NCBI GenBank assembly: GCA_963752285.1
Contig: CAVVXN010000002.1
Coordinates: 64,001-128,000, forward strand
Direction: 5' to 3'
From: an uncultured Planctomycetota bacterium
GTDB lineage: Bacteria > Planctomycetota > PLA2 > JAEUHO01
DNA: 64,000 nt
The position numbers were made by a program, and so were the translations under genes. Numbering within the stretch: position 1 is the stretch's first letter; the number at the start of each line of letters is the position of its first letter. The notes under the pieces are model-generated. The model was not told the origin of the DNA. It saw only the letters and a list, made by a program, of their open reading frames with translations, and did not search any database. This document shows positions 1 to 64,000 of this stretch, in pieces.

Positions 1-136
1 GCGAAGACGGTCGCGGAGATCATCGAGGAGCTCCGGACCGGGAAGTTCCAGAACGTCGCCGAGCGGAGCGGCCGCGCCGCAGGACAAGGACGACGGCGGC
101 GGCCTCGAGACCCTGCGCCGCGAAGGGTACATGTAG
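1..136 (+). CDS. cysD: sulfate adenylyltransferase subunit 2, 3' end (partial; +1 frameshift near 79)
   Basis: Hand translation gives ...EIIEELRTGKFQNVAERSGRA/QDKDDGGGLETLRREGYM*, a CysD-like C-terminus. It lies directly upstream of cysN. Confidence 0.8.
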   Translation, partial: RRRSRRSSRSSGPGSSRTSPSGAAAPQDKDDGGGLETLRREGYM

Positions 137-268
137 CGACCGTTCCCGTCCCCGACCGCCTGGTCGCGTCCGCCGGCGCCCACGCGCTGGTTGCCCAACG
201 TCAACCCCATTTTCTGTCGCGTCGCCCTTGAGCACAGCAGCACCGACCGCGTCGAAAACCGCCAGCAG

Positions 269-2053
269 ATGCACATCGTGATCGCCGGTCACGTCGATCA
301 CGGCAAGAGCACGGTGATCGGTCGGCTGCTCGCCGACACGGGCTCGCTGCCCGAGGGGAAGCTCGAGCAGGTGCAGGAGCGCGTGCCAGCGGAACAGCAA
401 GCCGTTCGAGTACGCGTTCCTGCTGGACGCGCTGAAGGACGAGCAGGCCCAGGGCATCACGATCGACGCCGCGCGCGTGTTCTTCAAGACGCCGAAGCGC
501 GAGTACCTGATCATCGACGCGCCGGGCCACATCGAGTTCCTGAAGAACATGGTCACGGGCGCGAGCCACGCCGAGGCGGCGCTGCTGGTCATCGACGCGA
601 AGGAAGGCGTCCAGGAGAACTCCCGCCGCCACGGCTACATGCTCTCGATGCTCGGGATCTCGCAGATCGCGGTCCTCGTGAACAAGATGGACCTCGTGGG
701 CTACGACCGAGCGGTCTTCGAGCGGATCCGGGCCGAGTACGGCGCGTTCCTCGCGGAGATCGACGTCCGCCCGCAGGCCTTCCTCCCGCTCTCGGGCGAT
801 GGCGGGCGACAACGTCGCGAACGGGAAGGGCCGGCTCACCTGGTTCGACGGCCCGAACGTGCTCGAGGTCTTGGACGGCTTCGAGGAGGCCCCGCCGCCC
901 GTGGGCCGGCCGTTCCGCATGCCCGTGCAGGACGTCTACAAGTTCACGAACGCCGGCGACGACCGCCGGATCGTGGCGGGGACGGTCGAGACGGGCCGCC
1001 TTCGGCCCGGCGACGAGGTCGTCTTCTATCCCTCCGGGAAGCGGAGCCGCGTCCGCTCGATCGAGAGCTTCGCCCACGACGGCGTCGAGCGGGCCGAGGC
1101 GGGCGAGGCCACGGGGTTCACCCTCACCGAGCAGATCTACGTGACGCGCGGCGAGCTCGCCGGGAAGGAGGGCGAGGTCCGCCCGGACGTCAGCACGAGG
1201 CTTCGCGCGAGCCTCTTCTGGCTCGGGCGCGAGCCGATGGTGGTGGGGAAGGAGTACGGCCTCCGCCTCGGGACCGTGAAGGTGCCCATGCGCCTCGAGT
1301 CGATCGAACGCGTCCTCGACGCTTCGAGCCTCGAGCGAAGACGAGACGAAGCAGCGGATCGACCGGCACGAGGTCGCGGAGGTCGTGCTCCGGACGCGGA
1401 GGCCGGTGGCGTTCGACAAGACCGACGTCCTCCCCCTGACCTCCCGGTTCGTGGTCGTGGACGACTACGACATCAAGGGCGGCGGGATCGTCCTGGAGGC
1501 GCTCGAGGACTCGCAGACGCGCGTGCGCGACCAGGTCTTCCTCCGCGAGAACCGCTGGGAGAAGAGCCTCGTCGGCGCCGAGCACCGCGCGGAGCGGTAC
1601 AACCAGAAGGCGACCCTCCTCCTCGTGACGGGTCCCGCCCGGAGCCCCCGGAAGGAGATCGCGAAGGCCCTGGAGCGTCGCCTCTTCGAGGAGGGGAAGC
1701 TCGTCTACTTCCTCGCCTTCGGAAGCGTCCGCTACGGCGTCGATGCCGACATCACCCGGAGCGACGCGCCCCGGTCGGAGCCCGAGCTGATGCGGCGGCT
1801 GGGCGAGGTCGCCCACATCCTGGTCGATGCCGGCCTGATCCTGGTCGTGAGCGCGCAGGCGCTCTCGACCGAGGACCTCGAGGTCTTCAAGACGACCGTG
1901 GACCCGGAGCGGATCCTCGTCGCCTGGGCGGGCGAGCCGGGGCCCGAGGGCCTGCCCGTCGATCTCGACCTGGGGGCGGCCCCCGAGGCCGAGGCCGTGG
2001 ACCGGCTGAAGACGCTCCTCCAGGAGCGAGGCGCGATCTTCCGGCCGTGGTAG
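269..2053 (+). CDS. cysNC: sulfate adenylyltransferase subunit 1 fused to an APS-kinase-like domain (frameshifts near 385, 790, 1345)
   Basis: [19 protein letters not shown] and NKMD GTPase motifs, [11 protein letters not shown], and a C-terminal CysC-like domain are spread over ORFs 191-1144, 477-1439, 799-2184 and 1385-2053. Confidence 0.85.
1985..2051 (+). repeat. direct repeat, copy 1 (3' end of cysNC)
   Basis: 67 bp with one mismatch to 4885-4951; weaker similarity extends upstream to about 1911. Confidence 0.9.
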
Positions 2054-2324
2054 CCGGGGGGAACGAGCTAGGACCGGCGAGACCGATTGATGGACCGGTC
2101 AGCGCGGGCGTGGGGCGAGGATCGCAGCTATGCCGTCTGCAAGGCCCGCAGCCCTCGTGGCGCCGTTCATCTGCGGATCGGTGAGTGTCACACCTTCGGC
2201 GGACCGAGCGGGGTAGGGGCCGCGGTGCGGCCTGGACAACGACCGGACCCCGTGATGACTATGTCGCCAGGTTCGGTGTGAAGGTGGCGGTAGGATTCCT
2301 TTCGTTCTCAGGGCGGCGGTAGTC

Positions 2325-3407
2325 ATGCACGCGGCACACCTCAGACCCGCCCTTCGCGACATGCTGGCCCGTGCCGCCTACGCCTCCGGCGTCACCAAGC
2401 CGGACAAGGGCCTGCGGGGGGCTCTGACCGTCGCCACATTCCACCGCGTACTGCCCGCCAGCCTGAAGGCGACATATCCACTCCCCGGGCTGGTCGCGAC
2501 TCCCGCGGAACTTGCGTGGATCTTGGCCTACATGTCGAGGATCTACTCGTGCATGACTCTCAGCGAAGCGGTAGATCGGTGGACGTCACGAGATGTGCCG
2601 AAGCAACCCATGCTCGCCGTCACGTTCGATGACGGACAACGCGACAACTTCGTGTATGCGAGGCCGATCCTCGAGCGCGTCGGCGTGAGGGCCACGTTCT
2701 TCGTGGTGGCAGGTCCCACCTGCGAGAATACGGCTTTGTGGCATGATCGCCTGGGATTCGCAGCGGCCGACCTGGTGCGGCGGCGCGGCGGCCGATCACG
2801 ACTCTTCAGTGAACTGCACATGGGCGACCCGGGTGGCGACGACGGTGCCGCCGTACGGTGGCTCGTGCGATCGGCAAAGTCGCTGACGCCGACCAGGCGC
2901 GAGCAGGTGGTGTCGGACGTGGAAGGAATGGCGGGGGGGAAGGTGCCGCCCGAGTGGGCGGGCCTGATGTCGTGGCCGGAGATTCGGTTGCTCGCCGCCG
3001 AAGGCCACGAAATCGGCTCCCACACGTTGACCCATCCGCTACTACCTCAGTTGGACGAGGCCGGGATCCGCGCGGAGGTTTCCGGTTCCCGGGACCTGCT
3101 CCGCGCCAAGATCGGTCGGCACGTGTCCTCGTTCTGCTATCCGAATGGCTCGCTGGACGCTCGGTGCGTCAGCGCAGTACAGGAGGCGGGCTACCGCGCG
3201 GCCGTGACGACTCGAGCCGGTGTGAATCGCCTACCCGGAAGTCCCCTGACCCTGGCGCGATGTGACCTTAGCGGCGGACGGGTGCAGGACCGACGGGGCC
3301 GACCGTCGCCCGCACGTCTGGCGCTTCACCTCTCGGGGCACCGCAAGCTCCCGGCGGGGTGGCGCCGCGGCCTCCTTGCCCGGACAGGCTTCGGAGAGGG
3401 CGGGTAG
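2325..3407 (+). CDS. polysaccharide deacetylase (NodB/CE4 family)
   Basis: TFDDG, EIGSHTLTHP and FCYPNG motifs. Confidence 0.9.
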   Translation: MHAAHLRPALRDMLARAAYASGVTKPDKGLRGALTVATFHRVLPASLKATYPLPGLVATPAELAWILAYMSRIYSCMTLSEAVDRWTSRDVPKQPMLAVTFDDGQRDNFVYARPILERVGVRATFFVVAGPTCENTALWHDRLGFAAADLVRRRGGRSRLFSELHMGDPGGDDGAAVRWLVRSAKSLTPTRREQVVSDVEGMAGGKVPPEWAGLMSWPEIRLLAAEGHEIGSHTLTHPLLPQLDEAGIRAEVSGSRDLLRAKIGRHVSSFCYPNGSLDARCVSAVQEAGYRAAVTTRAGVNRLPGSPLTLARCDLSGGRVQDRRGRPSPARLALHLSGHRKLPAGWRRGLLARTGFGEGG

Positions 3408-3409
3408 GC

Positions 3410-4666
3410 GTGTGTCCGCACCCGTTGCATTTGGCCTACCTGACAAGCCGTTACCCAGCGGTCAGCCACACGTTCATTCGGCGCGAGGTCGCTGCCTTGC
3501 GACGGCAGGGCATTTGCGTGAGCACTTGCTCGGTACGACGAGCCAGCATAGACGAGCTGAGATCCGAGGACGACGTGGCGGAGGCGCGCACGACGTTCGC
3601 CATCCTCCCGCCAGGGCCCATTGCCGTTCTCCGCGCCCACATATGGGCGCTGCTGTGGCATCCCCTCCGCTACGCCCGGCTGTTTTTCCTAGCGCTTCGC
3701 CACCGCAGGCCTGGAGTGAGGGGATCCGTGTGGGCGGTCTTCCGGTTCCTCGAGGCAGTCCTGCTCGCAAAGGAGTTGAGCCGCCGCGGCATCGACCGGC
3801 TCCACAGCCACTTCTCCAATTCCGGCGGGCACGTTGGATATCTGACTTCCAGTTTCCTCAAGATACCCTGGAGCCACACACTCCATGGCCTGGCGGACTT
3901 CGCCGGCCCCTCGACCCCACTGCTGAGAGAGAAGATCCGCAAGGCGGAGTTCACGGCCGTCGTCTCCTACGCGGGGCGAGCGAACGCGATGTTCGCCAGC
4001 GATCCGATCGACTGGGACAGCATCTTCGTGTGCCGCTGCGGCCTGGACATGGCTAGGACACCCGTGCGCGAGCGGGCCGCGAACGTGGGTCACCGGTTGC
4101 AGATCCTGACCGTGGGTCGTCTGGCGCCCGAGAAATGCCATCTCGGCCTGGTCGAAGCATTCTCGGCGGTGGTATCGACGGGCTGCGACGCGATGCTTAC
4201 GATCCTAGGAGAAGGGCCGGAGCGGGCTCGCCTCGAGGCAACGGTCCACTCGCTGGGCCTCTCCGGACGGGTCAGAATGCCGGGAGCGGCCACGGGCCGC
4301 GAAGTGCTTGCGGCAATGATGGAGGCGGACCTCTTCGTACTCTCGAGCTTGGTGGAGGGCCTTCCCGTGGTCCTCGTGGAGGCTATGGCAGTCGGTACTC
4401 CCATCCTTGCGCCCAGGCTAGCGGGCATCCCAGAACTTGTGGACGACGGGCGGACGGGGACCCTCTTCACCCCCAGTTGCTTCGATGAACTCGCGACCAA
4501 GATGCGGACGCTCCTGCAAGACCTCTCGCGTGCCGAGGCCATGGCAGGAGCCGGGCGCGACGAAGTCCGCGCAGAATTCAACATCGATGCTTCCGCTCGG
4601 TTACTCGCCAAGATGTTTTTCCGTCCGCCATGCCCGAGGACCAGGGGTGGGGGCACGGCCCCGTGA
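3410..4666 (+). CDS. glycosyltransferase family 4 (WcaL-like)
   Basis: YPAVSHTFIRREV, VGRLAPEK and EGLPVVLVEAMA motifs; GTG start at 3410 is inferred. Confidence 0.9.
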   Translation: MCPHPLHLAYLTSRYPAVSHTFIRREVAALRRQGICVSTCSVRRASIDELRSEDDVAEARTTFAILPPGPIAVLRAHIWALLWHPLRYARLFFLALRHRRPGVRGSVWAVFRFLEAVLLAKELSRRGIDRLHSHFSNSGGHVGYLTSSFLKIPWSHTLHGLADFAGPSTPLLREKIRKAEFTAVVSYAGRANAMFASDPIDWDSIFVCRCGLDMARTPVRERAANVGHRLQILTVGRLAPEKCHLGLVEAFSAVVSTGCDAMLTILGEGPERARLEATVHSLGLSGRVRMPGAATGREVLAAMMEADLFVLSSLVEGLPVVLVEAMAVGTPILAPRLAGIPELVDDGRTGTLFTPSCFDELATKMRTLLQDLSRAEAMAGAGRDEVRAEFNIDASARLLAKMFFRPPCPRTRGGGTAP

Positions 4667-4884
4667 AGCCAGCGAAGGGGGCGTGAGCACGGCCCGCGCG
4701 AGCGCGGCAGGGCCCCGGCGTCCGATACTCAAGTCGCCGGCGCTGACCGGCGCGGTAACCCGCGCTCTAGTTGGGGGGGAGTCCGTCACCCGACGGGGCT
4801 CCAGTCACTGGATCCTGTGTTGGGTCTCGGGGCGAGCCGGGGCCGGTGAGCGTGCCCGTGGGCCTCGCCCTCAGCGCGGTTCCG

Positions 4885-4951
4885 GAGGCCGAGGCCGTGG
4901 ACCGGCTGAAGGCGCTCCTCCAGGAGCGAGGCGCGATCTTCCGGCCGTGGT
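4885..4951 (+). repeat. direct repeat, copy 2 (duplicated cysNC 3' end)
   Basis: Matches 1985-2051 at an offset of 2900; translates as [22 protein letters not shown]. Confidence 0.9.
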
Positions 4952-5038
4952 GAGGCGGGTGGGGTGCCTCGGGTGCCCGGAGCGCGGTGGCTTGCGGCAG
5001 CGTCGTGCGCGGGTCGCCGGAGCGGGCCGAGGGTCGGT

Positions 5039-5860
5039 TCAGACCGCCTCGGCGCGGCGGCGCCGGCTCCGGAGCCCGAATCCGCCCAGCAGGACCCCGC
5101 CGAGACCCAAGAGCGCCAGCGTCGAGGGCTCGGGGACGGGCGTCACGGCGAACGCCAGGGCGGAGAGGTTGGATCGGTCGTTTGTGCCGACGTACGTCGT
5201 GGCCCCCGTGCTGAGGTCGGCCGTGTAGAGATCGAACCCGCCGTTGCCGTTCCGGAGCCCCGTGAACAGGGTGCCGGTCGAGTCGTAGGCCAGGATGTTG
5301 TCCATGCCCCTGTCGAGGTCCTTCACGAACGAGGTGGCGCCCGTGGTCGGATTCACGCTGTAGACGTTGTAGTCGGTCTTGACGTAGATCGTGCCGTCGG
5401 GCGCCACGGCGAGGCCGGTTTGGAGGGTGCTGATTCCCGCATCGCCGACGTCCGTGCTGGCCCCCGTGCTGGTGTCGATCGTGAGGAGGTCGTCCGCGTG
5501 CGGCTCGTACCACCCGTAGAGCGTCCCGCTCGCGTCGAACGCCAGGTCCGGCACCTGGATCGCGTTGCCCGAACCGACGAGCGTCCCCGCTCCCGTACTC
5601 GTGTCGATCGTGATGAGACCCGTGCCGGATACCCAGCCGTAGAGCACCCCCGTGGTCGGGTCGACGGCCAGCCCCGTGACGTGGCTGAACCCGGTGGAGC
5701 CGATCGTCTGGACGACGGACCCGTCGGTGGGGTCGATCTCGTAGAGGCTCGCGGAGGCGCCCCCGGCGCCGTCCACCGCGTAGAGCGTGTCGGCGCGGGC
5801 AACGCCCGCCGCGACGATCACCCCCAGCACCACCCCCAAGAAGAGCGTCCCGATCCGCAT
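5039..5860 (-). CDS. PEP-CTERM surface protein with beta-propeller-like repeats
   Basis: Signal peptide ending ARA-D, repeated LxxIDxxTGAxTxVG units, and a VPEP + hydrophobic helix + RSRRRR tail. Confidence 0.85.
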   Translation of the reverse strand: MRIGTLFLGVVLGVIVAAGVARADTLYAVDGAGGASASLYEIDPTDGSVVQTIGSTGFSHVTGLAVDPTTGVLYGWVSGTGLITIDTSTGAGTLVGSGNAIQVPDLAFDASGTLYGWYEPHADDLLTIDTSTGASTDVGDAGISTLQTGLAVAPDGTIYVKTDYNVYSVNPTTGATSFVKDLDRGMDNILAYDSTGTLFTGLRNGNGGFDLYTADLSTGATTYVGTNDRSNLSALAFAVTPVPEPSTLALLGLGGVLLGGFGLRSRRRRAEAV

Positions 5861-6328
5861 CTCGGCCTCCCTCACGGTTCCCGTGTCCGAACGGCCCGCC
5901 GCCTCCGGGCCGTACGGACGGTCTCGTGAGGAGGCGAGCCCCCGTTTCCAATGGCCGGAGGACGGAATTGCTTTGCCCGCCGCTCCGCGGGCGGGGCCGA
6001 TGGCCCGGCCTCCCCGGACCCCGGTGGTCGGGACGACGGGCGGCCGCCCCGCCCGCGGTGCGAGGACCTGCGGCGAGGGCACTCGTCCTTCGGTCGCCCC
6101 TTCGGCTCCTCGTGGGAGCGAGGGCGCGAGTTGCGTGGCGCACGACCGCCGGGAGGTGCAGGTGTGTTCGGGCGCGGCCGAGGGGCGGCCCAGCGGCCAT
6201 CCTCCCGCCGCGCGGTGGCCGATTCCGCGTCGCTGAAAGGTAAACGCGCCCAGGGCCCATAAGTACTACTGGTTACGTGCCAGCATGCGGGCTGCACCTG
6301 CTCAGAAATCAGGAAGTGAGGTCGCAAG

Positions 6329-7027
6329 ATGATGAGAGCGATGTGCGGACGGATCGTACTGTCATGGCTCGTCGCCGTCGCCTTGATGACGGCTGTCGCG
6401 ACCTCTGCACGGGCGGATCCGATCGTGACCAACGGGAGCTTCGAGGCGGATACCTTCGACTCGACTGGAACGCTGAACCTCGGGGGTACGAGCACCTTGA
6501 CCGGCTGGACGACCCTCAGCATCGGGGCCTACCCATGGGGTCTGCCCAACTCCAACGGGTTCAGCGGCGGCCCCACCCCCTATGGCAACCAGTGGGTCAT
6601 CGTCGGAGACTACGGAATAGGCGGGACGTGGATCCAGCAAGCGGTCAGCGGGTTCACGGTCGGACAGACGTACACCTTGAACTTCGCTCTGGCTTCGGAG
6701 TTCAGTCCGAATGGGGTGGGCTCACTCGTGGAGGTGTCTTTCCAGTCCGGCTCGAGCACGGCCTCCCAGCAGTTCGAGGCACCCGCACGTGCCTCGAACT
6801 ACTGGGACACATGGGCGATGTACTCCATGAACTTCGTCGCCACGGATACGACCGTGACATTCCGAATGGAAGGTCTCGCGGGGGACGGATACGACGCGGG
6901 GATCGACAACGTTTTCATCTCGAGCCCGGTCCCGGAGCCCGCGTCGCTGGCGCTCATGGGATTGGGTGTCGCGGGGATCGCCGGCGTCCGGCGCCGCCAG
7001 CGCGCCCGCCGCCGGGCAGCGGTCTGA
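6329..7027 (+). CDS. PEP-CTERM surface protein with a DUF642/carbohydrate-binding-like domain
   Basis: Signal peptide, NGSFE start, IDNV end and VPEPASLALMGLG-RRR tail. Confidence 0.85.
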   Translation: MMRAMCGRIVLSWLVAVALMTAVATSARADPIVTNGSFEADTFDSTGTLNLGGTSTLTGWTTLSIGAYPWGLPNSNGFSGGPTPYGNQWVIVGDYGIGGTWIQQAVSGFTVGQTYTLNFALASEFSPNGVGSLVEVSFQSGSSTASQQFEAPARASNYWDTWAMYSMNFVATDTTVTFRMEGLAGDGYDAGIDNVFISSPVPEPASLALMGLGVAGIAGVRRRQRARRRAAV

Positions 7028-7489
7028 GCGTCCTCTGGTTCGCGAGAGCTTCTGGGGCTTCCGGCCGCCCCGGTGACGCCGTGTTCACCGCGCCGCTCCC
7101 GGGCGCCCGTCCCGGCCGGCCTCGCGCGACCGCATGGAGTGCTCTCCCCACCGAGACGGGCGGATTGTCAGCGCCGCCGAGGCGTCCGGGCGTGCGCGCT
7201 CTCGAGGTCAGGAAGACGATCCGGACCCCGCGGTAGCCGCGGCGGAACGCGTGCCGACGGGCGGTGCCAGTCCCCGGGGGCTCGGAGCGGCCTGGCCTGC
7301 TCGGAGTGGGCGCCGCCCCGTGGGCGCCCCTCCAAGGGCTCCCCGGTCGGATCCAGGCAGGGCTCAACTCTCTCCCCGCGGTTCTCTCCTCGCGGTGACC
7401 GTCGCGTGAAGGGGGAGCGGTCGAATGGGCCGCCGGCTTCGGCCGGAAGGGAGCGGTCCGCCCGGGGACCGGCTCGGAGGGTCGTCTTC

Positions 7490-8590
7490 GTGAACGTCGC
7501 CTCGCGCCTCGGGACTCCGTCGCTCTGCTGGGTCCTGGCGGGGCTCCTCGTGGCGCTCCCCGCGTGCCGGAGCGGTCCCGTGGACCACCCCGAGTCGCTC
7601 TCGCGGCTCCTCGTGGACGAGAAGGCTCCCGACTTCTACGACGCGGCGTTCAAGCCGATCCCCCCCGATCAGCTCGAGGCCTTCCATCTGCCCGCGGCGC
7701 CGCCCTATCGGCTGGGCGTCGCCGACGTGCTCCGGGTGCGGGTCCTCAACACCGAGCAGGTGCCGGGTTGGAGCGGGTCGTTGGACGTCCGCGTGAAGGA
7801 CGACGGCGCGATCTACCTTCCGACGATCGGCAAGGTCGAGGTCAAGGACAAGACCGTGCTCGAGGCCGAGGCCGCCGTCGCGGCTCGGATCCAGGAGGCG
7901 AAGTACCTCCCGGCCCCGGTCGTGAGCATCGAGGTCTCCGGCTACGAGGCGCGGAAGTTCTACGTCATGGGCGAGGTCGGGAAGCCGAGCGCTCTGCCCG
8001 TGAACGGCCGGACCACGCTTCTCGAGGCCCTGATCGACGTCGATGCGACGCGGCAGGAGACGGCCGACCTGGAGGAGGCGTACGTCGTACGGGACCAGCA
8101 GGCGATCCCCTTCTCGATCGAGGACATCGTCCGCCGGGGACACCCGGCGGGGCGGCTCGTGATGGAGGAGGGGGACGTCGTCTACGTCCCGCACGTGAAG
8201 GACCGCGCGGACTTCGTCTTCGTCCTGGGGGCCGTCGCGAAGCCGCAGCGGATCGAGATGGACCACCTCGGGCCCCGGGGGACGCAGGGGAGCATCACGC
8301 TCGCTTCGGCCGTGGCCCAGGCGGGCGGGCTCGTCGCGGGCCAGGCGAATCCGAACTGCATCTCGGTGTTCCGGGGCGGCTGGCAGTGCCCGCGGGTCTA
8401 CACCGTCAGCGAGTGCGAGCTCGCGAAGTACGGCGACGACATCCACCTGAAGCCCGGCGACCGGATCTTCGTCTCGCCGAGCGCCTGGGCGAGGTTCGGG
8501 AACACGCTCGGCCCGACGCTCTCCGTCATCTCGGGGGTCTCCTCCTTGCTCTCGCTGTCCCTCAGCGCCCTCGCCCTCTCGAAGAGATAG
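7490..8590 (+). CDS. polysaccharide export lipoprotein (Wza/OPX family), paralogue 1
   Basis: Lipobox-like LPAC, YRLGVADVL Poly_export motif, DGAIYLPTIG and SLBB repeats (VMGEV, VLGAV). Confidence 0.85.
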   Translation: MNVASRLGTPSLCWVLAGLLVALPACRSGPVDHPESLSRLLVDEKAPDFYDAAFKPIPPDQLEAFHLPAAPPYRLGVADVLRVRVLNTEQVPGWSGSLDVRVKDDGAIYLPTIGKVEVKDKTVLEAEAAVAARIQEAKYLPAPVVSIEVSGYEARKFYVMGEVGKPSALPVNGRTTLLEALIDVDATRQETADLEEAYVVRDQQAIPFSIEDIVRRGHPAGRLVMEEGDVVYVPHVKDRADFVFVLGAVAKPQRIEMDHLGPRGTQGSITLASAVAQAGGLVAGQANPNCISVFRGGWQCPRVYTVSECELAKYGDDIHLKPGDRIFVSPSAWARFGNTLGPTLSVISGVSSLLSLSLSALALSKR

Positions 8591-8977
8591 GCGGCGAGGC
8601 CGGCGGTCGGAGGGCCTTGGTCCTGGCGCCTCGCGCCCGCCGGCCGCAGTCGTTAAGAAAGTGTTGAGCGCCCCGGGCGCCGTCGCTACCCTCCCCGGTC
8701 CACGGGGGCTTGGAGGGAGCGAGAGCTGTGAACGGTGCGCGGTGTCACCTCCTCCCCTCGTCGGGGTCCACCGGGCGGTCGCCCGGGGCCCCGCGCCTCG
8801 GGGCCCTCGGCGATCGTTGCAGGACACGCCGCCCGCCCCGGGTCCATGGTTCTCGACGTCGTCTCGGCGGACCAGGCGATTCTGTGGGCGCTCGGGCGCT
8901 CCGGAGCGCGAGTTGCTGGGCGCGGGCGACGTGTTCGCGACTCCCTCCCATCGCACGGCCGGCCGGGGTGTCCCGGC

Positions 8978-9529
8978 ATGACCTCGTTCCTCGAGAGCGG
9001 TGAGCGGGCCAAAGTGGAGGGGCGCCTCCTCTATCTCGCGTGGCGGCGCTACCGGATTCCCAGCTACGTGGCCGAGGACCTCGTCCAGTCCGCACTCGTG
9101 ACCTTCCTCGAGGTCAAGGACCGCTATCCCGAGGAACAGGACCACGCCCGCATCCTCGTGGGGATCTTCCGGAACAAGTGCCGCGAGCACGTGGAGACCT
9201 GCGTCCGGACGGAGCGGCGGAGCCGGGCGATCCGCCAGGCCGGCGGGGCCTCGTGGGGACGGGTCTTGCACGCGCCCGACTCGGCTTCGGGAGACGAGGG
9301 GGTCCTCGAGGAGCTGGTGCGTCAGGAGGACGCCTCCTTCCTCCGACGGGCCCTCTCCGACCTTCGGCCGAGCGCGAAGGAGATGTTCCGGCTCATCGTG
9401 GACGAGGGGGCGAGCCGGAAGGACCTGATCGAGCGCTACGGCCTCAACAAGAACACGCTCGACTCCCGACTCCACACCTACCGTCGGGAGTTCCGGCAGA
9501 TCCTCTCCCGCCGCGGGATCGATCTCTGA
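8978..9529 (+). CDS. ECF-type RNA polymerase sigma factor
   Basis: AEDLVQSAL region 2 and ALSDLRP...LDSRLH region 4; about 180 aa. Confidence 0.75.
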   Translation: MTSFLESGERAKVEGRLLYLAWRRYRIPSYVAEDLVQSALVTFLEVKDRYPEEQDHARILVGIFRNKCREHVETCVRTERRSRAIRQAGGASWGRVLHAPDSASGDEGVLEELVRQEDASFLRRALSDLRPSAKEMFRLIVDEGASRKDLIERYGLNKNTLDSRLHTYRREFRQILSRRGIDL

Positions 9530-9758
9530 GCGAACGACGGGCCCTCCGTTCGGGGCCCGGACGACGCGGTGCAAGGGGGGGCGATAGGCCCGGTCTCGGC
9601 GCCCATCTGGACCGAGATCGCGCCCTGTTCGTCTCGTGAATGGAATGTGAATGCGGGGCCAAAGCAAATCGGCCGATCCCTTACAACTTGGGTGAAGCCG
9701 GTTGGCTTCGGATGCCGCTCGGGCGGGGCCCGACCGGCGTAACGGTGGGTCCTTCTTC

Positions 9759-10033
9759 ATGGTCCGCGTCTCGCACCGGTTCCGAGAGCACCTGGACGCG
9801 CGCCGCGCGGCGCCCGGTGCGTCAGGCCGCGGGCGAGCCGTGGGACGACTCGAGCTGCGCCCACGGCGAGATGCGCTCCCTCCTCCTTCCCTATGCGCTC
9901 TCAGCGGTGCACCGAGGACGAGGAGGTCGAGCTCGAGGCGCACGTGCTCGAGTGCGACGCCTGCTTCCGTGATCTCGTGTGCCTCGATCGCGCGATCCCC
10001 CTGATCCGGACGTACGCACGGGCGCACGCCTAG
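9759..10033 (+). CDS. small zf-HC2 (ZAS) anti-sigma-like protein, frameshifted
   Basis: Joining frames gives ...CAHGEMRSLLLPYAL/QRCTEDEEVELEAHVLECDACFRDL...*. The HxxxCxxC motif lies downstream of the ECF gene. Confidence 0.6.
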
Positions 10034-10045
10034 CTCGCGCGAGCT

Positions 10046-10909
10046 CTAGGCGGCCAGGAGCGCCGCGGCGCCGAGGACCAGCGTCATCACGCCGATCGCG
10101 ATCCGGAGGCCCTTCACCGGCAGCGCGCGGACCGAGAGCACGGCGAGCGGGACCGAGAGCATCGAGCCCACCACGAGCGGAAGCGCCAACCTGGCGTCGA
10201 TCCCGACGCTCCACGCGTAGATCGCGAAACCGAGGAAGCAGGTCATCCCCTCGGCGAGCGCGGTGATGCCGATCGCGCTCTTCGCGTCCACGCCCGACAC
10301 GAGCTGCCCGCCCGTCACGATGGGGCCGTACCCGCCGCCCGACAGCCCCTTGTTGAACGCGGCGACCGAGCCGAGGACCCAGATGCGGCGCCACGAGAAG
10401 TGGATCGTGCGCCGAATCGTGACGAGCGTGACGACGCCCACGGCCACGATCACCACGGCGATCGCGGCGCGAAGCACCCCGGTCGATAGGCGCACCGCGA
10501 TCGAGGACGCGACGATCGTGCCCACGACGCTCGATCCCGCGAGCACGAGCGCGATCTTCCGCGCCCGCGTGCCGCGCCGAAAGCTCACGTTCCCCGCGCC
10601 GTGGTGGAGGAAGGCCGACGTCACCCCCGTGAGGAGCTGCGAGAGGAGCACCGCCGGGACGATCTGGTGCGCGGCGTGACCGAGGAGGAGGAGCAGCGGG
10701 GTGAGGGTCGTCCCGTAGCCCATCCCGAGCGTCGCGTCCACGTACTCGCAGACGAACGCCGCGGCCGCGACCGCGAGGGCGTCGGTCGTCAGGAGTCCCC
10801 GGGCCGTCTCGAGGATTCGCGCCTGGACCTCCGGAGGGGCCGCCTCGATCACGAGCGCGCCCGCGGCGGCCATGAGGACGGTCGCCCAGAGGAAGTACGC
10901 GGCCTTCAT
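10046..10909 (-). CDS. sulfite exporter TauE/SafE family membrane protein
   Basis: Multiple TM helices, with DATLGMGYG and GLSGGGYGP motifs. Confidence 0.85.
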   Translation of the reverse strand: MKAAYFLWATVLMAAAGALVIEAAPPEVQARILETARGLLTTDALAVAAAAFVCEYVDATLGMGYGTTLTPLLLLLGHAAHQIVPAVLLSQLLTGVTSAFLHHGAGNVSFRRGTRARKIALVLAGSSVVGTIVASSIAVRLSTGVLRAAIAVVIVAVGVVTLVTIRRTIHFSWRRIWVLGSVAAFNKGLSGGGYGPIVTGGQLVSGVDAKSAIGITALAEGMTCFLGFAIYAWSVGIDARLALPLVVGSMLSVPLAVLSVRALPVKGLRIAIGVMTLVLGAAALLAA

Positions 10910-11437
10910 CGACCCTCCGGCCCGCGGGGCCCTTCGGCGGACCCGGCGAACCTACCCCCTGATCGGTCCATTGGCGCCCGGGCCCGGAGTGGCCCCCGAG
11001 CGGCGCCGGTGCGGCGCCGTGGCGGGCCCGGAACGGCGCCGGCCGGGAGGGGCCCCCCCACGCGAGGCGTTGCCCCTCCGGCGGGGCTCGTTTTGCCCGC
11101 CGAGGTGCCGCCTTCGACGAGCGACGGGCTCGCTGATCGAGGGGGTGCAGGGCGTCCCCGAACGGACCCGACGTTCAGAGGATTGGACACTCGGCGAGCC
11201 GGACTCGAATCGGCAGCGCGAGGTGCATCGGTCGGCTTCGCGTCCGTCGCGGGTTTCCTCCGGGGCGCTCTGCGGCTCCGGCCCGAGGACCGCGAAACGC
11301 AGGGCAGAAGCGCTCGGCGGGCAAATTCACAGCGGATCGGACCGCTTGACGCGGTCGGGCGCGAGCGGTACTGCTACGCGCAACGAACCCCGGTCCCCGA
11401 CTTCGCGATGGACCGCAGGGTCACCCTGAGGGCAGGA

Positions 11438-12049
11438 ATGAAGAAAACGACGCTGATTCTCGCTGTCCTGGGAGTCGCTCTGCTCCCCGCCACGGCCTTC
11501 GCCGACGCGTTCCAATTCGCCGACAGCTTCGCGGTCGGTCCCGGATCGAGTGGGTCCGCGTCGATCACGATCCACGGAAGTGGCGGCGCCTACGATCCGG
11601 CGGGATCGGTCGATGTCTCGGGTTCTGGCGCATTCAACAGCGCGGTGATCGACGCCCAGTGGGACAGCCCCGTCTCCGCGGCCCTGGGGCCGGACCTGAT
11701 TCTGTGGTTCGGCGGCATCACGGCGAGTCAGGGCGCCTTGGAGCTGACGAGCGTGGCGGTGAGCGAGGACGGGTCTACCTTCAGCACGCAGACCTTCGGC
11801 AGCTCGATCAGCTCGTCCTATGCGAACGGTTCGTATCTGATCAACTTCGACGACTCGATGGTTCCGGTGAGCAGTCGCGACCAGATCGTCGCCGCGCGGT
11901 TCACCTTCACGTATTTGGGGTCCACGACGTTCAACCTCGATGGCGTCGCGACGGTTCCGGAGCCGACGGCCTTCGCCTTGTTCGGGCTGGGCCTGTTCGG
12001 CCTGGGCGGCGCGGCCGTCCGTCGCCGGAGGCGGTCGAAGACCGCCTGA
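11438..12049 (+). CDS. PEP-CTERM surface protein
   Basis: MKKTTLILA signal peptide and VPEPTAFALFGLG-RRRRR tail. Confidence 0.85.
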   Translation: MKKTTLILAVLGVALLPATAFADAFQFADSFAVGPGSSGSASITIHGSGGAYDPAGSVDVSGSGAFNSAVIDAQWDSPVSAALGPDLILWFGGITASQGALELTSVAVSEDGSTFSTQTFGSSISSSYANGSYLINFDDSMVPVSSRDQIVAARFTFTYLGSTTFNLDGVATVPEPTAFALFGLGLFGLGGAAVRRRRRSKTA

Positions 12050-12458
12050 CCGAGACGCACGAGTCGCGAGCGGATCGCGGCCGCGGTCGCCGCGGCCCCG
12101 GTCCGACGAGCCGGGGGCTGGTCGTCTTCGGGGTCGGCGGGACGCCCCGTCTCTCCGGCACGGGACGTCCGGGCTTCCGGAAGGCGCTGGAGACGGCGCC
12201 TGCGGGCCCGCCCTCGCGAAGAAGACGGGGGCGCGGGTCCGCCGCCGCCGCTCGATGCGTGTTCGCGCAGCGGGTGGCCAGCGGCCCCGCGCGGGCGTGC
12301 GTACGAGGGAGCCCCTCTCGGCCGAGCCCCAAGGCCCGATGCCCTCGCCCCGGGCTCGGGCGCCCGGTAGAAGGCTCGGGGAGACGGCGTCGGACCTCGA
12401 AGGCCGCTTCCTCCTCTCTCCCGCCCGGCTTCGCGACCGATCCTCGGGATAGGACCCC

Positions 12459-15400
12459 ATGTGCGGAATCGTCGCCATCCTGAGCCGGGCCCCGACCCGA
12501 CCGCCCCCCGACGCCGGGGTCGTGGCCCACGAGGTCTCGCGGGCCGCCGAGGCCCTCCTGGAGGGCCCGCTCGAGGCGGGGCGCCTCGCGTCGCCGATCG
12601 AGGCGATCGAGCGGGCCGGCCTCTCCCTTCGCGGCGGTGCGGGCTTCCTCGCGCTCCGCGGGGGAGCCGAGGTCCTCCGGGAACCCTCCCTCCGCCTCGA
12701 CCGGGCCGTCCAGGGCCTCGAGGAGCGCCTCGACCGGGAGGCGGGGACGCTCCCCGCCGCGACCGTCGAGGCCGTGAACGCGCTCCTCGTCCGCGCGAAG
12801 GACCAGGCCTTCCGGCTCGGCCGCGACCGGCTGGGCAACGTCTCGAAGGTCAAGGCCCTGGGGCCGGAGGCGAAGGAGGTCGCGCACCTCCGTGTCCTCT
12901 ACGACCTGAATCTCGCGTTGAACGCGCTCGACCGCCTCGAGGTCCGGGGCCGTGACTCCGCGGGGATCCACCTCCTCGTCCGAGGCGCCTCCGCCGCGCT
13001 GCCCCCGAACCTCGAGGACGAGCGCCGGCGGCGCGAGGCGATCACCGACTTCAAGAGCGACGCGGTCCGGCTCGCCCACGACCCCGCCAGGCGCCCCGTG
13101 TGGTCGTTCGTGTGGAAGGTCGCCGCCGAGGTGGGGGAGCTCGGCGACAACGTCCGCGCGCTCCGGGCGAAGATCGCGAAGGACCGGCTGCTCCACACGA
13201 TCCTCTCCCAGCCCGGCGTCGAAGCCGACGTCCTCGCGCACACCCGGTGGGCGAGCGTCGGGGTGGTGAGCGAGGAGAACGCCCACCCCCTGAACCAGGA
13301 GCAGGCCGTTTTGACCCCGCTCCCGTACGCCGTCGCCGCCCTGAACGGCGACGTGGACAACTTCGCGAAGCTGATCCAGGAGGAGGAGCTCCGGCTCGCT
13401 CCCGCCATCACGACGGACGCGAAGGTGATCCCGTCCCTCACGGCGACGCTCATGGCGCGCGGCGAGGGGGCGAGCGAGGCCTTCCGGAGGGCCGTTCGGC
13501 GCATGGACGGCTCCGTGGCGATCGCGTGCCAGACGGCCGCGGCGCCCGGGCGGCTCCTCCTCGCTCTCCGGGGCAGCGGCCAGGCGCTCTACGTGGGGCT
13601 CGCCGAGGACGCCTTCATCGTCGCGTCCGAGCCGTACGGGATCGTCGAGGAGACGGCCTCGTACGTCCGCCTCGACGGCGAGACGCCGGCCGCTTCCGAC
13701 CGTCCCGAGAGTCGCGGGCAGGTGATGATCCTGGACGCGGAGCAGCGCCGGGACGCTCGACGGCATGACGCGTCTCGCCTACGACGGGAACGCGCTCGCG
13801 CTCTCGTCGGGCGACGTACAGAGCGTGGACATCACGACCCGCGACGTCGATCGCGGTCCCCACCGCCACTTCCTTCGAAAGGAGATCCAGGAGGCGCCCG
13901 ACTCCGTCCGAAAGACCCTCCGCGGCCGCCTCGTCGAGAACGAGAAGCGCCTCGAGGTGCGGCTCGGCGAGGACGTGTTGCCGGAGCGGATCGCCTCGCG
14001 CTGCCGGGCGGGGAAGATCCGGCGGATCCTCGTGATCGGTCAGGGGACCGCGGCGGTGGCCGGCCGCGGCGTGGCCGGGCTGCTTCGCTCCGCGCTCGGG
14101 GACGCGGTCGAGGTCGAAGCCATGCCGGCGACCGAGCTCTCGGGATTCCACCTCGCGCCCGACATGTCGGCCGACCTGATCGTCGCGATCAGCCAGTCGG
14201 GCACCACGACCGACACGAACCGGACCGTGGACCTGCTCCGCGCGCGCGGCGCCTCGGTCCTCGCGATCGTGAACCGCCGGCAGAGCGACTTGACGGAGCG
14301 GGCCGACGGCGTCCTCTACACGTCCGACGGCCGCGACGTGGAGATGTCGGTCGCCTCGACGAAGGCCTTCTACAGCCAGATCGCGGCGGGCGCGCTGCTC
14401 GGCGTGGCGCTCGCCGAGGCCTTCGGAACGCCGGACGAAGCGCAGAGCCAACGGCTCCTCCGGGCCCTCCAGGACCTGCCTTCGTCCATGCGCGAGGTGC
14501 TCGCGGTGGAGGGGAAGGTCGGGGAGGCCGCGCGGGCCACGGCGCCCTACCGGCGGCACTGGGCGCTCGTCGGGAACGGCCCGAACGCCGTCGCGGCCGC
14601 CGAGATCCGGATCAAGCTCTCCGAGCTCTGCTACAAGTCGATCGCCTGCGACCAGACCGAAGACAAGAAGCACATCGACCTCTCGAGCGAGCCGCTGATC
14701 CTCGTCTGCGCGGCCGGCGTGGCGGGGGGGAACCAGATCGACGTCCAGAAGGAGGTCGAGATCTTCAGCGGCGCACAAGGCGTGTCCGGTCGTGATCGCG
14801 ACGACGCGGCAGCGGTCCGTGGCGCAGCGCCGCCTTCGTGATCGAGGTGCCCGACGCGGGTCCGGACCTGACCTTCGTGCTGACCACCATGGCGGGCCAC
14901 CTCTTTGGCTACCACGCGGCGCTCTCGATCGACGCGCTCGCGCTTCCGCTTCGCGAGGTGCGCGGGATCGTGGAGAGCACGGTCGCGTCCTCGAACGGTC
15001 ATCCCCCGCTGGAGCGGATCCGGCGAAGACTCCTCCCGTCCTCCCGCCAGTTCTCCAGGGACCTCGCGTCGGGCCGCTACGACGGCGCCCTCGACGCCCG
15101 CGACGCCTCGCGCCTCTCCCTCGCCTTCCGCTACGCGGGCGGCGTCGTGCCGCTCGAGTACTTCGCCGACGACTTCGGTCGTCCCGGGACGCCCGACGCG
15201 GCCCTGGAGGAGCTCGTCGGCTCGCTCACGTCGGGCATCGAGAGCCTCACGCGGCCGATCGACGCGATCAAGCACCAGGCCAAGACCGTGACCGTCGGCA
15301 TCAGCCGGACCGACGAGGCCCTCCTCCAGGTCCCGCTCGTCCGGGCCGTCCTCGCGGCGGGGACCTCGCTCGGGCGCCTCGCGTACCCGGACCTCGGTGT

Positions 15401-15887
15401 CCTGCAGGCGCTCGACCCGGCCGTCGAGGAGGTCCTCGGCTTCACGCGCTACGCCATCGACGAGGAGGACGGAGAGAAGCGGGTGCGGATCGTCGGCCGC
15501 GGCGGGATCAGCGAGGGGATGCGAAGCCGCACGGAGTCCGACACGCGCCTTCGCGGCACCAAGAACACCGTCGCCCTCGAGAAGCAGGTGCTCGTGGCGG
15601 TCGGCCGCGGCGACCGCCGCCCGATCGTGCTCGTCCCCGAGCGCGAGAGCGGCCTCTGCGTGGGGATCGTGCTCCTCCACGTGCGCTTCCGGGACGGTCT
15701 CGACGCCTCCACGACCCGGACCGTCCTCGCAGGCTATCGGAACCGCTACCAGTTGATCCGCGACGCCGTGGTCGAGGCGGGCGGAACCCTTCGCGACGAG
15801 GACCTGGTCCGCCAGGGAGTCCTCGCGCTCCTGACCGAGCCCGTGCTCGTCGTGGCCGACCGGCTCGCGAACGGCGGCGCCTCGTGA
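12459..15887 (+). CDS. extended GlmS-like glutamine amidotransferase/SIS protein (frameshifts near 13745 and 14770-14835)
   Basis: MCGIV N-terminal nucleophile, RGRDSAG, HTRWAS, NAHP, LNGDVDN, ISQSGTT and SVASTKAF motifs, then a second SIS domain and a long C-terminal extension. Confidence 0.8.
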
Positions 15888-16294
15888 GTTTTCTGCGTTC
15901 GAGTGCATGGCGGCAGCGGCTCCCGGCCGTAGCGCGGGTCCTCCTCGTCGTCGCGGTCGTGTTCACGACCTACATGGCGCTCTCGCCCCGCGCGGGGCGA
16001 ATGGTCGCCTCGTTGAACGACAAGGTCCTCCATGCGCTCGCCTTCCTGACCCTCTCCCTCCTTACCGACCACGCCTTCCCCTCGCGGCGGTTCAACTGGG
16101 TCCCGATGACGCTGATCCTCTCGTACGGCGCCGCGATCGAGGTCGTGCAGCGCTTCGTCCCCGCGCGTACGTCGTCCTGGAAGGACCTCGTGGCGGACGT
16201 GATCGGGATCGCCCTCTACTGGCTGATGGCCCCGAGGATCCGAGACCTCTCGGGCCTCGCCCCCGCGCCGTCCGCCCCGCCGCCCGAGGGGTAG
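15884..16294 (+). CDS. VanZ family membrane protein
   Basis: DKVLHALAF, IEVVQRFVPAR and DLVADVIG motifs; GTGA overlap with the upstream stop. Confidence 0.85.
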   Translation: MSFLRSSAWRQRLPAVARVLLVVAVVFTTYMALSPRAGRMVASLNDKVLHALAFLTLSLLTDHAFPSRRFNWVPMTLILSYGAAIEVVQRFVPARTSSWKDLVADVIGIALYWLMAPRIRDLSGLAPAPSAPPPEG

Positions 16295-16431
16295 GCCTCG
16301 GGCGCGGGAGAGGCGTACGCCTCGCCCCCCGCCTTCGTCGGGTGCGGGCGCCCCCGTTGCGTGCTCGAGGGCGGAACCCTAGACTTCGCGGCCGCTGCGA
16401 TCGAGTAGATCTACAGGAGTCACCGTCCAAG

Positions 16432-17439
16432 ATGGAGCAGGGGTCGCCCTATCCGCCCGTTTCGGTGGTCATCACCGTCTACGAGCGGATGGCGTACCTC
16501 GCCGATGCGCTCGATTCGGTCCTGGGGCAGGACTACGCGGGCGTCACCGAGGTCATCGTCGTGGACGACGGATCTTCGACGGACGTGGCCCTGCGCTTTC
16601 GTGACCGATACCCGAGCGTGCGCTGGCTCCGGCAGCCGAACCTCGGCGTGTCCGCAGCGCGGCAGGCCGGCACCCAGGTGGCGTCGCACGACCTGATCGC
16701 CTACCTCGACGACGACGATCTCTGGCACCCGGAGAAGCTCCGGCGTCAGGTCGATTTCCTCGCGCGCCATCCGGAGCTCGGGCTCTCGTACACCGACTTC
16801 GGTGGATCGGGCGAGCTGGATCGCCTGCACGGTGGGCTCTTCGCCGCGAAGAAGCTGCTGGCGTCCACCCCCGCAACCCGCGATTCCGGGTCGGACCCCG
16901 GCTTCGTGTTCCCACGGGACGCGCTCATCGACTTCACGATGCGGGTCCTGCCGCTCTCGCCGTGCACGCTGATGATCCGTGCCGGCACGCTTCGGTCGCT
17001 GGGAGGCTGGGATGCCCGCGTGGGGAACTTCGCCGACTGCCACGACTTCCTCCTCCGGGCGAATCACGAGCACGAGGTGGGTTACGTCGCGCTTCCGCTC
17101 ACGGGCGTTCGGCGGGGGCACGAGGTCCATCTGACCGTCGATGCGGACATGACCCGCTACTGGGAGTGTCTCGGCCTCCTCCGGGCGCTGGATCGCTACG
17201 ATCCCCGCCTCGCGGAGCGGGTCCGCCCCGGGCTGGAGGGCCTGTTCGAGCGAACCGCCGGGCGGCTCCGGCGGGCGGGACGCCATGCCCGCGCGGCCAA
17301 GCTCTATTGGACGCTCACCCGGGCCTACGGGTGGAGGCCGAAGCGGTTCGCACAACTGGCGCTCTCCGCCGGCTTGGCGCTCGCCAGGGGACAGGGGCGG
17401 ACCCCTAGGACCAGGACCCGCAGCCGCGCGGCCGGCTGA
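16432..17439 (+). CDS. glycosyltransferase family 2
   Basis: VSVVIT, VVDDGSS, NLGVSAAR and YLDDDDLW motifs. Confidence 0.9.
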   Translation: MEQGSPYPPVSVVITVYERMAYLADALDSVLGQDYAGVTEVIVVDDGSSTDVALRFRDRYPSVRWLRQPNLGVSAARQAGTQVASHDLIAYLDDDDLWHPEKLRRQVDFLARHPELGLSYTDFGGSGELDRLHGGLFAAKKLLASTPATRDSGSDPGFVFPRDALIDFTMRVLPLSPCTLMIRAGTLRSLGGWDARVGNFADCHDFLLRANHEHEVGYVALPLTGVRRGHEVHLTVDADMTRYWECLGLLRALDRYDPRLAERVRPGLEGLFERTAGRLRRAGRHARAAKLYWTLTRAYGWRPKRFAQLALSAGLALARGQGRTPRTRTRSRAAG

Positions 17440-17506
17440 CCGGAGCGTCGCGCCGCGGCGCTGCGACCCGTCACGCTCCCGCCGCGCGTCCGTCGCCGGA
17501 TGGCTT

Positions 17507-17600
17507 TCAGGCCTTGCGGCCCCACCGGCGCCGCCAGAACGCGCCACCGCCGATCGCGAGGGCGAGAAGCGCGAAGGAGATGGGCCCGGGCACACGGGAT
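17507..17600 (-). pseudogene. orphan PEP-CTERM-like C-terminal tail
   Basis: VPGPISFALLALAIGGGAFWRRRWGRKA*, with no convincing upstream coding sequence. Confidence 0.4.
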
Positions 17601-18020
17601 TGGCCCCGGGCGGGGGCGGTGTCGGTCGGCGGGGCGCAGAGGTGCCGCCCCGGGCAACCATGGTCCGCGCGGCCGCCCGGCTCGCCCCCTCGCCCGGGCC
17701 GCGCGCCAGAGGTCGCGGGCCGAGGGTCGCGATGTGGTCTGGGTCCCCGGATCGGCGCTTCGAGCCGTCGCGTCGCGTCGAGAGCCAGTCTTGCCGGGTG
17801 AAGAGCAGCGCTCCTGCAGGCTGCGGCGGGCTTGACGTGGGAGGTCGCCCCGGAACCCGCCGGCCGTCGGGCGTCATGTCGTTCCCGGATCCCCGGGTTC
17901 CCAGCAAAAGAGAGCACGGCGCGGCCCATCCAAATCATGGCCGTGATGTTCGTACGCGCCCCTTTCGCCCCGTGGGCGGTCCGTTGGGCGCGGGAACACG
18001 CCGGCCTGGGAGGGAGTTCG

Positions 18021-18689
18021 ATGGGAGGGATGCGGCTCGCGATCTGCGCCGGGCTTTCCGGCCTGTCCCTGCTCGTTCTTGCCGCGGGAGCGCGGGCGGA
18101 CTCCTTGGCGGAGTCTGGTGACGCAGGTTCCTCCCTCGCGACCTCCGAAGCCGTGGGCGCAGGGATCGACTCCATTACGGGATCGCTTTCGGTCCTCGGC
18201 GACGTGGACATGTACGAGCTGAACCTGGACGCCGGGTTCTTCTTCGCCTCGACGGTCGGCGGCTCGTCCGTGGACACCCAGCTCTACCTCTTCGACAGCG
18301 CCGGCTACGGAGTCGTGGGCAACGACGATTACGACCCCTCGAACTCGGGCGGGCTGCAGTCCCGCATCGAGGCCACGCTCACGGCGGGCACCTACCACCT
18401 CGCCGTATGCGCGTACGGCTACGACCCGTTCAGCTCGGGCGGTGCGATCTTCCCCGACTCGGCCACGACCGGATCCGACCCGTTCTGGGCGCCGACCGGC
18501 GCCGGCGGGGGCGCGCCGCTTTCCTACTGGGCGGACGCGAACGGGGACCACAGCACCACGCAGACCGGTGCGTACACCATCTCCCTGACATCGACTCCGT
18601 CGCCGGTTCCCGAGCCCGGGACGATGGCGTTGCTGGCGGTGGGCCTCGCCGGTTTGGGCCTTCGTGGGTGCCGAGCCCGCGTCGCCTGA
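18021..18689 (+). CDS. PEP-CTERM surface protein (DVUA0089/PPC-like domain)
   Basis: Signal peptide, DTQLYLFD...NDD, LTAGTYHLAV and VPEPGTMALL tail. Confidence 0.85.
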   Translation: MGGMRLAICAGLSGLSLLVLAAGARADSLAESGDAGSSLATSEAVGAGIDSITGSLSVLGDVDMYELNLDAGFFFASTVGGSSVDTQLYLFDSAGYGVVGNDDYDPSNSGGLQSRIEATLTAGTYHLAVCAYGYDPFSSGGAIFPDSATTGSDPFWAPTGAGGGAPLSYWADANGDHSTTQTGAYTISLTSTPSPVPEPGTMALLAVGLAGLGLRGCRARVA

Positions 18690-19027
18690 GGTTCCTTGCT
18701 TCGGGGGCTGGCACCCCGGACAGCATTCGACACGAGCTCCGCGAGGTTCTCTCGCGGAGCTCGCGTCATTTTGGGAACGGGATCCGCGGCGGCCGGCCGA
18801 CCGTCGGGTGCCGACCCCGGGCCCCTCGGATTCGTCACCACCTTCCCGGCACGTTGGCAGCCGACCGCGCGCTTCCCGATCTACTCTCGGGCTCGGTGAG
18901 GACGGTGGGCCGCTCAGCCGACCGCGGTGTGCCCCTTTGAGCCAGGATCCTGCTGTGGTCCCCGGCACGCCGCGGCGTTGACAGGGGCGAGTTCCTCCTC
19001 GACCCTGGCGAGGGGGACGGAGGTCTC

Positions 19028-19459
19028 ATGGCCAGGACGACAAGCATCACCGAGGCGATCGTGAGTCTGATCCAGACCGTGGAGGACGTGGTCCGGCGGT
19101 TCGGCGACAGGCTCGAGCGAGGCGACGGATCCGCGGAGGCCGCCGGAGAGGCTTCGATGCCTCGCCGCGCCCGGCTTCGGGCTCCGCGCGTCCCGGCAAC
19201 GGAGGGCGATGCGCCGGCGTCCGGCGCCCGGGCGTCCCGCCCCCCGAAGGCCCAGGCGAAGTCGAAGAAGCTCCGCTCGGCTCTCAAGAGTCACTGGGCG
19301 AACATGACGCCCGAGGAGCGCGCCGCCCGCATCGCGAAGATGCAGGCCGGCCGCACGAAGGGGAAGCCGCGGGCGGCCGCCGCCAAGCGCCGAAAGGCGA
19401 GCCCGAGGCGCACGCGACCTGCCGCGGCGCCGACGGGCCAGGAGATCGGGAACGGTTGA
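19028..19459 (+). CDS. small basic K/R/A-rich protein, paralogue 1
   Basis: GGAGG RBS. Shares its N-terminus and KLRSALKxHWANMTPEERAARIAKM with 37861-38220. Confidence 0.75.
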   Translation: MARTTSITEAIVSLIQTVEDVVRRFGDRLERGDGSAEAAGEASMPRRARLRAPRVPATEGDAPASGARASRPPKAQAKSKKLRSALKSHWANMTPEERAARIAKMQAGRTKGKPRAAAAKRRKASPRRTRPAAAPTGQEIGNG

Positions 19460-19846
19460 CCGGGCGTTTCCGGCGGCGGCGCGGAGGCCTCCGAACGGCC
19501 CGCACCACCACGTGCGCACTCGCTTTCGCGTGATCCGTCTCGAGCCGCGTTGAGGGTGTGCCTGGGGCGGCCGGAGGGGGGCCCGGGCGGGGCGCCGTCA
19601 CTCGGCGTGCGCCCCGCCTCGGGTCCCTCGGCCGTCGGTTCGGCCGCCACACGCGAGCCGCCATGCGTCGTTCAGCGAACGGTCGCTCTGCGTCGGCCAA
19701 GTACCCGCCTCCGGCTCGAAACGGTGGCCCGTCCTGGACTCGACCGGAGGGCCGCCAAGACCGGCGAAACGGGTCGGGAGTCGATGTTCGCGCATGGCCG
19801 CGTGCGCGGCCGGTTGCCGTCCGCGTGTCACACGCGGTCGAGCGTG

Positions 19847-20835
19847 CTACGCGAGCTTGCGCCGGCGGCGGCGCCGCACCGCGAGCCCCCCCAGCGCCAG
19901 GCCGGTGAGGGCGAGGGTGGCAGGCTCGGGGACGGGGACGGGAGATCCCAGGAGCGCGTACCCGGTGAGACCGCCGGCAGCGAGGGCGGTGTAGCCCGTG
20001 CCGGTGGGAGCGTTGCTGACCTGGCCGTAGTAGTCATAGCCCCACGCGAGGATGCTGCCGTCGGCGGCCAGGGCGTACCCGTTGTAGTAGCCGCCGGCGA
20101 TGGCGGTGTAGCCCGTGCCGGTGGGAGCGTTGCTGACCTGGCCGTAGTAGTCATAGCCCCACGCGACGATGCTGCCGTCGGCGGCCAGGGCGTACCCGGT
20201 GTAGTAGCCGCCGGCGATGGCGGTGTAGCCCGTGCCGGTGGGAGCGTTGCTGACCGCGCCGTAGTAGTCATAGCCCCACGCGACGATGCTGCCGTCGGCG
20301 GCCAGGGCGTACCCGTTGTAGTCGCCGCCGGCGATGGCGGTGTAGCCCGTGCCGGTGGGAGCGTTGCTGACCGCGCCGTAGAAGTCATAGCCCCACGCGA
20401 GGATGCTGCCGTCGGCGGCCAGGGCGTACCCGTTGTAGCCGCCGCCGGCGATGGCGGTGTAGCCCGTGCCGGTGGGAGCGTTGCTGACCTGGCCGTAGTC
20501 GTCATAGCCCCACGCGAGGATGCTGCCGTCGGCGGCCAGGGCGTACCCGTCGTAGCCGCCGCCGGCGATGGCGGTGTAGCCCGTGCCGGTGGGAGCGTTG
20601 CTGACCTGGCCGTAGCCGTCATAGCCCCACGCGAGGATGCTGCCGTCGGCGGCCAGGGCGTACCCGGTGTAGAGCCGCCGGCGATGGCGGTGTAGCCCGT
20701 GCCGGTGGGAGCGTTGCTGACCTGGCCTTGGCCGTCATAGCCCCACGCCGTGATGCCATCCGCCCGCGCCGGTGCCGCTAGACCGACGGCCCCCAGGACT
20801 ACCACGAGCAACCCGATTCCCTTGGTCAGACGCAT
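19847..20835 (-). CDS. PEP-CTERM protein with seven 39-aa RCC1-like repeats, copy A (-1 frameshift near 20672)
   Basis: Signal peptide MRLTKGIGLL...ARA, 7 x 117-bp units (WGYDxxGxVSNAPTGTGYTAIAGGxYxGYALAADGSI[LV]A), and VPEPATLALTGLALGGLAVRRRRRRKLA*. Confidence 0.85.
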
Positions 20836-21217
20836 GTCCATCCTCCAGCTTCCGAAGCGGCGTCGGCCCTCCACCCTTCCGAGGTGCGGTGCCCTCCGCC
20901 TCCAAGAATCCAATGGCGGTTTCCGGCGCAAAGCGGACACGAATGGAGGGTCCTTGGTCCCAGCGCGGCGCGCTCGACCCCTCGCCAATCGGCGCCGCGG
21001 CCGGCCGACCGCCGCGCGGGCCGCGGCAGGCGCCGCGCCCTGGACCTCCACCAGGCTGCCTGGCTGGGCGCGTCGGCGTCAGTCGCCAGCGGAGCATCGA
21101 GGTCGAGCTGGGGAAGCCGCGAGCCTCGCTGCACCTGGTCCTGCGCACACTGGTGGCGCCCGGCATCGAGTTGTGGACCGAGGAGCCCCCGCCGAGTGCG
21201 TCGCACGGATCCGTACC

Positions 21218-21446
21218 CGTGACCCGACTCGAGATCGGAGATCGTGAGGCTGTCGGCGCTCCGCCAGTCCTTCGCATTCGTGAGCCCGCTCGTGGCGTGG
21301 AAGACCGGAGCGCCGCCGTCCTGGTAGGCCGCGCCGACCACGTTGTCGCCCGTGAAGTCGAAGGTGAGGGCGATCCCATCCGCGCGGGCCGAGCCGGCAC
21401 AGGCGATCCACAGCGCGGCACCGATCAAGACACTTACAAGCCTCAT
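21218..21446 (-). pseudogene. 5' fragment of the PEP-CTERM gene at 24644-25435, truncated by deletion
   Basis: Matches MRLVSVLIG...ISDLE of the intact gene and then joins the hipB remnant. Confidence 0.8.
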
Positions 21447-21904
21447 TCCGACTTACTCGGGCGCGACCCTGCCGCCTCTTGAACTTAATGGGCGACATCG
21501 GCGATCGCTTTGGGGACCGTTGCGAGCGACGCGTCCCGGCCCCCTCGGACTCTGCCACCACGCCCCCGCTTCTCGCGCCGGGGCCCGGTTGGCACCCAAC
21601 TCGGCGGCCAAGCGTCTACCTCGGGCCACCTTTGTCGCTCTCGGTGGATGAGCGCTGTCGATCGCACCTCGCCTCGGCCTCCGCGCCGCTCTCCTCCGCC
21701 GTCTCAGTGCGCCACGGCGAGTCGCTGTCCACCCCCAGGGCCGCCAGGGACTGCCCGTGCCCGTTGCCGGGGCCCCCGGGTCGCCCGCGTGGGGTCGCAT
21801 GCGCCCGCGCGCGAATTCCCCTCCCCTCGCCAGGTCCAGGCCGAAGCTGCGCGAGACCGATCCCCCAGGTCCCGGCCGATCGCGACGGCCGCAGGAACCG
21901 ACCG

Positions 21905-21994
21905 GCGGAGGTGTACCGCCTCCTTCATGAGCCCGACCGCGCCGTGGCCGCGGCGAAGCGGGCCTTCGCCGGCGAGGTCCCCCCGCGGGGGGCC
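21905..21994 (+). repeat. displaced ~90-bp fragment of the kinase TPR region
   Basis: Similar to about 30489-30578 (AEVYRLLHEPDRAVAAAKRA[F/V]AGEVPPRG). Confidence 0.8.
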
Positions 21995-22347
21995 CGCGAC
22001 TTCGCTACCGCGCGATCTGGATCGACCGCCCCGCCTGAGCGCCGGCGGAACCCGTACCGCGACACCGCCGCGGGGGTCGGTCGAGCGGGGCGCGTTCGGG
22101 TCGAGGTGGGCGAGGCCGGCGCGGGCGAGGTAGTCGGCGAGCGGCTCGAGGCCCATCTCGGCGCGCCGTCCGTCGAATCCGGGCCCGCCCCCCGCGCGAC
22201 AGCGCCCCGCGGCACGCGTCGGCCTACCCCCGTACGGTGCCGAACCCATTCAGAACAGCGAGGAGCCTTTCCTGTCTTGTGCCTCGCGTGCTGCGTCGGG
22301 CGGCGTGGCGTTCGTGACCGCGTCGGTGCCCGGAGCGGTCCCTCCGT

Positions 22348-22737
22348 GTGGGTGTCGCGGGATGCGCCGTGGGCCGGGGCCCGACGCCGGCCTCGCCGGC
22401 GCCCGCCGGGGTCTACCGGCCGCGGCACCCGGAGCGCACGCCCCTCTACCGGGTGATCGAGGCGCGCTTCGAGGAGTACCGGCGCGTGTATGCCGACCGC
22501 TTCGAGCCCGAGGCCGGGCCCTGGCGAACGGAGGTGGAGGAGGCGGTGCACGCGTTCCTGGACTGAGGGCGGCTCCACGGGGGTTTCGCCCGGATCCGGT
22601 GCCCGAGGTGCGGAGCCGAGCACCTGCTGGCCTTCTCGTGCCGGACGCGCAACCTCTGTCCGTCGTGCCAGTCCAAGCGGTCGGCCCTCTTCGGGGAGTG
22701 GCTGGTGGATGCGGTGCTGCTCGACGTGCCTCACCGC
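22348..22737 (+). pseudogene. IS91/ISCR-family transposase N-terminal zinc-binding domain remnant
   Basis: YRPRHPERTPLY...FLD*GRLHGGFARIRCPRCGAEHLLAFSCRTRNLCPSC...LLDVPHR. It has an in-frame TGA at 22564 and is cut off where duplication copy B begins. Confidence 0.8.
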
Positions 22738-23023
22738 CCTGGGGCGGCCGGAGGGGGGCCCGGGCGGGGCGCCGTCACTCGGCGTGCGCCCCGCCTCGGG
22801 TCCCTCGGCCGTCGGTTCGGCCGCCACACGCGAGCCGCCATGCGTCGTTCAGCGAACGGTCGCTCTGCGTCGGCCAAGTACCCGCCTCCGGCTCGAAACG
22901 GTGGCCCGTCCTGGACTCGACCGAAGGGCCGCCAAGACCGGCAAAACGGGTCGGGAGTCGATGTTCGCGCATGGCCGCGTGCGCGGCCGGTTGCCGTCCG
23001 CGTGTCACACGCGGTCGAGCGTG

Positions 23024-24014
23024 CTACGCGAGCTTGCGCCGGCGGCGGCGCCGCACCGCGAGCCCCCCCAGCGCCAGGCCGGTGAGGGCGAGGGTGGCAG
23101 GCTCGGGGACGGGGACGGGAGAACCCAGGAGCGCGTACCCGGTGAAACCGCCGGCAGCGAGGGCGGTGTAGCCCGTGCCGGTGGGAGCGTTGCTGACCTG
23201 GCCGTAGCCGTCATAGCCCCACGCGAGGATGCTGCCGTCGGCGGCCAGGGCGTACCCGTTGTAGCAGCCGCCGGCGATGGCGGTGTAGCCCGTGCCGGTG
23301 GGAGCGTTGCTGACCTGGCCGTAGTAGTCATAGCCCCACGCGACGATGCTGCCGTCGGCGGCCAGGGCGTACCCGTTGTAGTAGCCGCCGGCGATGGCGG
23401 TGTAGCCCGTGCCGGTGGGAGCGTTGCTGACCTCGCCGTAGAAGTCATAGCCCCACGCGACGATGCTGCCGTCGGCGGCCAGGGCGTACCCGTTGTAGTC
23501 GCCGCCGGCGATGGCGGTGTAGCCCGTGCCGGTGGGAGCGTTGCTGACCTGGCCGTAGCCGTCATAGCCCCACGCGAGGATGCTGCCGTCGGCGGCCAGG
23601 GCGTACCCGTTGTAGCCGCCGCCGGCGAGGGCGGTGTAGCCCGTGCCGGTGGGAGCGTTGCTGACCTGGCCGTAGCGTCAGTAGCCCCACGCGAGGATGC
23701 TGCCGTCGGCGGCCAGGGCGTACCCGGTGTAGTTGCCGCCGGCGATGGCGGTGTAGCCCGTGCCGGTGGGAGCGTTGCTGACCTGGCCTTGGCCGTCATA
23801 GCCCCACGCGAGGATGCTGCCGTCGGCGGCCAGGGCGTACCCGTTGTAGGTAGCCGCCGGCGATGGCGGTGTAGCCCGTGCCGGTGGGAGCGTTGCTGAC
23901 CTCGCCGTAGGAGTCATAGCCCCACGCCGTGATGCCATCCGCCCGCGCCGGTGCCGCTAGACCGACGGCCCCCAGGACTACCACGAGCAACCCGATTCCC
24001 TTGGTCAGACGCAT
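23024..24014 (-). CDS. PEP-CTERM protein with seven 39-aa RCC1-like repeats, copy B (+1 frameshift near 23850; compensating indels near 23678)
   Basis: Same signal peptide, 7 x 117-bp units and VPEP tail as copy A. Confidence 0.85.
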
Positions 24015-24199
24015 GTCCATCCTCCAGCTTCCGAAGCGGCGTCGGCCCTCCACCCTTCCGAGGTGCGGTGCCCTCCGCCTCCAAGAATCCAATGGCGGTT
24101 TCCGGCGCAAAGCGGACACGAATGGAGGGTCCTTGGTCCCAGCGCGGCGCGCTCGACCCCTCGCCAATCGGCGCCGCGGCCGGCCGACCGCCGCGCGGG

Positions 24200-24463
24200 C
24201 CGCGGCAGGCGCCGCGCCCTGGACCTCCACCAGGCTGCCTGGCTGGGCGCGTCGGCGTCAGTCGCCAGCGGAGCATCGAGGTCGAGCTGGGGAAGCCGCG
24301 AGCCTCGCTGCACCTGGTCCTGCGCACACTGGAGGCGCTCGGCATCGAGTTGTGGACCGAGGAGCCCCCGCCGAGTGCGTCGCACGGATCCGTACCGGGG
24401 GCCTCCGTCGATCTCGGTGGCGTCGTGGACGCGCACACGACACCCCGCGGGGGGCGGCCGTGA
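24200..24463 (+). pseudogene. HipB/XRE-type HTH antitoxin remnant
   Basis: LAGRVGVSRQRSIEVELGKPRASLHLVLRTLEALGIEL resembles an XRE HTH; the 5' part is degraded. Confidence 0.6.
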
Positions 24464-24545
24464 TCTCCAAGGAACTCGTCGCCGTCCTGGGGGGGACGGA
24501 GGTCGGTCGCCTGACATGCGACCGCAACGGTCGGTCGCGGTACGC
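24460..24545 (+). pseudogene. HipA N-terminal fragment
   Basis: GTGA overlap with the HTH gene stop; MISKELVAVLGGTEVGRLTCDRNGR, then truncated. Confidence 0.5.
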
Positions 24546-24643
24546 CGCCCACGGTTGCCGGAGGCGGGCAAAAGCGCGGACACGATCACCCATCCGTGGA
24601 GATGGGGTGTCGGTCGTCCCTGCGGCCGTAGCGCCGAATTCGC

Positions 24644-25435
24644 CTAGACGGCCTGCGCGCGGCGCCTCCGCGTGAGAAGGCCGAGGCAGCCCAGCCCCGT
24701 GACCAGCAGCAACAGCGTGGCGGGCTCCGGAACGGGGGTGGTGACCGTGAGCCGGATCCAGAGCATCTGGTCCTGTGTGGTCGTGAAATTGTCACCTGCC
24801 CACAGCCACTGGGCGGAATCGCTGATCGAGCCGAGGCCCGTGCCCCCGTTCCAGGGAGCGCTGTTCTTCCCGCCGTAGCTCGTCACGTCGCTCCAGGAGA
24901 TGTCGTTGAAGTCCCATCCAGTCGGCAGGCTGTTCGAGTCGAGCCAGCCGGTGGTGGGCGTCAACGTGACCCCCTCGTCGCCATCAATGCCGCCGCTCCC
25001 GTCGATGTCGTACGAGAAGACGTTGCTGTAGGCCCAGTGGCCGACGTCCCCGCTCTCGTATTCCTTTGTGACGACCGAGAGCCCGCCGCCCGAGACCTCG
25101 GCGAGGAACGCCGCCGGGTTGCCGGAGCCTGCGGCACCCTCGTCCGGATCGCTGTACGGGTCCCCCGACGTGAGGCCGTTTCGGACGAGGAAGATGAACT
25201 GGTACTCGTGACCCCACTCGAGATCGGAGATCGTGAGGCTGTCGGCGCTCCGCCAGTCCTTCGCATTCGTGAGCCCGCTCGTGGCGTGGAAGACCGGAGC
25301 GCCGCCGTCCTGGTAAGCCGCGCCGACCACGTTGTCGCCCGTGAAGTCGAAGGTGAGGGCGATCCCATCCGCGCGGGCCGAGCCGGCGCAGGCGATCCAC
25401 AGCGCGGCACCGATCAAGACACTTACAAGCCTCAT
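24644..25435 (-). CDS. PEP-CTERM surface protein
   Basis: Signal peptide, GNPAAFLAEV, AQWLW and VPEPATLLLL-RRRR tail. Confidence 0.85.
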   Translation of the reverse strand: MRLVSVLIGAALWIACAGSARADGIALTFDFTGDNVVGAAYQDGGAPVFHATSGLTNAKDWRSADSLTISDLEWGHEYQFIFLVRNGLTSGDPYSDPDEGAAGSGNPAAFLAEVSGGGLSVVTKEYESGDVGHWAYSNVFSYDIDGSGGIDGDEGVTLTPTTGWLDSNSLPTGWDFNDISWSDVTSYGGKNSAPWNGGTGLGSISDSAQWLWAGDNFTTTQDQMLWIRLTVTTPVPEPATLLLLVTGLGCLGLLTRRRRAQAV

Positions 25436-25837
25436 TCCGACCTCCTCGGGCGCGACCCTGCCGCCTCTTGAACTTAATGGGCGACATCGGCGATCGCTTT
25501 GGGGACCGTTGCGAGCGACGCGTCCCGGCCCCCTCGGACTCTGCCACCACGCCCCCGCTTCTCGCGCCGGGGCCCGGTTGGCACCCAACTCGGCGGCCAA
25601 GCGTCTACCTCGGGCCACCTTTGTCGCTCTCGGTGGATGAGCGCTGTCGATCGCACCTCGCCTGGGCCTCCGCGCCGCTCTCCTCCGCCGTCTCAGTGCG
25701 CCACGGCGAGTCGCTGCCCACCCCCAGGGCCGCCAGGGACTGCCCGTGCCCGTTGCCGGGGCCCCCGGGTCGCCCGCGTGGGGTCGCATGCGCCCGCGCG
25801 CGAATTCCCCTCCCCTCGCCAGGTCCAGGCCGAAGAA

Positions 25838-25929
25838 CGACTCCCGACCCGTTTTTTCGGCCTACGTGCCGTGGCCGTCCTGGCGAGGACCGAAGGGCCG
25901 CCATGCTCGAGAATACGGGTCGGGAGTCG
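25838..25929. repeat. 92-bp palindromic element (REPIN/MITE-like)
   Basis: Ends CGACTCCCGACCCG...CGGGTCGGGAGTCG; same length and similar interior as 32238-32329. Confidence 0.8.
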
Positions 25930-26044
25930 ATGGCTGCGTTCCGGGACAGCGCTCATGCTGCGCCCTCGAAACTCGGGGGCACGAAACGAGCCCGGGCGGG
26001 GCGCGACCCTTCGGCCGGCGCCCCGCCCGGCTCGGGATGGTCGG

Positions 26045-27412
26045 CTACTCGGCCGTCAGGCGGGCGACGAACCAGACCCAGTCGGTCGTCGTGTCGTCCC
26101 GCGCGGCGGTGTGGGACAGGCCGCCTACGTACGTCTCTCCCGCGGCGTCCACGAGGCAGCCGAAGGCCTGGTTGTAGGGGAGGACCTGGAGGGGGCCGGC
26201 GACGCCGTCCTGGCCGAACGTGTCGTCGAGCTCGCCCGTGTCGGTGAGCCTCACGGCGTAGGCGTCCGCGATCGTGCCGCCCGCGGCGTAGTTCCACGCG
26301 TAGCCCGCGACCACGATCTCGCCCGTGGGCGCGAGCGCGAGCGAAGCGTAGGCGTCGAAGCGATCGTAGCCGTCGATCGCGACCGCCACCTCGCCGTCGG
26401 TCCCGAAGGTGTCGTCCGCGGCCAACGTGCCCGAATCGACCGTGAACCGTCGGACGAGCATGTTGCCGCCGTTCGTCTGGGTGAGGTCCGAGACCAGGAT
26501 CCGGTCGTCGTCGTCCACCGCCACCGCGCCGGGCACCAGGCCGGCCCGCGTCAGCTCGTCGAGGGGGGATCCGTCCGCCGAGAGGAGGATCAGGCGCGAG
26601 AGCTGCGTCGTCTGCGTTCCGCCGGTGTGGGCGGCCACGACGATGCTCCCGTCCGCGAGCACGGCCAGCGCGTTTCGGTTGGCGCGGTCGTCGTTGGCCG
26701 CTCCGCCGGTCTTCTGGTTGTTGGGGTCGTAGACCCAGTAGCCGTTGGTGGCGAAGGACGTGTCCAGGGCGCCGTCGCTATCGAGGCGGGCCACGAAGAT
26801 CTCGGGGTAGCTCGCGTAGTTCTTCCCCGGCGGAGGCGCGCCCGCCTGCCCGGCGGCGAGGATCTTCCCGTCGGAGAGCACGAGGAGGGAGTTGACCCGC
26901 GCGTTGAGGGATCCCGGCACGTCGAGGTGCGCGACGCCGTCCGTCCCGAAGGACGTGTCGAGGCTGCCCGCGGCCGTGAGCCGGGCCACCGCGCCGACCG
27001 ACTTCGTCGTGACCGTCGGGTGCCTCTTCTTCCCCGTGACGGTCGTGACGTTCGCGCACCCGCCCGCGAGGATCCCGTCGCCCGACGTGACCGCCAGCGC
27101 CTGGAGATTCGCCTGGTCGGCCGAGGTGAAGACGTTCGCGACGCCGCCGCTTCCGAAGCCGAGGTCCGCCGCGCCGTTCGCGTCGAAGCGCCGAAGCTCC
27201 CAGGGGCCGTTGATCGGGGACCCGCCGCCGACCACGCCGCCGTCCGACTGCCCGACCATCTGGACCATCGGGGACAGCCACGCGAGGTCCCCCGTCATCG
27301 CGAAGCCCCCGATCCCGTAGTCCTGGTCGAGGTCACCCGCCGCCGCCCAGGCCGTCCCCGCCGCCAGCGCGAGAAAGAGGATCGCCCGGCTCCATCCCCC
27401 TCGTCCCCGCAT
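26045..27412 (-). CDS. secreted delta-60 repeat (beta-propeller) protein
   Basis: Signal peptide and repeated RLxxxGxLDxxFGxxG and LxDGKILAAG motifs. Confidence 0.85.
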   Translation of the reverse strand: MRGRGGWSRAILFLALAAGTAWAAAGDLDQDYGIGGFAMTGDLAWLSPMVQMVGQSDGGVVGGGSPINGPWELRRFDANGAADLGFGSGGVANVFTSADQANLQALAVTSGDGILAGGCANVTTVTGKKRHPTVTTKSVGAVARLTAAGSLDTSFGTDGVAHLDVPGSLNARVNSLLVLSDGKILAAGQAGAPPPGKNYASYPEIFVARLDSDGALDTSFATNGYWVYDPNNQKTGGAANDDRANRNALAVLADGSIVVAAHTGGTQTTQLSRLILLSADGSPLDELTRAGLVPGAVAVDDDDRILVSDLTQTNGGNMLVRRFTVDSGTLAADDTFGTDGEVAVAIDGYDRFDAYASLALAPTGEIVVAGYAWNYAAGGTIADAYAVRLTDTGELDDTFGQDGVAGPLQVLPYNQAFGCLVDAAGETYVGGLSHTAARDDTTTDWVWFVARLTAE

Positions 27413-27645
27413 CCGACCCGCGCGCCTCTGGCGCCCTCCCGATCCCAGCCGTACGTCGTCCATGTCCGTGTCTCCAGAAGGGGCGGGCCGACCCCGCCCC
27501 CTCGAGATTGGCGTTTCCCGCGAAAACCCGCCGCGGCGGGTTTCGGGCCGTGTTCGCCAAGGGAAGGGAGCGGGCCCGAGGTCCCCTTGTGGAGCGTGGG
27601 GGGACAGCCCTAGCATCCGGGGCGGTTCCCGGGGAAGCGGGGGGC

Positions 27646-28248
27646 ATGGCGGCGGACGGACGTTCGGACGAGGATCTCGCAGGGCGCGCCGCCTCGGGCG
27701 ACGCCACGGCCCTCACCGCGCTCTTCGAGCGCTACCGCCCGCGCCTCTGGGCGCACGCGCGGCGGCGCCTCCCCGCGGTCCTCCGCGCGCGGCTCGCCGA
27801 GTCGGACCTCGTCCAGGAGGCGTGGCTCACCACGAGCCGCCGGCTCTCGGAGTTCGACGACCGCGGCCCCGGCTCGTTCGGCCGCTGGCTCCGCGGAATC
27901 CTCGACAACAAGCTCCGCGACCAGATCCGCCACCATCTCCAGGCCCGCCGCCGCGACGCGAGGCGCGAGCGTGCGCCGGCCGAAACGCCGCCGCCGCTTG
28001 CGGGACACGATCCGTCGCCGAGCGCGCAGGTCGCCGGACGCGAGGACCGCGAGGCGCTGCAGGACGCCCTCCGGCAGGTGCCCGATCGCCATCGCGAGAT
28101 CCTCCACCTGGTCCACCACGTCGGGCTCACGCTCGTCGAGTCCGCCGGGCGACTCGGCATCACGCCGAACGCGGCCGGCAAGCTCTACGCTCGCGCGGTC
28201 TCGAGCCTCGGCGCCGTGCTCCGAGCGCCAAGTGGACCGTCCCCGTGA
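27646..28248 (+). CDS. ECF sigma factor (kinase-associated type)
   Basis: LFERYRPRL, SDLVQEAWL, FGRWLRGIL and SPS linker motifs; overlaps the kinase start (GTGA). Confidence 0.9.
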   Translation: MAADGRSDEDLAGRAASGDATALTALFERYRPRLWAHARRRLPAVLRARLAESDLVQEAWLTTSRRLSEFDDRGPGSFGRWLRGILDNKLRDQIRHHLQARRRDARRERAPAETPPPLAGHDPSPSAQVAGREDREALQDALRQVPDRHREILHLVHHVGLTLVESAGRLGITPNAAGKLYARAVSSLGAVLRAPSGPSP

Positions 28249-31200
28249 CCCCCGACGAACGCGTGGACGAGATCTTCGCCGCCTGGCGCGCGGCGTGGGA
28301 CCGCGGGGAACGGATCGAGCCGCGGCGGGTCGTGGCCGAGCACCCGGACGTGGCCGAGGCGCTCGCGCTCCGCTTCGAGGTGCTCTCCCTCCTCGATCGC
28401 GTCGTCGGGGAAGCCCTCGCGGGGTCCCCGCTCGAGGGGGCCTCGCCCGGGGGCGCGCCCCCGGCCGAGGGTCGGGTCCTCGGCGACTACCGCCTCCTCC
28501 GCGAGGTCGGCCGCGGCGGCATGGGCGTCGTGTACGAGGCGGAGCAGGTGTCCATGCGACGCCGCGTCGCCTTGAAGGTGCTCTACCCCACGGTCACGCA
28601 GAGCCCGAGGGCCATCGAGCGCTTCCGCCGGGAGGCGCAGGCGACGGGCCGCCTTCACCACACGAACATCGTCTCCGTGCACGGGATCGGCAGCGAGGCC
28701 GGCACGTGGTTCTACGCCATGGACCTCGTGGAGGGACGGCCCCTCCACCGCGTGATCGAGGACATGCGCCGCCTGGAGGGCCTCCCCGCGGACGCGCCCG
28801 AGCGCCAGGAGTCGTCGTCCGCCGGCGGGGCCTTCTCGACCTCGGCGGGGCGGCCCGAGGAGTACGCCCACGTCGCGCGCGCGTTCTGGGGCGTCGCCGA
28901 CGCCCTCGCGACCGCGCACGCCGCGGGCGTCGTCCATCGCGATCTGAAGCCCGCGAACCTCCTCCTCGACGGCACCGGCACGCTCAAGATCGTGGACTTC
29001 GGGCTGGCGCGCATCCGCGGCGAGGAGGGCGCGCTCACCGTGACCGGCGACGTCGTCGGGACGCCGGCCTACATGAGCCCGGAGCAGGCGCGGGGTCGCG
29101 AGGTGGACGCGCGTTCCGACGTCTACGCGCTCGGCGCGACGCTCTACGAGGTCCTGGCCCGCCGGCCGCCCTTCGCGGGGGACGACGTGGCGGTCGTCCT
29201 TCGGCAGGTCCTCACCCGCGATCCGCCCCCGCTTCGCCGGGTCCAGCGCCGGATCCCCCGCGACCTCGAGACGATCGTGATGCGCGCGATCGAGAAGGAG
29301 CCCGAGCGCCGCTACCCGTCGGCGAAGGACCTGGCGCACGACCTGCTCCTCTTCGCCGAGGGCGGAGCGATCAAGGCCCGCCCCATCGGGCCGCTCGCCC
29401 GGGTCTGGCGCCGGCTCCGGCGGCACAAGGGGAGGACGCTCCTCGGTGCCGCCGGTCTGGCCGCGCTCGTCGTGGCGCTCCTCTTCGCACGCCGCGCGTA
29501 CGAGGAGTCCCGATCGCGGGAGCGTCTCGAGTACGACCTCCTCGTGCGCCAGGGCGTGGCCGCGGCCTGGGGCGCCGAGCTCGACGACCAGGCCGCCACG
29601 GAGGCGCGCGACCTCTTCCGCCGGGCGCTCCCGCTCGCTCCGGAGCGGTACGACGCCGACGTGGCCCTCGCGTTCCTCGAACGGGGCGCCTCGGCGCGCC
29701 TCGCGCGCGCGAAGGCCGCCCGGGGGAAGGGCCTCTCCCCGGCCGCCGCCGGCCTCCTCGAGGCCTACGTCCATCGCCGCGAGGGAGAGGAGGCCCTGGC
29801 GAAGCCCCTCGAGACGCGCTGGCGCGGCGTCGCGGGCGGCGAGGCCTTCGGACTGCTCCTCGACGCCGAGGAACGCGCCGCGCGCGGCGACTACGACGGC
29901 GCGCTCGAGGGCTACGCGGCGCTGCTGGAGCGTGCGCCGGACCCGGCCCTCCTGGCGCTCGAGGCGCATCGGCGCCGGGCCGGGCTCGCGCTCGAGGTCG
30001 GGCGATTCGAGATGGCGCTCGAGGACCTCCATGCGCTCCGGCCCGTGGGCCACCCGAGCCCGCTCCTCCTCCTCGCCGAGGCGTGGTGCTGGCGCGGGCT
30101 CGGCCGTACGGACACCGCCGAGGAGACCTTCGCGCAGGCGCTCGACCTCGCGAAGGACGACGTGAACGGCCTCTCGGCACTCGGCCAGCGCTCGATCGTG
30201 CTCGGGGCGCACGCGTGGCTCGACCGGATCGCGAAGGCGGGAGAGGAACGGTATCCCGACCACCTCGCCCTCCTCCAGGTCCGCGCGGAGTCCTCGTCCG
30301 ACGCCGGCGACTTCGCGGGCGCCGCCGCGCTCTACGAGCGCCTGGTGGGCGCCCATCCCGACGACACCGCGCTGCGGAGTCACTGGGCGAGACTCCTCTG
30401 CCGCGTGGGTCGAGGGGACGAGGCGGCGAAGGTGGTGCACGACGTCGAGGCCCGCGAACCGACCGACGCGGCGACCTTCGTGAACCTCGCGGAGGTCTAC
30501 CGCCTCCTTCACGAACCCGACCGCGCCGTGGCCGCGGCGAAGCGGGCCGTCGCTGGCGAGGTCCCCCCGCGGGGGGCCGCCGAGCAGCTCGTCCGGGCGC
30601 TGCTCAGCGCGGGACAGAAGGACGAGGCCGAGAAGGCGGCCCTCGAGGGGATGGCCCGCGCGCCGCGGGACCCCGAGGTCTTCGTGGCCGCCGCCCAGGC
30701 CGCGGCAGAGACGGGGAACCCCGAGAACGCCGTCTCGCGGTACCGGCGCGCGCTCGCGCTCGACCCGGGGCGTCCGGACGCGGCCTACCTGCTCGGAAAG
30801 CTCCTCGCCCGCGAGAAGAAGCTCGCCGAGGCCGAGACGTACCTTCGCCAGGCGGTCGAAGCGCGGCCCGACATCGCGAGCGCGCACCAGAGCCTCGCCT
30901 TCGTGCTCCGCGACGAGAACCGGCTGAAGGAGTCGATCGACGAGTTCCGCCGTGCGGTGGCGATCGACCCCAAGAACGGCCTCGCGCTCTGCGAGATCAG
31001 CAACGAACAGAGGCAGCTCGGCGATCTCGACGGCGCCGTGCGGTCGCTTCGCGAGGCGATCGCGGTCACCCCGGACGACGTGGTCCTCCACATCAACCTC
31101 GCCGGCCTCCTGAACGACGCCGAGCACTGCGACGAGGCGGCGGCCGAGCTCGAGTCCGTGGCGAGCCGCGCCCAGGGTTTCCCCGTGTTCTTCTGGAATC

Positions 31201-32111
31201 GCGCCGCGGTCCGCGACGCGCGGGGCGACGTCGAAGGGGCGCTCGACGACTGCGCGTCCTACGCGAAGCTCCAGCCCGACGACCCCGACCCCTGGCGGTG
31301 GACCGCGGAGCTCGAGGCGAAGCGAGAGAACCCGGCCGCCGCGGCGAAGGCGCTCGAGAAGGCGCTCGAGGTCAACCGGACGGGCGAGGGCCTGGCGATC
31401 GACCTCGCGAACCTGGGCGAGCTCCTCGGCCACGGGCTCCATCGGCCGAAGGAGGCCCGGACGTACCTGCTCCGCGCCGCGAAGCTCGACCCGCAGAACC
31501 CGATCACGCTGACGAGCCTCGCCAACGTCGAGGCCGACCTCGGGAACTACGAGGAGAGCGCCCGTCGTTTCGCGGCCGCGCGGGACCTCTCGCCCGACGA
31601 CGTGAACCTCCACCGAAACACCGCCTGGGCGCTCATGAAGGCGGGCGAGCACGCCAAGGCCGTGGACGCGTTGGAGCTCGGCCTCGCCCACCTCCCCGAG
31701 AAGGAGACCTCCGTCCTCCACCATCTCCTCGCGTGGGAACTGTGCGCCGCTCCCGACGCCGCGCTCCGCGATCCGGCCCGCGCCGTGGAGCACGCCCGCA
31801 AGTCGGTGGATCTCGACGACCAGAAGGATCCGGAGCAGACGGCGATGCTCCACTCGGTCCTGGGGCAGGCGCTCGTCCGGGCGAAGCGGTACCGGGAGGC
31901 CCAGGACGAGCTCGAGAAGGCGCGCGCGGGCTCGCCGAAGGTCGAGCCCGCGGCGTCGTATGCGCTCGCGCTCTCCGAGCTCGGGCTCGGCCACCGCGAG
32001 GCGGCCCGCGAAGCGTTCGACCGCGCCGAGACGCTCCGCGCCGCCGCGAAGGAGCCCGATCCCGACGACGACCGCCTCGCCGGCGAGGTGAAGGCCGCAC
32101 TCGGTTTCTGA
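28245..32111 (+). CDS. serine/threonine protein kinase with long TPR array
   Basis: GRGGMGVVY, VALK, HRDLKPAN, DFG, GTPAYMSPEQ and DVYALG motifs, then a hydrophobic segment and many TPR-like repeats. Confidence 0.92.
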   Translation: MTPDERVDEIFAAWRAAWDRGERIEPRRVVAEHPDVAEALALRFEVLSLLDRVVGEALAGSPLEGASPGGAPPAEGRVLGDYRLLREVGRGGMGVVYEAEQVSMRRRVALKVLYPTVTQSPRAIERFRREAQATGRLHHTNIVSVHGIGSEAGTWFYAMDLVEGRPLHRVIEDMRRLEGLPADAPERQESSSAGGAFSTSAGRPEEYAHVARAFWGVADALATAHAAGVVHRDLKPANLLLDGTGTLKIVDFGLARIRGEEGALTVTGDVVGTPAYMSPEQARGREVDARSDVYALGATLYEVLARRPPFAGDDVAVVLRQVLTRDPPPLRRVQRRIPRDLETIVMRAIEKEPERRYPSAKDLAHDLLLFAEGGAIKARPIGPLARVWRRLRRHKGRTLLGAAGLAALVVALLFARRAYEESRSRERLEYDLLVRQGVAAAWGAELDDQAATEARDLFRRALPLAPERYDADVALAFLERGASARLARAKAARGKGLSPAAAGLLEAYVHRREGEEALAKPLETRWRGVAGGEAFGLLLDAEERAARGDYDGALEGYAALLERAPDPALLALEAHRRRAGLALEVGRFEMALEDLHALRPVGHPSPLLLLAEAWCWRGLGRTDTAEETFAQALDLAKDDVNGLSALGQRSIVLGAHAWLDRIAKAGEERYPDHLALLQVRAESSSDAGDFAGAAALYERLVGAHPDDTALRSHWARLLCRVGRGDEAAKVVHDVEAREPTDAATFVNLAEVYRLLHEPDRAVAAAKRAVAGEVPPRGAAEQLVRALLSAGQKDEAEKAALEGMARAPRDPEVFVAAAQAAAETGNPENAVSRYRRALALDPGRPDAAYLLGKLLAREKKLAEAETYLRQAVEARPDIASAHQSLAFVLRDENRLKESIDEFRRAVAIDPKNGLALCEISNEQRQLGDLDGAVRSLREAIAVTPDDVVLHINLAGLLNDAEHCDEAAAELESVASRAQGFPVFFWNRAAVRDARGDVEGALDDCASYAKLQPDDPDPWRWTAELEAKRENPAAAAKALEKALEVNRTGEGLAIDLANLGELLGHGLHRPKEARTYLLRAAKLDPQNPITLTSLANVEADLGNYEESARRFAAARDLSPDDVNLHRNTAWALMKAGEHAKAVDALELGLAHLPEKETSVLHHLLAWELCAAPDAALRDPARAVEHARKSVDLDDQKDPEQTAMLHSVLGQALVRAKRYREAQDELEKARAGSPKVEPAASYALALSELGLGHREAAREAFDRAETLRAAAKEPDPDDDRLAGEVKAALGF

Positions 32112-32237
32112 CGGGGGCGACGTCTACGCGGACCGCGCCCGCCCGCCGCGGGGGCGCGCGCCCCGGACCCGCTCGGGTCCCCTCAGTCGTCCGTGCTCGG
32201 TCTCGTGCCCCGCGCGGGGTCGGGGGCGATGGAGAAG

Positions 32238-32329
32238 CGACTCCCGACCCGAATTTTCGGTTTACGTGCCGTGGCCGTTCCGGACCAGACCGAAGCACCG
32301 CCATGGTCGAAAATTCGGGTCGGGAGTCG
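32238..32329. repeat. 92-bp palindromic element with perfect 22-bp terminal inverted repeats
   Basis: CGACTCCCGACCCGAATTTTCG (32238-32259) and its exact reverse complement (32308-32329). Confidence 0.85.
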
Positions 32330-32427
32330 ATATTCATTCTCGATAACGGTCGACCATCGGCCGGCGTCCTTCTCCCCGGCGCCGGGCTCCGCACGGTCGC
32401 GGACCCGAGGCGCACGGAGGTGCGGAC

Positions 32428-33795
32428 ATGGGACAGTGGACGACGCGACGGCTCTCGGTATTCCTGGCGGCGGCGGCCCTCGCGGCGGCGCCGGCCCGCG
32501 TGCTCGCCGGCGACGGAGCGAACGCGCCGCCGGCGAAGGCGGAGCAGGAGCCGGCCGGCGCCACGTCGGACCGGTTCGTCGTCCACGAGTGGGGCACGTT
32601 CACGTCGATGCAGGGCGACGACGGCCTCGTCCTCGAGGGGCTCTCCCGCGAGGAGGCGTCGCTCCCCGACTTCGTCTACTCCCGCGCGAAGGTGCGCGCG
32701 TGTCCGCTGCGGGCCGAGGGCTACAAGGGCCTGGAGGTGCCGGCCGAGCACGTGACGCAGAAGCTCGAGACCCCGGTCGTCTACTTCCACTCCTCCCGCC
32801 GCCGCGACGTCCGCGTGCGGGTCGACTTCGTGGGCGGACTCCTGTCGCAGTGGTATCCGGTGAGCGACCTCCTCGGGCCCCCCGAGGGCGCGCGCGACGC
32901 CGGCCCGCTGGACGTGTCGAAGGTCACCCGCAGCTTCCTGCAGTGGGACCTGACCGTGCTGCCGCAGGGAGCGGACGCGGACGCCGCGCAGCGTCCGGCC
33001 GACCTCCCCGACGTCGCCGGCGACGACCCCTGGGGCTACGCCCGCGAGGTGAACGCGTCGTGGGTTCGCACGAAGCCGCGCACCGACTCCGGCCGCGCCG
33101 GACCGGAGGAGGCCGAGCGCTACCTGTTCTACCGCGGCCTCGGACGCTTCGGACTGCCGCTCGACGCGCGGTCGTACGGAAACGGGATGGTCGTGCTGCT
33201 GAACCGCGGGGACGCGCCGCTCGGCCCCGCCATCGTGATGGAGATCCGCGGCGAGCGCGGGCGGATGACGATCTCGGACCCCGTTCCCGCGGGCGGCGGC
33301 GTCAAGGCGGTGCTCCGCGACGGGAAGTGGTGGGGCCCGCGGAGCGACATCGAGCGGAAGCTCGCCGCTCTGCTCGCCAAGCGCCTGCGCGAGGAGGGGC
33401 TGGACGCCGACGAGGCCCGCGCGATGGTGCGGACGTGGGCGAGGAGCTGGTTCGGGACGCAGGGGTTGCGCGTGCTCTGGATCGTGCCACGCGCGGTCGT
33501 GGACCGCGTGCTGCCGCTGTCGATCGACCCGGCGCCGGACGCCCTCGTGCGCGTGCTCGTCGGTCGCACCGAGCTGATCACGCCGGACGAGGCCGCGGCG
33601 GACACGAAGGCCGTGCGCGACTGGTCGTCCGCGGACGGCGACGTGCGCGCCGCGGCGCGCGCGCACCTGGCGGCCCTCGAGCGGTTCCTCGAGCCGCACG
33701 TCCGCAACGTGCTGGCGGCGACGGACGATACGGCGGTGCGCGCGAACGCCGTGGCGATCCTCGCGCGTATCGGGGCGGCGGAGGAGGCGCGGTGA
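32428..33795 (+). CDS. exported hypothetical protein (VHEWGTF, ETPVVYF, YLFYRG motifs)
   Basis: Signal peptide, GC3-biased long ORF, and position first in the operon with the ECF/FecR genes. Confidence 0.75.
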   Translation: MGQWTTRRLSVFLAAAALAAAPARVLAGDGANAPPAKAEQEPAGATSDRFVVHEWGTFTSMQGDDGLVLEGLSREEASLPDFVYSRAKVRACPLRAEGYKGLEVPAEHVTQKLETPVVYFHSSRRRDVRVRVDFVGGLLSQWYPVSDLLGPPEGARDAGPLDVSKVTRSFLQWDLTVLPQGADADAAQRPADLPDVAGDDPWGYAREVNASWVRTKPRTDSGRAGPEEAERYLFYRGLGRFGLPLDARSYGNGMVVLLNRGDAPLGPAIVMEIRGERGRMTISDPVPAGGGVKAVLRDGKWWGPRSDIERKLAALLAKRLREEGLDADEARAMVRTWARSWFGTQGLRVLWIVPRAVVDRVLPLSIDPAPDALVRVLVGRTELITPDEAAADTKAVRDWSSADGDVRAAARAHLAALERFLEPHVRNVLAATDDTAVRANAVAILARIGAAEEAR

Positions 33796-33826
33796 CGAGG
33801 TCGCGGAGCGCGGCGCCGAGGTAGCC

Positions 33827-34420
33827 GTGGTAGCGTCGGTCGCCGTGACCGCGCGCCCGGCCCCGTCGATGCCGCCTCCGCGCCGCGCCGCGCCGTCCGC
33901 ACTCGCCGCCGTCGTGCGCGCCGCGCGGGAGGGCCGGCCGGGCGCGTTCGCGGAGCTGCACCGGCGGTTCGCTCCCGTGGTGCACGGCATCGCCCTGGCC
34001 CACGTCGGGCCCGCCGACGCCGAGGACGTGACGCAGGACGTGTTCCTCCGCGTCCACGGGAAGCTCGGGACGCTGCGCGACGAGCAGGCGTTCCCGGCGT
34101 GGATCTGCCGGCTCGCGCGCAACGCCGCACGCGACCACGCACGGACGGTGGGGCGGCGCGTCGCGCGGGCGCCGCTGCCGGACGAGCCCGCCGCGCCGCC
34201 CGCGCCGACACCCGACGACGAGCTGCGCGAGCGCGTGCTCCGCCGGCTGGCGGAGCTCCCGGCCGCCTACCGCGAGACGCTGTTCCTGCGGCTGGCCGAG
34301 GGGCTCACGGGTCCCGAGATCGCCGAGCGCACGGGGCTGACTCCCGCGTCCGTGCGTGTCAACCTGTGCCGCGGCATGGCGCTGCTGCGACCGCTCCTCG
34401 AAGAGGACGGATGGCAATGA
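33827..34420 (+). CDS. ECF sigma factor
   Basis: AEDVTQDVFL, FPAWICRLARN and region 4 EIAERTGLTPASVRVNL. Confidence 0.9.
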   Translation: MVASVAVTARPAPSMPPPRRAAPSALAAVVRAAREGRPGAFAELHRRFAPVVHGIALAHVGPADAEDVTQDVFLRVHGKLGTLRDEQAFPAWICRLARNAARDHARTVGRRVARAPLPDEPAAPPAPTPDDELRERVLRRLAELPAAYRETLFLRLAEGLTGPEIAERTGLTPASVRVNLCRGMALLRPLLEEDGWQ

Positions 34421-35397
34421 GCACTCCCGACGACGACTACCTCTTCGACGGGTCCGGACGTCCCTCGACGGACGTGGAGCGGCTCGAGCGGCTCCTGCGC
34501 CCGTTGGGTCACCGCCGGGAGGCGTCGACGCGCGACCACGTGCGGTCGCCGCGCGTGACACCCCCGGCGCGGCGCCGGAGGGCGACGGTGCGGCGCGTCG
34601 TCGTGGCCGTCGCCGCGCTCGCTGCCACGGCCGCGTGCCTCCTCGTGTCGCTGCACGGGGCGGACGCGCCCGCGACCCCGGGGCCGGGGCGCGTCGCACC
34701 GCAGACCGCCGCCACGTCCGCCCCCGCCGACGGGACGTGGATCGAGACACACGACTCCGCGCGGGAGATCCGCCTGGGCGGCGTCTCGCTCGTACGCGTG
34801 GCACCGCGCACGCGCCTGCAGGTCCGGAGGATCACGCACGACGCGCAACGGCTGTACCTCCAGCGCGGCGGCATCGAGGCGACCGTCTCGTGGTCCGCAC
34901 GGCCGCGCTTCTTCCAGGTCGAGACGGATGCGGCGCGATGCGTCGACCTGGGATGCCGCTACACGCTGGACGTGGACGACGCGGGCGTCGCCACCGTGCG
35001 CGTGCTCACCGGACGGGTCTCCTTCGAGACGCCCGCACGCGAGGTGCTGGTCCCCGCCGGAGCGGCGGCGGTCGCCCGACCCGAACAGGGGCCGGGGACG
35101 CCGTGTTTCGACGACGCGCCGGCGGCCCTGCGCGACGCGTTCGCCGCGTTCGACGCGTTGCGGGCGGGGCCCGCCGCGGAGCGCCGCGCGCGCGCCCTCG
35201 CCGCGCTCGCGGACGTCCGCGGCCCGCGCGACACCCTGCCGGCGTGGCACCTCCTGCAGGAGGACGACGCGGCGATCGTCGCCGCCGCCGACGCGTGCCT
35301 GCGGCGCGTCGCCGGTCCGTGCGGCGTTCCCGCGACCGCCCCCCCGGCGGTCCGGCGGGACGCGTGGAAGCAGCGCCTCCTCTCCCGCTGCTGGTGA
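34417..35397 (+). CDS. FecR-domain anti-sigma factor
   Basis: ATGA overlap with the sigma gene, one TM helix, and FecR-like LQRGGI...FQVET...VDLGCRY...VLTGRV. Confidence 0.8.
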   Translation: MSTPDDDYLFDGSGRPSTDVERLERLLRPLGHRREASTRDHVRSPRVTPPARRRRATVRRVVVAVAALAATAACLLVSLHGADAPATPGPGRVAPQTAATSAPADGTWIETHDSAREIRLGGVSLVRVAPRTRLQVRRITHDAQRLYLQRGGIEATVSWSARPRFFQVETDAARCVDLGCRYTLDVDDAGVATVRVLTGRVSFETPAREVLVPAGAAAVARPEQGPGTPCFDDAPAALRDAFAAFDALRAGPAAERRARALAALADVRGPRDTLPAWHLLQEDDAAIVAAADACLRRVAGPCGVPATAPPAVRRDAWKQRLLSRCW

Positions 35398-35508
35398 CCC
35401 CCCGCGAAGACGCAACGCCGCTGCCTGTATCAGGCGCCCCGCTCGTGGACCGAATGGGTGACGCATGGGAGATCGCGCACCCGAGCCCGGACGGGCGGAG
35501 AGGATCGG

Positions 35509-36411
35509 ATGAGAGGCAGAACCCATCGTGGATGGACCACCGCCCTGGCGCTCACGGCGGCGCTGGCGTTCTCGGCGGGAGTGGGGCTCGCCGTCGGCAA
35601 CGCGACGACCGGGATCGGCAGCGGCGGCCGCGTGCTCGGCGACATCTCGCAGGAGCCGGGCGAGACCGACACGATCGGGCTCCACCTGATCGCCGGACAG
35701 GAGCTGACGCTCAAGCTCTCCGCCGCCTTCGACCCGACGGTCACCCTCCGCGGTCCCGACGGCACGCCGCTGCCGCTCGGCGTGACGCCGTCACGGAAGC
35801 TCGCCGTGAAGGGCCTGTCCGTGGCGCAGACCGGCGCGTACTCGTTGACCAGCGCCGCGACCTCCGGCACGCAGGGCCGCTACAAGCTGACGGCCCTCGC
35901 CGCCTGGCCGAAGAAGGTGGACCTGAGCGGCGACGGCCAGACCACGTTCGACGTCTGGATGCCCGCCGACGCCGCCTTCAAGGGCAAGTTCGTCTGCAGC
36001 GCCGGCGACGCATCGGTGGTCTCGGTCACCGACCCCTCCGGCGCGCAGATCGCGGGTCCGATCACGGGCCGCCGCGGGAAGGTCGCGTGGAAGTCGCTGC
36101 ACACGCCCGTGGCCGGCCTCTACCGGGTGACCATGGACGGGCCCGGCGCGTACCGCGGCACGGTCGTCCGGAAGGTCCGCAAGGCGCGCGGTGGCAACGT
36201 CGACGTGCGCAACGGGCTGTCGACGGTCAGCTTCGCCCGGGACGGCATCGCGCAGCTCTTCGCCTCGCGCTGCGCCGCGTGCCACACATGGGCCACCAGC
36301 TACTCCGGTGTGACGTCGTACGCCAAGCTGGCGTACGCCCGCATGCACAACGGCACCATGCCCCAGCAGGGACCTCCCGTGGTCGGCAGCGACCGGCGGG
36401 TGTCAAGGTAG
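35509..36411 (+). CDS. secreted protein with C-terminal c-type heme motif, 3' end cut by IS
   Basis: Signal peptide, CAACH and GTMP motifs; the last codons and the stop lie inside the IS inverted repeat. Confidence 0.7.
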   Translation: MRGRTHRGWTTALALTAALAFSAGVGLAVGNATTGIGSGGRVLGDISQEPGETDTIGLHLIAGQELTLKLSAAFDPTVTLRGPDGTPLPLGVTPSRKLAVKGLSVAQTGAYSLTSAATSGTQGRYKLTALAAWPKKVDLSGDGQTTFDVWMPADAAFKGKFVCSAGDASVVSVTDPSGAQIAGPITGRRGKVAWKSLHTPVAGLYRVTMDGPGAYRGTVVRKVRKARGGNVDVRNGLSTVSFARDGIAQLFASRCAACHTWATSYSGVTSYAKLAYARMHNGTMPQQGPPVVGSDRRVSR

Positions 36412-37762
36412 TTGTCGCCTCGCGACATGTTCCTACGCAGCCTCTTCCGAGGCGGCCTCGATGCCCGTCTCGGGGTCGAGAGCAACCTCCTGCGGGCGAC
36501 TCCAGTCTCGGGTCTCCTTGGTCCAGCGGTTCGGATTCCGGGCCTTCGCGGCCTCGTGGAGCTCTCTGCGACGTGCCAGGATCTCGACGTCGTCGCCGTC
36601 GTGGCGTTGCCGCGGCGTCACGAACTTGATGGCGCTGTGTCGATGCTCGGTGTCGTACCAATCCACGAACCAGGCCGCCCAGCTGCGCGCCTGCTCGAGC
36701 GAGGCGAAGGGCTTGCGCGGGGACTCCGGGCGGTACTTCGTGGTCCGGAAGAGGGACTCCGAGTACGGGTTGTCGTTGCTCACGCTCGGCCTGCTGAAGG
36801 GCGGCACGACGCCGATGCTCTGCAGGAAGGCCAGCAGCGTGGCCGCCTTCATGGGCGCACCGTTGTCGGAGTGGATCACGAGTTGGTCGCGGCGCACGTC
36901 CTCACGCCGGCAGGCTGCTGCAATCATGGCCTGTGCGTGCTCGGCGGACTCCTCAGCCTGCAGCGTCCATCCCACGATCTTCCGGCTCCAGACGTCCATC
37001 ACGATGTAGTAGTAGAAGAACATCCCGCGCACGGGGCCGCGCAAGTAGGTGATGTCCCAGCTCCACACCTGGTTCGGGCCCGTGGCGACGTGTTCATCGG
37101 GCTTGTGGCGCTCGGTCGGCGGGCGCGAGGGCTCGCGGTGCTTCTGCATCTTCGCTTCGTGCAGGATCCGGTAGAACGTCGACTCACTGCCGAGGTAGAC
37201 ACCGTCGTCGGCGAGCTGCGGCACGATCTGCTTGGGGCTGAGATCACGGTACTCAGGCGCCGTAGCGAGGGCCTTGGTGCGCCACGCTTCCAGCTCGGCC
37301 TCATGCACGCCCTCCCGGCGCAGGAAGGCCCCCAACTCCTCTTCGGAGAGGGCCGAGGCCTCCAGCACGAGGCGGAGCTTGTCCTGGGCGGTGCGGCGGG
37401 CGGAGCCCTTGGACCGGGACTGGCGCTTCTTCTTCGTCATGGGCGAGACGGTAGGCTGCGCCTCGGACGCTCGGCGCAGCCACCGCGACAACGTGTTCTG
37501 CGATACCCCGACCTCCGTGGCAAGGGCCGTCGCGCTGATGGACTCCGGTCCCGCCATGCGCTGGACCATGCGAGCCTTGAAGCCTGCGGTGTACGTGGAC
37601 ATTCACGTCTCCACCGCCCCCTGAGAATCGTTCTGAAAAAAATCGCCCCCCATGGGGGGCCTGCCCTACGGGCAGGAAGAGGGGAGGCCGTGCCCTACCG
37701 AGGCTTCGCCTTGGCAGGGGCCCCACGGCCCCCCCCAGAGGCGGGCGACAACTACGCTGACA
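36401..37762 (-). mobile_element. IS3-family insertion sequence (probably internally deleted)
   Basis: TG...CA ends with imperfect IRs (TGTCAAGGTAGTTGTCGCC / TGTCAGCGTAGTTGTCGCC) around a DDE transposase; no clear target duplication. Confidence 0.88.
36433..37602 (-). CDS. IS3-family transposase (HTH + rve integrase core)
   Basis: WSWDITY, DVWSRKIVGW, HSDNG and NDNPYSESLF motifs, with an N-terminal HTH. Confidence 0.9.
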   Translation of the reverse strand: MSTYTAGFKARMVQRMAGPESISATALATEVGVSQNTLSRWLRRASEAQPTVSPMTKKKRQSRSKGSARRTAQDKLRLVLEASALSEEELGAFLRREGVHEAELEAWRTKALATAPEYRDLSPKQIVPQLADDGVYLGSESTFYRILHEAKMQKHREPSRPPTERHKPDEHVATGPNQVWSWDITYLRGPVRGMFFYYYIVMDVWSRKIVGWTLQAEESAEHAQAMIAAACRREDVRRDQLVIHSDNGAPMKAATLLAFLQSIGVVPPFSRPSVSNDNPYSESLFRTTKYRPESPRKPFASLEQARSWAAWFVDWYDTEHRHSAIKFVTPRQRHDGDDVEILARRRELHEAAKARNPNRWTKETRDWSRPQEVALDPETGIEAASEEAA

Positions 37763-37860
37763 CAGGGGGGAGCCGATGGCGCTGCGGTTGGGGATTGACG
37801 TATACGGTTCACGCCGCACCATTGCGGCAAGACGAACGCAGGCTTGGGTGGAGGAGTCGC

Positions 37861-38220
37861 ATGCCGAAGACGACGAGCATCACCGAGGCGGTCATCAGCC
37901 TGATCCAGACGATGGAGGACGTGGTCCGACGGTTCGGCGACCGGATCGAGCGCGGCCCCGAGGTTCGATCAGTGCCCCACGAGGCCGCGAAGCCTCGTCG
38001 CGTCCGGGATCGGTCGCCACGAACCCCGGCTGCCGAGAGGGCCGCCTCGGCGCCGCGCGCTCCGGCCTCCGGCGCCCCGAAGGTCCGCGGGACGTCCGAG
38101 AAGCTCCGCTCGGCCCTCAAGAACCACTGGGCGAACATGACGCCGGAGGAGCGCGCCGCGCGCATCGCGAAGATGCGGGCCGGCCACCGGAAGGGACGGG
38201 CGCGGGGCACGACGAGCTGA
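37861..38220 (+). CDS. small basic K/R/A-rich protein, paralogue 2
   Basis: GGAGG RBS; paralogue of 19028-19459. Confidence 0.75.
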   Translation: MPKTTSITEAVISLIQTMEDVVRRFGDRIERGPEVRSVPHEAAKPRRVRDRSPRTPAAERAASAPRAPASGAPKVRGTSEKLRSALKNHWANMTPEERAARIAKMRAGHRKGRARGTTS

Positions 38221-38777
38221 GAGGCCAGTCCCGGGCGTACGCGATCCGTCGCGTAGGGCGGACGAGGACCTCGGGAACGGCGGACGGGGCGTTTCCGGCG
38301 GCGGCGCGGCAGCCCCCGAAGGCGCCGCACCACGACGTGCGCCATCGCACTCGCGTGATCCGTCTCGAGCCGCGTCGGGCAGGCGACGGGGGCGCCCGGA
38401 GGGTGGGCCCGGCGGCTCGTCCTCGCTCGACGTTCGCGCTGGCCCGCGCCTCCGCCGGACTCGCGCGAGGACCGCTCGCCCCGGGTCGGCGACGCGCGGT
38501 CCACCCCGCGTCGTCCCCGCGGACCGGGTCACCTCGACGTGCGTTCGGGCCCCCGGTCTGTGGGAGGACGGGCCGCGGCTCCGGGGTGACCGACGGGGGG
38601 GACCCCGACTTCGTCGCGTGCGCCGTCCCATGGCCCTGCGAACCGGCGCGAGGGCGTTTCGAGCCCGCGCGCGCCGGGGAACCCGCGGTCGGACGTGGGG
38701 CTGGCCCGGGTCGATCTCCGTGCCGGCCCGGGCGTGTCGGACCCCTCGGGTAGGTTCACGTCCCAGACCGCGCTTCT

Positions 38778-38791
38778 TCGAAAGGTTTCGA
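38778..38791. promoter_or_regulatory. candidate operator palindrome TCGAAA-GG-TTTCGA
   Basis: Perfect AT-rich inverted repeat ending 2 bp before the ATG at 38793. Confidence 0.35.
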
Positions 38792-38792
38792 C

Positions 38793-41330
38793 ATGTCCTT
38801 CGAGCCTTCGCCGACCGGGGCGTCCCGGGCGGTTGCGGGCGCGGTCTGTTCGGCCGGCTCCCCGAGCCTGGCCGCGGCGTCCCCTTCGGCGCCCGACGCC
38901 GCTTCGCCGACCCCGCTCCCTTGCCACACCTCCCCCTACTTCGAAGCCGGGCTCCTCGGGGGGCTCGCCGCGGCCGAGATCCGCGAGCGGCTGGCCGGGA
39001 ACCGCCGCACGACCGACCTCGGCCACCGCCGGGACGCCTGGTACCTCGCCGAGGTGCACACCCGCCGCCTCTACGAGGACACCGGCCACCGAAGCACCGT
39101 CGAGTTCGCGGGCGACGTGCTGCGGCTCGACCGCCGCCGCACGCGCGAGCTCGTTCGGGTGGGCAAGCGGCTGCTCGAGCTTCCCCTCGTGGACCTCGCG
39201 TTCCTCCGCCGGGAGATCTCCTGGTCGCACGTGCTGGCGCTCGTGCGCGTCGTCGTGCCCGAGACGCAGTCGGACTGGCTCCTCTACGCGATGACGGAGC
39301 CGGTGCGCGACCTGGACCTCCAGACGCGACTCGCGCGCCCGGGCGACCGTCCGCGGCGCCCCGGCCAGTCCAAGGGAACGCCGGAGGTGCGCTTCCCGTT
39401 TCGGGTCAGCGTATCGAGCCTGCTCCAGCGGAAGATCGAGGACGTGCAGCAGGTGCTCTCGAAGGAGCGGGGCGTTTCGCTCGGGCTCGCTCAGGTGCTC
39501 GAGATGCTCTGCGACGTGGCCCTCGCCACCCCGTCCGACCCCGCGGACCCCAAGGTCGAGACGCGCGTGGACCGCAGCCGCTACACGCTCGTCGTCCACG
39601 ATCGCGGCGGCGACGGCGGTCTGACGGTCAAGACCCGCCATGGCGAGGTGCCGATCGACGGAGCGGGCCGGGAGGACCCGCTCGTCGCGCGCGTCCGGAG
39701 CGAGATGATCCGCTGCGACGCTCGCTGCCTCAAGTGCGACGGCCATGGCGGCGTCGAGGAGCACGTGAAGACGCCGCCGCACCTGCGCGCGAGGGTGCTC
39801 CGGCGGGACGGACATCGCTGCGTCTGCTGCGGCCGCGCCCAGGGGCTGATGGTGCACCACATCCGGTGGCGGAGTCGCGGGGGCCTGACGAACGCCCGAG
39901 GCCTCGTGACGTTGTGTGAATGGTGCCACGCGCTCGTGCACGCGGCGCTCCTCGTGTGCGTGGGCGAGCACGCCAGCAGGATCGAGTTCCAGGACCGCTT
40001 CGGGAGGCGGCTCGGCGGAGGCAAACGACGAAAGCGGGTGGCGGCCTCGGTGATCGCCGAGCTCCTGGCGCAGGTGCCCGTGCTGGCCGGGAGCACGGGC
40101 GGAAGCGTCGAGGAGCCTTCCTTCTCGTTCGACGACTTCCCGGACGCCGTCGATGCCGGGACGTGGCGCCGCCACGCGCATCTCGTCGAATTCGAGGGCG
40201 GCGCGATGCGGCTTCGCCCCGGGCGGCCGCTCGACGTGGAGACTCCGTCGGCGCGTGCGCGGCCCGAGCCGCAGCCGGCGAAGGCCGCGTTCGAGAAGGT
40301 CCTCGGCCGCGAGGCGCTGGTGTACCGCTTCGACGTGACCGCGAGGGCTCGGCGCCTTCGGGGGGAGCCCTTCCCGCACGTGCTCCTCAGCGGCGCGCCC
40401 GGGATGGGCAAGACGTCGATCGCGCGCGGGCTCGCGGCGATGCTCGGCGGGCGGCTCCACGACATCGTCGGTCCGCTCCTCTTCGACAAGGTGACCCTGC
40501 TCCGCCAGCTCCTCGAGATGGAGGACGGGGACGTGCTCTTCCTCGACGAGGTGCACGGGGTTCCCCGACCGGTGCTCGAGGTGCTCTACCGGGCGATGGA
40601 GAGCGGGGAGATCAGCCTTCCGCTCCGGGCCGGGGCGCGCCAGAAGATGGTGCGGTTCGTGCTGCCTCGCGTGACGCTCCTGGCCGCCACGACCGAGCCG
40701 GGGACCCTACCGGGCGCGTTCACGAGCCGCTTCGGCTTCGTGGAGCACCTGGTCCCCTACGGGCGCGAGGATCTGGCGCGGATCGCGGCGGCGCGGGCGA
40801 AGAAGGCCGGGCGCCCGGTGGCGCCCGAGGCCGCGATGACGGTCGCGGAGGCGTCCACGGGGACGCCGCGCGACGCGCTCCGACGCATGGACCAGGTGCT
40901 CGACGAGGCGGCGCTTCACGACGTGCCCCGCGTCACGCGCGCGTTCACCCAGGCGACCTTCGAGCGGCTGGGCTGGTCGCCCGACGGGCTCTGGCCCCTC
41001 GAGCGCTCCTACCTCGACCTCGTGCCCGCGGGCGGGCAGGCGGTCTCGCTCGGACGGATCGCGGGGGCGCTGGGGCTCGACGTGAAGGCGGTCGCGTGGG
41101 ACGTGGAGCCGCGGCTCGTCCGGCGGGACTTCGTCCGTGTGACGCCGAGGGGGCGGGTGCGGGGCGCCGCGGGGCGGGCCCGACGACGCTCTTTGGCGAC
41201 GGCCGCCGGCGCGAGCCCCGCCGGACGGCTGACGACGCGCCGGACGTCCGGCGCCGGTGCGCCCGGCGTCCGGCGGGGCCTTCGGGCTCCACGGCGCCCT
41301 CCCCGAGCGGATTCTCGAGGCCTCGCGTGA
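38793..41330 (+). CDS. DUF222-like / HNH endonuclease / RuvB-like AAA+ ATPase fusion
   Basis: HNH: RDGHRCVCC...VHHI...GGLTN...LVTLCEWCHALVH. RuvB-like: HVLLSGAPGMGKT, VLFLDEVH, AATT, SRFG, GTPR, VEPRL...TPRGR. All are in one frame. Confidence 0.85.
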   Translation: MSFEPSPTGASRAVAGAVCSAGSPSLAAASPSAPDAASPTPLPCHTSPYFEAGLLGGLAAAEIRERLAGNRRTTDLGHRRDAWYLAEVHTRRLYEDTGHRSTVEFAGDVLRLDRRRTRELVRVGKRLLELPLVDLAFLRREISWSHVLALVRVVVPETQSDWLLYAMTEPVRDLDLQTRLARPGDRPRRPGQSKGTPEVRFPFRVSVSSLLQRKIEDVQQVLSKERGVSLGLAQVLEMLCDVALATPSDPADPKVETRVDRSRYTLVVHDRGGDGGLTVKTRHGEVPIDGAGREDPLVARVRSEMIRCDARCLKCDGHGGVEEHVKTPPHLRARVLRRDGHRCVCCGRAQGLMVHHIRWRSRGGLTNARGLVTLCEWCHALVHAALLVCVGEHASRIEFQDRFGRRLGGGKRRKRVAASVIAELLAQVPVLAGSTGGSVEEPSFSFDDFPDAVDAGTWRRHAHLVEFEGGAMRLRPGRPLDVETPSARARPEPQPAKAAFEKVLGREALVYRFDVTARARRLRGEPFPHVLLSGAPGMGKTSIARGLAAMLGGRLHDIVGPLLFDKVTLLRQLLEMEDGDVLFLDEVHGVPRPVLEVLYRAMESGEISLPLRAGARQKMVRFVLPRVTLLAATTEPGTLPGAFTSRFGFVEHLVPYGREDLARIAAARAKKAGRPVAPEAAMTVAEASTGTPRDALRRMDQVLDEAALHDVPRVTRAFTQATFERLGWSPDGLWPLERSYLDLVPAGGQAVSLGRIAGALGLDVKAVAWDVEPRLVRRDFVRVTPRGRVRGAAGRARRRSLATAAGASPAGRLTTRRTSGAGAPGVRRGLRAPRRPPRADSRGLA

Positions 41331-41382
41331 GCGCCCGCGGGGGCGGTCCACGACCCGGGTTCCCGGGCATCGGCCTCGCGGG

Positions 41383-43950
41383 TCAACCCCGGAGCGTGGA
41401 CGGGCTTCGCGCCTCCGGTACGACGTGGTGCGGCACCGTCGCGACCGACTTCGGGTTCCCCGAGGTCGTCGCGTGCTCGGTCAGGACGCGGGTCAGCTCG
41501 TCGAGCGTGAAGGGCTTCTCGAGGACGTGGTTCCCGGTCTTCTTGACGGAGGTCATCACGTCCTCGTTCGCGTAGTCGCCCGTCATGAAGACCATCCGGC
41601 TCGCCTTCTCGGGGTCCTTCTCGGCGACGATCCGGTGCAGGTCGATGCCCGACGTGCCGGGCATCCGGATGTCCACGAGCAGCGCGTCGTAGTCGCCCTC
41701 CGAGAGCATCCGCATGGCCTCGGAGGCGTTCGACGTCGAGTCCACCCGGCAGCCGAGGCGGCCGAGCTGACCGACCAGCGCCTCGCGGACGTCCTTCTCG
41801 TCGTCCACGACGAGCACCCGGAGCGCCACGGACCCGCCCGTGGAGGGGAGGGGCGCCGCCGCGGCCGGCTCCTCGCCCGCCGGCAGGCGCGAGCGGGGGA
41901 GCTTCAGGACGAAGCGGGCGCCGCCGCGGACCGTGTCGTCGAGCAGGAGGTCGCCGCCGTGGTCCCTCGCGACCGAACGGGCGAGCGCGAGGCCGAGGCC
42001 GGTGCCCTGGTTCGCGCCCTTCGTGGTGAAGAACGGCTGGAAGATCTTCGCGCGGAGCCCCTCGGGGATGCCCGGGCCCGAGTCCTGGATCGTGGCGACC
42101 AGCGAGTCGGGGAGGGGGCGCATCTGGATCGTGATCTTGCGCTCGCCCTCGTGGTCCTTCAGCGCGTGGATCCCGTTCTGGACCAGGTTCACGAAGATCT
42201 GCTGGAGCGAGTGCTTGTCTCCGAGCACGGGCGGGAGGCCCTCGGGCGCGTCCATCTCGAGCTTCACGTTCGTGAGCCTCGCCTCGTAGGCGAAGAGCTC
42301 GAGGACGGTCTGGGCGACTTCCGGCAGCGCGAGGTGCGTGCGCTCGGGGTTTCTCTGCCGCGCGACCGAGAGGAGGTTCTTCACGATCCGGGTGGCGCGG
42401 ACGGCCTGCTCGCGGATCTTCCCGAGCGTCTGGCCGACCTTCGTCTCGTCCACGTGGTCCTTCAAGAGGTCCGCGTAGCCGATCAGGGCCGTCAACGGGT
42501 TGTTGAGCTCGTGGGCCACGCCCGCGAGCGTCTGGCCGACGAGCGTCATCTTCTCGGACTGGACGAGCCGGGCGCGGGCCATCTCCTCGTCGGTCACGTC
42601 GGAGAGGGTGACGAGCGTTCCGAGGCGCTGGGCGCCGTCGAGGATCCCGATCGCCGTGCAGGCGAGGTGGATCGGGCCCTCGTCCTCCGGGCCCGCGAGG
42701 AGCGCGCGGAACCGCCGCGACACGCCCGCGGGCGTCTCGGCGAGGTCGGCCAGGCGGTGCTCGCCGATCGCCTCGGGGAGCGGGACGTGCGTGCCCGGGC
42801 AACCGAGCGCGCGGCGCGCGGCGGGGTTCGCGAGGAGCACGCGACCGTCGGGGCCGAGGAGCAGCACGCCCTCGCGCATCTGGCGGAGCAGGAGCGAGGT
42901 CCGACGGTGCTCCTCGCTGCCCTGACGTTCGATCCGCTGCATCGCCTCGCCGACCCGGCGGGCGACGTCGGCCAGCACGCCGATCCGGCGCTCCTCGATG
43001 GCGCTCCGGCGGGGGTCCGCGATCACGAGCACGCCGCCCACGCGGCCGCCCGCGCGGATCGGCACCTCGACGAGCGTGCGGTACTCGAGCGCGTCGGGCA
43101 GGAGCCGGCTCCCGACGGAGCGCGCCTCGATCTTCGGGATCACCATGTGGTTCCCGTGCCGCGACATCGACTCCTGCAGGAACGAGCGGCGCCGCTCGGC
43201 GTGGTCGTCGGTGAGTCGGCCGTTCTCCTCCCAGAGCGCCACGCTCTCGGACTTCGTCTCGAGCGCGACCGCGCGCGCGCGGACCGCGAGGTGACAGCGG
43301 AGGTGTCGCACGATCGCCTCGGCGAGCTCGTGGAGCCCGCCGGAGGACGCGAGCGCCTGCGCGAAGGTGACGAGCTCGGCCGCCTCCGACTCCCGTTCGC
43401 GCATCTCCTTCTCGAGGCGGTCGTGGAAGAGCTTCCGGCTCTGCTCCTCGCGTACGAACCCCAGCACGCGGGCCGACTCGTAGCTCGCGGCGAGAAGGAG
43501 GATCACCTGGTAGACCAACAGCTCGAGGTCGGGGGCCTGATGCTGGAGCGTCGCGAACAGGGTCGTCGCGAGCCCCATCGACATCGCGCCCGCCATGGTG
43601 CCGAGCAGCGACGCGGTGACCGTCCCGCCGACCACGGCCACGAGCACCGCGACCGTGTATCCGGCGAGGAAGGCGGCTTGGGGCTGGAAGCCCTGATGGA
43701 GCCAGCATCCGGCCGCCCCGACCAGGAGCAGATCGCCGGCCAAGAGGAGGAGCGCCACGGGCGGGCTCGTGTGCCGTCGCCACGCGAGGAGCGTCCCGAG
43801 GAAGAAGAAGACGAGCTGCCCCGCGAGGATCGAGGAGAGGATCGTCTGATGCGTCATGCCGAGGCCCGCGCAACGCCAGGCGATCGCGAACGTCACGGCG
43901 AGGACGACGGCGCGGAGGAGGATCGCGCTGAGGAGTCGGGAGGGACGCAT
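41383..43950 (-). CDS. membrane hybrid sensor histidine kinase (TM-GAF-PAS-HisKA-HATPase-REC)
   Basis: AHELNNPL, NLVQNG, DSGPGI, FFTTK, GTGLGL, VLVVDDE, DIRMP and KPF motifs. Confidence 0.92.
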   Translation of the reverse strand: MRPSRLLSAILLRAVVLAVTFAIAWRCAGLGMTHQTILSSILAGQLVFFFLGTLLAWRRHTSPPVALLLLAGDLLLVGAAGCWLHQGFQPQAAFLAGYTVAVLVAVVGGTVTASLLGTMAGAMSMGLATTLFATLQHQAPDLELLVYQVILLLAASYESARVLGFVREEQSRKLFHDRLEKEMRERESEAAELVTFAQALASSGGLHELAEAIVRHLRCHLAVRARAVALETKSESVALWEENGRLTDDHAERRRSFLQESMSRHGNHMVIPKIEARSVGSRLLPDALEYRTLVEVPIRAGGRVGGVLVIADPRRSAIEERRIGVLADVARRVGEAMQRIERQGSEEHRRTSLLLRQMREGVLLLGPDGRVLLANPAARRALGCPGTHVPLPEAIGEHRLADLAETPAGVSRRFRALLAGPEDEGPIHLACTAIGILDGAQRLGTLVTLSDVTDEEMARARLVQSEKMTLVGQTLAGVAHELNNPLTALIGYADLLKDHVDETKVGQTLGKIREQAVRATRIVKNLLSVARQRNPERTHLALPEVAQTVLELFAYEARLTNVKLEMDAPEGLPPVLGDKHSLQQIFVNLVQNGIHALKDHEGERKITIQMRPLPDSLVATIQDSGPGIPEGLRAKIFQPFFTTKGANQGTGLGLALARSVARDHGGDLLLDDTVRGGARFVLKLPRSRLPAGEEPAAAAPLPSTGGSVALRVLVVDDEKDVREALVGQLGRLGCRVDSTSNASEAMRMLSEGDYDALLVDIRMPGTSGIDLHRIVAEKDPEKASRMVFMTGDYANEDVMTSVKKTGNHVLEKPFTLDELTRVLTEHATTSGNPKSVATVPHHVVPEARSPSTLRG

Positions 43951-44136
43951 GGGCTCTCGAAGGGGCGGCCCCCGGGGCGTGCCCCCGGAGTTCCGACCGC
44001 TCGACCTATCGACGCCCGACCGCGGGCGACTTGAGACGAGGCGAGGGGCTCCGAGGCCCGGAAAATGGGCCTGAGAGCGCGGTTTCCACCCGGGCGGGCG
44101 GCGCGGGTGTTCGCCGGCCCCTGGTAGAACCTCGCC

Positions 44137-45219
44137 GTGGCCCAGCGAACCGCCCTCCCGGAGCCCTCGGGCCACAAGGACGCCGTGTTCGGGCTGGCCG
44201 AGGAGGAGGGCCGGGTGCTCCTCCTTCGAAACCCGAGGTTCGTGGGCGGCACGCGTCGCTCGACCTGGGACCTCCCCGGCGGCACCGTGGAGCCCGGCGA
44301 GCGTCTCCAGGACGCCCTCGTCCGCGAGTGGCGCGAGGAGACGGGCCTCTCCTGTCGCCCGGGGCCGCTCCGGCTCGTGGTGGACGGCGTGAAGCGCCGG
44401 GCCGAGGGAGCCCCCCCGATCCGGACCTGGCGGGCCTTCCTCTTCTCGGTCGAGACCGCGGGCGACCCCGCGCCGGGGGCGGGGATCGACGAGGTCCGGT
44501 GGGTCCTTAGAGACGACGCCCTCGTGTGCCTCGAGGCGCCCTACCACGCGGCGCTTCGGGCCCACCTCCGAGGCGACGAGCGTCTCTACGCCCACGTCGA
44601 GTGGATCGACCCGATCCCCGAGGGCGTCCTCGAGGCGTCCCTCCCCGGCGTGCTCCTCCTCGGCCGGGTCGCCGCGACGGCGGCCGTCGGCGAGGCCGCG
44701 GCCCTCCTGGCGGCCGTGGACCGCGCGCTCGACGCCGGCGAAGCCCCCGTGCGCGTCGCCGAAGCCCTCCTCCAGGTCGTCCCGTACGCGGGGTTCCCGC
44801 GCGCGATCGCGGCGTTTCGGGTGGCGGCGTCGAAGCTCGCGGATGTACCGCGCGGGGTCCCCGCCGGGCCGCGGCCGAGCGGCCGCGAGGTCTTCGAGCA
44901 GGTCTACGGCGAGACCGCGGCGCGCGTCCGCGAGGGCCTGGAGCGGCTCGACCCGGCGCTCGCACGCTGGACCGAGGCCTTCGCGTACGGCGAGGTCCTC
45001 GCGAGACCGGGCCTCACGCTCCTCGAGCGCGAGATCCTCGCCGTCCAGATCCTGACGGCGATGGGCCACCTCGACGACCCGCTCCTCGGCCACCTGCGCG
45101 CCGCGCTGCGCCTCGGCGCGACGCCGCCCCTCCTCGCCGACGCGATCCGGCTCGCCACCGGGGCGAACGTGCCGGCAGGTCGCACGTCGCGGGCCCTGGC
45201 CCTCCTCGCCCGCGCTTGA
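44137..45219 (+). CDS. NUDIX hydrolase fused to a carboxymuconolactone-decarboxylase-like domain
   Basis: Nudix box PGGTVEPGE...REWREETG; CMD-like PYAGFPRA, FAYGEVLARPGL and HLRAALRLGAT. Confidence 0.8.
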   Translation: MAQRTALPEPSGHKDAVFGLAEEEGRVLLLRNPRFVGGTRRSTWDLPGGTVEPGERLQDALVREWREETGLSCRPGPLRLVVDGVKRRAEGAPPIRTWRAFLFSVETAGDPAPGAGIDEVRWVLRDDALVCLEAPYHAALRAHLRGDERLYAHVEWIDPIPEGVLEASLPGVLLLGRVAATAAVGEAAALLAAVDRALDAGEAPVRVAEALLQVVPYAGFPRAIAAFRVAASKLADVPRGVPAGPRPSGREVFEQVYGETAARVREGLERLDPALARWTEAFAYGEVLARPGLTLLEREILAVQILTAMGHLDDPLLGHLRAALRLGATPPLLADAIRLATGANVPAGRTSRALALLARA

Positions 45220-45673
45220 GCTCGAGGCCGCGGCGGCCGGGGAGCCTCGGTCCGGCCGTGCGAGGCCGTTCGCAGCCGCGCCGACGCGGGGCGAAGATCT
45301 CGCGGCCCCTCCAACGAGATGGGAATCCGTGCCTCGGCTGGGCGGGGCTGGCGAGGTACACCCGCCTGCGGGAGACGAGGACGAGGTCACTCGCCCTAGT
45401 GGGTCCTTCAGCGTTCTGCCCCAGCCGGTCCCCACGCCTGTTCGTTGCACCCACGCGATCGGTACATGGGGTGGGAGGTCCCGGGCGCGTCGTGTTCACC
45501 AGATTGGACGTCGGGTGGCACGCGGGCCGCTTCTGCTGGGCCCTCCGTCCCGTCCCCGAGCCGAGTGTGGAATTTTGTCCCAAGCCCGTGGTCCTGGCGG
45601 CCACTAGAGCAGCGAGGGCCGCTGGTGCCATCGCACCGGCACGGGCCCAATCCTCCGGGAGGAATCGGCCGAG

Positions 45674-46375
45674 ATGAAGACGTTCCCGCTGCGCTTGTCG
45701 ATCGGACTGCTGGCCACGCTCGGTGCGATGACCGCCTGGGCGGGTCACGCCCGCGCGGACTCCATCGACTGGCGGTCCGGGGTTCTTCCTTCGGCCGCGA
45801 GCGGGGACACAGTCGACGACGACGGGTACAGCTTCGGCAACGTGAACTTCGCGAACTCGATCAACGACGACCTCAAGGGAACGTCCCTCACCTTCACGTT
45901 CACCGGGGGCACGCTGACCGTCACGGCGTTCACGGGCGACGGGAGCTCGCCGAGCCAGGCCTACTACGACCGGAACACCATCACCCGGGGCATGGGTGTG
46001 CAGGCGTCGGGTTTCGGTGGGGACAACGAGCAGATCGACGTCAACGGCGACGACCTGCTCCGGCTCAGCTTCAGCACCCAGGTCGAGGTGACCGAGGTCT
46101 ACTTCGTGAACCGCGATCACGGGACCGGGTTCACGGGGGGCTACTCGGGAGACTACGACATCAACGGGACGACCGGGGATCTCGCCGCGTCCGTGTCGTT
46201 CGCCCCTGGCACGCTGGTCGGGTCCGTGTTCGACTTCACGGCGCCGAACCAGGACTACTACGTGGGCAAGATCGTGTTCAGCGTCGTCCCGGTGCCGGAG
46301 CCCGGCACGCTCGCGCTGCTCGGCCTCGGCATCGTCGGTCTCGGCGTCCGTCGCCGCAGGGCGCGCCGGGCCTAG
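45674..46375 (+). CDS. PEP-CTERM surface protein
   Basis: Signal peptide ending ARA-D and VPEPGTLALLGLG-RRRR tail. Confidence 0.88.
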   Translation: MKTFPLRLSIGLLATLGAMTAWAGHARADSIDWRSGVLPSAASGDTVDDDGYSFGNVNFANSINDDLKGTSLTFTFTGGTLTVTAFTGDGSSPSQAYYDRNTITRGMGVQASGFGGDNEQIDVNGDDLLRLSFSTQVEVTEVYFVNRDHGTGFTGGYSGDYDINGTTGDLAASVSFAPGTLVGSVFDFTAPNQDYYVGKIVFSVVPVPEPGTLALLGLGIVGLGVRRRRARRA

Positions 46376-46559
46376 CGCGCCTCGGCCCCGGAGCACGGAG
46401 GGGCGCCGGACCGAGCGGTCCGTTCTCGCCTCCGCTGTCTTTCCGAGCCGGGATGCTCACCTCCAGGCGCGCGGGATGCCCGGGGGGTCGGGCGGCGCCA
46501 GGATCTCCGGGTCGCCGCGCTCCCACAGCCTCTCGATGTCCTCCACAGGGAAGGTGAGG

Positions 46560-46656
46560 AGCGCGAGACCCTCCCCGCGGTCCGGTGGTGCTTGCGGCGA
46601 TGCGCCGTCGGGGTCACCACGCGCCCCGTGCCGTCGATGGTGATGATCTCCGCCAC
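46560..46656 (-). pseudogene. possible AbrB/MazE-like remnant
   Basis: AEIITIDGTGRVVTP resembles the AbrB IDxxGRxxxP motif; short and degraded. Confidence 0.3.
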
Positions 46657-46867
46657 ATCGAAGATGGTGCATACCAGGCGAAGCGTGGCGATCACCGGCG
46701 GTCCAGGATCGGGACGCACACTCTGCGGACTGGGCGGACGAGATCCGACCTAGGAGTACGGCCGGTCCTCCGGTGACGCCGTCGCGGGCCGGGGTCGTCG
46801 GCAGGGCGGCCCGTCGGACGAACGAGCCGCGTGCCTCTCGGTCGGCCGGAGCCCGTGGGAGCGCAGG

Positions 46868-47620
46868 ATGAGGTGGAGCGGAGGGATTCTCGGGCGGCCG
46901 CCGCGGGTGGCGGTGATGGGGGCCCCGCGCTCGGGCACCAACTTCGTCCGGTACCTCCTCGAGCGGAACTACAGGTGTCGCGTCCTCTACCACAGCTACG
47001 GATGGAAGCACGCCCCCGTACCGATCTTCGACGCCCATGCTCCGGTTCGCTATCCGCGCCTGCCCATCGTCTACGTCTCCAAGAACCCGCTCTCCTTTGC
47101 GGCCTCCCTGCACGCCTACTTCGTCGCCTCCGGGTTGAACATCCGCGCGGCCCCGGAGTGGACACACTTCCTGCGAGAACCCATCACTCTCTTCGACGCC
47201 TCGCTCGATCGGTCGCCGCAGATGCGCTTCGCGAATCCCGTCCAGTATTGGAACTTCGTCTACTGGAACCTGTCCACCCTGCCCGCCGCGCGGTTCTCGT
47301 GCCACGGCCTGCGGTACGAGGACGCACTGATCGACCCCGAAAGCGCCACGGCGCGCGTGGCGTCGCTCCTCGGCCTCGCCCGACTGTCTCGCCCGTTCGA
47401 CGTTCCGGCCTTCACCATGAGCCGCATGGGGGAAGGCAGGGCCCGAGGCGGAAACCCCTACGAGACGGAACGACCCTTCGACCGGGAGGCCCACACGAAG
47501 GCGCGCGCTCTCGACCGCTTCACGCCGGAGGACGTCGAGTTCGTCTCGTCCCAGGCCGACGCGGCCGTCGTGGAGCGGCTCGGCTATCCCCCCGATCTGG
47601 TCGGCGGGGCCGCGAGATAG
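46868..47620 (+). CDS. sulfotransferase-like protein
   Basis: PAPS-binding-loop-like GAPRSGTN, plus KNP and LRYED motifs. Confidence 0.7.
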   Translation: MRWSGGILGRPPRVAVMGAPRSGTNFVRYLLERNYRCRVLYHSYGWKHAPVPIFDAHAPVRYPRLPIVYVSKNPLSFAASLHAYFVASGLNIRAAPEWTHFLREPITLFDASLDRSPQMRFANPVQYWNFVYWNLSTLPAARFSCHGLRYEDALIDPESATARVASLLGLARLSRPFDVPAFTMSRMGEGRARGGNPYETERPFDREAHTKARALDRFTPEDVEFVSSQADAAVVERLGYPPDLVGGAAR

Positions 47621-48637
47621 GGGCGGACCGCCAGCCACAGCGCGCGGGCGGGGCCGTCCACGATCAGGACGCACTCCTTGTAGAGGCTCCAGCCGAGGAG
47701 GCATTGGCCTTCGTTCGTTCCGACGCGGAGGTCCTGGAAGCGCGTGGTGCCGAGCGCGATCTCCTTCACGTGATGGAGCGAGCTCGTCGTACGCGCGGCC
47801 ACGTCGAGCGTGGTCGCCTCGCCGACCGGTTCGCCGCCCACCTCCGCGATCGCCTCGGGCGTGAGACGGGTCAGGTCGGCGCCCGTGTCGAGGAGCGCCG
47901 GGACCACGCGGCCGCTCGGAAGCTCGAGCTCGATCCGCGCGAGGGGGGGCTTCCCCACGAACGCGAGCTTCTCGAAGCGCGTGCCCTTCTCGTAGCGCCG
48001 GCCGAGCGCATCGAGGACGTCCTTCGACGCGAGGACCACGATCTCCCCCCGCGGACGGTCGAGGAGCAGGGCCTGCCGTGCGAAGACGTCCGCCGCGAGG
48101 ACGAGGTCGATCCCTTCGGCGACCTCCGGCGCCACGACGACCGACGAGAGGTCGGTCAGGTCGTGGGGGAGCGCCTGGACGCCCTCGACCGTCAGCCGGC
48201 CGGTCCCGGGCGCGGGGGCGCCGGTCGCTTCCCCCTTCGCCGCGTCGCCGAGGACGATCGGACCCAGCTCGACGACCTCGTCCGACCTCGTCACGGTCTT
48301 CCCGGCGCGCGTGAGCAGGACGGGCGCTCCAAGGCGGACCCGGGAAAGCCTCGCGCGGCGCACGAACGCGAGGTCCACGAGGGTCTGCTCCGCGCCGGTG
48401 TCGATCATCGCGAGCGCGGGAACGCCCCCGACCGTGACCCGCACGAGCGGCAAGGTCCCCGGGACGAGCGGCGCGCGGGCCTCGCCCTCGAGCGTCGCGG
48501 CGGTAGGCTCCGGGCGGAACCGGACCCCGTCCTTCCGCCCGCACGCGGCGAGGAGCGTCCCGAGGAGCGCGAGCGCCCACCCGGCCCGCGCGCGCGCGCT
48601 TTCGGGATCCCGCGATCGGTCGCGTGGGGTGTGCCAT
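47584..48637 (-). CDS. lipoprotein with two retropepsin-like aspartyl protease domains (start uncertain; possible frameshift near 48595)
   Basis: Lipobox LAAC and two DTGA motifs (MIDTGA, LLDTGA). Confidence 0.8.
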
Positions 48638-48647
48638 CCGGGGGCGC

Positions 48648-49496
48648 TCAGCGGTCGGTCGTGGTCGTGGTCGTGGCCTCGAAGCTGAAGACGTTCCCGA
48701 GGCCCATGCTTCCGAAGAGGGCTTCGGGGTGGGCCTGGTCCCAGGTCTTCTGCTGGTCGGGCGTCAAAAGGTCTCGCGCGTCGTGGGTGCCGCGACTCCG
48801 GATCCGCTGCTCCGCCTGGGCGTACGTCTCGTTCGAGCCCGGAACCTTCGTCTCCTTGAACTTCTGGATGTCGGCGAAGCTCGACATGAAGACCGTGATC
48901 GCCTGCCCGACGTCGTCGTTCGACTTGCCGCTGGTCAACGGCTTCGGCTTCGAGACCTCGCGAAACGTCTGACCGTCGTCGTTCGGGGTGTCGTAGAGCG
49001 CGTCGAGGTCGCGCTTCGTGTCGTCCACGACGCGCTCGAGGTCGGTCTTCTGCCGGGGCGTCAGGCCGAGGGCGGAGCTCGCCTGGTCCACGTTTCGAAG
49101 GAACAGGAGCCGCTTCGGCGTGCGCGCGGCCACCTCGTCCGTCTTCTTCTCGAGGTCCTCGACCCTCGTCTCGTGCGCCGAGACGCGCTTCTCCAAGTCC
49201 TGGACCGCGCGGGCGAGGACCTCGGGCGAGGCGCCGAGCGGGACGAGCGTCGGGCCGTCCTCCTCGGGCGTGGGCCCCTCCGCGGCCGCGACGGCCGGTC
49301 CGGGAAGGAGCGGTCGGGCCTCGGCCTTCGAGCGGATCTCCGAGAGGTCCTGGCGCACCTGGATCAGGTCGCCGCGGACCGACGCGGTCTCGTTCTTCGC
49401 CTGGAGCAGGTCCTCGCGGAGCCCGTCGGCCTCGACGGTCTGCCAGACGGCCACCCCGAGCGCGAGAACGGAGAGGAGAACGGCGATCTTGCCCAT
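48648..49496 (-). CDS. membrane-anchored coiled-coil hypothetical protein
   Basis: N-terminal hydrophobic anchor, heptad segments and LLTPDQQKTW end. Confidence 0.7.
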   Translation of the reverse strand: MGKIAVLLSVLALGVAVWQTVEADGLREDLLQAKNETASVRGDLIQVRQDLSEIRSKAEARPLLPGPAVAAAEGPTPEEDGPTLVPLGASPEVLARAVQDLEKRVSAHETRVEDLEKKTDEVAARTPKRLLFLRNVDQASSALGLTPRQKTDLERVVDDTKRDLDALYDTPNDDGQTFREVSKPKPLTSGKSNDDVGQAITVFMSSFADIQKFKETKVPGSNETYAQAEQRIRSRGTHDARDLLTPDQQKTWDQAHPEALFGSMGLGNVFSFEATTTTTTDR

Positions 49497-49868
49497 GGCG
49501 CGGCCTCGATGGAATTCGCTCCCAACGTAGCGGGTGCGCTCCCGGCACGCGACCCCTACGCGGCCGTCCGTGCCGCCGCGGCCCAGCCCCGGCGCCGTTC
49601 CAGCCGAGGACCTTCGTCCGCAGAGCACAAATGCCCGGCCCCCTTCGAGCCGATCTCGGCCATTGGGGCGGCTCTGTGCCGGGGAAGGCGCCTCGCTCGG
49701 CCCGACGCGGGCGCGAGGACTCCGGGGGAGAAAGCGGTGCGCAGAAGGATCGAGGGAGCGCAGGACGTCGGCCGGACCTCGGCAGCGCCGGGTCTCTTCC
49801 GAGCGGGCGCCCGGGAGGAAGACCCGGCCGCCGCCCTGCCCGTCCCGTTACCCGGAGCTCCCGAGCCC

Positions 49869-51365
49869 ATGGCGGGCGCGCCCCGAGCCCCGGGACTCCC
49901 CCTCGGAGTCCGCCATCTCCTCGCGTTGCTGCCGATGGCGCTGCTCGTGCTGCGGCTCGACGATGCGGGACGTGGGACCACGGCCGGGTTGGTCGCGAGT
50001 GCGTTCCTCTTCGTCTGGCTCTTGACCCCGCTCTTCGCACGCGCGCTCCGGAGGCGGGGCGCGGTCGTCCGTCCCGGGGGCCGGAGTCAGCACGAGGGAG
50101 ACGTACCGGGGCTCGGCGGTGTGGTGGTGTTCGCCGCGATCGCGGCGGTCCTGCTGACCCGGCTGTCGGAGCAGCCGCACCTGTGGGGGCTCCTCGCCGG
50201 CGCCTCGCTCCTCCTCGTCGTGGGGGTCGTCGATGACGTCGCCCGCGTGCGTCCGCGCACCAAGATCCTCGCCCAGCTCGCCGCGGGTGGCTGCCTGCTC
50301 GCCGCCGGGTTCAGCCTCGACTCGCTCAGCGTTCCCGGCCTCGCATCCCTTCACCTCGGCTGGTTCTCCGCTCCGATCGTCCTCGCCTGGATCGTCCTCG
50401 CGACGAACGCCTTCAACCTCGCGGACGGGATGGACGGTCAGGCCTCGGTCCTCGCGCTCGTGACGCTCTCCGGACTCGCCGTCCTGGACGTCCACCCCGT
50501 GCTCGCGCTCGGGACCGCCGCGGCCGTGCTCGGCTTCCTGCCGCACAACCTCCCCCGGGCGCGGATCTTCCTCGGTGACGCCGGAAGCCTCGTCCTGGGC
50601 TTCGTCCTGGCGGCCCTCCTGCTCGAGGTCCCCGCGCGCGGAAACCTCGTGCTGGCGGTCGGCCTCTTCGCCTACCCGCTCGGGGACGTGGCCTTCTCGG
50701 TCCTGCGCCGGTACGTACGCGCGAAGCCCCTCTTCGCCGCGGACCGGAGCCACGTCCACCACAAGCTGACGACGCACCTCGGGAACACGACGCGCGCGCT
50801 CGCTCTGGTCGCGGCCGCGGCGGCGGCCGCCGCCGGGCTCGTGCTCTGGCGACCCGACCGGCACGCCCTGGAGGCCCTCTTCCTCCTGTGGGTGCTCGGC
50901 ACGCTGATCCTCGTCCAGGTCGGGCGGGTTCGGCTCGCGCGGATGCTCGGCAGCCGCCGCCCGTTCCAGCACCTGCACCTCCTCCGCCAGTACGCCACGG
51001 GGCTGCTCCGCCTGGCGCGCACGCCGGCGGAGGTCGAGCGCTGCCTGGGCCTCCTGGCGCGCGACCTGCCCCTGGCCGAGGTGGAGGTGGGAGGCGTCCA
51101 CCTCCAGACCGACGCGTGCCTCGACCCGGCGTGCCGCATCGAGACGCTGGGACTTCCGACCGGCCCGGCTCGGTACGCGTACGTGGTGGACGAGACCGAG
51201 GAGCCGGCGCTGTCGGTGGAGCGTCGGACGATCGTCGCCGATCTCCTCCGAGAGGCGGACCACCAGCTCGCGGTCCTCCGGCCTCGTGAGCGGGGTCCGG
51301 GCATCGTGCCGGTCCGGGTTGGGCGCCCCTCCCAGGGGGCCGCCCGAGCGGTACGGGGCGGCTGA
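49869..51365 (+). CDS. WecA/MraY-family polyprenyl-phosphate sugar-1-phosphate transferase
   Basis: GVVDD, NAFNLADGMDG, IFLGDAGS and DRSHVHH motifs. Confidence 0.9.
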   Translation: MAGAPRAPGLPLGVRHLLALLPMALLVLRLDDAGRGTTAGLVASAFLFVWLLTPLFARALRRRGAVVRPGGRSQHEGDVPGLGGVVVFAAIAAVLLTRLSEQPHLWGLLAGASLLLVVGVVDDVARVRPRTKILAQLAAGGCLLAAGFSLDSLSVPGLASLHLGWFSAPIVLAWIVLATNAFNLADGMDGQASVLALVTLSGLAVLDVHPVLALGTAAAVLGFLPHNLPRARIFLGDAGSLVLGFVLAALLLEVPARGNLVLAVGLFAYPLGDVAFSVLRRYVRAKPLFAADRSHVHHKLTTHLGNTTRALALVAAAAAAAAGLVLWRPDRHALEALFLLWVLGTLILVQVGRVRLARMLGSRRPFQHLHLLRQYATGLLRLARTPAEVERCLGLLARDLPLAEVEVGGVHLQTDACLDPACRIETLGLPTGPARYAYVVDETEEPALSVERRTIVADLLREADHQLAVLRPRERGPGIVPVRVGRPSQGAARAVRGG

Positions 51366-51378
51366 GTCGGAGGTCGGC

Positions 51379-52416
51379 GTGACGAAGACGGCGCTGGTTT
51401 GCGGGGCGGGCGGGTTCATCGGCGGACACCTCGTCGAGCGCCTGGTCCGCGAGGGATACCGGGTACGGGGCGTGGACCTGAAACGCCCCGAGTTCCGCGC
51501 GTCGGCCGCCCACGAGTTCCTGCAGGCCGACCTTCGCGACCCCGGGGTGTGCCGGCGCGCGGTAGCGGACACCGCCGAGGTCTACCAGCTCGCCGCCGAC
51601 ATGGGGGGGGCCGGGTACATCTTCACCGGCGACCACGACGCCGACGTGATGAGGAACTCCGCGACCGTGAACCTGAACATGGTCGAGGCGTGCCGCGCGG
51701 AGGGCGTCGAGAAGGTCTTCTTCTCGTCTTCCGCCTGCATCTACCCGGCCCACAACCAGGAAGACCCCGAGCGTCCGGACTGCTCGGAGGCCTCGGCCTA
51801 CCCCGCCCGGCCCGACAGCGAGTACGGCTGGGAGAAGCTCTTCAGCGAGCGCCTCTACCTGGCCTACGCCCGGAACCACGGCCTCGCGGTCCGGATCGCC
51901 CGCTTCCACAACATCTTCGGACCGTACGGCGCGTGGAACGACGGCCGCGAGAAGGCGCCGGCCGCCGTCTGCCGGAAGGTCGCGGCCGCCCCCGAAGGCG
52001 GCGAGATCGAGATCTGGGGCGACGGGAAGCAGACGCGCTCGTTCCTCTACGTGGACGAGTGCGTCGAGGGCGTACGCCGACTCATGGAGAGCGACTTCGA
52101 GGGCCCGGTGAACATCGGATCCGACGAGATGGTCTCGATCGACCGCCTCGTCGAGATCGTGTCGGGGGTGGCCGAGAAACACGTCCGCGTGCGCCACGTG
52201 CCGGGACCCCTCGGCGTTCGCGGTCGGACCTCCGACAATCGGCTCTGTCGGGAGAGGCTCTCCTGGGCGCCGTCGGCCGAGCTCCAAGCGGGCCTCGAAC
52301 GGACCTACCCCTGGATCCGGGAGCAGGTCGAGATGGCGGGGGTCGGGACGGCATCCACCACCGCGTCGGTCCCGGCTTCGACCCACGGTCCCCGCCCCGC
52401 GAAGGCACGAGGGTGA
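51379..52416 (+). CDS. NAD-dependent nucleotide-sugar epimerase (GDP-mannose 3',5'-epimerase-like)
   Basis: GAGGFIG, LAADMGG, SSACIYP, YGWEK and EKAPAA motifs. Confidence 0.88.
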   Translation: MTKTALVCGAGGFIGGHLVERLVREGYRVRGVDLKRPEFRASAAHEFLQADLRDPGVCRRAVADTAEVYQLAADMGGAGYIFTGDHDADVMRNSATVNLNMVEACRAEGVEKVFFSSSACIYPAHNQEDPERPDCSEASAYPARPDSEYGWEKLFSERLYLAYARNHGLAVRIARFHNIFGPYGAWNDGREKAPAAVCRKVAAAPEGGEIEIWGDGKQTRSFLYVDECVEGVRRLMESDFEGPVNIGSDEMVSIDRLVEIVSGVAEKHVRVRHVPGPLGVRGRTSDNRLCRERLSWAPSAELQAGLERTYPWIREQVEMAGVGTASTTASVPASTHGPRPAKARG

Positions 52417-53504
52417 CCGCTCCCTGTCGCCATCCCACCTGCCTCGTCGGCCTCCTGAGCCTCGGCCTCGTCCTGGCCGGGTGCGCCGCCGACCAGGTCG
52501 AGCATCCCGTGGACGTGCATCGGCTCCTCGCTCCGGCTTCACCGTGCGACGACGGGTTCCGCGCCGTGCCCGAGTCCGAGCTCGTCCGCGTCGTCTTGCC
52601 TCCGCCCGCGCCCTACCGGCTCGGCGTCGGCGACGTCGTCTACGTCGCGGTGCCCGGCCAGGAGAAGTTCGCCGGGTTCGGAGAGACCGCGACGGGGGAG
52701 GTGGTGGGAACGCGGGTGAAGGAGGACGGCAACCTCTACCTGCCCCTGATCCGTACGGTCCCCGCCGCGGGGCGGACTGCGATCGAGCTCCAGGAAGACA
52801 TCCGAAAGCGCCTCTCGGAGTTCGTCCAGGAGCCGTACGTCAGCGTGGACGTCCTGGAACACCACTCCCAGCGCTTCTACGTGTTCGGGGAGGTCAAGGA
52901 CCCCGGCGCCTTCCCGGTGGACGGCCACACGACGCTGCTCGACGGTCTCTCGGCGGCCGGAGGTCCGGAGAGCGGGACGGCGGATCTCGACGAGGCCTAC
53001 GTCGTCAGGGACGGGAACGTGCTCCCGTTGAGCCTCGCGGACGTCCTCGAGCACGGAGACAAGAGCGGCAACCTGGTGATGCGCGACCGCGATCTCGTGT
53101 TCGTCCCGCACGTACGGGACCGGAGCGAGTTCGTCTACGTGCTCGGAGAGGTGAAGCGCGCCGGCGCCGTGCCCATGCACGTCGATCCCGCTCGCCCCGG
53201 TGCGCCGGCGCGGATGACGCTCGCCGAGGCGCTGGCCCAGGCGGGCGGGCTCGACCTCGACACGGCCGCCCAGGACCAGATCCGCGTGTTCCGGGGCGAC
53301 TGGCGCTGTCCGCGCGCCTACACCCTGAGCGCGCACGAGGTGTACGCGTACGGCGAGGGCATGCGCCTCGAGCCCGGAGACCGCGTCCTCGTCGCGCCCA
53401 CGGGACTGGCCACCTGGGGCCGGGCGCTCAAGCAGGCCACCCCGTTCCTCAGCGGGGCGACGACCGCGGTGGCCGCCAGCGCGACGGTCGGGGCGCTCAA
53501 GTGA
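52413..53504 (+). CDS. wza: polysaccharide export lipoprotein (Wza/OPX family), paralogue 2
   Basis: Lipobox LAGC, YRLGVGDVV, DGNLYLPLI and SLBB repeats; immediately upstream of wzc. Confidence 0.88.
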   Translation: MTAPCRHPTCLVGLLSLGLVLAGCAADQVEHPVDVHRLLAPASPCDDGFRAVPESELVRVVLPPPAPYRLGVGDVVYVAVPGQEKFAGFGETATGEVVGTRVKEDGNLYLPLIRTVPAAGRTAIELQEDIRKRLSEFVQEPYVSVDVLEHHSQRFYVFGEVKDPGAFPVDGHTTLLDGLSAAGGPESGTADLDEAYVVRDGNVLPLSLADVLEHGDKSGNLVMRDRDLVFVPHVRDRSEFVYVLGEVKRAGAVPMHVDPARPGAPARMTLAEALAQAGGLDLDTAAQDQIRVFRGDWRCPRAYTLSAHEVYAYGEGMRLEPGDRVLVAPTGLATWGRALKQATPFLSGATTAVAASATVGALK

Positions 53505-53547
53505 GGACGCGCGCCGCCCTGGTCCGCCCCCAGCCCGGGAGACCCCC

Positions 53548-56110
53548 ATGAACCGCGTTCGCGAGAGCTCCCGCGCCGCCAGCGGGACCGAGGCACGACC
53601 GGCGACGGCGCGCACGGAGTCACGCCGCGCCCGGCCGCGCGCGGTCCACTTCTCCGACTACCTGGCGATCGTACGAGACCACCTCCTCGCGGCGGGGACC
53701 GTCGGGCTCGGGATCCTGGCGTGGGTGGTCCTCGCGGCGCTCTTCTCGACGCCCGTGTACGAGGCGAGGTCGAGGCTCCAGATCGACGTCGGAGGACAAC
53801 AGCGGGACGACCTCGTGTCCGACCTCATGCTCTTCGGCACCTCGACCGTCCAGAGCACCGAGGTCGAGGTGATCCGCTCGTACGCCGTCGCGAAGCGGGT
53901 GGCGGACGATCCCGTGGCGCGGGCCACCGCCCTGCTGGAGGAGAAGAGCGTCTACCGTCCGCTCGAGACGCTCGTCCGACCCTACCTGCACGCGAGCTGG
54001 CGACCCTGCCATCTCGAGTTCGACCCGGCGCATCTCCCGTCGGTCCGGCGGACGGCGAGCTGGAAGCTCTCGTTCGACGCGCAGGGGCGCCTCACGATCT
54101 CGGGCGCGGGCGCCGAGGCGGTCACCGTGGAACGGGTCGGCCTCGGCGAGCCGTTCGAGGATCGGAACGAGAACGGCGTGTGGGACGCGGCGGAGCCCTA
54201 CGAGGACCAAAACGGGAACGCTGTCTACGACGCGCCGGTGCCCTTCGACGTCGGCGGACAGCACGTGGCTCTCGTGCTCGAGGAAGGGGACGTCCGCGGG
54301 CGCACCTTCCTCGCACGGCTCCGATCTCCCGAGGAGGCGGCCACCTGGGTGCACGAGGCGACCTCGGTCGAGCCGGTCGGCGACTGGAGCGGCATCGTGG
54401 ACGTGACGGTGCGCGCCGAGAGCCCCGTGGTCGCGACGAGGATCGCAGACGCCGTGGGACGTGCGTACCTCGGCCTGCGTCAGGAGCGGCGACGAGAGCG
54501 AACGGACCGGACCCTCGACTGGCTGAAGGCGGAGACGAAGCGGGTGGAGGACGATCTCCTCCATGCGGTGGACGCGCGGGACGCGTACGTGAAGCAGACC
54601 GGCGCCACGATGCTCACGGAGCAGGCGACGGGGATCTACGAGCGACAGGGCGAGCTCGTTCGGCAGCGGTTCGAGCTCGAACAGAGGAAGCTCGGCCTCG
54701 ACGCCGAGCTCGCGCTCCTCGCGGGCACCCACAGCACCGACGAGCTCCTGACCGCCATCGGGGCGACGAGCCTCGACGCCCGCACGACGACGCTCGTCCA
54801 GCAGGAGGCCGATCTCGAGATGCAGCGGGCCCTGCTGCTCCGCAGCCTCACCGATCGGGATCCCAAGGTGGAGGAGGTGGACGCGAAGATCGCCTTCGTG
54901 CGCGACCAGCTCACCGCCTCGATTGGAGGCCTCGTGACCGAGCGGAGGAACGCGCTCGACGTGGAGCGCTCGCAGGTGGCGGCGAGCCTGGCGCAGATCG
55001 ACCGGGAGGAGGCGCGGCAGCAGAGGCTCCTGTCCCAGCTCCCCGACGCCGAGCGGAAGCTGGTGGAGCTCGGACGGCCCATCGAGTCGAACGAGACCTT
55101 CCTGGTCTCGCTCAAGAAGTCGCAGAAGGAGGTGGAGATGGCACGGGCCGGGGCCGTGGCCACGGCGAGCGTCATCGACCCGGCCGTCGCGAATCCGGGG
55201 CGGAAGAGCCCCGTTCTCCTCAAGACGCTCATCGTCGGCGTGCTCCTCGGGCTGCTCGGGGGGGTCGGCACCGCGTTCGGACTCGAGTACATGAACCGCA
55301 CGGTTCGGAGCTCGCAGGAGATCGAGGACGGCCTCGGCGTGCCGGTCCTCGGCACCATCCCCCTCTTCCGATCCGTCGATCGACGACTGGGGCGCCGGGG
55401 CCAGGGAGCCCTCGTCGCAGAGGACGCGCCGAGGTCCGCGGCGGCCGAGCCCTACCGGACGCTCTTCGCGAGCATCCGGTACCCCTCCACGGAGGCGGCG
55501 GTACGTACGGTCGTCGTCACTTCGTCCCTCGCCCAGGAGGGGAAGACGGTCACCACGTTGAACCTCGCGATCACGATGGCGCGCGCGGGGCGCAAGGTGC
55601 TCGTCGTCGATGCGGACACGCGTCGTCCCACCACGCACGTCCATCTCGGAGGTACGCGCGACCACGGTCTCGTGGACGTCCTCGAGGGCCAGGCGAGGTG
55701 GCAGGACGTCGTCCGCGCGACCCAGACGCCGGGCATGTCCCTGGTGGCCGCGGGGCACCCGGCCGAGAATCCCACGGCGCTTCTCGACTCGGACGCCTTC
55801 CGCTCCTTCCTCGCGGAGGTGCGGGACGCGTTCGACTACGTGCTCTTCGACGCCCCGCCCGTGCTCGCGGTGGCGGACGCCGCCGCGTTCGTGAGAGAGC
55901 TCGACGCCGTCGTCTTGCTCGTCCGACAGGGGCGCTATCCCCTCGACACGGCCCGCGCGGCCCTCGAACAGATCGAGAGGCTGGGGGGGAAGGTCCAGGG
56001 CGCGGTCTTGAACGCGTTCGACCTTCGACGCGCCGCGCGGACACGCGTACGGGTACTACGGCTACTACGGCAAGTACCAGGACTACGGGAACGGCGGGGC
56101 GACGACGTGA
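53548..56110 (+). CDS. wzc: polysaccharide co-polymerase/tyrosine autokinase (frameshift near 56042)
   Basis: Two TM helices, coiled coil, Walker A QEGKT, VDAD and FDAPP. The Tyr cluster YGYYGYYGKYQDYG...* is in the shifted frame and ends at 56110. Confidence 0.88.
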
Positions 56111-57345
56111 CCGTCCCGGTCGTCCAGGGACGGCTGGCCCCGCGCCCCGCGCGCGTCCCGGGAGCCCCGCGCGTCGCGGTCTGCCACCCGCGACTGGGGC
56201 ATGGGGGGTCCGAAGCGAGGGCCCTCTGGTTGCTGCAGGCGCTCCGCGCGCAGTACGACGTGACGTTGGTGACCCTGGGGCCGGTCGACCTGCCGCGGCT
56301 CAACGCCTACTACGGCACCCGGCTCGAGCCGTCCGACCTTTGCGTCTCGCGACCCCGTGTCGGGCGATGGCTCGCGCGACGGGCGTCGGGGGACGCCCTG
56401 CGCACCGCCGTGCTCGAGCGGCACGTCCGGAGCCGGGCCGCCGAGTACGACCTGTTGATCAGCGCGCACAACCTCCTCGACTTCGGGCGGCCGGGCATCC
56501 AGTTCATCGCGGACTGGAGCTTCCTGCCGCACGTCCGTCGATCTCTCCACGGCTCCACGTCCGTGCTGGACGGCCGGGGCCCGGGGCGTACCTGTGCGCG
56601 CTGCGCCTACCGGTCGATCGTCCGGGCCGTTCGAGCCGGCCGAGCGTCGCCGGGACCCCGGAGTGACGACTACGTGATCGCGAACTCCGCGTTCACGGCG
56701 CGCATGATGGTCCAGCACCTGGGGCGCGCGCCGGACGCGGTCCTGTACCCGCCGGTCGGCGGGCCTCCCGACGGGGACACGCACGAGGAGCGCCGCCCGG
56801 ACTTCGTCTCGTTGGGACGCATCCGTCCCGAGAAGCGCATTCCCGATCAGATCGAGATCCTCCGCAACGTCCGCGCCCGGGGGCACGACGTGTCGTTGCG
56901 CCTCTGCGGGGGTCCGGTCACGGGCGACTACGCCGCGCACATTCGACGGCTCGTTCACGCCGAGGCCGGCTGGGTGTCGTGGGACGGTCCCGTCGAGGGC
57001 GCCGCGAAATGGGCCGTGCTCTCTGCGCATCGATTCGGCATCCACGCGACACGCGGCGAGGGCTTCGGGATCGCCACCGCCGAGATGATTCGCGCCGGCT
57101 GCATCGTCTTCGCGCCGGACCACGGCGGGCCCGCCGAGCTCTTGGACGAGCCCGGCCTGACGTACGGATCACTCGGAGAGGCCACGGAGAAGATCGCCCT
57201 TCTCCTCGGGGACCCGGCCCGGCAGGCGCGGCTCGCCGCCCGGCTGCGGGACCGAGGGGCCCGCTTCACGGAAGAAGCGTTCACGAGCCGTTCCCTGGAC
57301 GTGGTCCGGGAGGTCCTCGAGCGCGGCGTGCGGAGGAGAGCGTGA
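56107..57345 (+). CDS. glycosyltransferase family 4
   Basis: GGSE, ANSAFT, GRIRPEK and EGFGIATAE motifs; GTGA overlap with the wzc stop. Confidence 0.85.
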   Translation: MTVPVVQGRLAPRPARVPGAPRVAVCHPRLGHGGSEARALWLLQALRAQYDVTLVTLGPVDLPRLNAYYGTRLEPSDLCVSRPRVGRWLARRASGDALRTAVLERHVRSRAAEYDLLISAHNLLDFGRPGIQFIADWSFLPHVRRSLHGSTSVLDGRGPGRTCARCAYRSIVRAVRAGRASPGPRSDDYVIANSAFTARMMVQHLGRAPDAVLYPPVGGPPDGDTHEERRPDFVSLGRIRPEKRIPDQIEILRNVRARGHDVSLRLCGGPVTGDYAAHIRRLVHAEAGWVSWDGPVEGAAKWAVLSAHRFGIHATRGEGFGIATAEMIRAGCIVFAPDHGGPAELLDEPGLTYGSLGEATEKIALLLGDPARQARLAARLRDRGARFTEEAFTSRSLDVVREVLERGVRRRA

Positions 57346-58268
57346 CGCGACCCGTCCCTTCCCCGACGGAATCGATGGCGGGCGCCGGCTCCGACCCGGG
57401 GGAGGCGACCGACCGCGCGCGGACGTGCGGCGCGACCTACGCGCTCGTGACCGCGGCTCGTAACGAGGCGACGGACATCGAGCGCACGCTCGCGTCGGTC
57501 CTCGCACAGTCCCACCGCCCCGTGCGCTGGGCGATCGTCAGCGACGGTTCCACCGACGGCACGGACGAGATCGTTCGGCGCTATGCGTCGAGGCACGAGT
57601 GGATCACGTTCCTCCGTCGCGAGAAGCCCCCGGCCGACTTCGATCGAGTGGAGGAGGTGTCACCCGGGAAGGCGCCCGCGACCGCCATGGGGTGGGACGC
57701 CGTCTCCGGGTTCTCGTTCGACTGCTTCGTGAACCTGGATGCCGACGTCTCGTTCCCGCCGGACCTCTTCGAGCGGCTCATGCGCGAGTGCGAGGCCGAT
57801 CCCGCGATCGGCTTGAGCGGCGTGATGCTCCGGAACCGTTTGCCGGACGGATCGCCGGCGCCGGGAGGGTTCCTGAGGGCCGACGTGGTGGGCGGGCCGA
57901 TCCAGGTCTTCCGCCGGGAGTGCTGGGAGGCGATCGGCGGCTACCGCCCGTATGGCCACGAGGACGGCATCGCGAACGACATGGTGAAGCGGCTCGGCTG
58001 GAAGGTCCGGTCGCACCCGCACCTGACGGCGTACCACCACGTGCCGTACGCGGGGTACGCGCCCACGATCCGCTCCAAGGTCCCCACGTGCTTCAAGATG
58101 GGCGTACTCCACTACGTGGGACGCGAGCCGCTCTGGAAGGAGGCGCTGCGGGCTCTGCGACGTGCGTGGGCCCGGCCCTGGTTCCTGGCCGGCGCCGCGA
58201 TGTTCCTCGGCTACGTCTGGGGACTCCTCTCCCGCAAGAGCCGAATCCCCCGCGAGGCGTGTCGGTGA
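57342..58268 (+). CDS. glycosyltransferase family 2
   Basis: TAARNE, VSDGSTDGT and LDAD motifs. Confidence 0.88.
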   Translation: MTRPVPSPTESMAGAGSDPGEATDRARTCGATYALVTAARNEATDIERTLASVLAQSHRPVRWAIVSDGSTDGTDEIVRRYASRHEWITFLRREKPPADFDRVEEVSPGKAPATAMGWDAVSGFSFDCFVNLDADVSFPPDLFERLMRECEADPAIGLSGVMLRNRLPDGSPAPGGFLRADVVGGPIQVFRRECWEAIGGYRPYGHEDGIANDMVKRLGWKVRSHPHLTAYHHVPYAGYAPTIRSKVPTCFKMGVLHYVGREPLWKEALRALRRAWARPWFLAGAAMFLGYVWGLLSRKSRIPREACR

Positions 58269-59335
58269 TGGGACGACCGGGAGCCGCAGCCGATCCTCCG
58301 GCCGGATCCGCCCTCCGGGGCGCCCCCGCGCGCCGCGAGCGCCCGGAGACCGCGGTTTCGCGCGCGACGAGCCGGCCCCCGTTCCGCCTCGGGATCGTGG
58401 TGGCCACGAAGGACCGTCCGGACGACCTGAGGGTCATGCTGGCGAGCCTGGCCGCGCAGTCGGTCCCGCCCGACCAGGTCGTGGTCGTGGACGCCAGCGC
58501 GACACCCGTCGAGTCCATCACGCGTCGGTTCCCCACGCTCGACGTCCTCTACCTGCGGCACCTCCCTCCCTCCGCCGCCGCGCAGCGAAACGCGGGCCTG
58601 GCCGCCGTACGCCCGGACATCGACCTGATCGGGTTCATGGACGACGACGCGGTCCTGGAGCCTGGCGCGATGGAGCACATGTTCGCCTTCTGGGCCTGCT
58701 CCTCGTCTCGGGTCGGGGGCGCGAGCTTCAACCTCCTGAACCCGCCGGGTCGGGTGTTGACGGGTCTCAAGGGCACGCGCCTCGTGTCGTGGCTGGGCAT
58801 CTACGACCGGCAGCGTGGGGGCGTCGCCCGGAGCGGTTGGCAGTCCGTGGTCGGTACGGCGGCACGCGACGTCCGGGTGGAGTGGCTGCCGACGACCGCG
58901 TCGGTCTGGCGCCGGGGTGTGTTCTGCGGGGGCGGGTTCGACGCCCACTACGACGGCTACAGCTACCTGGAAGACCTGGACTTCAGCTACGGCGTCTCCC
59001 GCGAGCACGAGCTCTGGGTCGTCGCCGCGGCGGGGTTCCGACACCATCCCTCCTCCGGCGGACGCATCGACCGGTACCAGTTCGGCAAGATCGAGGTGGT
59101 GAACCGTCTCCACGTGGTCCGAAAGCACCGGCTCTGCGTGTGGCGCTGCTACCTCGGCCTCCTCGTGCGGATGGGCCTGACGCTCGCGAGCGCGGTCGTG
59201 AGCAGCAGCCGCGCAGAGCTCGATCGGTTGCGGGGCAACCTGGCGGGGCTCGGCCTCCGGGGGGCGTCGGTGGGATCGCGCACCGCGCGCCGCGCGGCTC
59301 GCGCGGCGATGGGGTCGAAAGGGGAGCCCGCATGA
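58268..59335 (+). CDS. glycosyltransferase family 2
   Basis: ATKDR, VVVDAS, FMDDD and EDLDFS motifs. Confidence 0.88.
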   Translation: MGRPGAAADPPAGSALRGAPARRERPETAVSRATSRPPFRLGIVVATKDRPDDLRVMLASLAAQSVPPDQVVVVDASATPVESITRRFPTLDVLYLRHLPPSAAAQRNAGLAAVRPDIDLIGFMDDDAVLEPGAMEHMFAFWACSSSRVGGASFNLLNPPGRVLTGLKGTRLVSWLGIYDRQRGGVARSGWQSVVGTAARDVRVEWLPTTASVWRRGVFCGGGFDAHYDGYSYLEDLDFSYGVSREHELWVVAAAGFRHHPSSGGRIDRYQFGKIEVVNRLHVVRKHRLCVWRCYLGLLVRMGLTLASAVVSSSRAELDRLRGNLAGLGLRGASVGSRTARRAARAAMGSKGEPA

Positions 59336-60663
59336 TCCGGGCGCTCGAGATCGAGGCGCCCCCGTTCGCGCTCCGGATGCCGGGCCGTGCGCCGCTCCTC
59401 GTCGCGATGGCCTGCGCCCTCTGGGCGGGCGTCGATACGGGGCCTTGGGCGCTCGAAGGGTCGCCCGCGACGGGGATCGAGTGGGTCCACTACGCGCGCA
59501 CCCTGCTCCCGCTGGTCGTCCTGGCGGCATCGGCCCTCTACCTGCTCGGGCGGAGCGCGCTCGGAGGTGCGGTCGAGTCGGGCTCTTCCTCCCTCCCCGC
59601 GTCGGTGAGCTGCTTGATCGTGTACGGGGTCCTCGCGGCCGTCGGGGGCGCCATGTCCGCGCGGCCCGCCTGGGCGGCCTACTGGGCGGCGGCGTACTTC
59701 GGGGTCTTCCTCGCGCTGATCGCGGCGCTCCGGGCTCTCCGCGACGAGCCGCACGAGCGCGCCGCCCGGATCTGCAACCAGGTCACGTGGCTCATCGCCG
59801 CGGCGGTGCTCGCCGTCCTGGTCCTCGTCTCGGGGCGCGGACTGTTGGTCCACACGCGGGAGGGCCTCAGCGGGTACGGCGTCGTCAATCGGGTGGGGGC
59901 GGTGGGCGGGGTTCTCGTGTCGCGTGCCTCGGGATTCTCCCGGTTCGCCGCGATCCCCTGCGTCGTCGGGTTCGCCTGGTTCCTGAGGACGCGCGGGGCG
60001 CTCCGCTGGACCCTGGGGGTGGTCGTGGTCGCGTCGGCCGCCCTCGTCTACTGGATGCAGTCGCGCGGCGCGACGGTGGGTACGGCGGGCGCGCTCCTCT
60101 TCGTCGCGCTCCTCGCCGGTCGCCGGATCCGCCTGGGTCTCGCCGTGATGGCGCTCGCCCTGGTCATCGCCGTGCTCGGAGAGTGGGTCTCGGCCCAGGC
60201 CGTGCAGCGTGTCGAGGAGCAGCTCAGCCGCGGTCAGCACGCGCGGGAGCTCGGCTCCCTCACGGGCCGGACCCAGACGTGGGAAGCGGCCTGGGGGAGC
60301 CTCCAGGAAGACCCCTTGATCGGGCGCGGCTTCCAGGCGGACCGATCGATCCTCCACGCGCACGTGCACAACGCGCTCCTGTACGCGTGGCTGGCGGCGG
60401 GGCTCCCCGGCCTGTTGGCCTTCGCGGCGGGCTTCGTCGTGGCCTGGCGCGACCTCCTGCGTGTGGTCCGCGCCCGTGCGCCGAACGCGAGCGTGCTGGA
60501 CGCCACGACGTTGGCGTGCGGCGGGCTGCTCGTCTTCTTCAGCGCCCGGCTGATCCCGGAAGCCTCGGGCGCGGTCTTCGGCGTGGACCTGCTCGTGCTG
60601 GTGCCGGCGATGACCTATCTGGGCGTCCGCGCGCGCTCCGCACGGGCGGACCCCCATGCCTGA
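59332..60663 (+). CDS. O-antigen ligase / Wzy-like polymerase
   Basis: Many TM helices, with SRG, TGRTQTW, PLIGRGF and HVHNA motifs. Confidence 0.85.
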   Translation: MIRALEIEAPPFALRMPGRAPLLVAMACALWAGVDTGPWALEGSPATGIEWVHYARTLLPLVVLAASALYLLGRSALGGAVESGSSSLPASVSCLIVYGVLAAVGGAMSARPAWAAYWAAAYFGVFLALIAALRALRDEPHERAARICNQVTWLIAAAVLAVLVLVSGRGLLVHTREGLSGYGVVNRVGAVGGVLVSRASGFSRFAAIPCVVGFAWFLRTRGALRWTLGVVVVASAALVYWMQSRGATVGTAGALLFVALLAGRRIRLGLAVMALALVIAVLGEWVSAQAVQRVEEQLSRGQHARELGSLTGRTQTWEAAWGSLQEDPLIGRGFQADRSILHAHVHNALLYAWLAAGLPGLLAFAAGFVVAWRDLLRVVRARAPNASVLDATTLACGGLLVFFSARLIPEASGAVFGVDLLVLVPAMTYLGVRARSARADPHA

Positions 60664-61936
60664 AGGACGCCTACGACCCCGGGTCCTCCTCGTCGCGTAC
60701 GCCTGCGATCCCCACCGCGGCTCGGAGGAGGGCGTCGGCTGGGGGTGGGTACGAGCGATCGCACAGCATGCGGACGTCGAGGTGCTGACCGCCCACCATC
60801 ACCGCGCATCCGTTCTGCGCTGCCTTCCGGGGTCCGGTCTTTGCCGCGTCGGGTTCCGATTCGTTCCCCCCCGTCCCTGGCACTACCGACCCTCGCCCGG
60901 ATGGCGACGGATCGAGGGCTCGATCCTGAAACCGCTGATGAACTGGGCCTACGCACGATGGCTGGACGACGCGCTTCGCGTGGCCCGGAGGCTCCACCGT
61001 GCGCGCCCCTTCGACCTCGTCCACCTCGTGACGTACGTGGGCTACCGGTTTCCGGGGCGATTCTGGCAACTGGGGATTCCCTTCGTCTGGGGACCCATCG
61101 GAGGTCTCGAGAACACGCCCTGGCGCTTCCTGCCGGCGCTCGGATGGAGCGGGGCCCTCTACTACACCGGGCGCAACCTGGTGAACGACCTGCAACGTCG
61201 CGTCCTCCCGGGGCCGCGCAGAGCCTTCCGCCGGGCGAGCGCCGTGATCGCCGCCACGGGGGCCATCGAGCGTGAGATCCGGCGTTGGTATGGCGTGCCC
61301 GCTCGGGTGATCTCCGAGGTCGGGCTCCCCGACGCCCGCCCGGGGGAGGTGCGACATCGAGGGACCGACGAGCCGCTACGTCTCGTCTGGAGCGGCGAAC
61401 ACCTGCCGGGAAAGGCGCTGCCGCTCCTGTTCCGTGCGCTCGTGTCGAGCGAGGCGCCGGCGTCGTGGCGGCTCACCGTCCTCGGGGAGGGCCCTTGCAC
61501 CGCGGCCTGGCGGAAGCTGTCGGACCGCCTCGGCCTCGCCGATCGCTGCGAGTGGACGGGATGGATCCCGCGTGAAGCGGCGCTCGCGACGATGCGAGCG
61601 TCTCACCTGCTGGTCGTGACGAGCATGAAGGACCTCACCTCGACCGTGGTCCTGGAGGGCATGTCGCTGGGCCTCGCGGTGGTGTGCCCGGACCACTGTG
61701 GGTTCCCCGACGCGGTCACGTCCGGATGCGGACTGCGCGTCCCGGTGACCCGGCCGGCCGCGTTCGTGTCGGGGCTGGCCCGCGCGCTGCGCAGCCTTCA
61801 CGACGACGAGGCCCTGCGTCGGCGGCTGGCTGCCGGCGCGCTTCGACGCGCCGAAGCGTACTCCTGGAACGTCAAGGCCTTGAAGATCCGCGATGAGTAC
61901 AGCCGTGTTCTCGGACTCGCTCGCGCATCCGCCTAG
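60656..61936 (+). CDS. glycosyltransferase family 4
   Basis: YACDPHRGSEEGVGW, FVWGPIGG and VVLEGMSLG motifs. Confidence 0.88.
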   Translation: MPEGRLRPRVLLVAYACDPHRGSEEGVGWGWVRAIAQHADVEVLTAHHHRASVLRCLPGSGLCRVGFRFVPPRPWHYRPSPGWRRIEGSILKPLMNWAYARWLDDALRVARRLHRARPFDLVHLVTYVGYRFPGRFWQLGIPFVWGPIGGLENTPWRFLPALGWSGALYYTGRNLVNDLQRRVLPGPRRAFRRASAVIAATGAIEREIRRWYGVPARVISEVGLPDARPGEVRHRGTDEPLRLVWSGEHLPGKALPLLFRALVSSEAPASWRLTVLGEGPCTAAWRKLSDRLGLADRCEWTGWIPREAALATMRASHLLVVTSMKDLTSTVVLEGMSLGLAVVCPDHCGFPDAVTSGCGLRVPVTRPAAFVSGLARALRSLHDDEALRRRLAAGALRRAEAYSWNVKALKIRDEYSRVLGLARASA

Positions 61937-61937
61937 C

Positions 61938-62900
61938 GTGCCCGCGGGGGACGACGCGCGTCCTCCGGGCCTGCGGGCGCGGGCGCTCCGGCGTCTCGTT
62001 CGGTGCTTGCCCCTGGCCGGCGGGCAGTACCGACTCGTCAACCACGCCGCCCTCCGCTCGTGGGGACGGGAGGGCGGCATCCAGGTCGCCGACCTCCGGC
62101 ACGGCGGTCGCGTCCTCTGCGATCTCCGGGACAACGACGGGCGCGCGTTGTGGTTCGCGGGGACCAACGATCCGCGGCTCTCCCTCCTCCTCTCGCGGTT
62201 GATCCGCGAGGGGGACACGGTCGTGGACGTCGGGGCGAACCATGGCGAGTACTCCCTGCTCGCCGCGAGCCTCGTCGGCCCGCACGGGCGCGTCGTCGCG
62301 GTCGAGCCGAACCCGCTCCTCGCCGATCGACTCTCCGAGGCCGTTCGCCAAACCGGGGCCACGAACGTCACGGTGGTGCCGCTCGCCCTCTCCGACCGGG
62401 ACGGTCGCTCGACGCTCTGCTGGTATCGCGGTTGGACCGGGGGCGGGCACCTGGCGCGAGGCTCCGCGCGACGCGGGCCGTCCGCGGAGGTGGTGGTGGC
62501 GCGCGGAGACGAGATCCTGCCCCGTCTCGCGCCGACGTGCGCGAGGCTCCTCAAGATCGACACCGAGGGGCACGAGGCCTCCGTACTGGCCGGGGCCACG
62601 CGCTGGATCGAGACCGTTCGCCCGGACCTGATCGTGGTCGAGTCGGATCCGCGCCCGCGCGCCGACGGCTCGTGTCCCGCCCTCGCCCGTCTCGAGGCGC
62701 TCGGCTCGTACGCGCTCTTCGAGATCCCGCGATCGCTGGGTCGGCCGAGGCCCCGCGTCCTCCGACGCGGCGCTGCGACCCGCCGGACGGGACGGGACGT
62801 CCTCGCCGTGCGGGCGGACCTCCTTCCCGAGGTCCGGTCGGCGCTCGGACCGTGCGCCTGGTCGGGGAGCCGCCGCCCCCGGGACGGGCTCCGGGCTGCC
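61938..62900 (+). CDS. FkbM-family methyltransferase domain (missing from the ORF track; reads in frame into the next domain)
   Basis: Hand translation from GTG 61938 gives VVDVGANHGEY, VAVEPNP and LKIDTEGHE. Confidence 0.85.
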
Positions 62901-62930
62901 CGCCGCCCGCAAGGGCGTGCGGGCGGTCGC

Positions 62931-63756
62931 GCCGTCACGGTGCTCGGGTCCCTGGTGGACCTCATCGACGTGCACGCCGCGGTGGAGGTGATCCAGGGCT
63001 GGATCCGAGCGCGGGGCGCCCGGACGCGGCGGCTCACCGTCACGGGCTTCCACGGGATCTGGGAGGCCGCCCGTTCCGATTCCCTCCGTCGGGTCCTCAA
63101 CTCGAGCGACCTCTGGGTCCCGGACGGCATCGCGCCCGTCTGGCTGGCGCGGCTGGCGGGATCACGGCGAGCACAGCGGGTCCCCGGAGCGGAGCTGATG
63201 ACCGCGTTCTTCGACGCGGCAAACGCCCACGGCTGGCGGAGCTACTTCTACGGCGATTCCCAAGAGACCCTCGACGCCTTGGTCTCCGCGGTCGAGCGGC
63301 GGTGGCCGGGGCACGTCGTGGCGGGCGCGGCGTCGCCGCCGTTCCGGGCCCTGACCCCGCAGGAGGACCAGGAGCACGTTCAGCGCATCAACGCGGCCCG
63401 GTCCGGACGTGCTCTGGGTCGGTTTGGGCCTCCCCAAGCAGGAGCGCTGGATCCACGACCACCGGGAGCACCTGCGCGTGCCGGTGGCCGTCGGCGTCGG
63501 CGCCGCGTTCGGCTTCGTGAGCGGTCGTCAGAGACGTGCGCCGGCTTGGATGGGCCGGGCCGGGCTCGAGTGGCTCCACCGCCTCTCGTCCACGCCGAGG
63601 CGCACCTGGCGGCGCGTGTTCGTCCAGGCCCCGGCGTTCGGCGCGGCCGTCCTCCTGGAGCGCATCGGCGCGCTCCGGTACGAGCCCTGTCGGCGTCGCA
63701 CGGGGTACGGGAGGGGAGAGGGTCAGAACCGAACGATGAAGTGCCAGGCGAGCTGA
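62931..63756 (+). CDS. WecB/TagA/CpsF-family glycosyltransferase (frameshift near 63402)
   Basis: VPDGIAPVW, RVPGAELM, SPPFR, LWVGLGLPKQE and RRAPAWM...GLEWLHRL motifs. Confidence 0.88.
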
Positions 63757-64000
63757 GGGATCGCCACGAGCTCGAACGTGTTCTGCCGCGTGGCCACCAG
63801 CGCGCTGACCTCGGGTCCCGTGGTGAAGGCGTCCGTGATGTCCCACTCCCAGCCCAGGCCGACGTACCCGCCGTAGAAGTCCCCGGCGTGCCCGAAGAGA
63901 TGGGTCGGTCCGCCGACGCGCGTCCAGGAGGCGCCGGCGCGGACCACGGGGTGCGCGCGCGAGAGCGGCCGAAACGACGCCTTGAGGCCGCCCTGGACCT
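63723..64000 (-). CDS. probable outer-membrane protein, 3' end (partial)
   Basis: Alternating beta-strand pattern ending LAWHFIVRF*. Confidence 0.55.
   Translation of the reverse strand, partial: VQGGLKASFRPLSRAHPVVRAGASWTRVGGPTHLFGHAGDFYGGYVGLGWEWDITDAFTTGPEVSALVATRQNTFELVAIPQLAWHFIVRF

Follow-up and report, generated by a model that had tools for sequence, protein, structure and literature searches.

The window analysed here is the whole stretch of 64,000 nucleotides from an uncultured Planctomycetota bacterium (GCA_963752285.1, CAVVXN010000002.1:64001-128000); positions are counted from its first letter. Two paralogous genes are found on its minus strand. Gene A (19847-20841; three-frame translation and Pfam) encodes a signal peptide, a seven-blade BLIP-II/RCC1-like propeller and a PEP-CTERM signal. 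Gene B (23024-24020; Pfam on the open piece 23027-23677) has an identical architecture. Both are included in a 3.18-kb segmental duplication, the flanks of which are 99% identical. Copy 1 of the duplication (19561-21689) carries gene A and its flanks and lacks 810 nt of an upstream PEP-CTERM gene; copy 2 (22738-25678) carries gene B, its flanks and the upstream PEP-CTERM gene in intact form (24644-25438). Several PEP-CTERM genes are clustered around genes A and B.

Each gene contains 6.6 copies of a 117-nt unit in tandem (Tandem Repeats Finder): the array of gene A is located at 19973-20748 (96% matches), that of gene B at 23150-23927 (94% matches). The units start at 20745, 20629, 20512, 20395, 20278, 20161 and 20044 in gene A and at 23924, 23806, 23689, 23572, 23455, 23338 and 23221 in gene B, all on the minus strand. 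Six units are full in each gene; about half of a seventh follows, after which the sequence diverges, at silent sites too. The edge units likewise differ at silent sites. A separate N-terminal strand is encoded in each gene, and seven blades are thus obtained from 6.6 DNA units. The initial annotation had counted seven 117-bp units per gene, which is right for the blades and not for the DNA. The blades of genes A and B are 91-92% identical at the protein level.

Only 12 of the 117 columns vary among the 12 complete units of the two genes. All are located within seven codons (5, 6, 8, 21, 25, 27 and 38). No silent variant was found in these 12 units: each alternative codon changes the residue, and all 12 variable columns are replacing. 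The invariance of the conserved part, silent sites included, had been described from inspection and is borne out by this count. The alternatives then listed, YD-[GGC/GAC/TTC/TAC/TCC]-[TAC/CAA]-G-[CAG/GCG/GAG], GG-[GGC/GAC/TAC/AAC/TGC]-Y-[AAC/ACC/GAC], ATC/CTC and CTC/GTC, are all present, and the alignment of the units contains different combinations in the two genes, as had been noted. The inter-blade loop that follows WGYD carries codons 5, 6 and 8, and the apical beta-turn GG-x-Y-x-G carries codons 25 and 27. Codons 21 (I/L) and 38 (L/V) are conservative core swaps at buried-strand positions. The five loop codons (15 columns) include 10 of the 12 variable columns (hypergeometric P ~2e-9, for codons picked post hoc); their variants are Tyr, Gly, Asp, Phe, Ser, Asn, Cys, Thr, Gln, Ala and Glu. 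All the variants are sensible codons, many of them shared by several units and by the two genes.

RCC1_2 (PF13540, cut-off 22 in Pfam) is matched by gene A with 93.2 bits (E 5.6e-27; six stretches, open piece 19850-20671) and by gene B with 65.9 bits. An AF2 model was made from 274 residues of gene A; because of a frame break in this gene (see below), the ~30 first mature residues, i.e. the N-terminal part of the first blade, are not included. The model (pLDDT 92.9, pTM 0.85) has three strands per 39 residues. Its best Foldseek matches are BLIP-II chains (3qi0, 1jtd, 3qhy: E 2e-19 to 5e-18, TM 0.71-0.77, 32-37% identity); UVR8, HERC and RCC1 come next. The match to 1jtd_B extends over 257 columns (TM 0.77, rmsd 2.2), and the same chain is found by phmmer (E 1.9e-31). 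The predicted fold of both products is a seven-bladed, three-stranded propeller whose closest solved relative is BLIP-II; the earlier reading of seven RCC1-type repeats as a seven-bladed propeller agrees with the model and with both searches against BLIP-II and RCC1-like domains.

BLIP-II is reported to bind by its apical beta-turns and inter-blade loops only (available part of bioRxiv 10.1101/2024.08.26.609822). Its contacts with beta-lactamase are given as a list of 22 residues (available part of PMC10817188). They were mapped by hand on the phmmer alignment (chain index + 38), and 22 of 22 residue identities fit; the contact printed as 'Tyr19' in that part of PMC10817188 was taken as Tyr191 from the alignment. 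Ten of the 22 contacts align to variable codons (three to codon 5, three to codon 6, four to codon 25). Eight others align to codons 26 (five) and 3 (three), within the same two loops. None of the 22 aligned contacts falls on codons 8, 21, 27 or 38. The five most variable positions across 392 homologue blades are codons 25, 3, 5, 26 and 6. The proposal that the variable residues form a ligand-binding face is supported by homology for codons 5, 6 and 25 and not for codons 21 and 38, which are buried-strand positions; codons 8 and 27 are in the same loops but are not BLIP-II contacts. By analogy with BLIP-II, the apical-rim residues most likely set what the propeller binds, a protein or a glycan.

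The signal peptide of gene A (20761-20841, minus strand; cleavage site read by eye) ends with APARA before DGITAWG; its DNA is identical in gene B (23940-24020). The PEP-CTERM signal of gene A (19868-19936, minus strand; PF07589) consists of a PEP motif, a hydrophobic stretch and an Arg cluster; the match corresponds to residues 246-268 of the 274-aa piece. That of gene B is at 23045-23113 (minus strand; PF07589, TIGR02595). PF07589 scores are 23.3 and 23.7 bits for genes A and B, respectively (cut-off 20.7); TIGR02595 scores are 28 and 28.4 bits (cut-off 16). None of the named PEP-CTERM subfamilies of NCBIfam is matched at cut-off by gene A or B. An exosortase of the EpsH family (PF09721, 169.3 bits) is encoded on the same contig (C2:37330-38076), ~46 kb from gene A. 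PEP-CTERM/exosortase substrates are said, from work by Haft and colleagues in 2006, to carry a C-terminal PEP motif, a hydrophobic helix and a basic cluster. Judging from these sequence signals, the products are probably sorted by exosortase to the cell surface, as the initial annotation had proposed. The passenger domain of genes A and B is a BLIP-II-like propeller.

As assembled, the frame of gene A is broken once and that of gene B at two places. In gene A, unit 1 is 116 nt long, its codon 25 being reduced to 2 nt (20672-20673, minus strand). In gene B, unit 1 is 118 nt long, with 4 nt at codon 25 (23849-23852, minus strand); codons 3-5 of unit 3 read TAC TGA CGC (23675-23683, minus strand), where a +1/-1 pair adjoining variable codon 5 creates an in-frame stop. 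Each break is at or beside a variable codon; all were overlooked in the initial annotation. No full propeller is therefore encoded by either gene as given; the genes may be decaying, or the consensus may be in error at the very codons that carry the argument. The duplicated region has four indel events, each at or beside a variable codon, vs none in 1223 aligned flank positions, and no random damage was seen elsewhere in gene A or B. Phase variation by simple-sequence slippage was rejected because no simple repeat is found at the breaks. Elsewhere in the window, a cysN/cysC-like housekeeping gene (254-2050) is split over four frames; one of its breaks resembles an extra G within a G run. Long genes of 858 to 1596 codons at other places (stop-to-stop ORFs with GC3 filtering) are uninterrupted, so indel errors are not general.

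The 12 variable columns need at least 15 mutational steps. None is silent, though 24% of the sites are silent (P 0.016; the test rests on ~15 events, a count within one genome). Between genes A and B, 27 of 701 positions are different within units 1-6 and 10 of 1223 within the flanks; divergence in the units is about five times that of the flanks, coding and non-coding, and is confined to the variable codons. In the first loop, the units of A and B match best at a one-unit offset (1.0 vs 2.1 differences per pair); in the second half of the unit, the best match is in register. Both comparisons involve small numbers. Together with the silent divergence of the edge units, the offset may be a sign of exchange between units. 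The L/V pattern at codon 38 is identical in the two genes, which argues against frequent shuffling of units since the duplication.

The preferred reading, to which a probability of about 0.62 is given, combines recent amplification or homogenisation of the blades with selection for change on the binding face of secreted binders. Under it, two tandemly duplicated genes would encode secreted binders, probably sorted by exosortase. The 117-nt blade unit would have been amplified very recently, or else recombination among units of one gene or of both (by unequal exchange or gene conversion) would keep it uniform; either way, silent and structural positions are identical in all full units. The five loop codons would be on the apical rim, which BLIP-II uses to clamp beta-lactamase. 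Their variants would arise from ordinary point mutation and sub-unit exchange and be kept by selection for change, with no retroelement involved. Repeat homogenisation plus positive selection, one of the two routes first suggested, is kept; it is favoured by the lack of silent steps. The anatomy, the fold, the homology to BLIP-II, the placement of the variable codons and the lack of parts of a diversity-generating retroelement in the assembly are direct results; selection, recombination as the cause of uniformity, surface display and a role in ligand binding are inferred.

The strongest rival is that the exact codon combinations and the frame breaks are an assembly artefact of consensus calling (mis-registered reads or mixed strains in a near-identical tandem array) or that both genes are genuinely dead pseudogenes of a short-lived propeller. 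The position of the four indels would fit, as would the split cysN/cysC-like gene, and the available part of PMC9218822 mentions repetitive propellers that are disrupted or whose assembly is doubtful. Against this rival are the sensible variant codons, many of them found more than once and in A as well as B, the lack of random damage in the rest of genes A and B, and the uninterrupted long genes elsewhere in the window. In an independent soil run, a contig of 147 nt (matching 23279-23425) has five differences, three of them within codons 5 and 27, i.e. other variants at these codons; at a depth of 3.3 this is weak evidence. The matching runs are four soil-metagenome runs of one study, each with 0.05-0.08 of the sampled words and short, low-depth contigs that give no usable cover of the repeats. 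Artefact or decay is considered unlikely, without being negligible.

Somewhat less probable again is recent amplification by itself, in which a single blade was copied and tolerant loop positions drifted neutrally, with neither ongoing homogenisation nor selection for diversity. According to the available part of PMC9218822, RCC1/BLIPII propellers with highly repetitive blades are frequent and are interpreted as freshly amplified. The variable positions are the least conserved in the family, and the codon 38 pattern has been kept between A and B. This reading is opposed by the steps counted above: silent sites would be equally free to drift, and the count of at least 15 steps includes no silent one. 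Several codons have changed at two of their positions, and the excess of A-B divergence in units 1-6 over the flanks is restricted to the variable codons.

The breaks at variable codons might instead reflect heterogeneity of the population, a long shot. Codon-targeted diversification of a surface propeller would then be active. It would do without a reverse transcriptase (RT), as very frequent exchange of short patches between the 14 units or as local hypermutation, or else depend on a retroelement located on a replicon missing from the assembly. The frame breaks would come from a consensus caller that met mixed sequences. Donor cassettes as in antigenic variation were rejected: no copy of the unit was found elsewhere in the assembly (blastn).

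The least probable reading, a trans-acting diversity-generating retroelement (DGR) or another template-driven retroelement that rewrites the units with mutation of template adenines, is not supported. NNC is the form of most variable codons, whose first two positions change as they would from an AAC template, and overwriting from one template would produce uniformity at all other positions, silent ones included. However, no RVT_1 match (0 candidates) was found in the genome of the bacterium; this genome is 89.35% complete, so absence of an RT is not proven, a point in favour of this reading. The search for a non-coding copy of the unit, suggested with the initial annotation, gave none in the same assembly: blastn matches are confined to 19953-20756 and 23130-23935, inside genes A and B. 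The invariant 36-nt core has no exact match in IMG/VR. Of the 20 adenine columns of the unit, 15 do not vary in any of the 12 units, among them those of AGC AAC in the conserved strand, a result that copying of a template with adenine mutagenesis could not give. A is never seen in 4 variable columns. DGR targets are described as having a C-type-lectin/FGS fold (available part of PMC7159879), and the fold here is a propeller. Moreover, the same positions are the most variable family-wide, although the blades of the other members resemble one another far less.

A match at E <= 1e-10 was found in one of 30 related genomes (53% identity) and not in the same-genus genome, so no orthologues were available for a codon test. 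No close allele series was found at the DNA level among 29 genome-contig and 29 metagenome-contig loci. Arrays in these loci have periods of 108-117 nt with 68-88% matches; one array has a 144-nt period (2.3 copies, 95% matches). Blade identity in genes A and B is the highest among 77 scored homologues (next best 0.83, median 0.56).

A small number of binding residues that change fast within otherwise uniform repeats are also known from cyanobacterial WD40 proteins. Fungal NLR proteins are reported, in work by Dyrka and colleagues in 2014, to have WD40 repeats of high internal conservation. In fungal NLR genes (het-d, het-e and the NWD family), the identity of WD40 repeats reaches 100%, both inside one paralogue and from one paralogue to another, and a few codons under positive selection, paired around a conserved residue, are located on the interaction surface (Paoletti et al. 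2007, PMC1805685, available part). Uniform units, variable surface codons and genetic fragility are common to these genes and to genes A and B. The fungal blades are four-stranded WD40 blades of cytoplasmic, eukaryotic proteins; those of genes A and B belong to another blade family. About 70 units in ten genes are described in the available part of that work, vs 14 units in two genes here. Concerted evolution was established there by phylogeny; in genes A and B it is putative. RIP may add mutations in fungi; no counterpart is known for genes A and B.

DGR targets (Mtd of phage BPP-1, TvpA) likewise have few variable codons, mostly NNC, on a ligand surface. They have one C-terminal variable region, whereas the variable codons of genes A and B are spread over 14 tandem units, with invariant adenines, another fold and neither RT nor template repeat in the assembly.

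Repetitive RCC1/BLIPII propellers were surveyed by Pereira and Lupas (2022, PMC9218822) with a median blade identity of 60% as threshold; genes A and B reach 91-92%. In the available part of the survey, the propellers of this group are mostly bacterial, have near-identical blades read as recent amplification and a first strand unlike the amplified unit, and frequently contain frameshifts or in-frame stops, as here. Variable apical codons and PEP-CTERM anchoring are not described for the group in that part.

BLIP-II of Streptomyces exfoliatus (PDB 1JTD, 3QHY, 3QI0) is also secreted and seven-bladed, with three-stranded blades of ~40 residues; its identity to the propellers of genes A and B is 35-37%. 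Its contact loops, the inter-blade loop and the apical beta-turn, are those that carry the variable codons in genes A and B. Its blades are well diverged from one another, whereas those of genes A and B are near-identical; the PEP-CTERM tail is present in genes A and B and absent from BLIP-II. The contact positions of BLIP-II have other residues in genes A and B, and beta-lactamase binding is not implied. The apical face of genes A and B, fixed and variable residues together, is mainly Tyr/Gly/Asp, unlike that of BLIP-II. For BLIP-II-type proteins, the family-wide variability of the apical loops suggests that changing partners are recognised, in preference to a housekeeping role. If the reading by selection is true, such small propellers would be natural, modular binder scaffolds, and the tandem copies would be a snapshot of the re-tuning of specificity after duplication. 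The locus is a clear example of a known route to evolving binders and not a new mutagenesis system; the uniform-repeat pattern is extended by it to a secreted, probably surface-anchored BLIP-II-like binder of an uncultured bacterium.

Genes A (19847-20841, minus strand) and B (23024-24020, minus strand) are paralogues found in a source assembly of 4.64 Mb (five contigs, 73% G+C). Both start with an identical signal peptide, MDMRLTKGIGLLVVVLGAVGLAAPARA, followed by a 117-nt tandem array, and both are closed by the PEP-CTERM tail PVPEPATLALTGLALGGLAVRRRRRRKLA. The arrays were delimited by Tandem Repeats Finder at 19973-20748 in A (minus strand; 6.6 copies, 96% matches) and at 23150-23927 in B (minus strand; 6.6 copies, 94% matches). 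They were split at the anchor TGGGGCTA into units, each encoding one 39-residue blade, and the 12 complete units were compared, three frame-broken codon groups being masked as N. Variable columns (12/117) are confined to seven codons, numbered within the unit: 5, 6, 8, 21, 25, 27 and 38. Among the 12 complete units, no silent variant was found: each alternative is a residue change. Five codons hold 10 of the 12 variable columns (P ~2e-9, codons picked post hoc). The codon alternatives listed in the initial annotation were recovered in this comparison; its count of seven units per gene is correct for the blades only. Agreement of the seventh unit with the consensus stops after ~60 nt, beyond which it diverges at silent sites as well, and the N-terminal strand (GITAWG) forms a distinct piece that has diverged; the seven blades of each gene thus correspond to 6.6 homogeneous DNA units.

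The genes are carried by the two copies of a segmental duplication, copy 1 (~19561-21689, gene A) and copy 2 (~22738-25678, gene B), whose flanks differ at 10 of 1223 aligned positions, with 0 indels. The sole large difference between the copies is an 810-nt deletion in copy 1, which truncates the upstream PEP-CTERM gene. This gene is intact upstream of B (minus strand, 264 aa); upstream of A (20826-21446, minus strand), the loss joins its first ~70 codons to downstream sequence. Downstream, the duplication ends ~90 nt inside two long ORFs on the minus strand (19291-19650 and 21925-22827), which have their first 30 codons in common; both lack Pfam matches and might not be real genes.

The RCC1_2 repeats and the PEP-CTERM tail exceed the Pfam cut-off, the latter in both A and B; none of the named PEP-CTERM subfamilies of NCBIfam reaches its cut-off. 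The structure predicted from a 274-residue open piece of A and an alignment of 41 homologues is a propeller in which every 39 residues contribute three strands (pLDDT 92.9, pTM 0.85). Foldseek places BLIP-II (beta-lactamase inhibitory protein II) chains first (E 2e-19 to 5e-18, TM 0.71-0.77, 32-37% identity), ahead of the UVR8, HERC, CRINKLY4 and RCC1 propellers; phmmer against 1jtd_B gives E 1.9e-31. An exosortase (EpsH family) gene with a 627-codon open frame, located on the same contig at contig positions 37330-38076 (~26.7 kb ahead of the window start, 46 kb from the genes), likely encodes the enzyme that sorts the region's PEP-CTERM proteins. Secreted-protein genes cluster around A and B: a PPC-domain/DVUA0089-family PEP-CTERM protein (17832-18689, plus strand), the unclassified PEP-CTERM gene upstream of B (24644-25438, minus strand) and a delta-60-repeat (DUF5122) propeller (26045-27616, minus strand). 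Upstream neighbours are a family-2 glycosyltransferase (GT2; 15907-17439) and a SIS-domain gene (13729-14838). Surface display of A and B is predicted from the PEP-CTERM tails, the exosortase and the neighbouring genes.

According to the available text of bioRxiv 10.1101/2024.08.26.609822, BLIP-II binds TEM-1 only via side chains of apical beta-turns and inter-blade loops. The 22 contact residues named in the available text of PMC10817188 were placed by hand on the phmmer alignment to 1jtd_B; this numbering is secure, since chain index + 38 matches the identity of 22/22 contacts. Codon 5 aligns with Leu91, Tyr208 and Trp53 (the last where the loop has two extra residues), codon 6 with Asp131, Asp170 and Phe209, and codon 25 with Tyr73, Asn112, Ile229 and Glu268. 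Other named contacts fall on residues fixed in A and B, codon 26 (Tyr; Phe74, Trp152, Tyr191, Phe230, Trp269) and codon 3 (Tyr of WGYD; Gly49, Asp167, Asp206), on the WG..G loop insertion of blade 1 (Asn50, Asn51), on codon 10 (Ser of VSN; Thr57) and on the GG-L-T-G Leu of the incomplete seventh unit (Asn304). None of those named falls on codons 8, 21, 27 or 38. The most variable positions in homologue blades (392 blades of exactly 39 residues) are codons 25, 3, 5, 26 and 6. The contact alignment and this family-wide variability thus back the combinatorial binding face proposed in the initial annotation for codons 5, 6 and 25; codons 8 and 27 are plausible as neighbours, and codons 21 (I/L) and 38 (L/V), placed within strands by the model, are predicted conservative core swaps and do not belong to it.

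As assembled, neither gene is an open frame, which had been overlooked. Codon 25 has two bases in A unit 1 and four in B unit 1; a +1/-1 pair turns codons 3-5 of B unit 3 into TAC TGA CGC, which creates a stop. Each of the four indels in the duplicated region lies at or adjoining a variable codon. The breaks may be consensus errors, located at the sole positions at which mis-registered reads disagree, or real decay. A cysN/cysC-like gene (254-2050, plus strand; EF-Tu-type GTPase domain, domain 2, APS kinase) is broken into four frames by three frameshifts, with Pfam matches running on across successive frames; one break (~795) resembles an extra G inside a G run, and the broken gene reflects either a locally wrong consensus or a pseudogene. 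Window genes with 858 to 1596 codons have no interruption; indel problems are therefore present locally in the assembly, and the cysN/cysC-like breaks bear on the trust to be placed in its indels. The only sequencing runs found contain 5-8% of the words sampled, in contigs of low depth.

Median blade identity is 0.91 in A and 0.92 in B; among 77 scorable homologues, the next best is 0.83 and the median 0.56. Arrays with 108-117-nt periods in 29 + 29 related loci have 68-88% DNA matches. These loci also include a 144-nt array of 2.3 copies with 95% matches (L042:46-378, a metagenome contig encoding a distant relative); it adjoins a 12-copy array (76%) and adds a further highly uniform repeat to this superfamily. 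A match at E <= 1e-10 was found in 1/30 related genomes, with none in the same-genus genome; the propeller gene is accessory. The closest database match is 68% identical, and named matches are mostly Planctomycetota MAGs. Three short PEP-CTERM propellers of 3 blades (P0066, P0078, P0094), found in metagenomes and Planctomycetaceae-type MAGs, have an identical signal-peptide core and PEP-CTERM tail, differ at the same loop positions, and contain half-units reappearing elsewhere; they resemble an allele series of this kind in a different lineage.

At least 15 mutational steps underlie the 12 variable columns and none is silent, though 24% of sites are (P 0.016). In units 1-6, A and B differ at 27/701 positions, versus 10/1223 in the flanks, and these differences map to the variable codons and to the break in B unit 3. 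Five variants each occur in one unit only (codon 5 TCC and GAC; codon 25 AAC and TGC; codon 27 GAC), implying point mutation. The GGC-CAA-GGC-CAG loop is present at shifted places, in A1 and B2 (gene and unit), and first loops of A and B agree best with a one-unit offset (1.0 versus 2.1 differences per pair; small numbers), which hints at sub-unit exchange; the second half of the unit fits best in register (small numbers), and the codon 38 L/V pattern, conserved between A and B, speaks against units having been shuffled often after the duplication. That a DGR diversifies the units, as the initial annotation had also envisaged, is highly improbable: most tellingly, 15/20 adenine columns of the unit, including AGC AAC, are constant across the 12 units, whereas an adenine-mutagenesis template would need those adenines and would scramble them, and A is never seen in four variable columns. 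Moreover, RVT_1 has no match, not even a first-look candidate, in the genome itself (89.35% complete), blastn finds the unit only in A and B, the invariant 36-nt core has no exact match in IMG/VR, and a propeller differs from the C-type-lectin/FGS fold of DGR targets described in the available text of PMC7159879. The mechanism favoured is that variants would be created by point mutation and sub-unit stretches exchanged among units, under concerted evolution and positive selection.

No literature on PEP-CTERM with RCC1 or BLIP-II proteins was found among the matches listed, and among those listed for DGRs with beta-propellers and tandem repeats, no title concerns propeller targets; the phenomenon, uniform units with few variable face codons, is already known. 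In the available text of Pereira and Lupas (PMC9218822), the RCC1/BLIPII group represents 10% of highly repetitive propellers, which are frequently disrupted by frameshifts or stops and whose assembly can be doubtful. The WD40 repeats of het-d/het-e, as described in the available text of Paoletti et al. (PMC1805685), which explains them by the same two processes, have uniform units whose interaction face carries a few codons varying by replacement alone, paired around a conserved residue, and A and B resemble them in each of these features. A and B are a very clean, extreme case of this phenomenon, in a secreted BLIP-II-like putative binder.

Follow-up and report, generated by a model that had tools for sequence, protein, structure and literature searches.

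A planctomycete protein family combining a predicted DNA-binding head, an HNH nuclease domain and a divergent RuvB-type motor, with a putative damage-type promoter

The window analysed here is a 64,000-nt stretch of a contig from an uncultured Planctomycetota bacterium. It contains one intact open reading frame (ORF) for a fusion protein of 845 aa, which begins at an ATG and is interrupted by no stop codon (Table 1). The codon-position GC of this ORF (0.77/0.54/0.91) is coding-like for a window of 70–76% GC and, together with the translation, confirmed the single uninterrupted 845-aa ORF claimed in an earlier note on this DNA. A stop codon or frameshift between the HNH and RuvB parts was looked for and none was seen, either in the ORF or in metagenome contigs; short contigs from 4 runs covered pieces of the junction (39857–40428) with no insertions or deletions, at a low depth of ~2–3. 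The neighbours of the fusion gene encode a Ser/Thr kinase-TPR protein, an ECF sigma factor with a FecR-like protein, an IS3-type transposase and a hybrid histidine kinase. The genes ruvA, ruvB and ruvC lie far away or on different contigs, in agreement with the claim that neither ruvA nor ruvC lies near the fusion gene. The predicted DNA-binding head, the HNH nuclease and the divergent RuvB-type motor are truly fused in one protein.

Table 1. Features of the fusion gene, with positions in the 64,000-nt window
Feature	Position	Strand	Remarks
Whole fusion ORF	38793..41330	+	845 aa + stop codon
PafBC-type promoter (predicted)	38735..38756	+	-26 TGTCGG, 10-nt spacer, -10-like TAGGTT; ends 37 nt before ATG
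N-terminal low-complexity stretch, Ala/Ser/Pro-rich, residues 1-54	38793..38954	+	unconserved, predicted disordered
Helical DNA-binding head (predicted), residues 55-190	38955..39362	+	ParB/Spo0J/KorB-type HTH fold; DUF222-resembling part
Middle region, residues 200-320	39390..39752	+	two helices, small beta sheet, one helix; moderate confidence
Zn-binding HNH nuclease domain, residues 325-405	39765..40007	+	C343, C346, H355, H356, C375, C378, H379, H383; Gly370 for usual Asn
Conserved linker module, residues 445-480	40125..40232	+	helix + beta hairpin, motif P450..D454..W458..H461
RuvB-type AAA+ ATPase domain, residues 500-653	40290..40751	+	Pfam RuvB_N 1.4e-31
RuvB AAA lid domain, residues 656-726	40758..40970	+	Pfam AAA_lid_4 1.3e-5; sensor-2 R693 in GTPR
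RuvB C-terminal winged-helix (head) domain, residues 732-789	40986..41159	+	Pfam RuvB_C 4.3e-8; pLDDT 92-97
Copy-specific Arg/Ala/Gly-rich tail, residues 796-845	41178..41327	+	absent from relatives
Perfect palindrome GCCGGACGTCCGGC	41239..41252	.	within tail-coding region; core of dispersed REP-like repeat

The full-length predicted model of the protein had a pLDDT of 80. Residues 1–46 fell below 50, and the N-terminal stretch could not be aligned with relatives. The head that follows was modelled at pLDDT 84–98 and contains the invariant residues R79, Y84, W144 and W162. Its predicted fold aligned with Spo0J (1vz0) at Z 8.2 in VIA-align (rmsd 2.2 over 91 residues, 21% identity) and with KorB at Z 7.2, values lying in the range (below about 8–13) where, for helical domains, a Z may mean no more than a common arrangement. 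The Foldseek match to 4umk had a probability of 0.99 but an E-value of only 0.05. The label "DUF222-like", given to this part by eye in the earlier note, gained indirect support: the PF02720 (DUF222) profile did not match the window protein itself at E≤0.1, but it matched 8 of 97 family members at E≤0.01 (best E 4e-6). By these profile matches, the head appears to be remotely related to DUF222. The middle region was modelled at pLDDT 56–79, and its similarity to MazE, TraM and NikR-type chains (ribbon-helix-helix) is weak, with Z-scores of 4.0–4.6 inside the noise range stated for the tool.

The nuclease part matched Pfam HNH (PF01844) at residues 343–383 with 22.6 bits against a cut-off of 21.4. 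It carries the CxxC (C343, C346), HH (355–356) and CxxCH (C375, C378, H379) motifs. C343, C346, H356 and H379 are invariant across 56 full-length fusions, while H355, C375, C378 and H383 are conserved in at least 90% of them and are all present in the window copy. The predicted fold matched the HNH domains of TagI (Z 7.3), EcoKMcrA and IscB (Z 6.6–6.7), and also those of Cas9. All the motifs named in the earlier note were present with the exception of the HNH Asn, which is Gly370 in this copy. The linker module between nuclease and motor was modelled at pLDDT 84–94; its motif is invariant in 9 sequences, P450 is conserved in at least 90% of the 56 fusions, and the module was assigned to no known family.

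The C-terminal part contains the three RuvB domains in order, with all ATPase residues present, although the AAA_lid_4 score (25.3 bits) was slightly under the cut-off of 27. The motifs are Walker A GAPGMGKT (534–541), Walker B DE (585–586), ATT (632–634), SRFG (645–648), GTPR (690–693) and TPRGR (786–790), with T633 as sensor-1, R646 as the Arg finger and R693 as sensor-2. Six residues (K540, D585, E586, T633, R646 and R693) are invariant across the 56 full-length fusions. The C-terminal third of the model superposed on the solved RuvB structures 8efv and 7pbl with a Foldseek TM of 0.85–0.88 at 29–36% identity. In domain order, catalytic motifs and predicted fold the motor resembles housekeeping RuvB, but the fusion differs from it by ~495 extra N-terminal residues with the DNA-binding head and the nuclease.

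The RuvB equivalog models of NCBIfam separated the two proteins. The TIGR00635/NF000868 pair scored the fusion protein at 206.6 (cut-off 282) and 177.5 (cut-off 299.05), whereas the genome's canonical ruvB reached 367.2 bits against a cut-off of 299; the window gene is thus not the only ruvB of its genome, a point raised in the earlier note. The phylogeny proposed there was also run. In a quick IQ-TREE search with no outgroup, the motor domains of 56 fusions split from 20 canonical planctomycete RuvBs with an SH-aLRT of 95. Since the fusion protein is below both equivalog cut-offs, falls into a separate tree group and coexists with canonical ruvB, ruvA and ruvC elsewhere in the genome, its identity as the housekeeping RuvB was rejected. 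The presensor-1 hairpin of RuvB has a role in RuvA binding. The hairpin region is strongly conserved in canonical RuvBs but poorly conserved in the fusions, a variability which hints at a lost RuvA interface.

The fusion is shared by many homologues. At 50% identity, at least 80 clusters of proteins have it (80 of the 151 representatives of the family), which answers the doubt whether any homologue has it. Across Planctomycetota it was found in 9 of 151 genomes, in six families, and in family f1 it is patchy (15 of 24 genomes). The window genome carries three fusion copies, the window gene and two more; several matches were found in each of genomes G009, G016 and G019, and 10 in G126. Each copy is flanked by different neighbours, and no neighbour gene was shared across 21 fusion loci. 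The homology of the two other paralogues extends from the promoter to the stop codon, with one short downstream repeat in addition. The family evolves faster than RuvB: the dN/dS between these two is ~0.50–0.58, compared with 0.24–0.34 for canonical RuvB at similar dS. We conclude that selection maintains the fusion enzyme, since no catalytic residue varies among 56 diverged members and dN/dS stays below 1. The fusion is a lineage-restricted accessory family, distinct from the cell's RuvB.

The fast evolution and the patchy multi-copy spread agree with an accessory or a selfish gene no less than with a repair gene. The 13E12 proteins are DUF222-HNH proteins (PF02720 + PF01844), which the fusion resembles in having a helical N-terminal region followed by a Zn-HNH domain and in occurring as multi-copy, scattered genes. 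It differs from them in that the kinship is remote, the phylum is Planctomycetota and about half of its nearest relatives (80/151) carry the RuvB-type motor. One may ask, then, whether the family is a homing-type selfish element and corresponds, in planctomycetes, to the 13E12 repeat family of mycobacteria. Such a promoter-plus-ORF unit would be switched on with RecA at damage. Its HNH domain would cut a cognate site, where the HTH head perhaps binds a palindrome like GCCGGACGTCCGGC; the RuvB-like motor would then branch-migrate, and recombinational repair would copy the gene into new sites. We regard this as a possible but rather unlikely explanation, though it is the chief rival of a damage-response enzyme. 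The variable copy number, the patchy spread with different neighbours at every copy, the duplicated unit of promoter and ORF alone, and a constraint weaker than that on RuvB all agree with it. So does the remote DUF222 kinship, as 13E12 genes are called insertion elements and damage-induced in the account given in PMC3381160. The invariant catalytic residues and a dN/dS below 1 are compatible with a host function or a selfish one. Meanwhile, the surroundings of the three copies revealed no intron or intein context, integrase or terminal repeat, and neither a pair of empty and filled sites nor a target-site duplication was found. The IS3-type transposase stands 1.2 kb upstream of the window gene in a variable locus, which agrees with a mobile element, but it is a separate element. 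In G001, a genome of the same genus, the neighbouring kinase gene is present with no fusion gene adjoining, which would also agree; but the gene that adjoins it there has no homologue in the window genome, so the comparison is uninformative.

The palindrome bears on the same question. GCCGGACGTCCGGC has a sole match in the window, where 0.02 were expected. It or a symmetric variant stands at or just past the 3' end of both paralogues and of the fusion genes of G004 and G019, that is, in three genomes, and the sole palindrome copy of the G019 genome lies 42 nt beyond a fusion gene. These positions favour a selfish element. Against it, the palindrome is a general dispersed repeat which also stands beside unrelated genes, and it was not found in G009 and G016, both rich in fusion copies. 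Other fusion loci have different hairpins or none.

A second line of evidence comes from the region upstream of the ORF. The predicted promoter agrees with the PafBC consensus tGTCgg(N10)tA(N3)T, which is described with its mechanism in PMC8635444. Its strict form, TGTCGG-N10-TAnnnT, occurs once in the window, where 0.07 matches were expected, and 12 times in the genome, compared with a mean of 2.5 (range 0–5) in ten third-order Markov genomes; permuted -26 hexamers gave 0–4 matches and other spacings 0–5. Eleven of the 12 matches stand 9–72 nt before a GC3-supported ORF, and one has no ORF. Besides the window gene, the motif precedes recA, ssb, thyX, a topo VI-B gene, both fusion paralogues and two short DUF222-like HNH genes, which are unfused forms of 376 and 406 aa. 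Pfam confirmed RecA, SSB, the Topo-VIb transducer, Thy1 (ThyX), rubrerythrin and a LysM protein among the motif-linked products; the last two lie outside DNA metabolism. It should be noted that this regulon is defined by one short motif and simple GC3-based ORF calls.

The motif is conserved before fusion orthologues in other genomes. Its strict form was found in 11 of 18 unique upstream regions of fusion genes and the relaxed form TGTC-N11/12-TAnnnT in 15 of 18. In family f1, 11 of 18 genomes have the motif before recA. In the sister family f2, PafC-like genes were found in 11 of 11 genomes, and a strict motif near recA (up to 500 nt away) in 0 of 6. The window genome encodes one PafC-like protein (HTH_PafC+WYL+WCX) and one PafB-like protein (WYL+WCX). 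Their genes lie ~400 kb apart and are unlinked to a Pup-proteasome locus; unlike in Actinobacteria, they do not form an operon. The promoter has the architecture by which the mycobacterial ssDNA-sensing WYL activator PafBC retargets the housekeeping sigma factor.

From this promoter, we infer that the fusion gene would be induced by DNA damage. As the PafBC-type promoter is common to recA and ssb, a damage-response role is favoured. The M. tuberculosis 13E12-family genes are likewise described as DNA-damage induced and as carrying RecA_NDp and LexA sites, and the DUF222-HNH/13E12 genes share with the fusion genes the RecA_NDp/PafBC-type promoters, often with an SOS-box-like repeat (PMC3381160). 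The promoter architecture before recA and the DUF222-like HNH genes is identical to that of the actinobacterial PafBC/RecA-NDp regulon, and PafC- and PafB-like proteins are encoded here as well. The differences are the planctomycete host, the non-adjacent regulator genes and the small size of the putative regulon (12 strict sites).

The earlier note named three functions with no choice among them: a self-contained junction enzyme, a homing element with a motor of its own, and an anti-phage enzyme. The last would be an anti-phage or abortive-infection effector, in which a WYL regulator would sense ssDNA or phage intermediates and the ATPase-nuclease would degrade invading or own DNA. Multi-copy, patchy, fast-evolving ATPase-nuclease fusions are typical of defence genes. 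WYL regulators are also reported to control defence systems (PMC9122601; BrxR preprint 10.1101/2021.12.19.473356). Partial matches in PADLOC were weak (the DpdF HNH region at 2.7e-6 and the P-loops of IetA, TRIP13 and mad8) and spanned only 20–70 residues of generic HNH or P-loop sequence, and PADLOC-DB 2.0 gave no full-length or system-level match for the fusion protein. Around the fusion genes, neither a defence island nor a conserved partner gene was seen. In addition, the promoter is common to recA, ssb and thyX and not to recognisable defence genes, so the junction-enzyme and homing readings fit better, and we consider a defence function improbable.

Taken with the domain composition, these results give about an even chance that the product of the ORF is a stand-alone endonuclease of an accessory family, driven by ATP and inducible by DNA damage, as judged from its sequence. 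The protein probably cuts and remodels DNA after damage. RuvB is a motor that needs partners: RuvA loads it and RuvC cuts. In the proposed mechanism, the fusion protein would be made after damage together with RecA and SSB, and its RuvB module would assemble as a ring pumping duplex DNA. The N-terminal HTH head would fill the targeting role of RuvA, and the tethered HNH domain the cutting role of RuvC. Reversed forks, Holliday junctions, D-loops and other branched or stalled DNA might be located and moved by such an enzyme, and nicked or cleaved by it.

This nuclease-translocase logic would be that of ZRANB3, a eukaryotic translocase that contains an HNH nuclease of its own and is described as an ATP-dependent endonuclease with an HNH domain acting in the replication-stress response (PMC5481773). 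In both proteins, a single polypeptide unites a motor for duplex DNA with an HNH nuclease, and the HNH folds align weakly (Z 4.2). The likeness is an analogy only: the motor of ZRANB3 is SF2/SNF2 and not AAA+ RuvB, the domain order is reversed, and the fusion has no PCNA- or ubiquitin-binding modules. If the proposal is true, the fusion would be a bacterial counterpart of ZRANB3, and a natural replacement of RuvA and RuvC by built-in modules would represent another design of junction- or fork-processing enzyme. No published description of a DUF222-like HNH-RuvB fusion was found in the literature search.

A more far-reaching version appears unlikely to us, namely a one-polypeptide "RuvA+RuvB+RuvC" machine, in which a RuvB-type ring would bring along its own targeting head and HNH blade. 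An ssDNA-sensing PafBC-like activator would switch it on, with a type of regulon described so far only for Actinobacteria, and it might act on or spread via REP-like palindromes such as GCCGGACGTCCGGC, found at the 3' ends of several copies. The protein would then represent a new class of enzyme for junction processing, and its gene a homing or recombination element that has a motor and is triggered by damage.

The putative regulon also has a bearing beyond this gene. PafBC-like proteins are placed mainly in Actinobacteria, Firmicutes and Bacteroidetes in statements of a 2023 review and a 2019 paper. Our promoter matches suggest that Planctomycetota, too, have the PafBC "sigma adaptation" response to damage. 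They also suggest that DUF222-like HNH genes are wired into a PafBC-type response in two distant phyla, a wiring that would give a clue to the function of the mycobacterial 13E12 repeat genes.

Within its family, the window copy is atypical, having Gly370 at the place of the HNH Asn, an extra 50-aa tail and the longest terminal branch of the tree (1.28, compared with a median of 0.63). The Asn is conserved in at least 90% of the 56 full-length relatives, and the nuclease of this copy may be weakened. It could be asked whether the window gene is a decaying or nuclease-impaired paralogue of a possibly functional family, drifting after the partial loss of its HNH activity. The Asn replacement and the branch length fit such decay, as do the 54-residue low-complexity N-terminus and the 50-residue tail, which reads through the REP-like palindrome. 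The tail was modelled at pLDDT below 50 at residues 809–838 and 841–845, and relatives end ~10–20 residues past TPxGR. In the promoter, only the second GTTC is retained of the GTTC-N7-GTTA repeat present in both other copies. We nevertheless hold decay to be hardly likely. All 845 codons are open, with a GC3 of 0.91 as in real genes here, the PafBC-type promoter is intact and the structure is confidently predicted. The other invariant residues are kept, including both His, the four Zn-binding Cys and all ATPase residues. Moreover, Asn367 lies close by, three residues before Gly370, and one relative likewise has a shifted HNH Asn.

The earlier note had proposed a single uninterrupted gene joining an HNH nuclease to a RuvB-like motor. 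The ORF is indeed open for all 845 codons, and its codon-position GC (0.77/0.54/0.91) is typical of true genes at 70–76% GC. Every motif listed in that note was found in the encoded protein, P0001, in which Pfam recognized an HNH domain and three RuvB domains. No break was seen at the HNH–RuvB junction: short contigs from four public metagenome runs (DNA, soil and wetland), low in depth and spanning only parts of the gene, cover pieces of window 39857–40428 without indels. Among the public runs listed for this sequence, none was of RNA. The neighbours of the gene code for a TPR-repeat Ser/Thr kinase, an ECF sigma factor accompanied by a FecR-like protein, a transposase of the IS3 type, and a hybrid histidine kinase in convergent orientation; as claimed before, neither ruvA nor ruvC is among them. 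The stretch with the transposase is lower in GC (0.683 over window 36001–38000), and related copies of this transposase are found at other positions in G001, a genome of the same genus.

The AlphaFold model of the full-length protein had a mean pLDDT of 80, and its C-terminal third matched solved RuvB structures (8efv, 7pbl, 1hqc) with TM scores of 0.85–0.88 and 29–36% identity. Residues 55–494 were modelled separately (pLDDT 83.7). The VIA-align comparison of residues 73–176 with the HTH DNA-binding domain of ParB/Spo0J and KorB gave a Z of 8.2 and an rmsd of 2.2 over 91 residues, a match that is only moderate according to the tool's own warning. Foldseek on the N-terminal model returned nothing at E≤0.001; the ParB-type match had a probability of 0.99 but an E of 0.05. 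Residues ~324–409 matched the HNH domains of TagI, McrA, IscB, and Cas9 in structure comparison, and weaker matches to this region were the HNH domain of ZRANB3 (Z 4.2) and T4 endonuclease VII (Z 4.0). The label "DUF222-like" has support through relatives only: 8 of 97 family members match PF02720 (best E 4e-6), and P0001 itself does not. A helix-hairpin that matches no known family is conserved between the HNH domain and the motor (P450, D454, W458, H461).

Coordinates of the features discussed in the text (window, positions in the window; C1–C5, contigs of the source genome; G004 and G019, related genomes; residues, those of P0001; L numbers, fusion-gene loci)
Feature	Position	Strand	Remarks
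Fusion gene	window 38793-41330	+	P0001, 845 aa
HNH domain	residues 343-383		Pfam, 22.6 bits vs cut-off 21.4
RuvB_N	residues 500-653		Pfam, 1.4e-31
RuvB lid	residues 656-726		Pfam
RuvB winged-helix head	residues 732-789		Pfam
IS3-family transposase	window 36433-37602	-	389 aa; HTH_Tnp_1 and rve; 1.2 kb upstream of the fusion gene
Fusion paralogue	C5:127619		RuvB score below cut-off; same helical N-terminus and CxxC..HH..CxxCH nuclease
Fusion paralogue	C1:857272		RuvB score below cut-off; same helical N-terminus and CxxC..HH..CxxCH nuclease
Canonical ruvB	C5:725751-726653		367 bits, above cut-off
ruvA	C5:1762921-1763493		
ruvC	C4:123273-123719		
Short unfused protein	C5:2143409-2144539	-	376 aa; same helical head, HNH-like C-terminus, PafBC-type promoter
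Short unfused protein	C5:1809710-1810930	-	406 aa; same helical head, HNH-like C-terminus, PafBC-type promoter
PafBC-type motif of window copy	window 38735-38756		ends 37 nt before ATG
Motif before recA	C5:803180		
Motif before ssb	C5:2119647		
Motif before thyX-like gene	C3:337563		gene C3:337613-339220 (+), 535 aa, two Thy1 stretches, about double the usual length
Motif before topo VI-B-like gene	C1:697587	-	gene C1:695886-697556 (-), Topo-VIb transducer 1.7e-59
Motif before rubrerythrin gene	C1:87672		
Motif before LysM protein gene	C1:690772		
Motif, no ORF found	C2:129097	-	
PafC-like regulator	C5:740173-741273	+	HTH_PafC, WYL, WCX
PafB-like regulator	C5:1138337-1139398	-	WYL, WCX
Promoters with GTTC-N7-GTT[CA]	L010, L011, L012, L019, L020, L040, L047, L049, L054		
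Tandem array of REP-like repeat	C1:643066-643640		5 x 115 bp
Other REP-like repeat sites, source genome	C1:858520, C1:858816, C5:128736, C3:96293, C5:1981814		
REP-like repeat sites, other genomes	G004:C2:11166 and 11213; G019:C362:8150		

Against two NCBIfam RuvB equivalogs, the fusion protein scored 206.6 and 177.5 bits, well below the cut-offs of 282 and 299. The source assembly (4.64 Mb, 5 contigs, 89% complete) has its own canonical ruvB as well as ruvA and ruvC, located at three separate places. Two other RuvB-like genes scoring below the cut-off carry the same head and nuclease, which brings the fusion to three paralogous copies in this genome, beside a full RuvABC set. A quick IQ-TREE search of 76 RuvB-type domains, with no outgroup from other phyla, separated the 20 canonical RuvBs of related genomes from all 56 fusion domains by one branch (SH-aLRT 95); thus, the window gene is not the only ruvB of its genome, nor does it group with the housekeeping ones. 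The presensor-1 hairpin is the RuvA-binding element of RuvB. Its region is strongly conserved in the 20 canonical proteins and variable in the fusions, which is consistent with a lost partnership with RuvA, without proving the loss.

Matches that include the N-terminal module were present in 15 of the 24 genomes of the same family among 40 related genomes (our reading of the table, for matches starting before query residue 330 at E≤1e-17), and several of these genomes (G009, G016, G019) have more than one copy. Neither the sister family (11 genomes) nor other families (five genomes) had any. The scan of GTDB species representatives yielded 23 loci, of which 20 belong to Planctomycetota MAGs. 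When the phylum was sampled evenly, the N-terminal profile matched 9 of 151 genomes at E≤1e-25, the source genome counted; these span six families, again with multiple copies. HMMER with the same profile, run against 1.84 billion cluster representatives, matched 898 proteins at E≤1e-30; at E≤1e-10 the number rose to 7734. Homologues do share the fusion: among the best 150 of these matches together with the query, 80 have a RuvB-like part and 71 lack it, some of the latter ending at contig boundaries. P0047, which has 429 aa and no RuvB-like part, is encoded on a 45-kb contig and is therefore a genuine short form, giving at least one among the 71. Two short proteins of the source genome, which align with the family at 21–24% identity and have neither a RuvB module nor a Pfam match, also look like unfused members. 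Family members carry no database name other than "AAA family ATPase" and "Holliday junction DNA helicase RuvB".

Both catalytic centres are conserved, since C343, C346, H356, H379, K540, D585, E586, T633, R646, and R693 are invariant across 56 full-length fusions. In the window copy, Gly replaces the conserved Asn of the HNH motif, the protein ends in a tail of 50 residues, and its branch in the quick IQ-TREE tree is the longest (1.28, the median of the fusions being 0.63). These features could mean that this particular copy is impaired or weakened, which we consider improbable. No partner genes are associated with the family: across 21 loci there were no conserved neighbours, and the clusters consisted of the gene itself and antisense shadow ORFs only.

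All three fusion copies of the source genome share an upstream TGTCGG, followed after 10 nt by TA-N3-T. The one before the window copy is the sole match in the 64 kb, where 0.07 are expected. The fusion promoters match exactly the mycobacterial PafBC consensus given as tGTCgg(N10)tA(N3)T (PMC8635444). PafBC is described as sitting between the housekeeping sigma factor and the -26 element ("sigma adaptation") and as stimulated by ssDNA (PMC8635444, PMC11804915). The strict motif was observed 12 times in the whole genome. Ten third-order Markov genomes had a mean of 2.5 (range 0–5), eleven permuted -26 hexamers gave 0–4 genome matches each, and spacings of N6–N14 except N10 gave 0–5. Eleven of the 12 sites precede, by 9–72 nt, an ORF with coding-type GC3. 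The products were identified by Pfam and include RecA and Ssb; the three fusions and two short proteins without a Pfam match complete the 11. Judged from sequence, the genes behind the motif make up a small, putative DNA-damage regulon of the source planctomycete. Fusion genes of other genomes were surveyed too. The strict motif was present in 11 and a relaxed TGTC-N11/12-TAnnnT in 15 of the 18 unique upstream regions (23 located minus 5 duplicates; loci left out were five with a truncated 5' end and three undetected by the tblastn probe). The three undetected loci show near-variants by eye. For recA (30 loci, 2 dropped for too little upstream DNA), the strict motif preceded the gene in 11 of 18 same-family genomes, in none of six from the sister family, and in none of four others.

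The source genome encodes candidate regulators of this type, a PafC-like and a PafB-like protein, in genes ~400 kb apart and not in one operon. PafC-type regulators were detected in 23 of 24 genomes of the same family, 11 of 11 of the sister family, and, weakly, 1 of 5 others. Judged by the two sampled families, PafC-like genes are present throughout the order. The genome also has one LexA. The GTTC-N7-GTT[CA] direct repeat or its complement, which is of the Caulobacter SOS-box type (PMC9578287), overlaps or just follows the -10 in 9 of the 18 unique fusion promoters, and one half-site is left in the window copy. The repeat suggests that both LexA and a PafBC-like activator control these promoters. 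A Caulobacter-type SOS box was not confirmed before the genome's own lexA, where the spacing is 8 nt, not 7, and therefore we make no claim of LexA control. The 13E12-family genes of Mycobacterium tuberculosis are reported as DNA-damage induced, with both RecA_NDp and LexA sites (PMC3381160).

In the mechanism that we propose, the WYL activators would induce the fusion gene upon DNA damage, the RuvB-type module would form a ring on duplex DNA, the HTH head would do the targeting, and the tethered HNH domain would cleave. Taking these steps together with the domain make-up, the conserved centres, the paralogy, the lack of partner genes, and the promoter class common to recA and ssb, we read the fusion as a damage-induced nuclease-translocase that is self-contained and acts on recombination intermediates or stalled forks, a reading to which we give an even chance of being right. 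An analogue would be ZRANB3, which has an HNH domain and is an ATP-dependent endonuclease (PMC5481773). A role as an anti-phage protein has generic support only; PADLOC and PHROGs gave nothing beyond generic HNH, P-loop, and clamp-loader matches, and we find this role very doubtful.

The patchy, multi-copy distribution, in which every copy lies among different neighbours and the duplicated unit is promoter plus ORF, would also suit a selfish homing-type element. So would the kinship with the 13E12 family and the dN/dS of ~0.50–0.58 between the two other paralogues vs 0.24–0.34 for canonical RuvB at similar dS (NG86; dS is distorted by extreme GC3). These features fit a damage-induced nuclease-translocase about as well, and neither an empty site nor an element boundary was found. 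We consider a selfish element rather unlikely. No terminal repeats or transposase were found around the two other paralogues, whose homology is limited to promoter and ORF plus a single 100-bp repeat. In the G001 comparison, conservation does not extend beyond the histidine-kinase gene (73% identity), whose neighbour there has no homologue in the source genome.

No paper on an HNH–RuvB fusion was found among the titles and abstracts listed, and no PafBC-type regulon in Planctomycetes among the matches listed; papers on the PafBC regulon may name DUF222/HNH members in their supplementary tables. PafBC-like proteins are assigned mainly to Actinobacteria, Firmicutes, and Bacteroidetes, with some in Proteobacteria (PMC7617703, PMC6789036). 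The fusion gene joins known kinds, a DUF222-like HNH nuclease and RuvB; its regulatory context is unexpected.

The tail of the fusion ORF reads through a perfect palindrome, GCCGGACGTCCGGC, at window 41239–41252 (0.02 expected). It is the core of a REP-like dispersed repeat with about a dozen copies in the source genome, often adjoined by TTGTAAAGA and CCGACC..GGTCGG. The palindrome occurs twice downstream of the C1 paralogue, and the C5 paralogue is followed by a symmetric variant, GCCGAACGTTCGGC. In G004 it stands on both sides of a fusion gene's stop codon, and the single copy in G019 is 42 nt past a fusion gene. The palindrome is not a universal feature of the family: it was not found in G009 and G016 despite their many fusion copies, and other fusion loci have different hairpins or none. 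The repeat thus lies at fusion-gene 3' ends in three genomes, but beside unrelated genes too. The palindrome might serve the HTH head as a binding site in the DNA or fold into a hairpin in the RNA, or REPs may have accumulated at 3' ends by chance.
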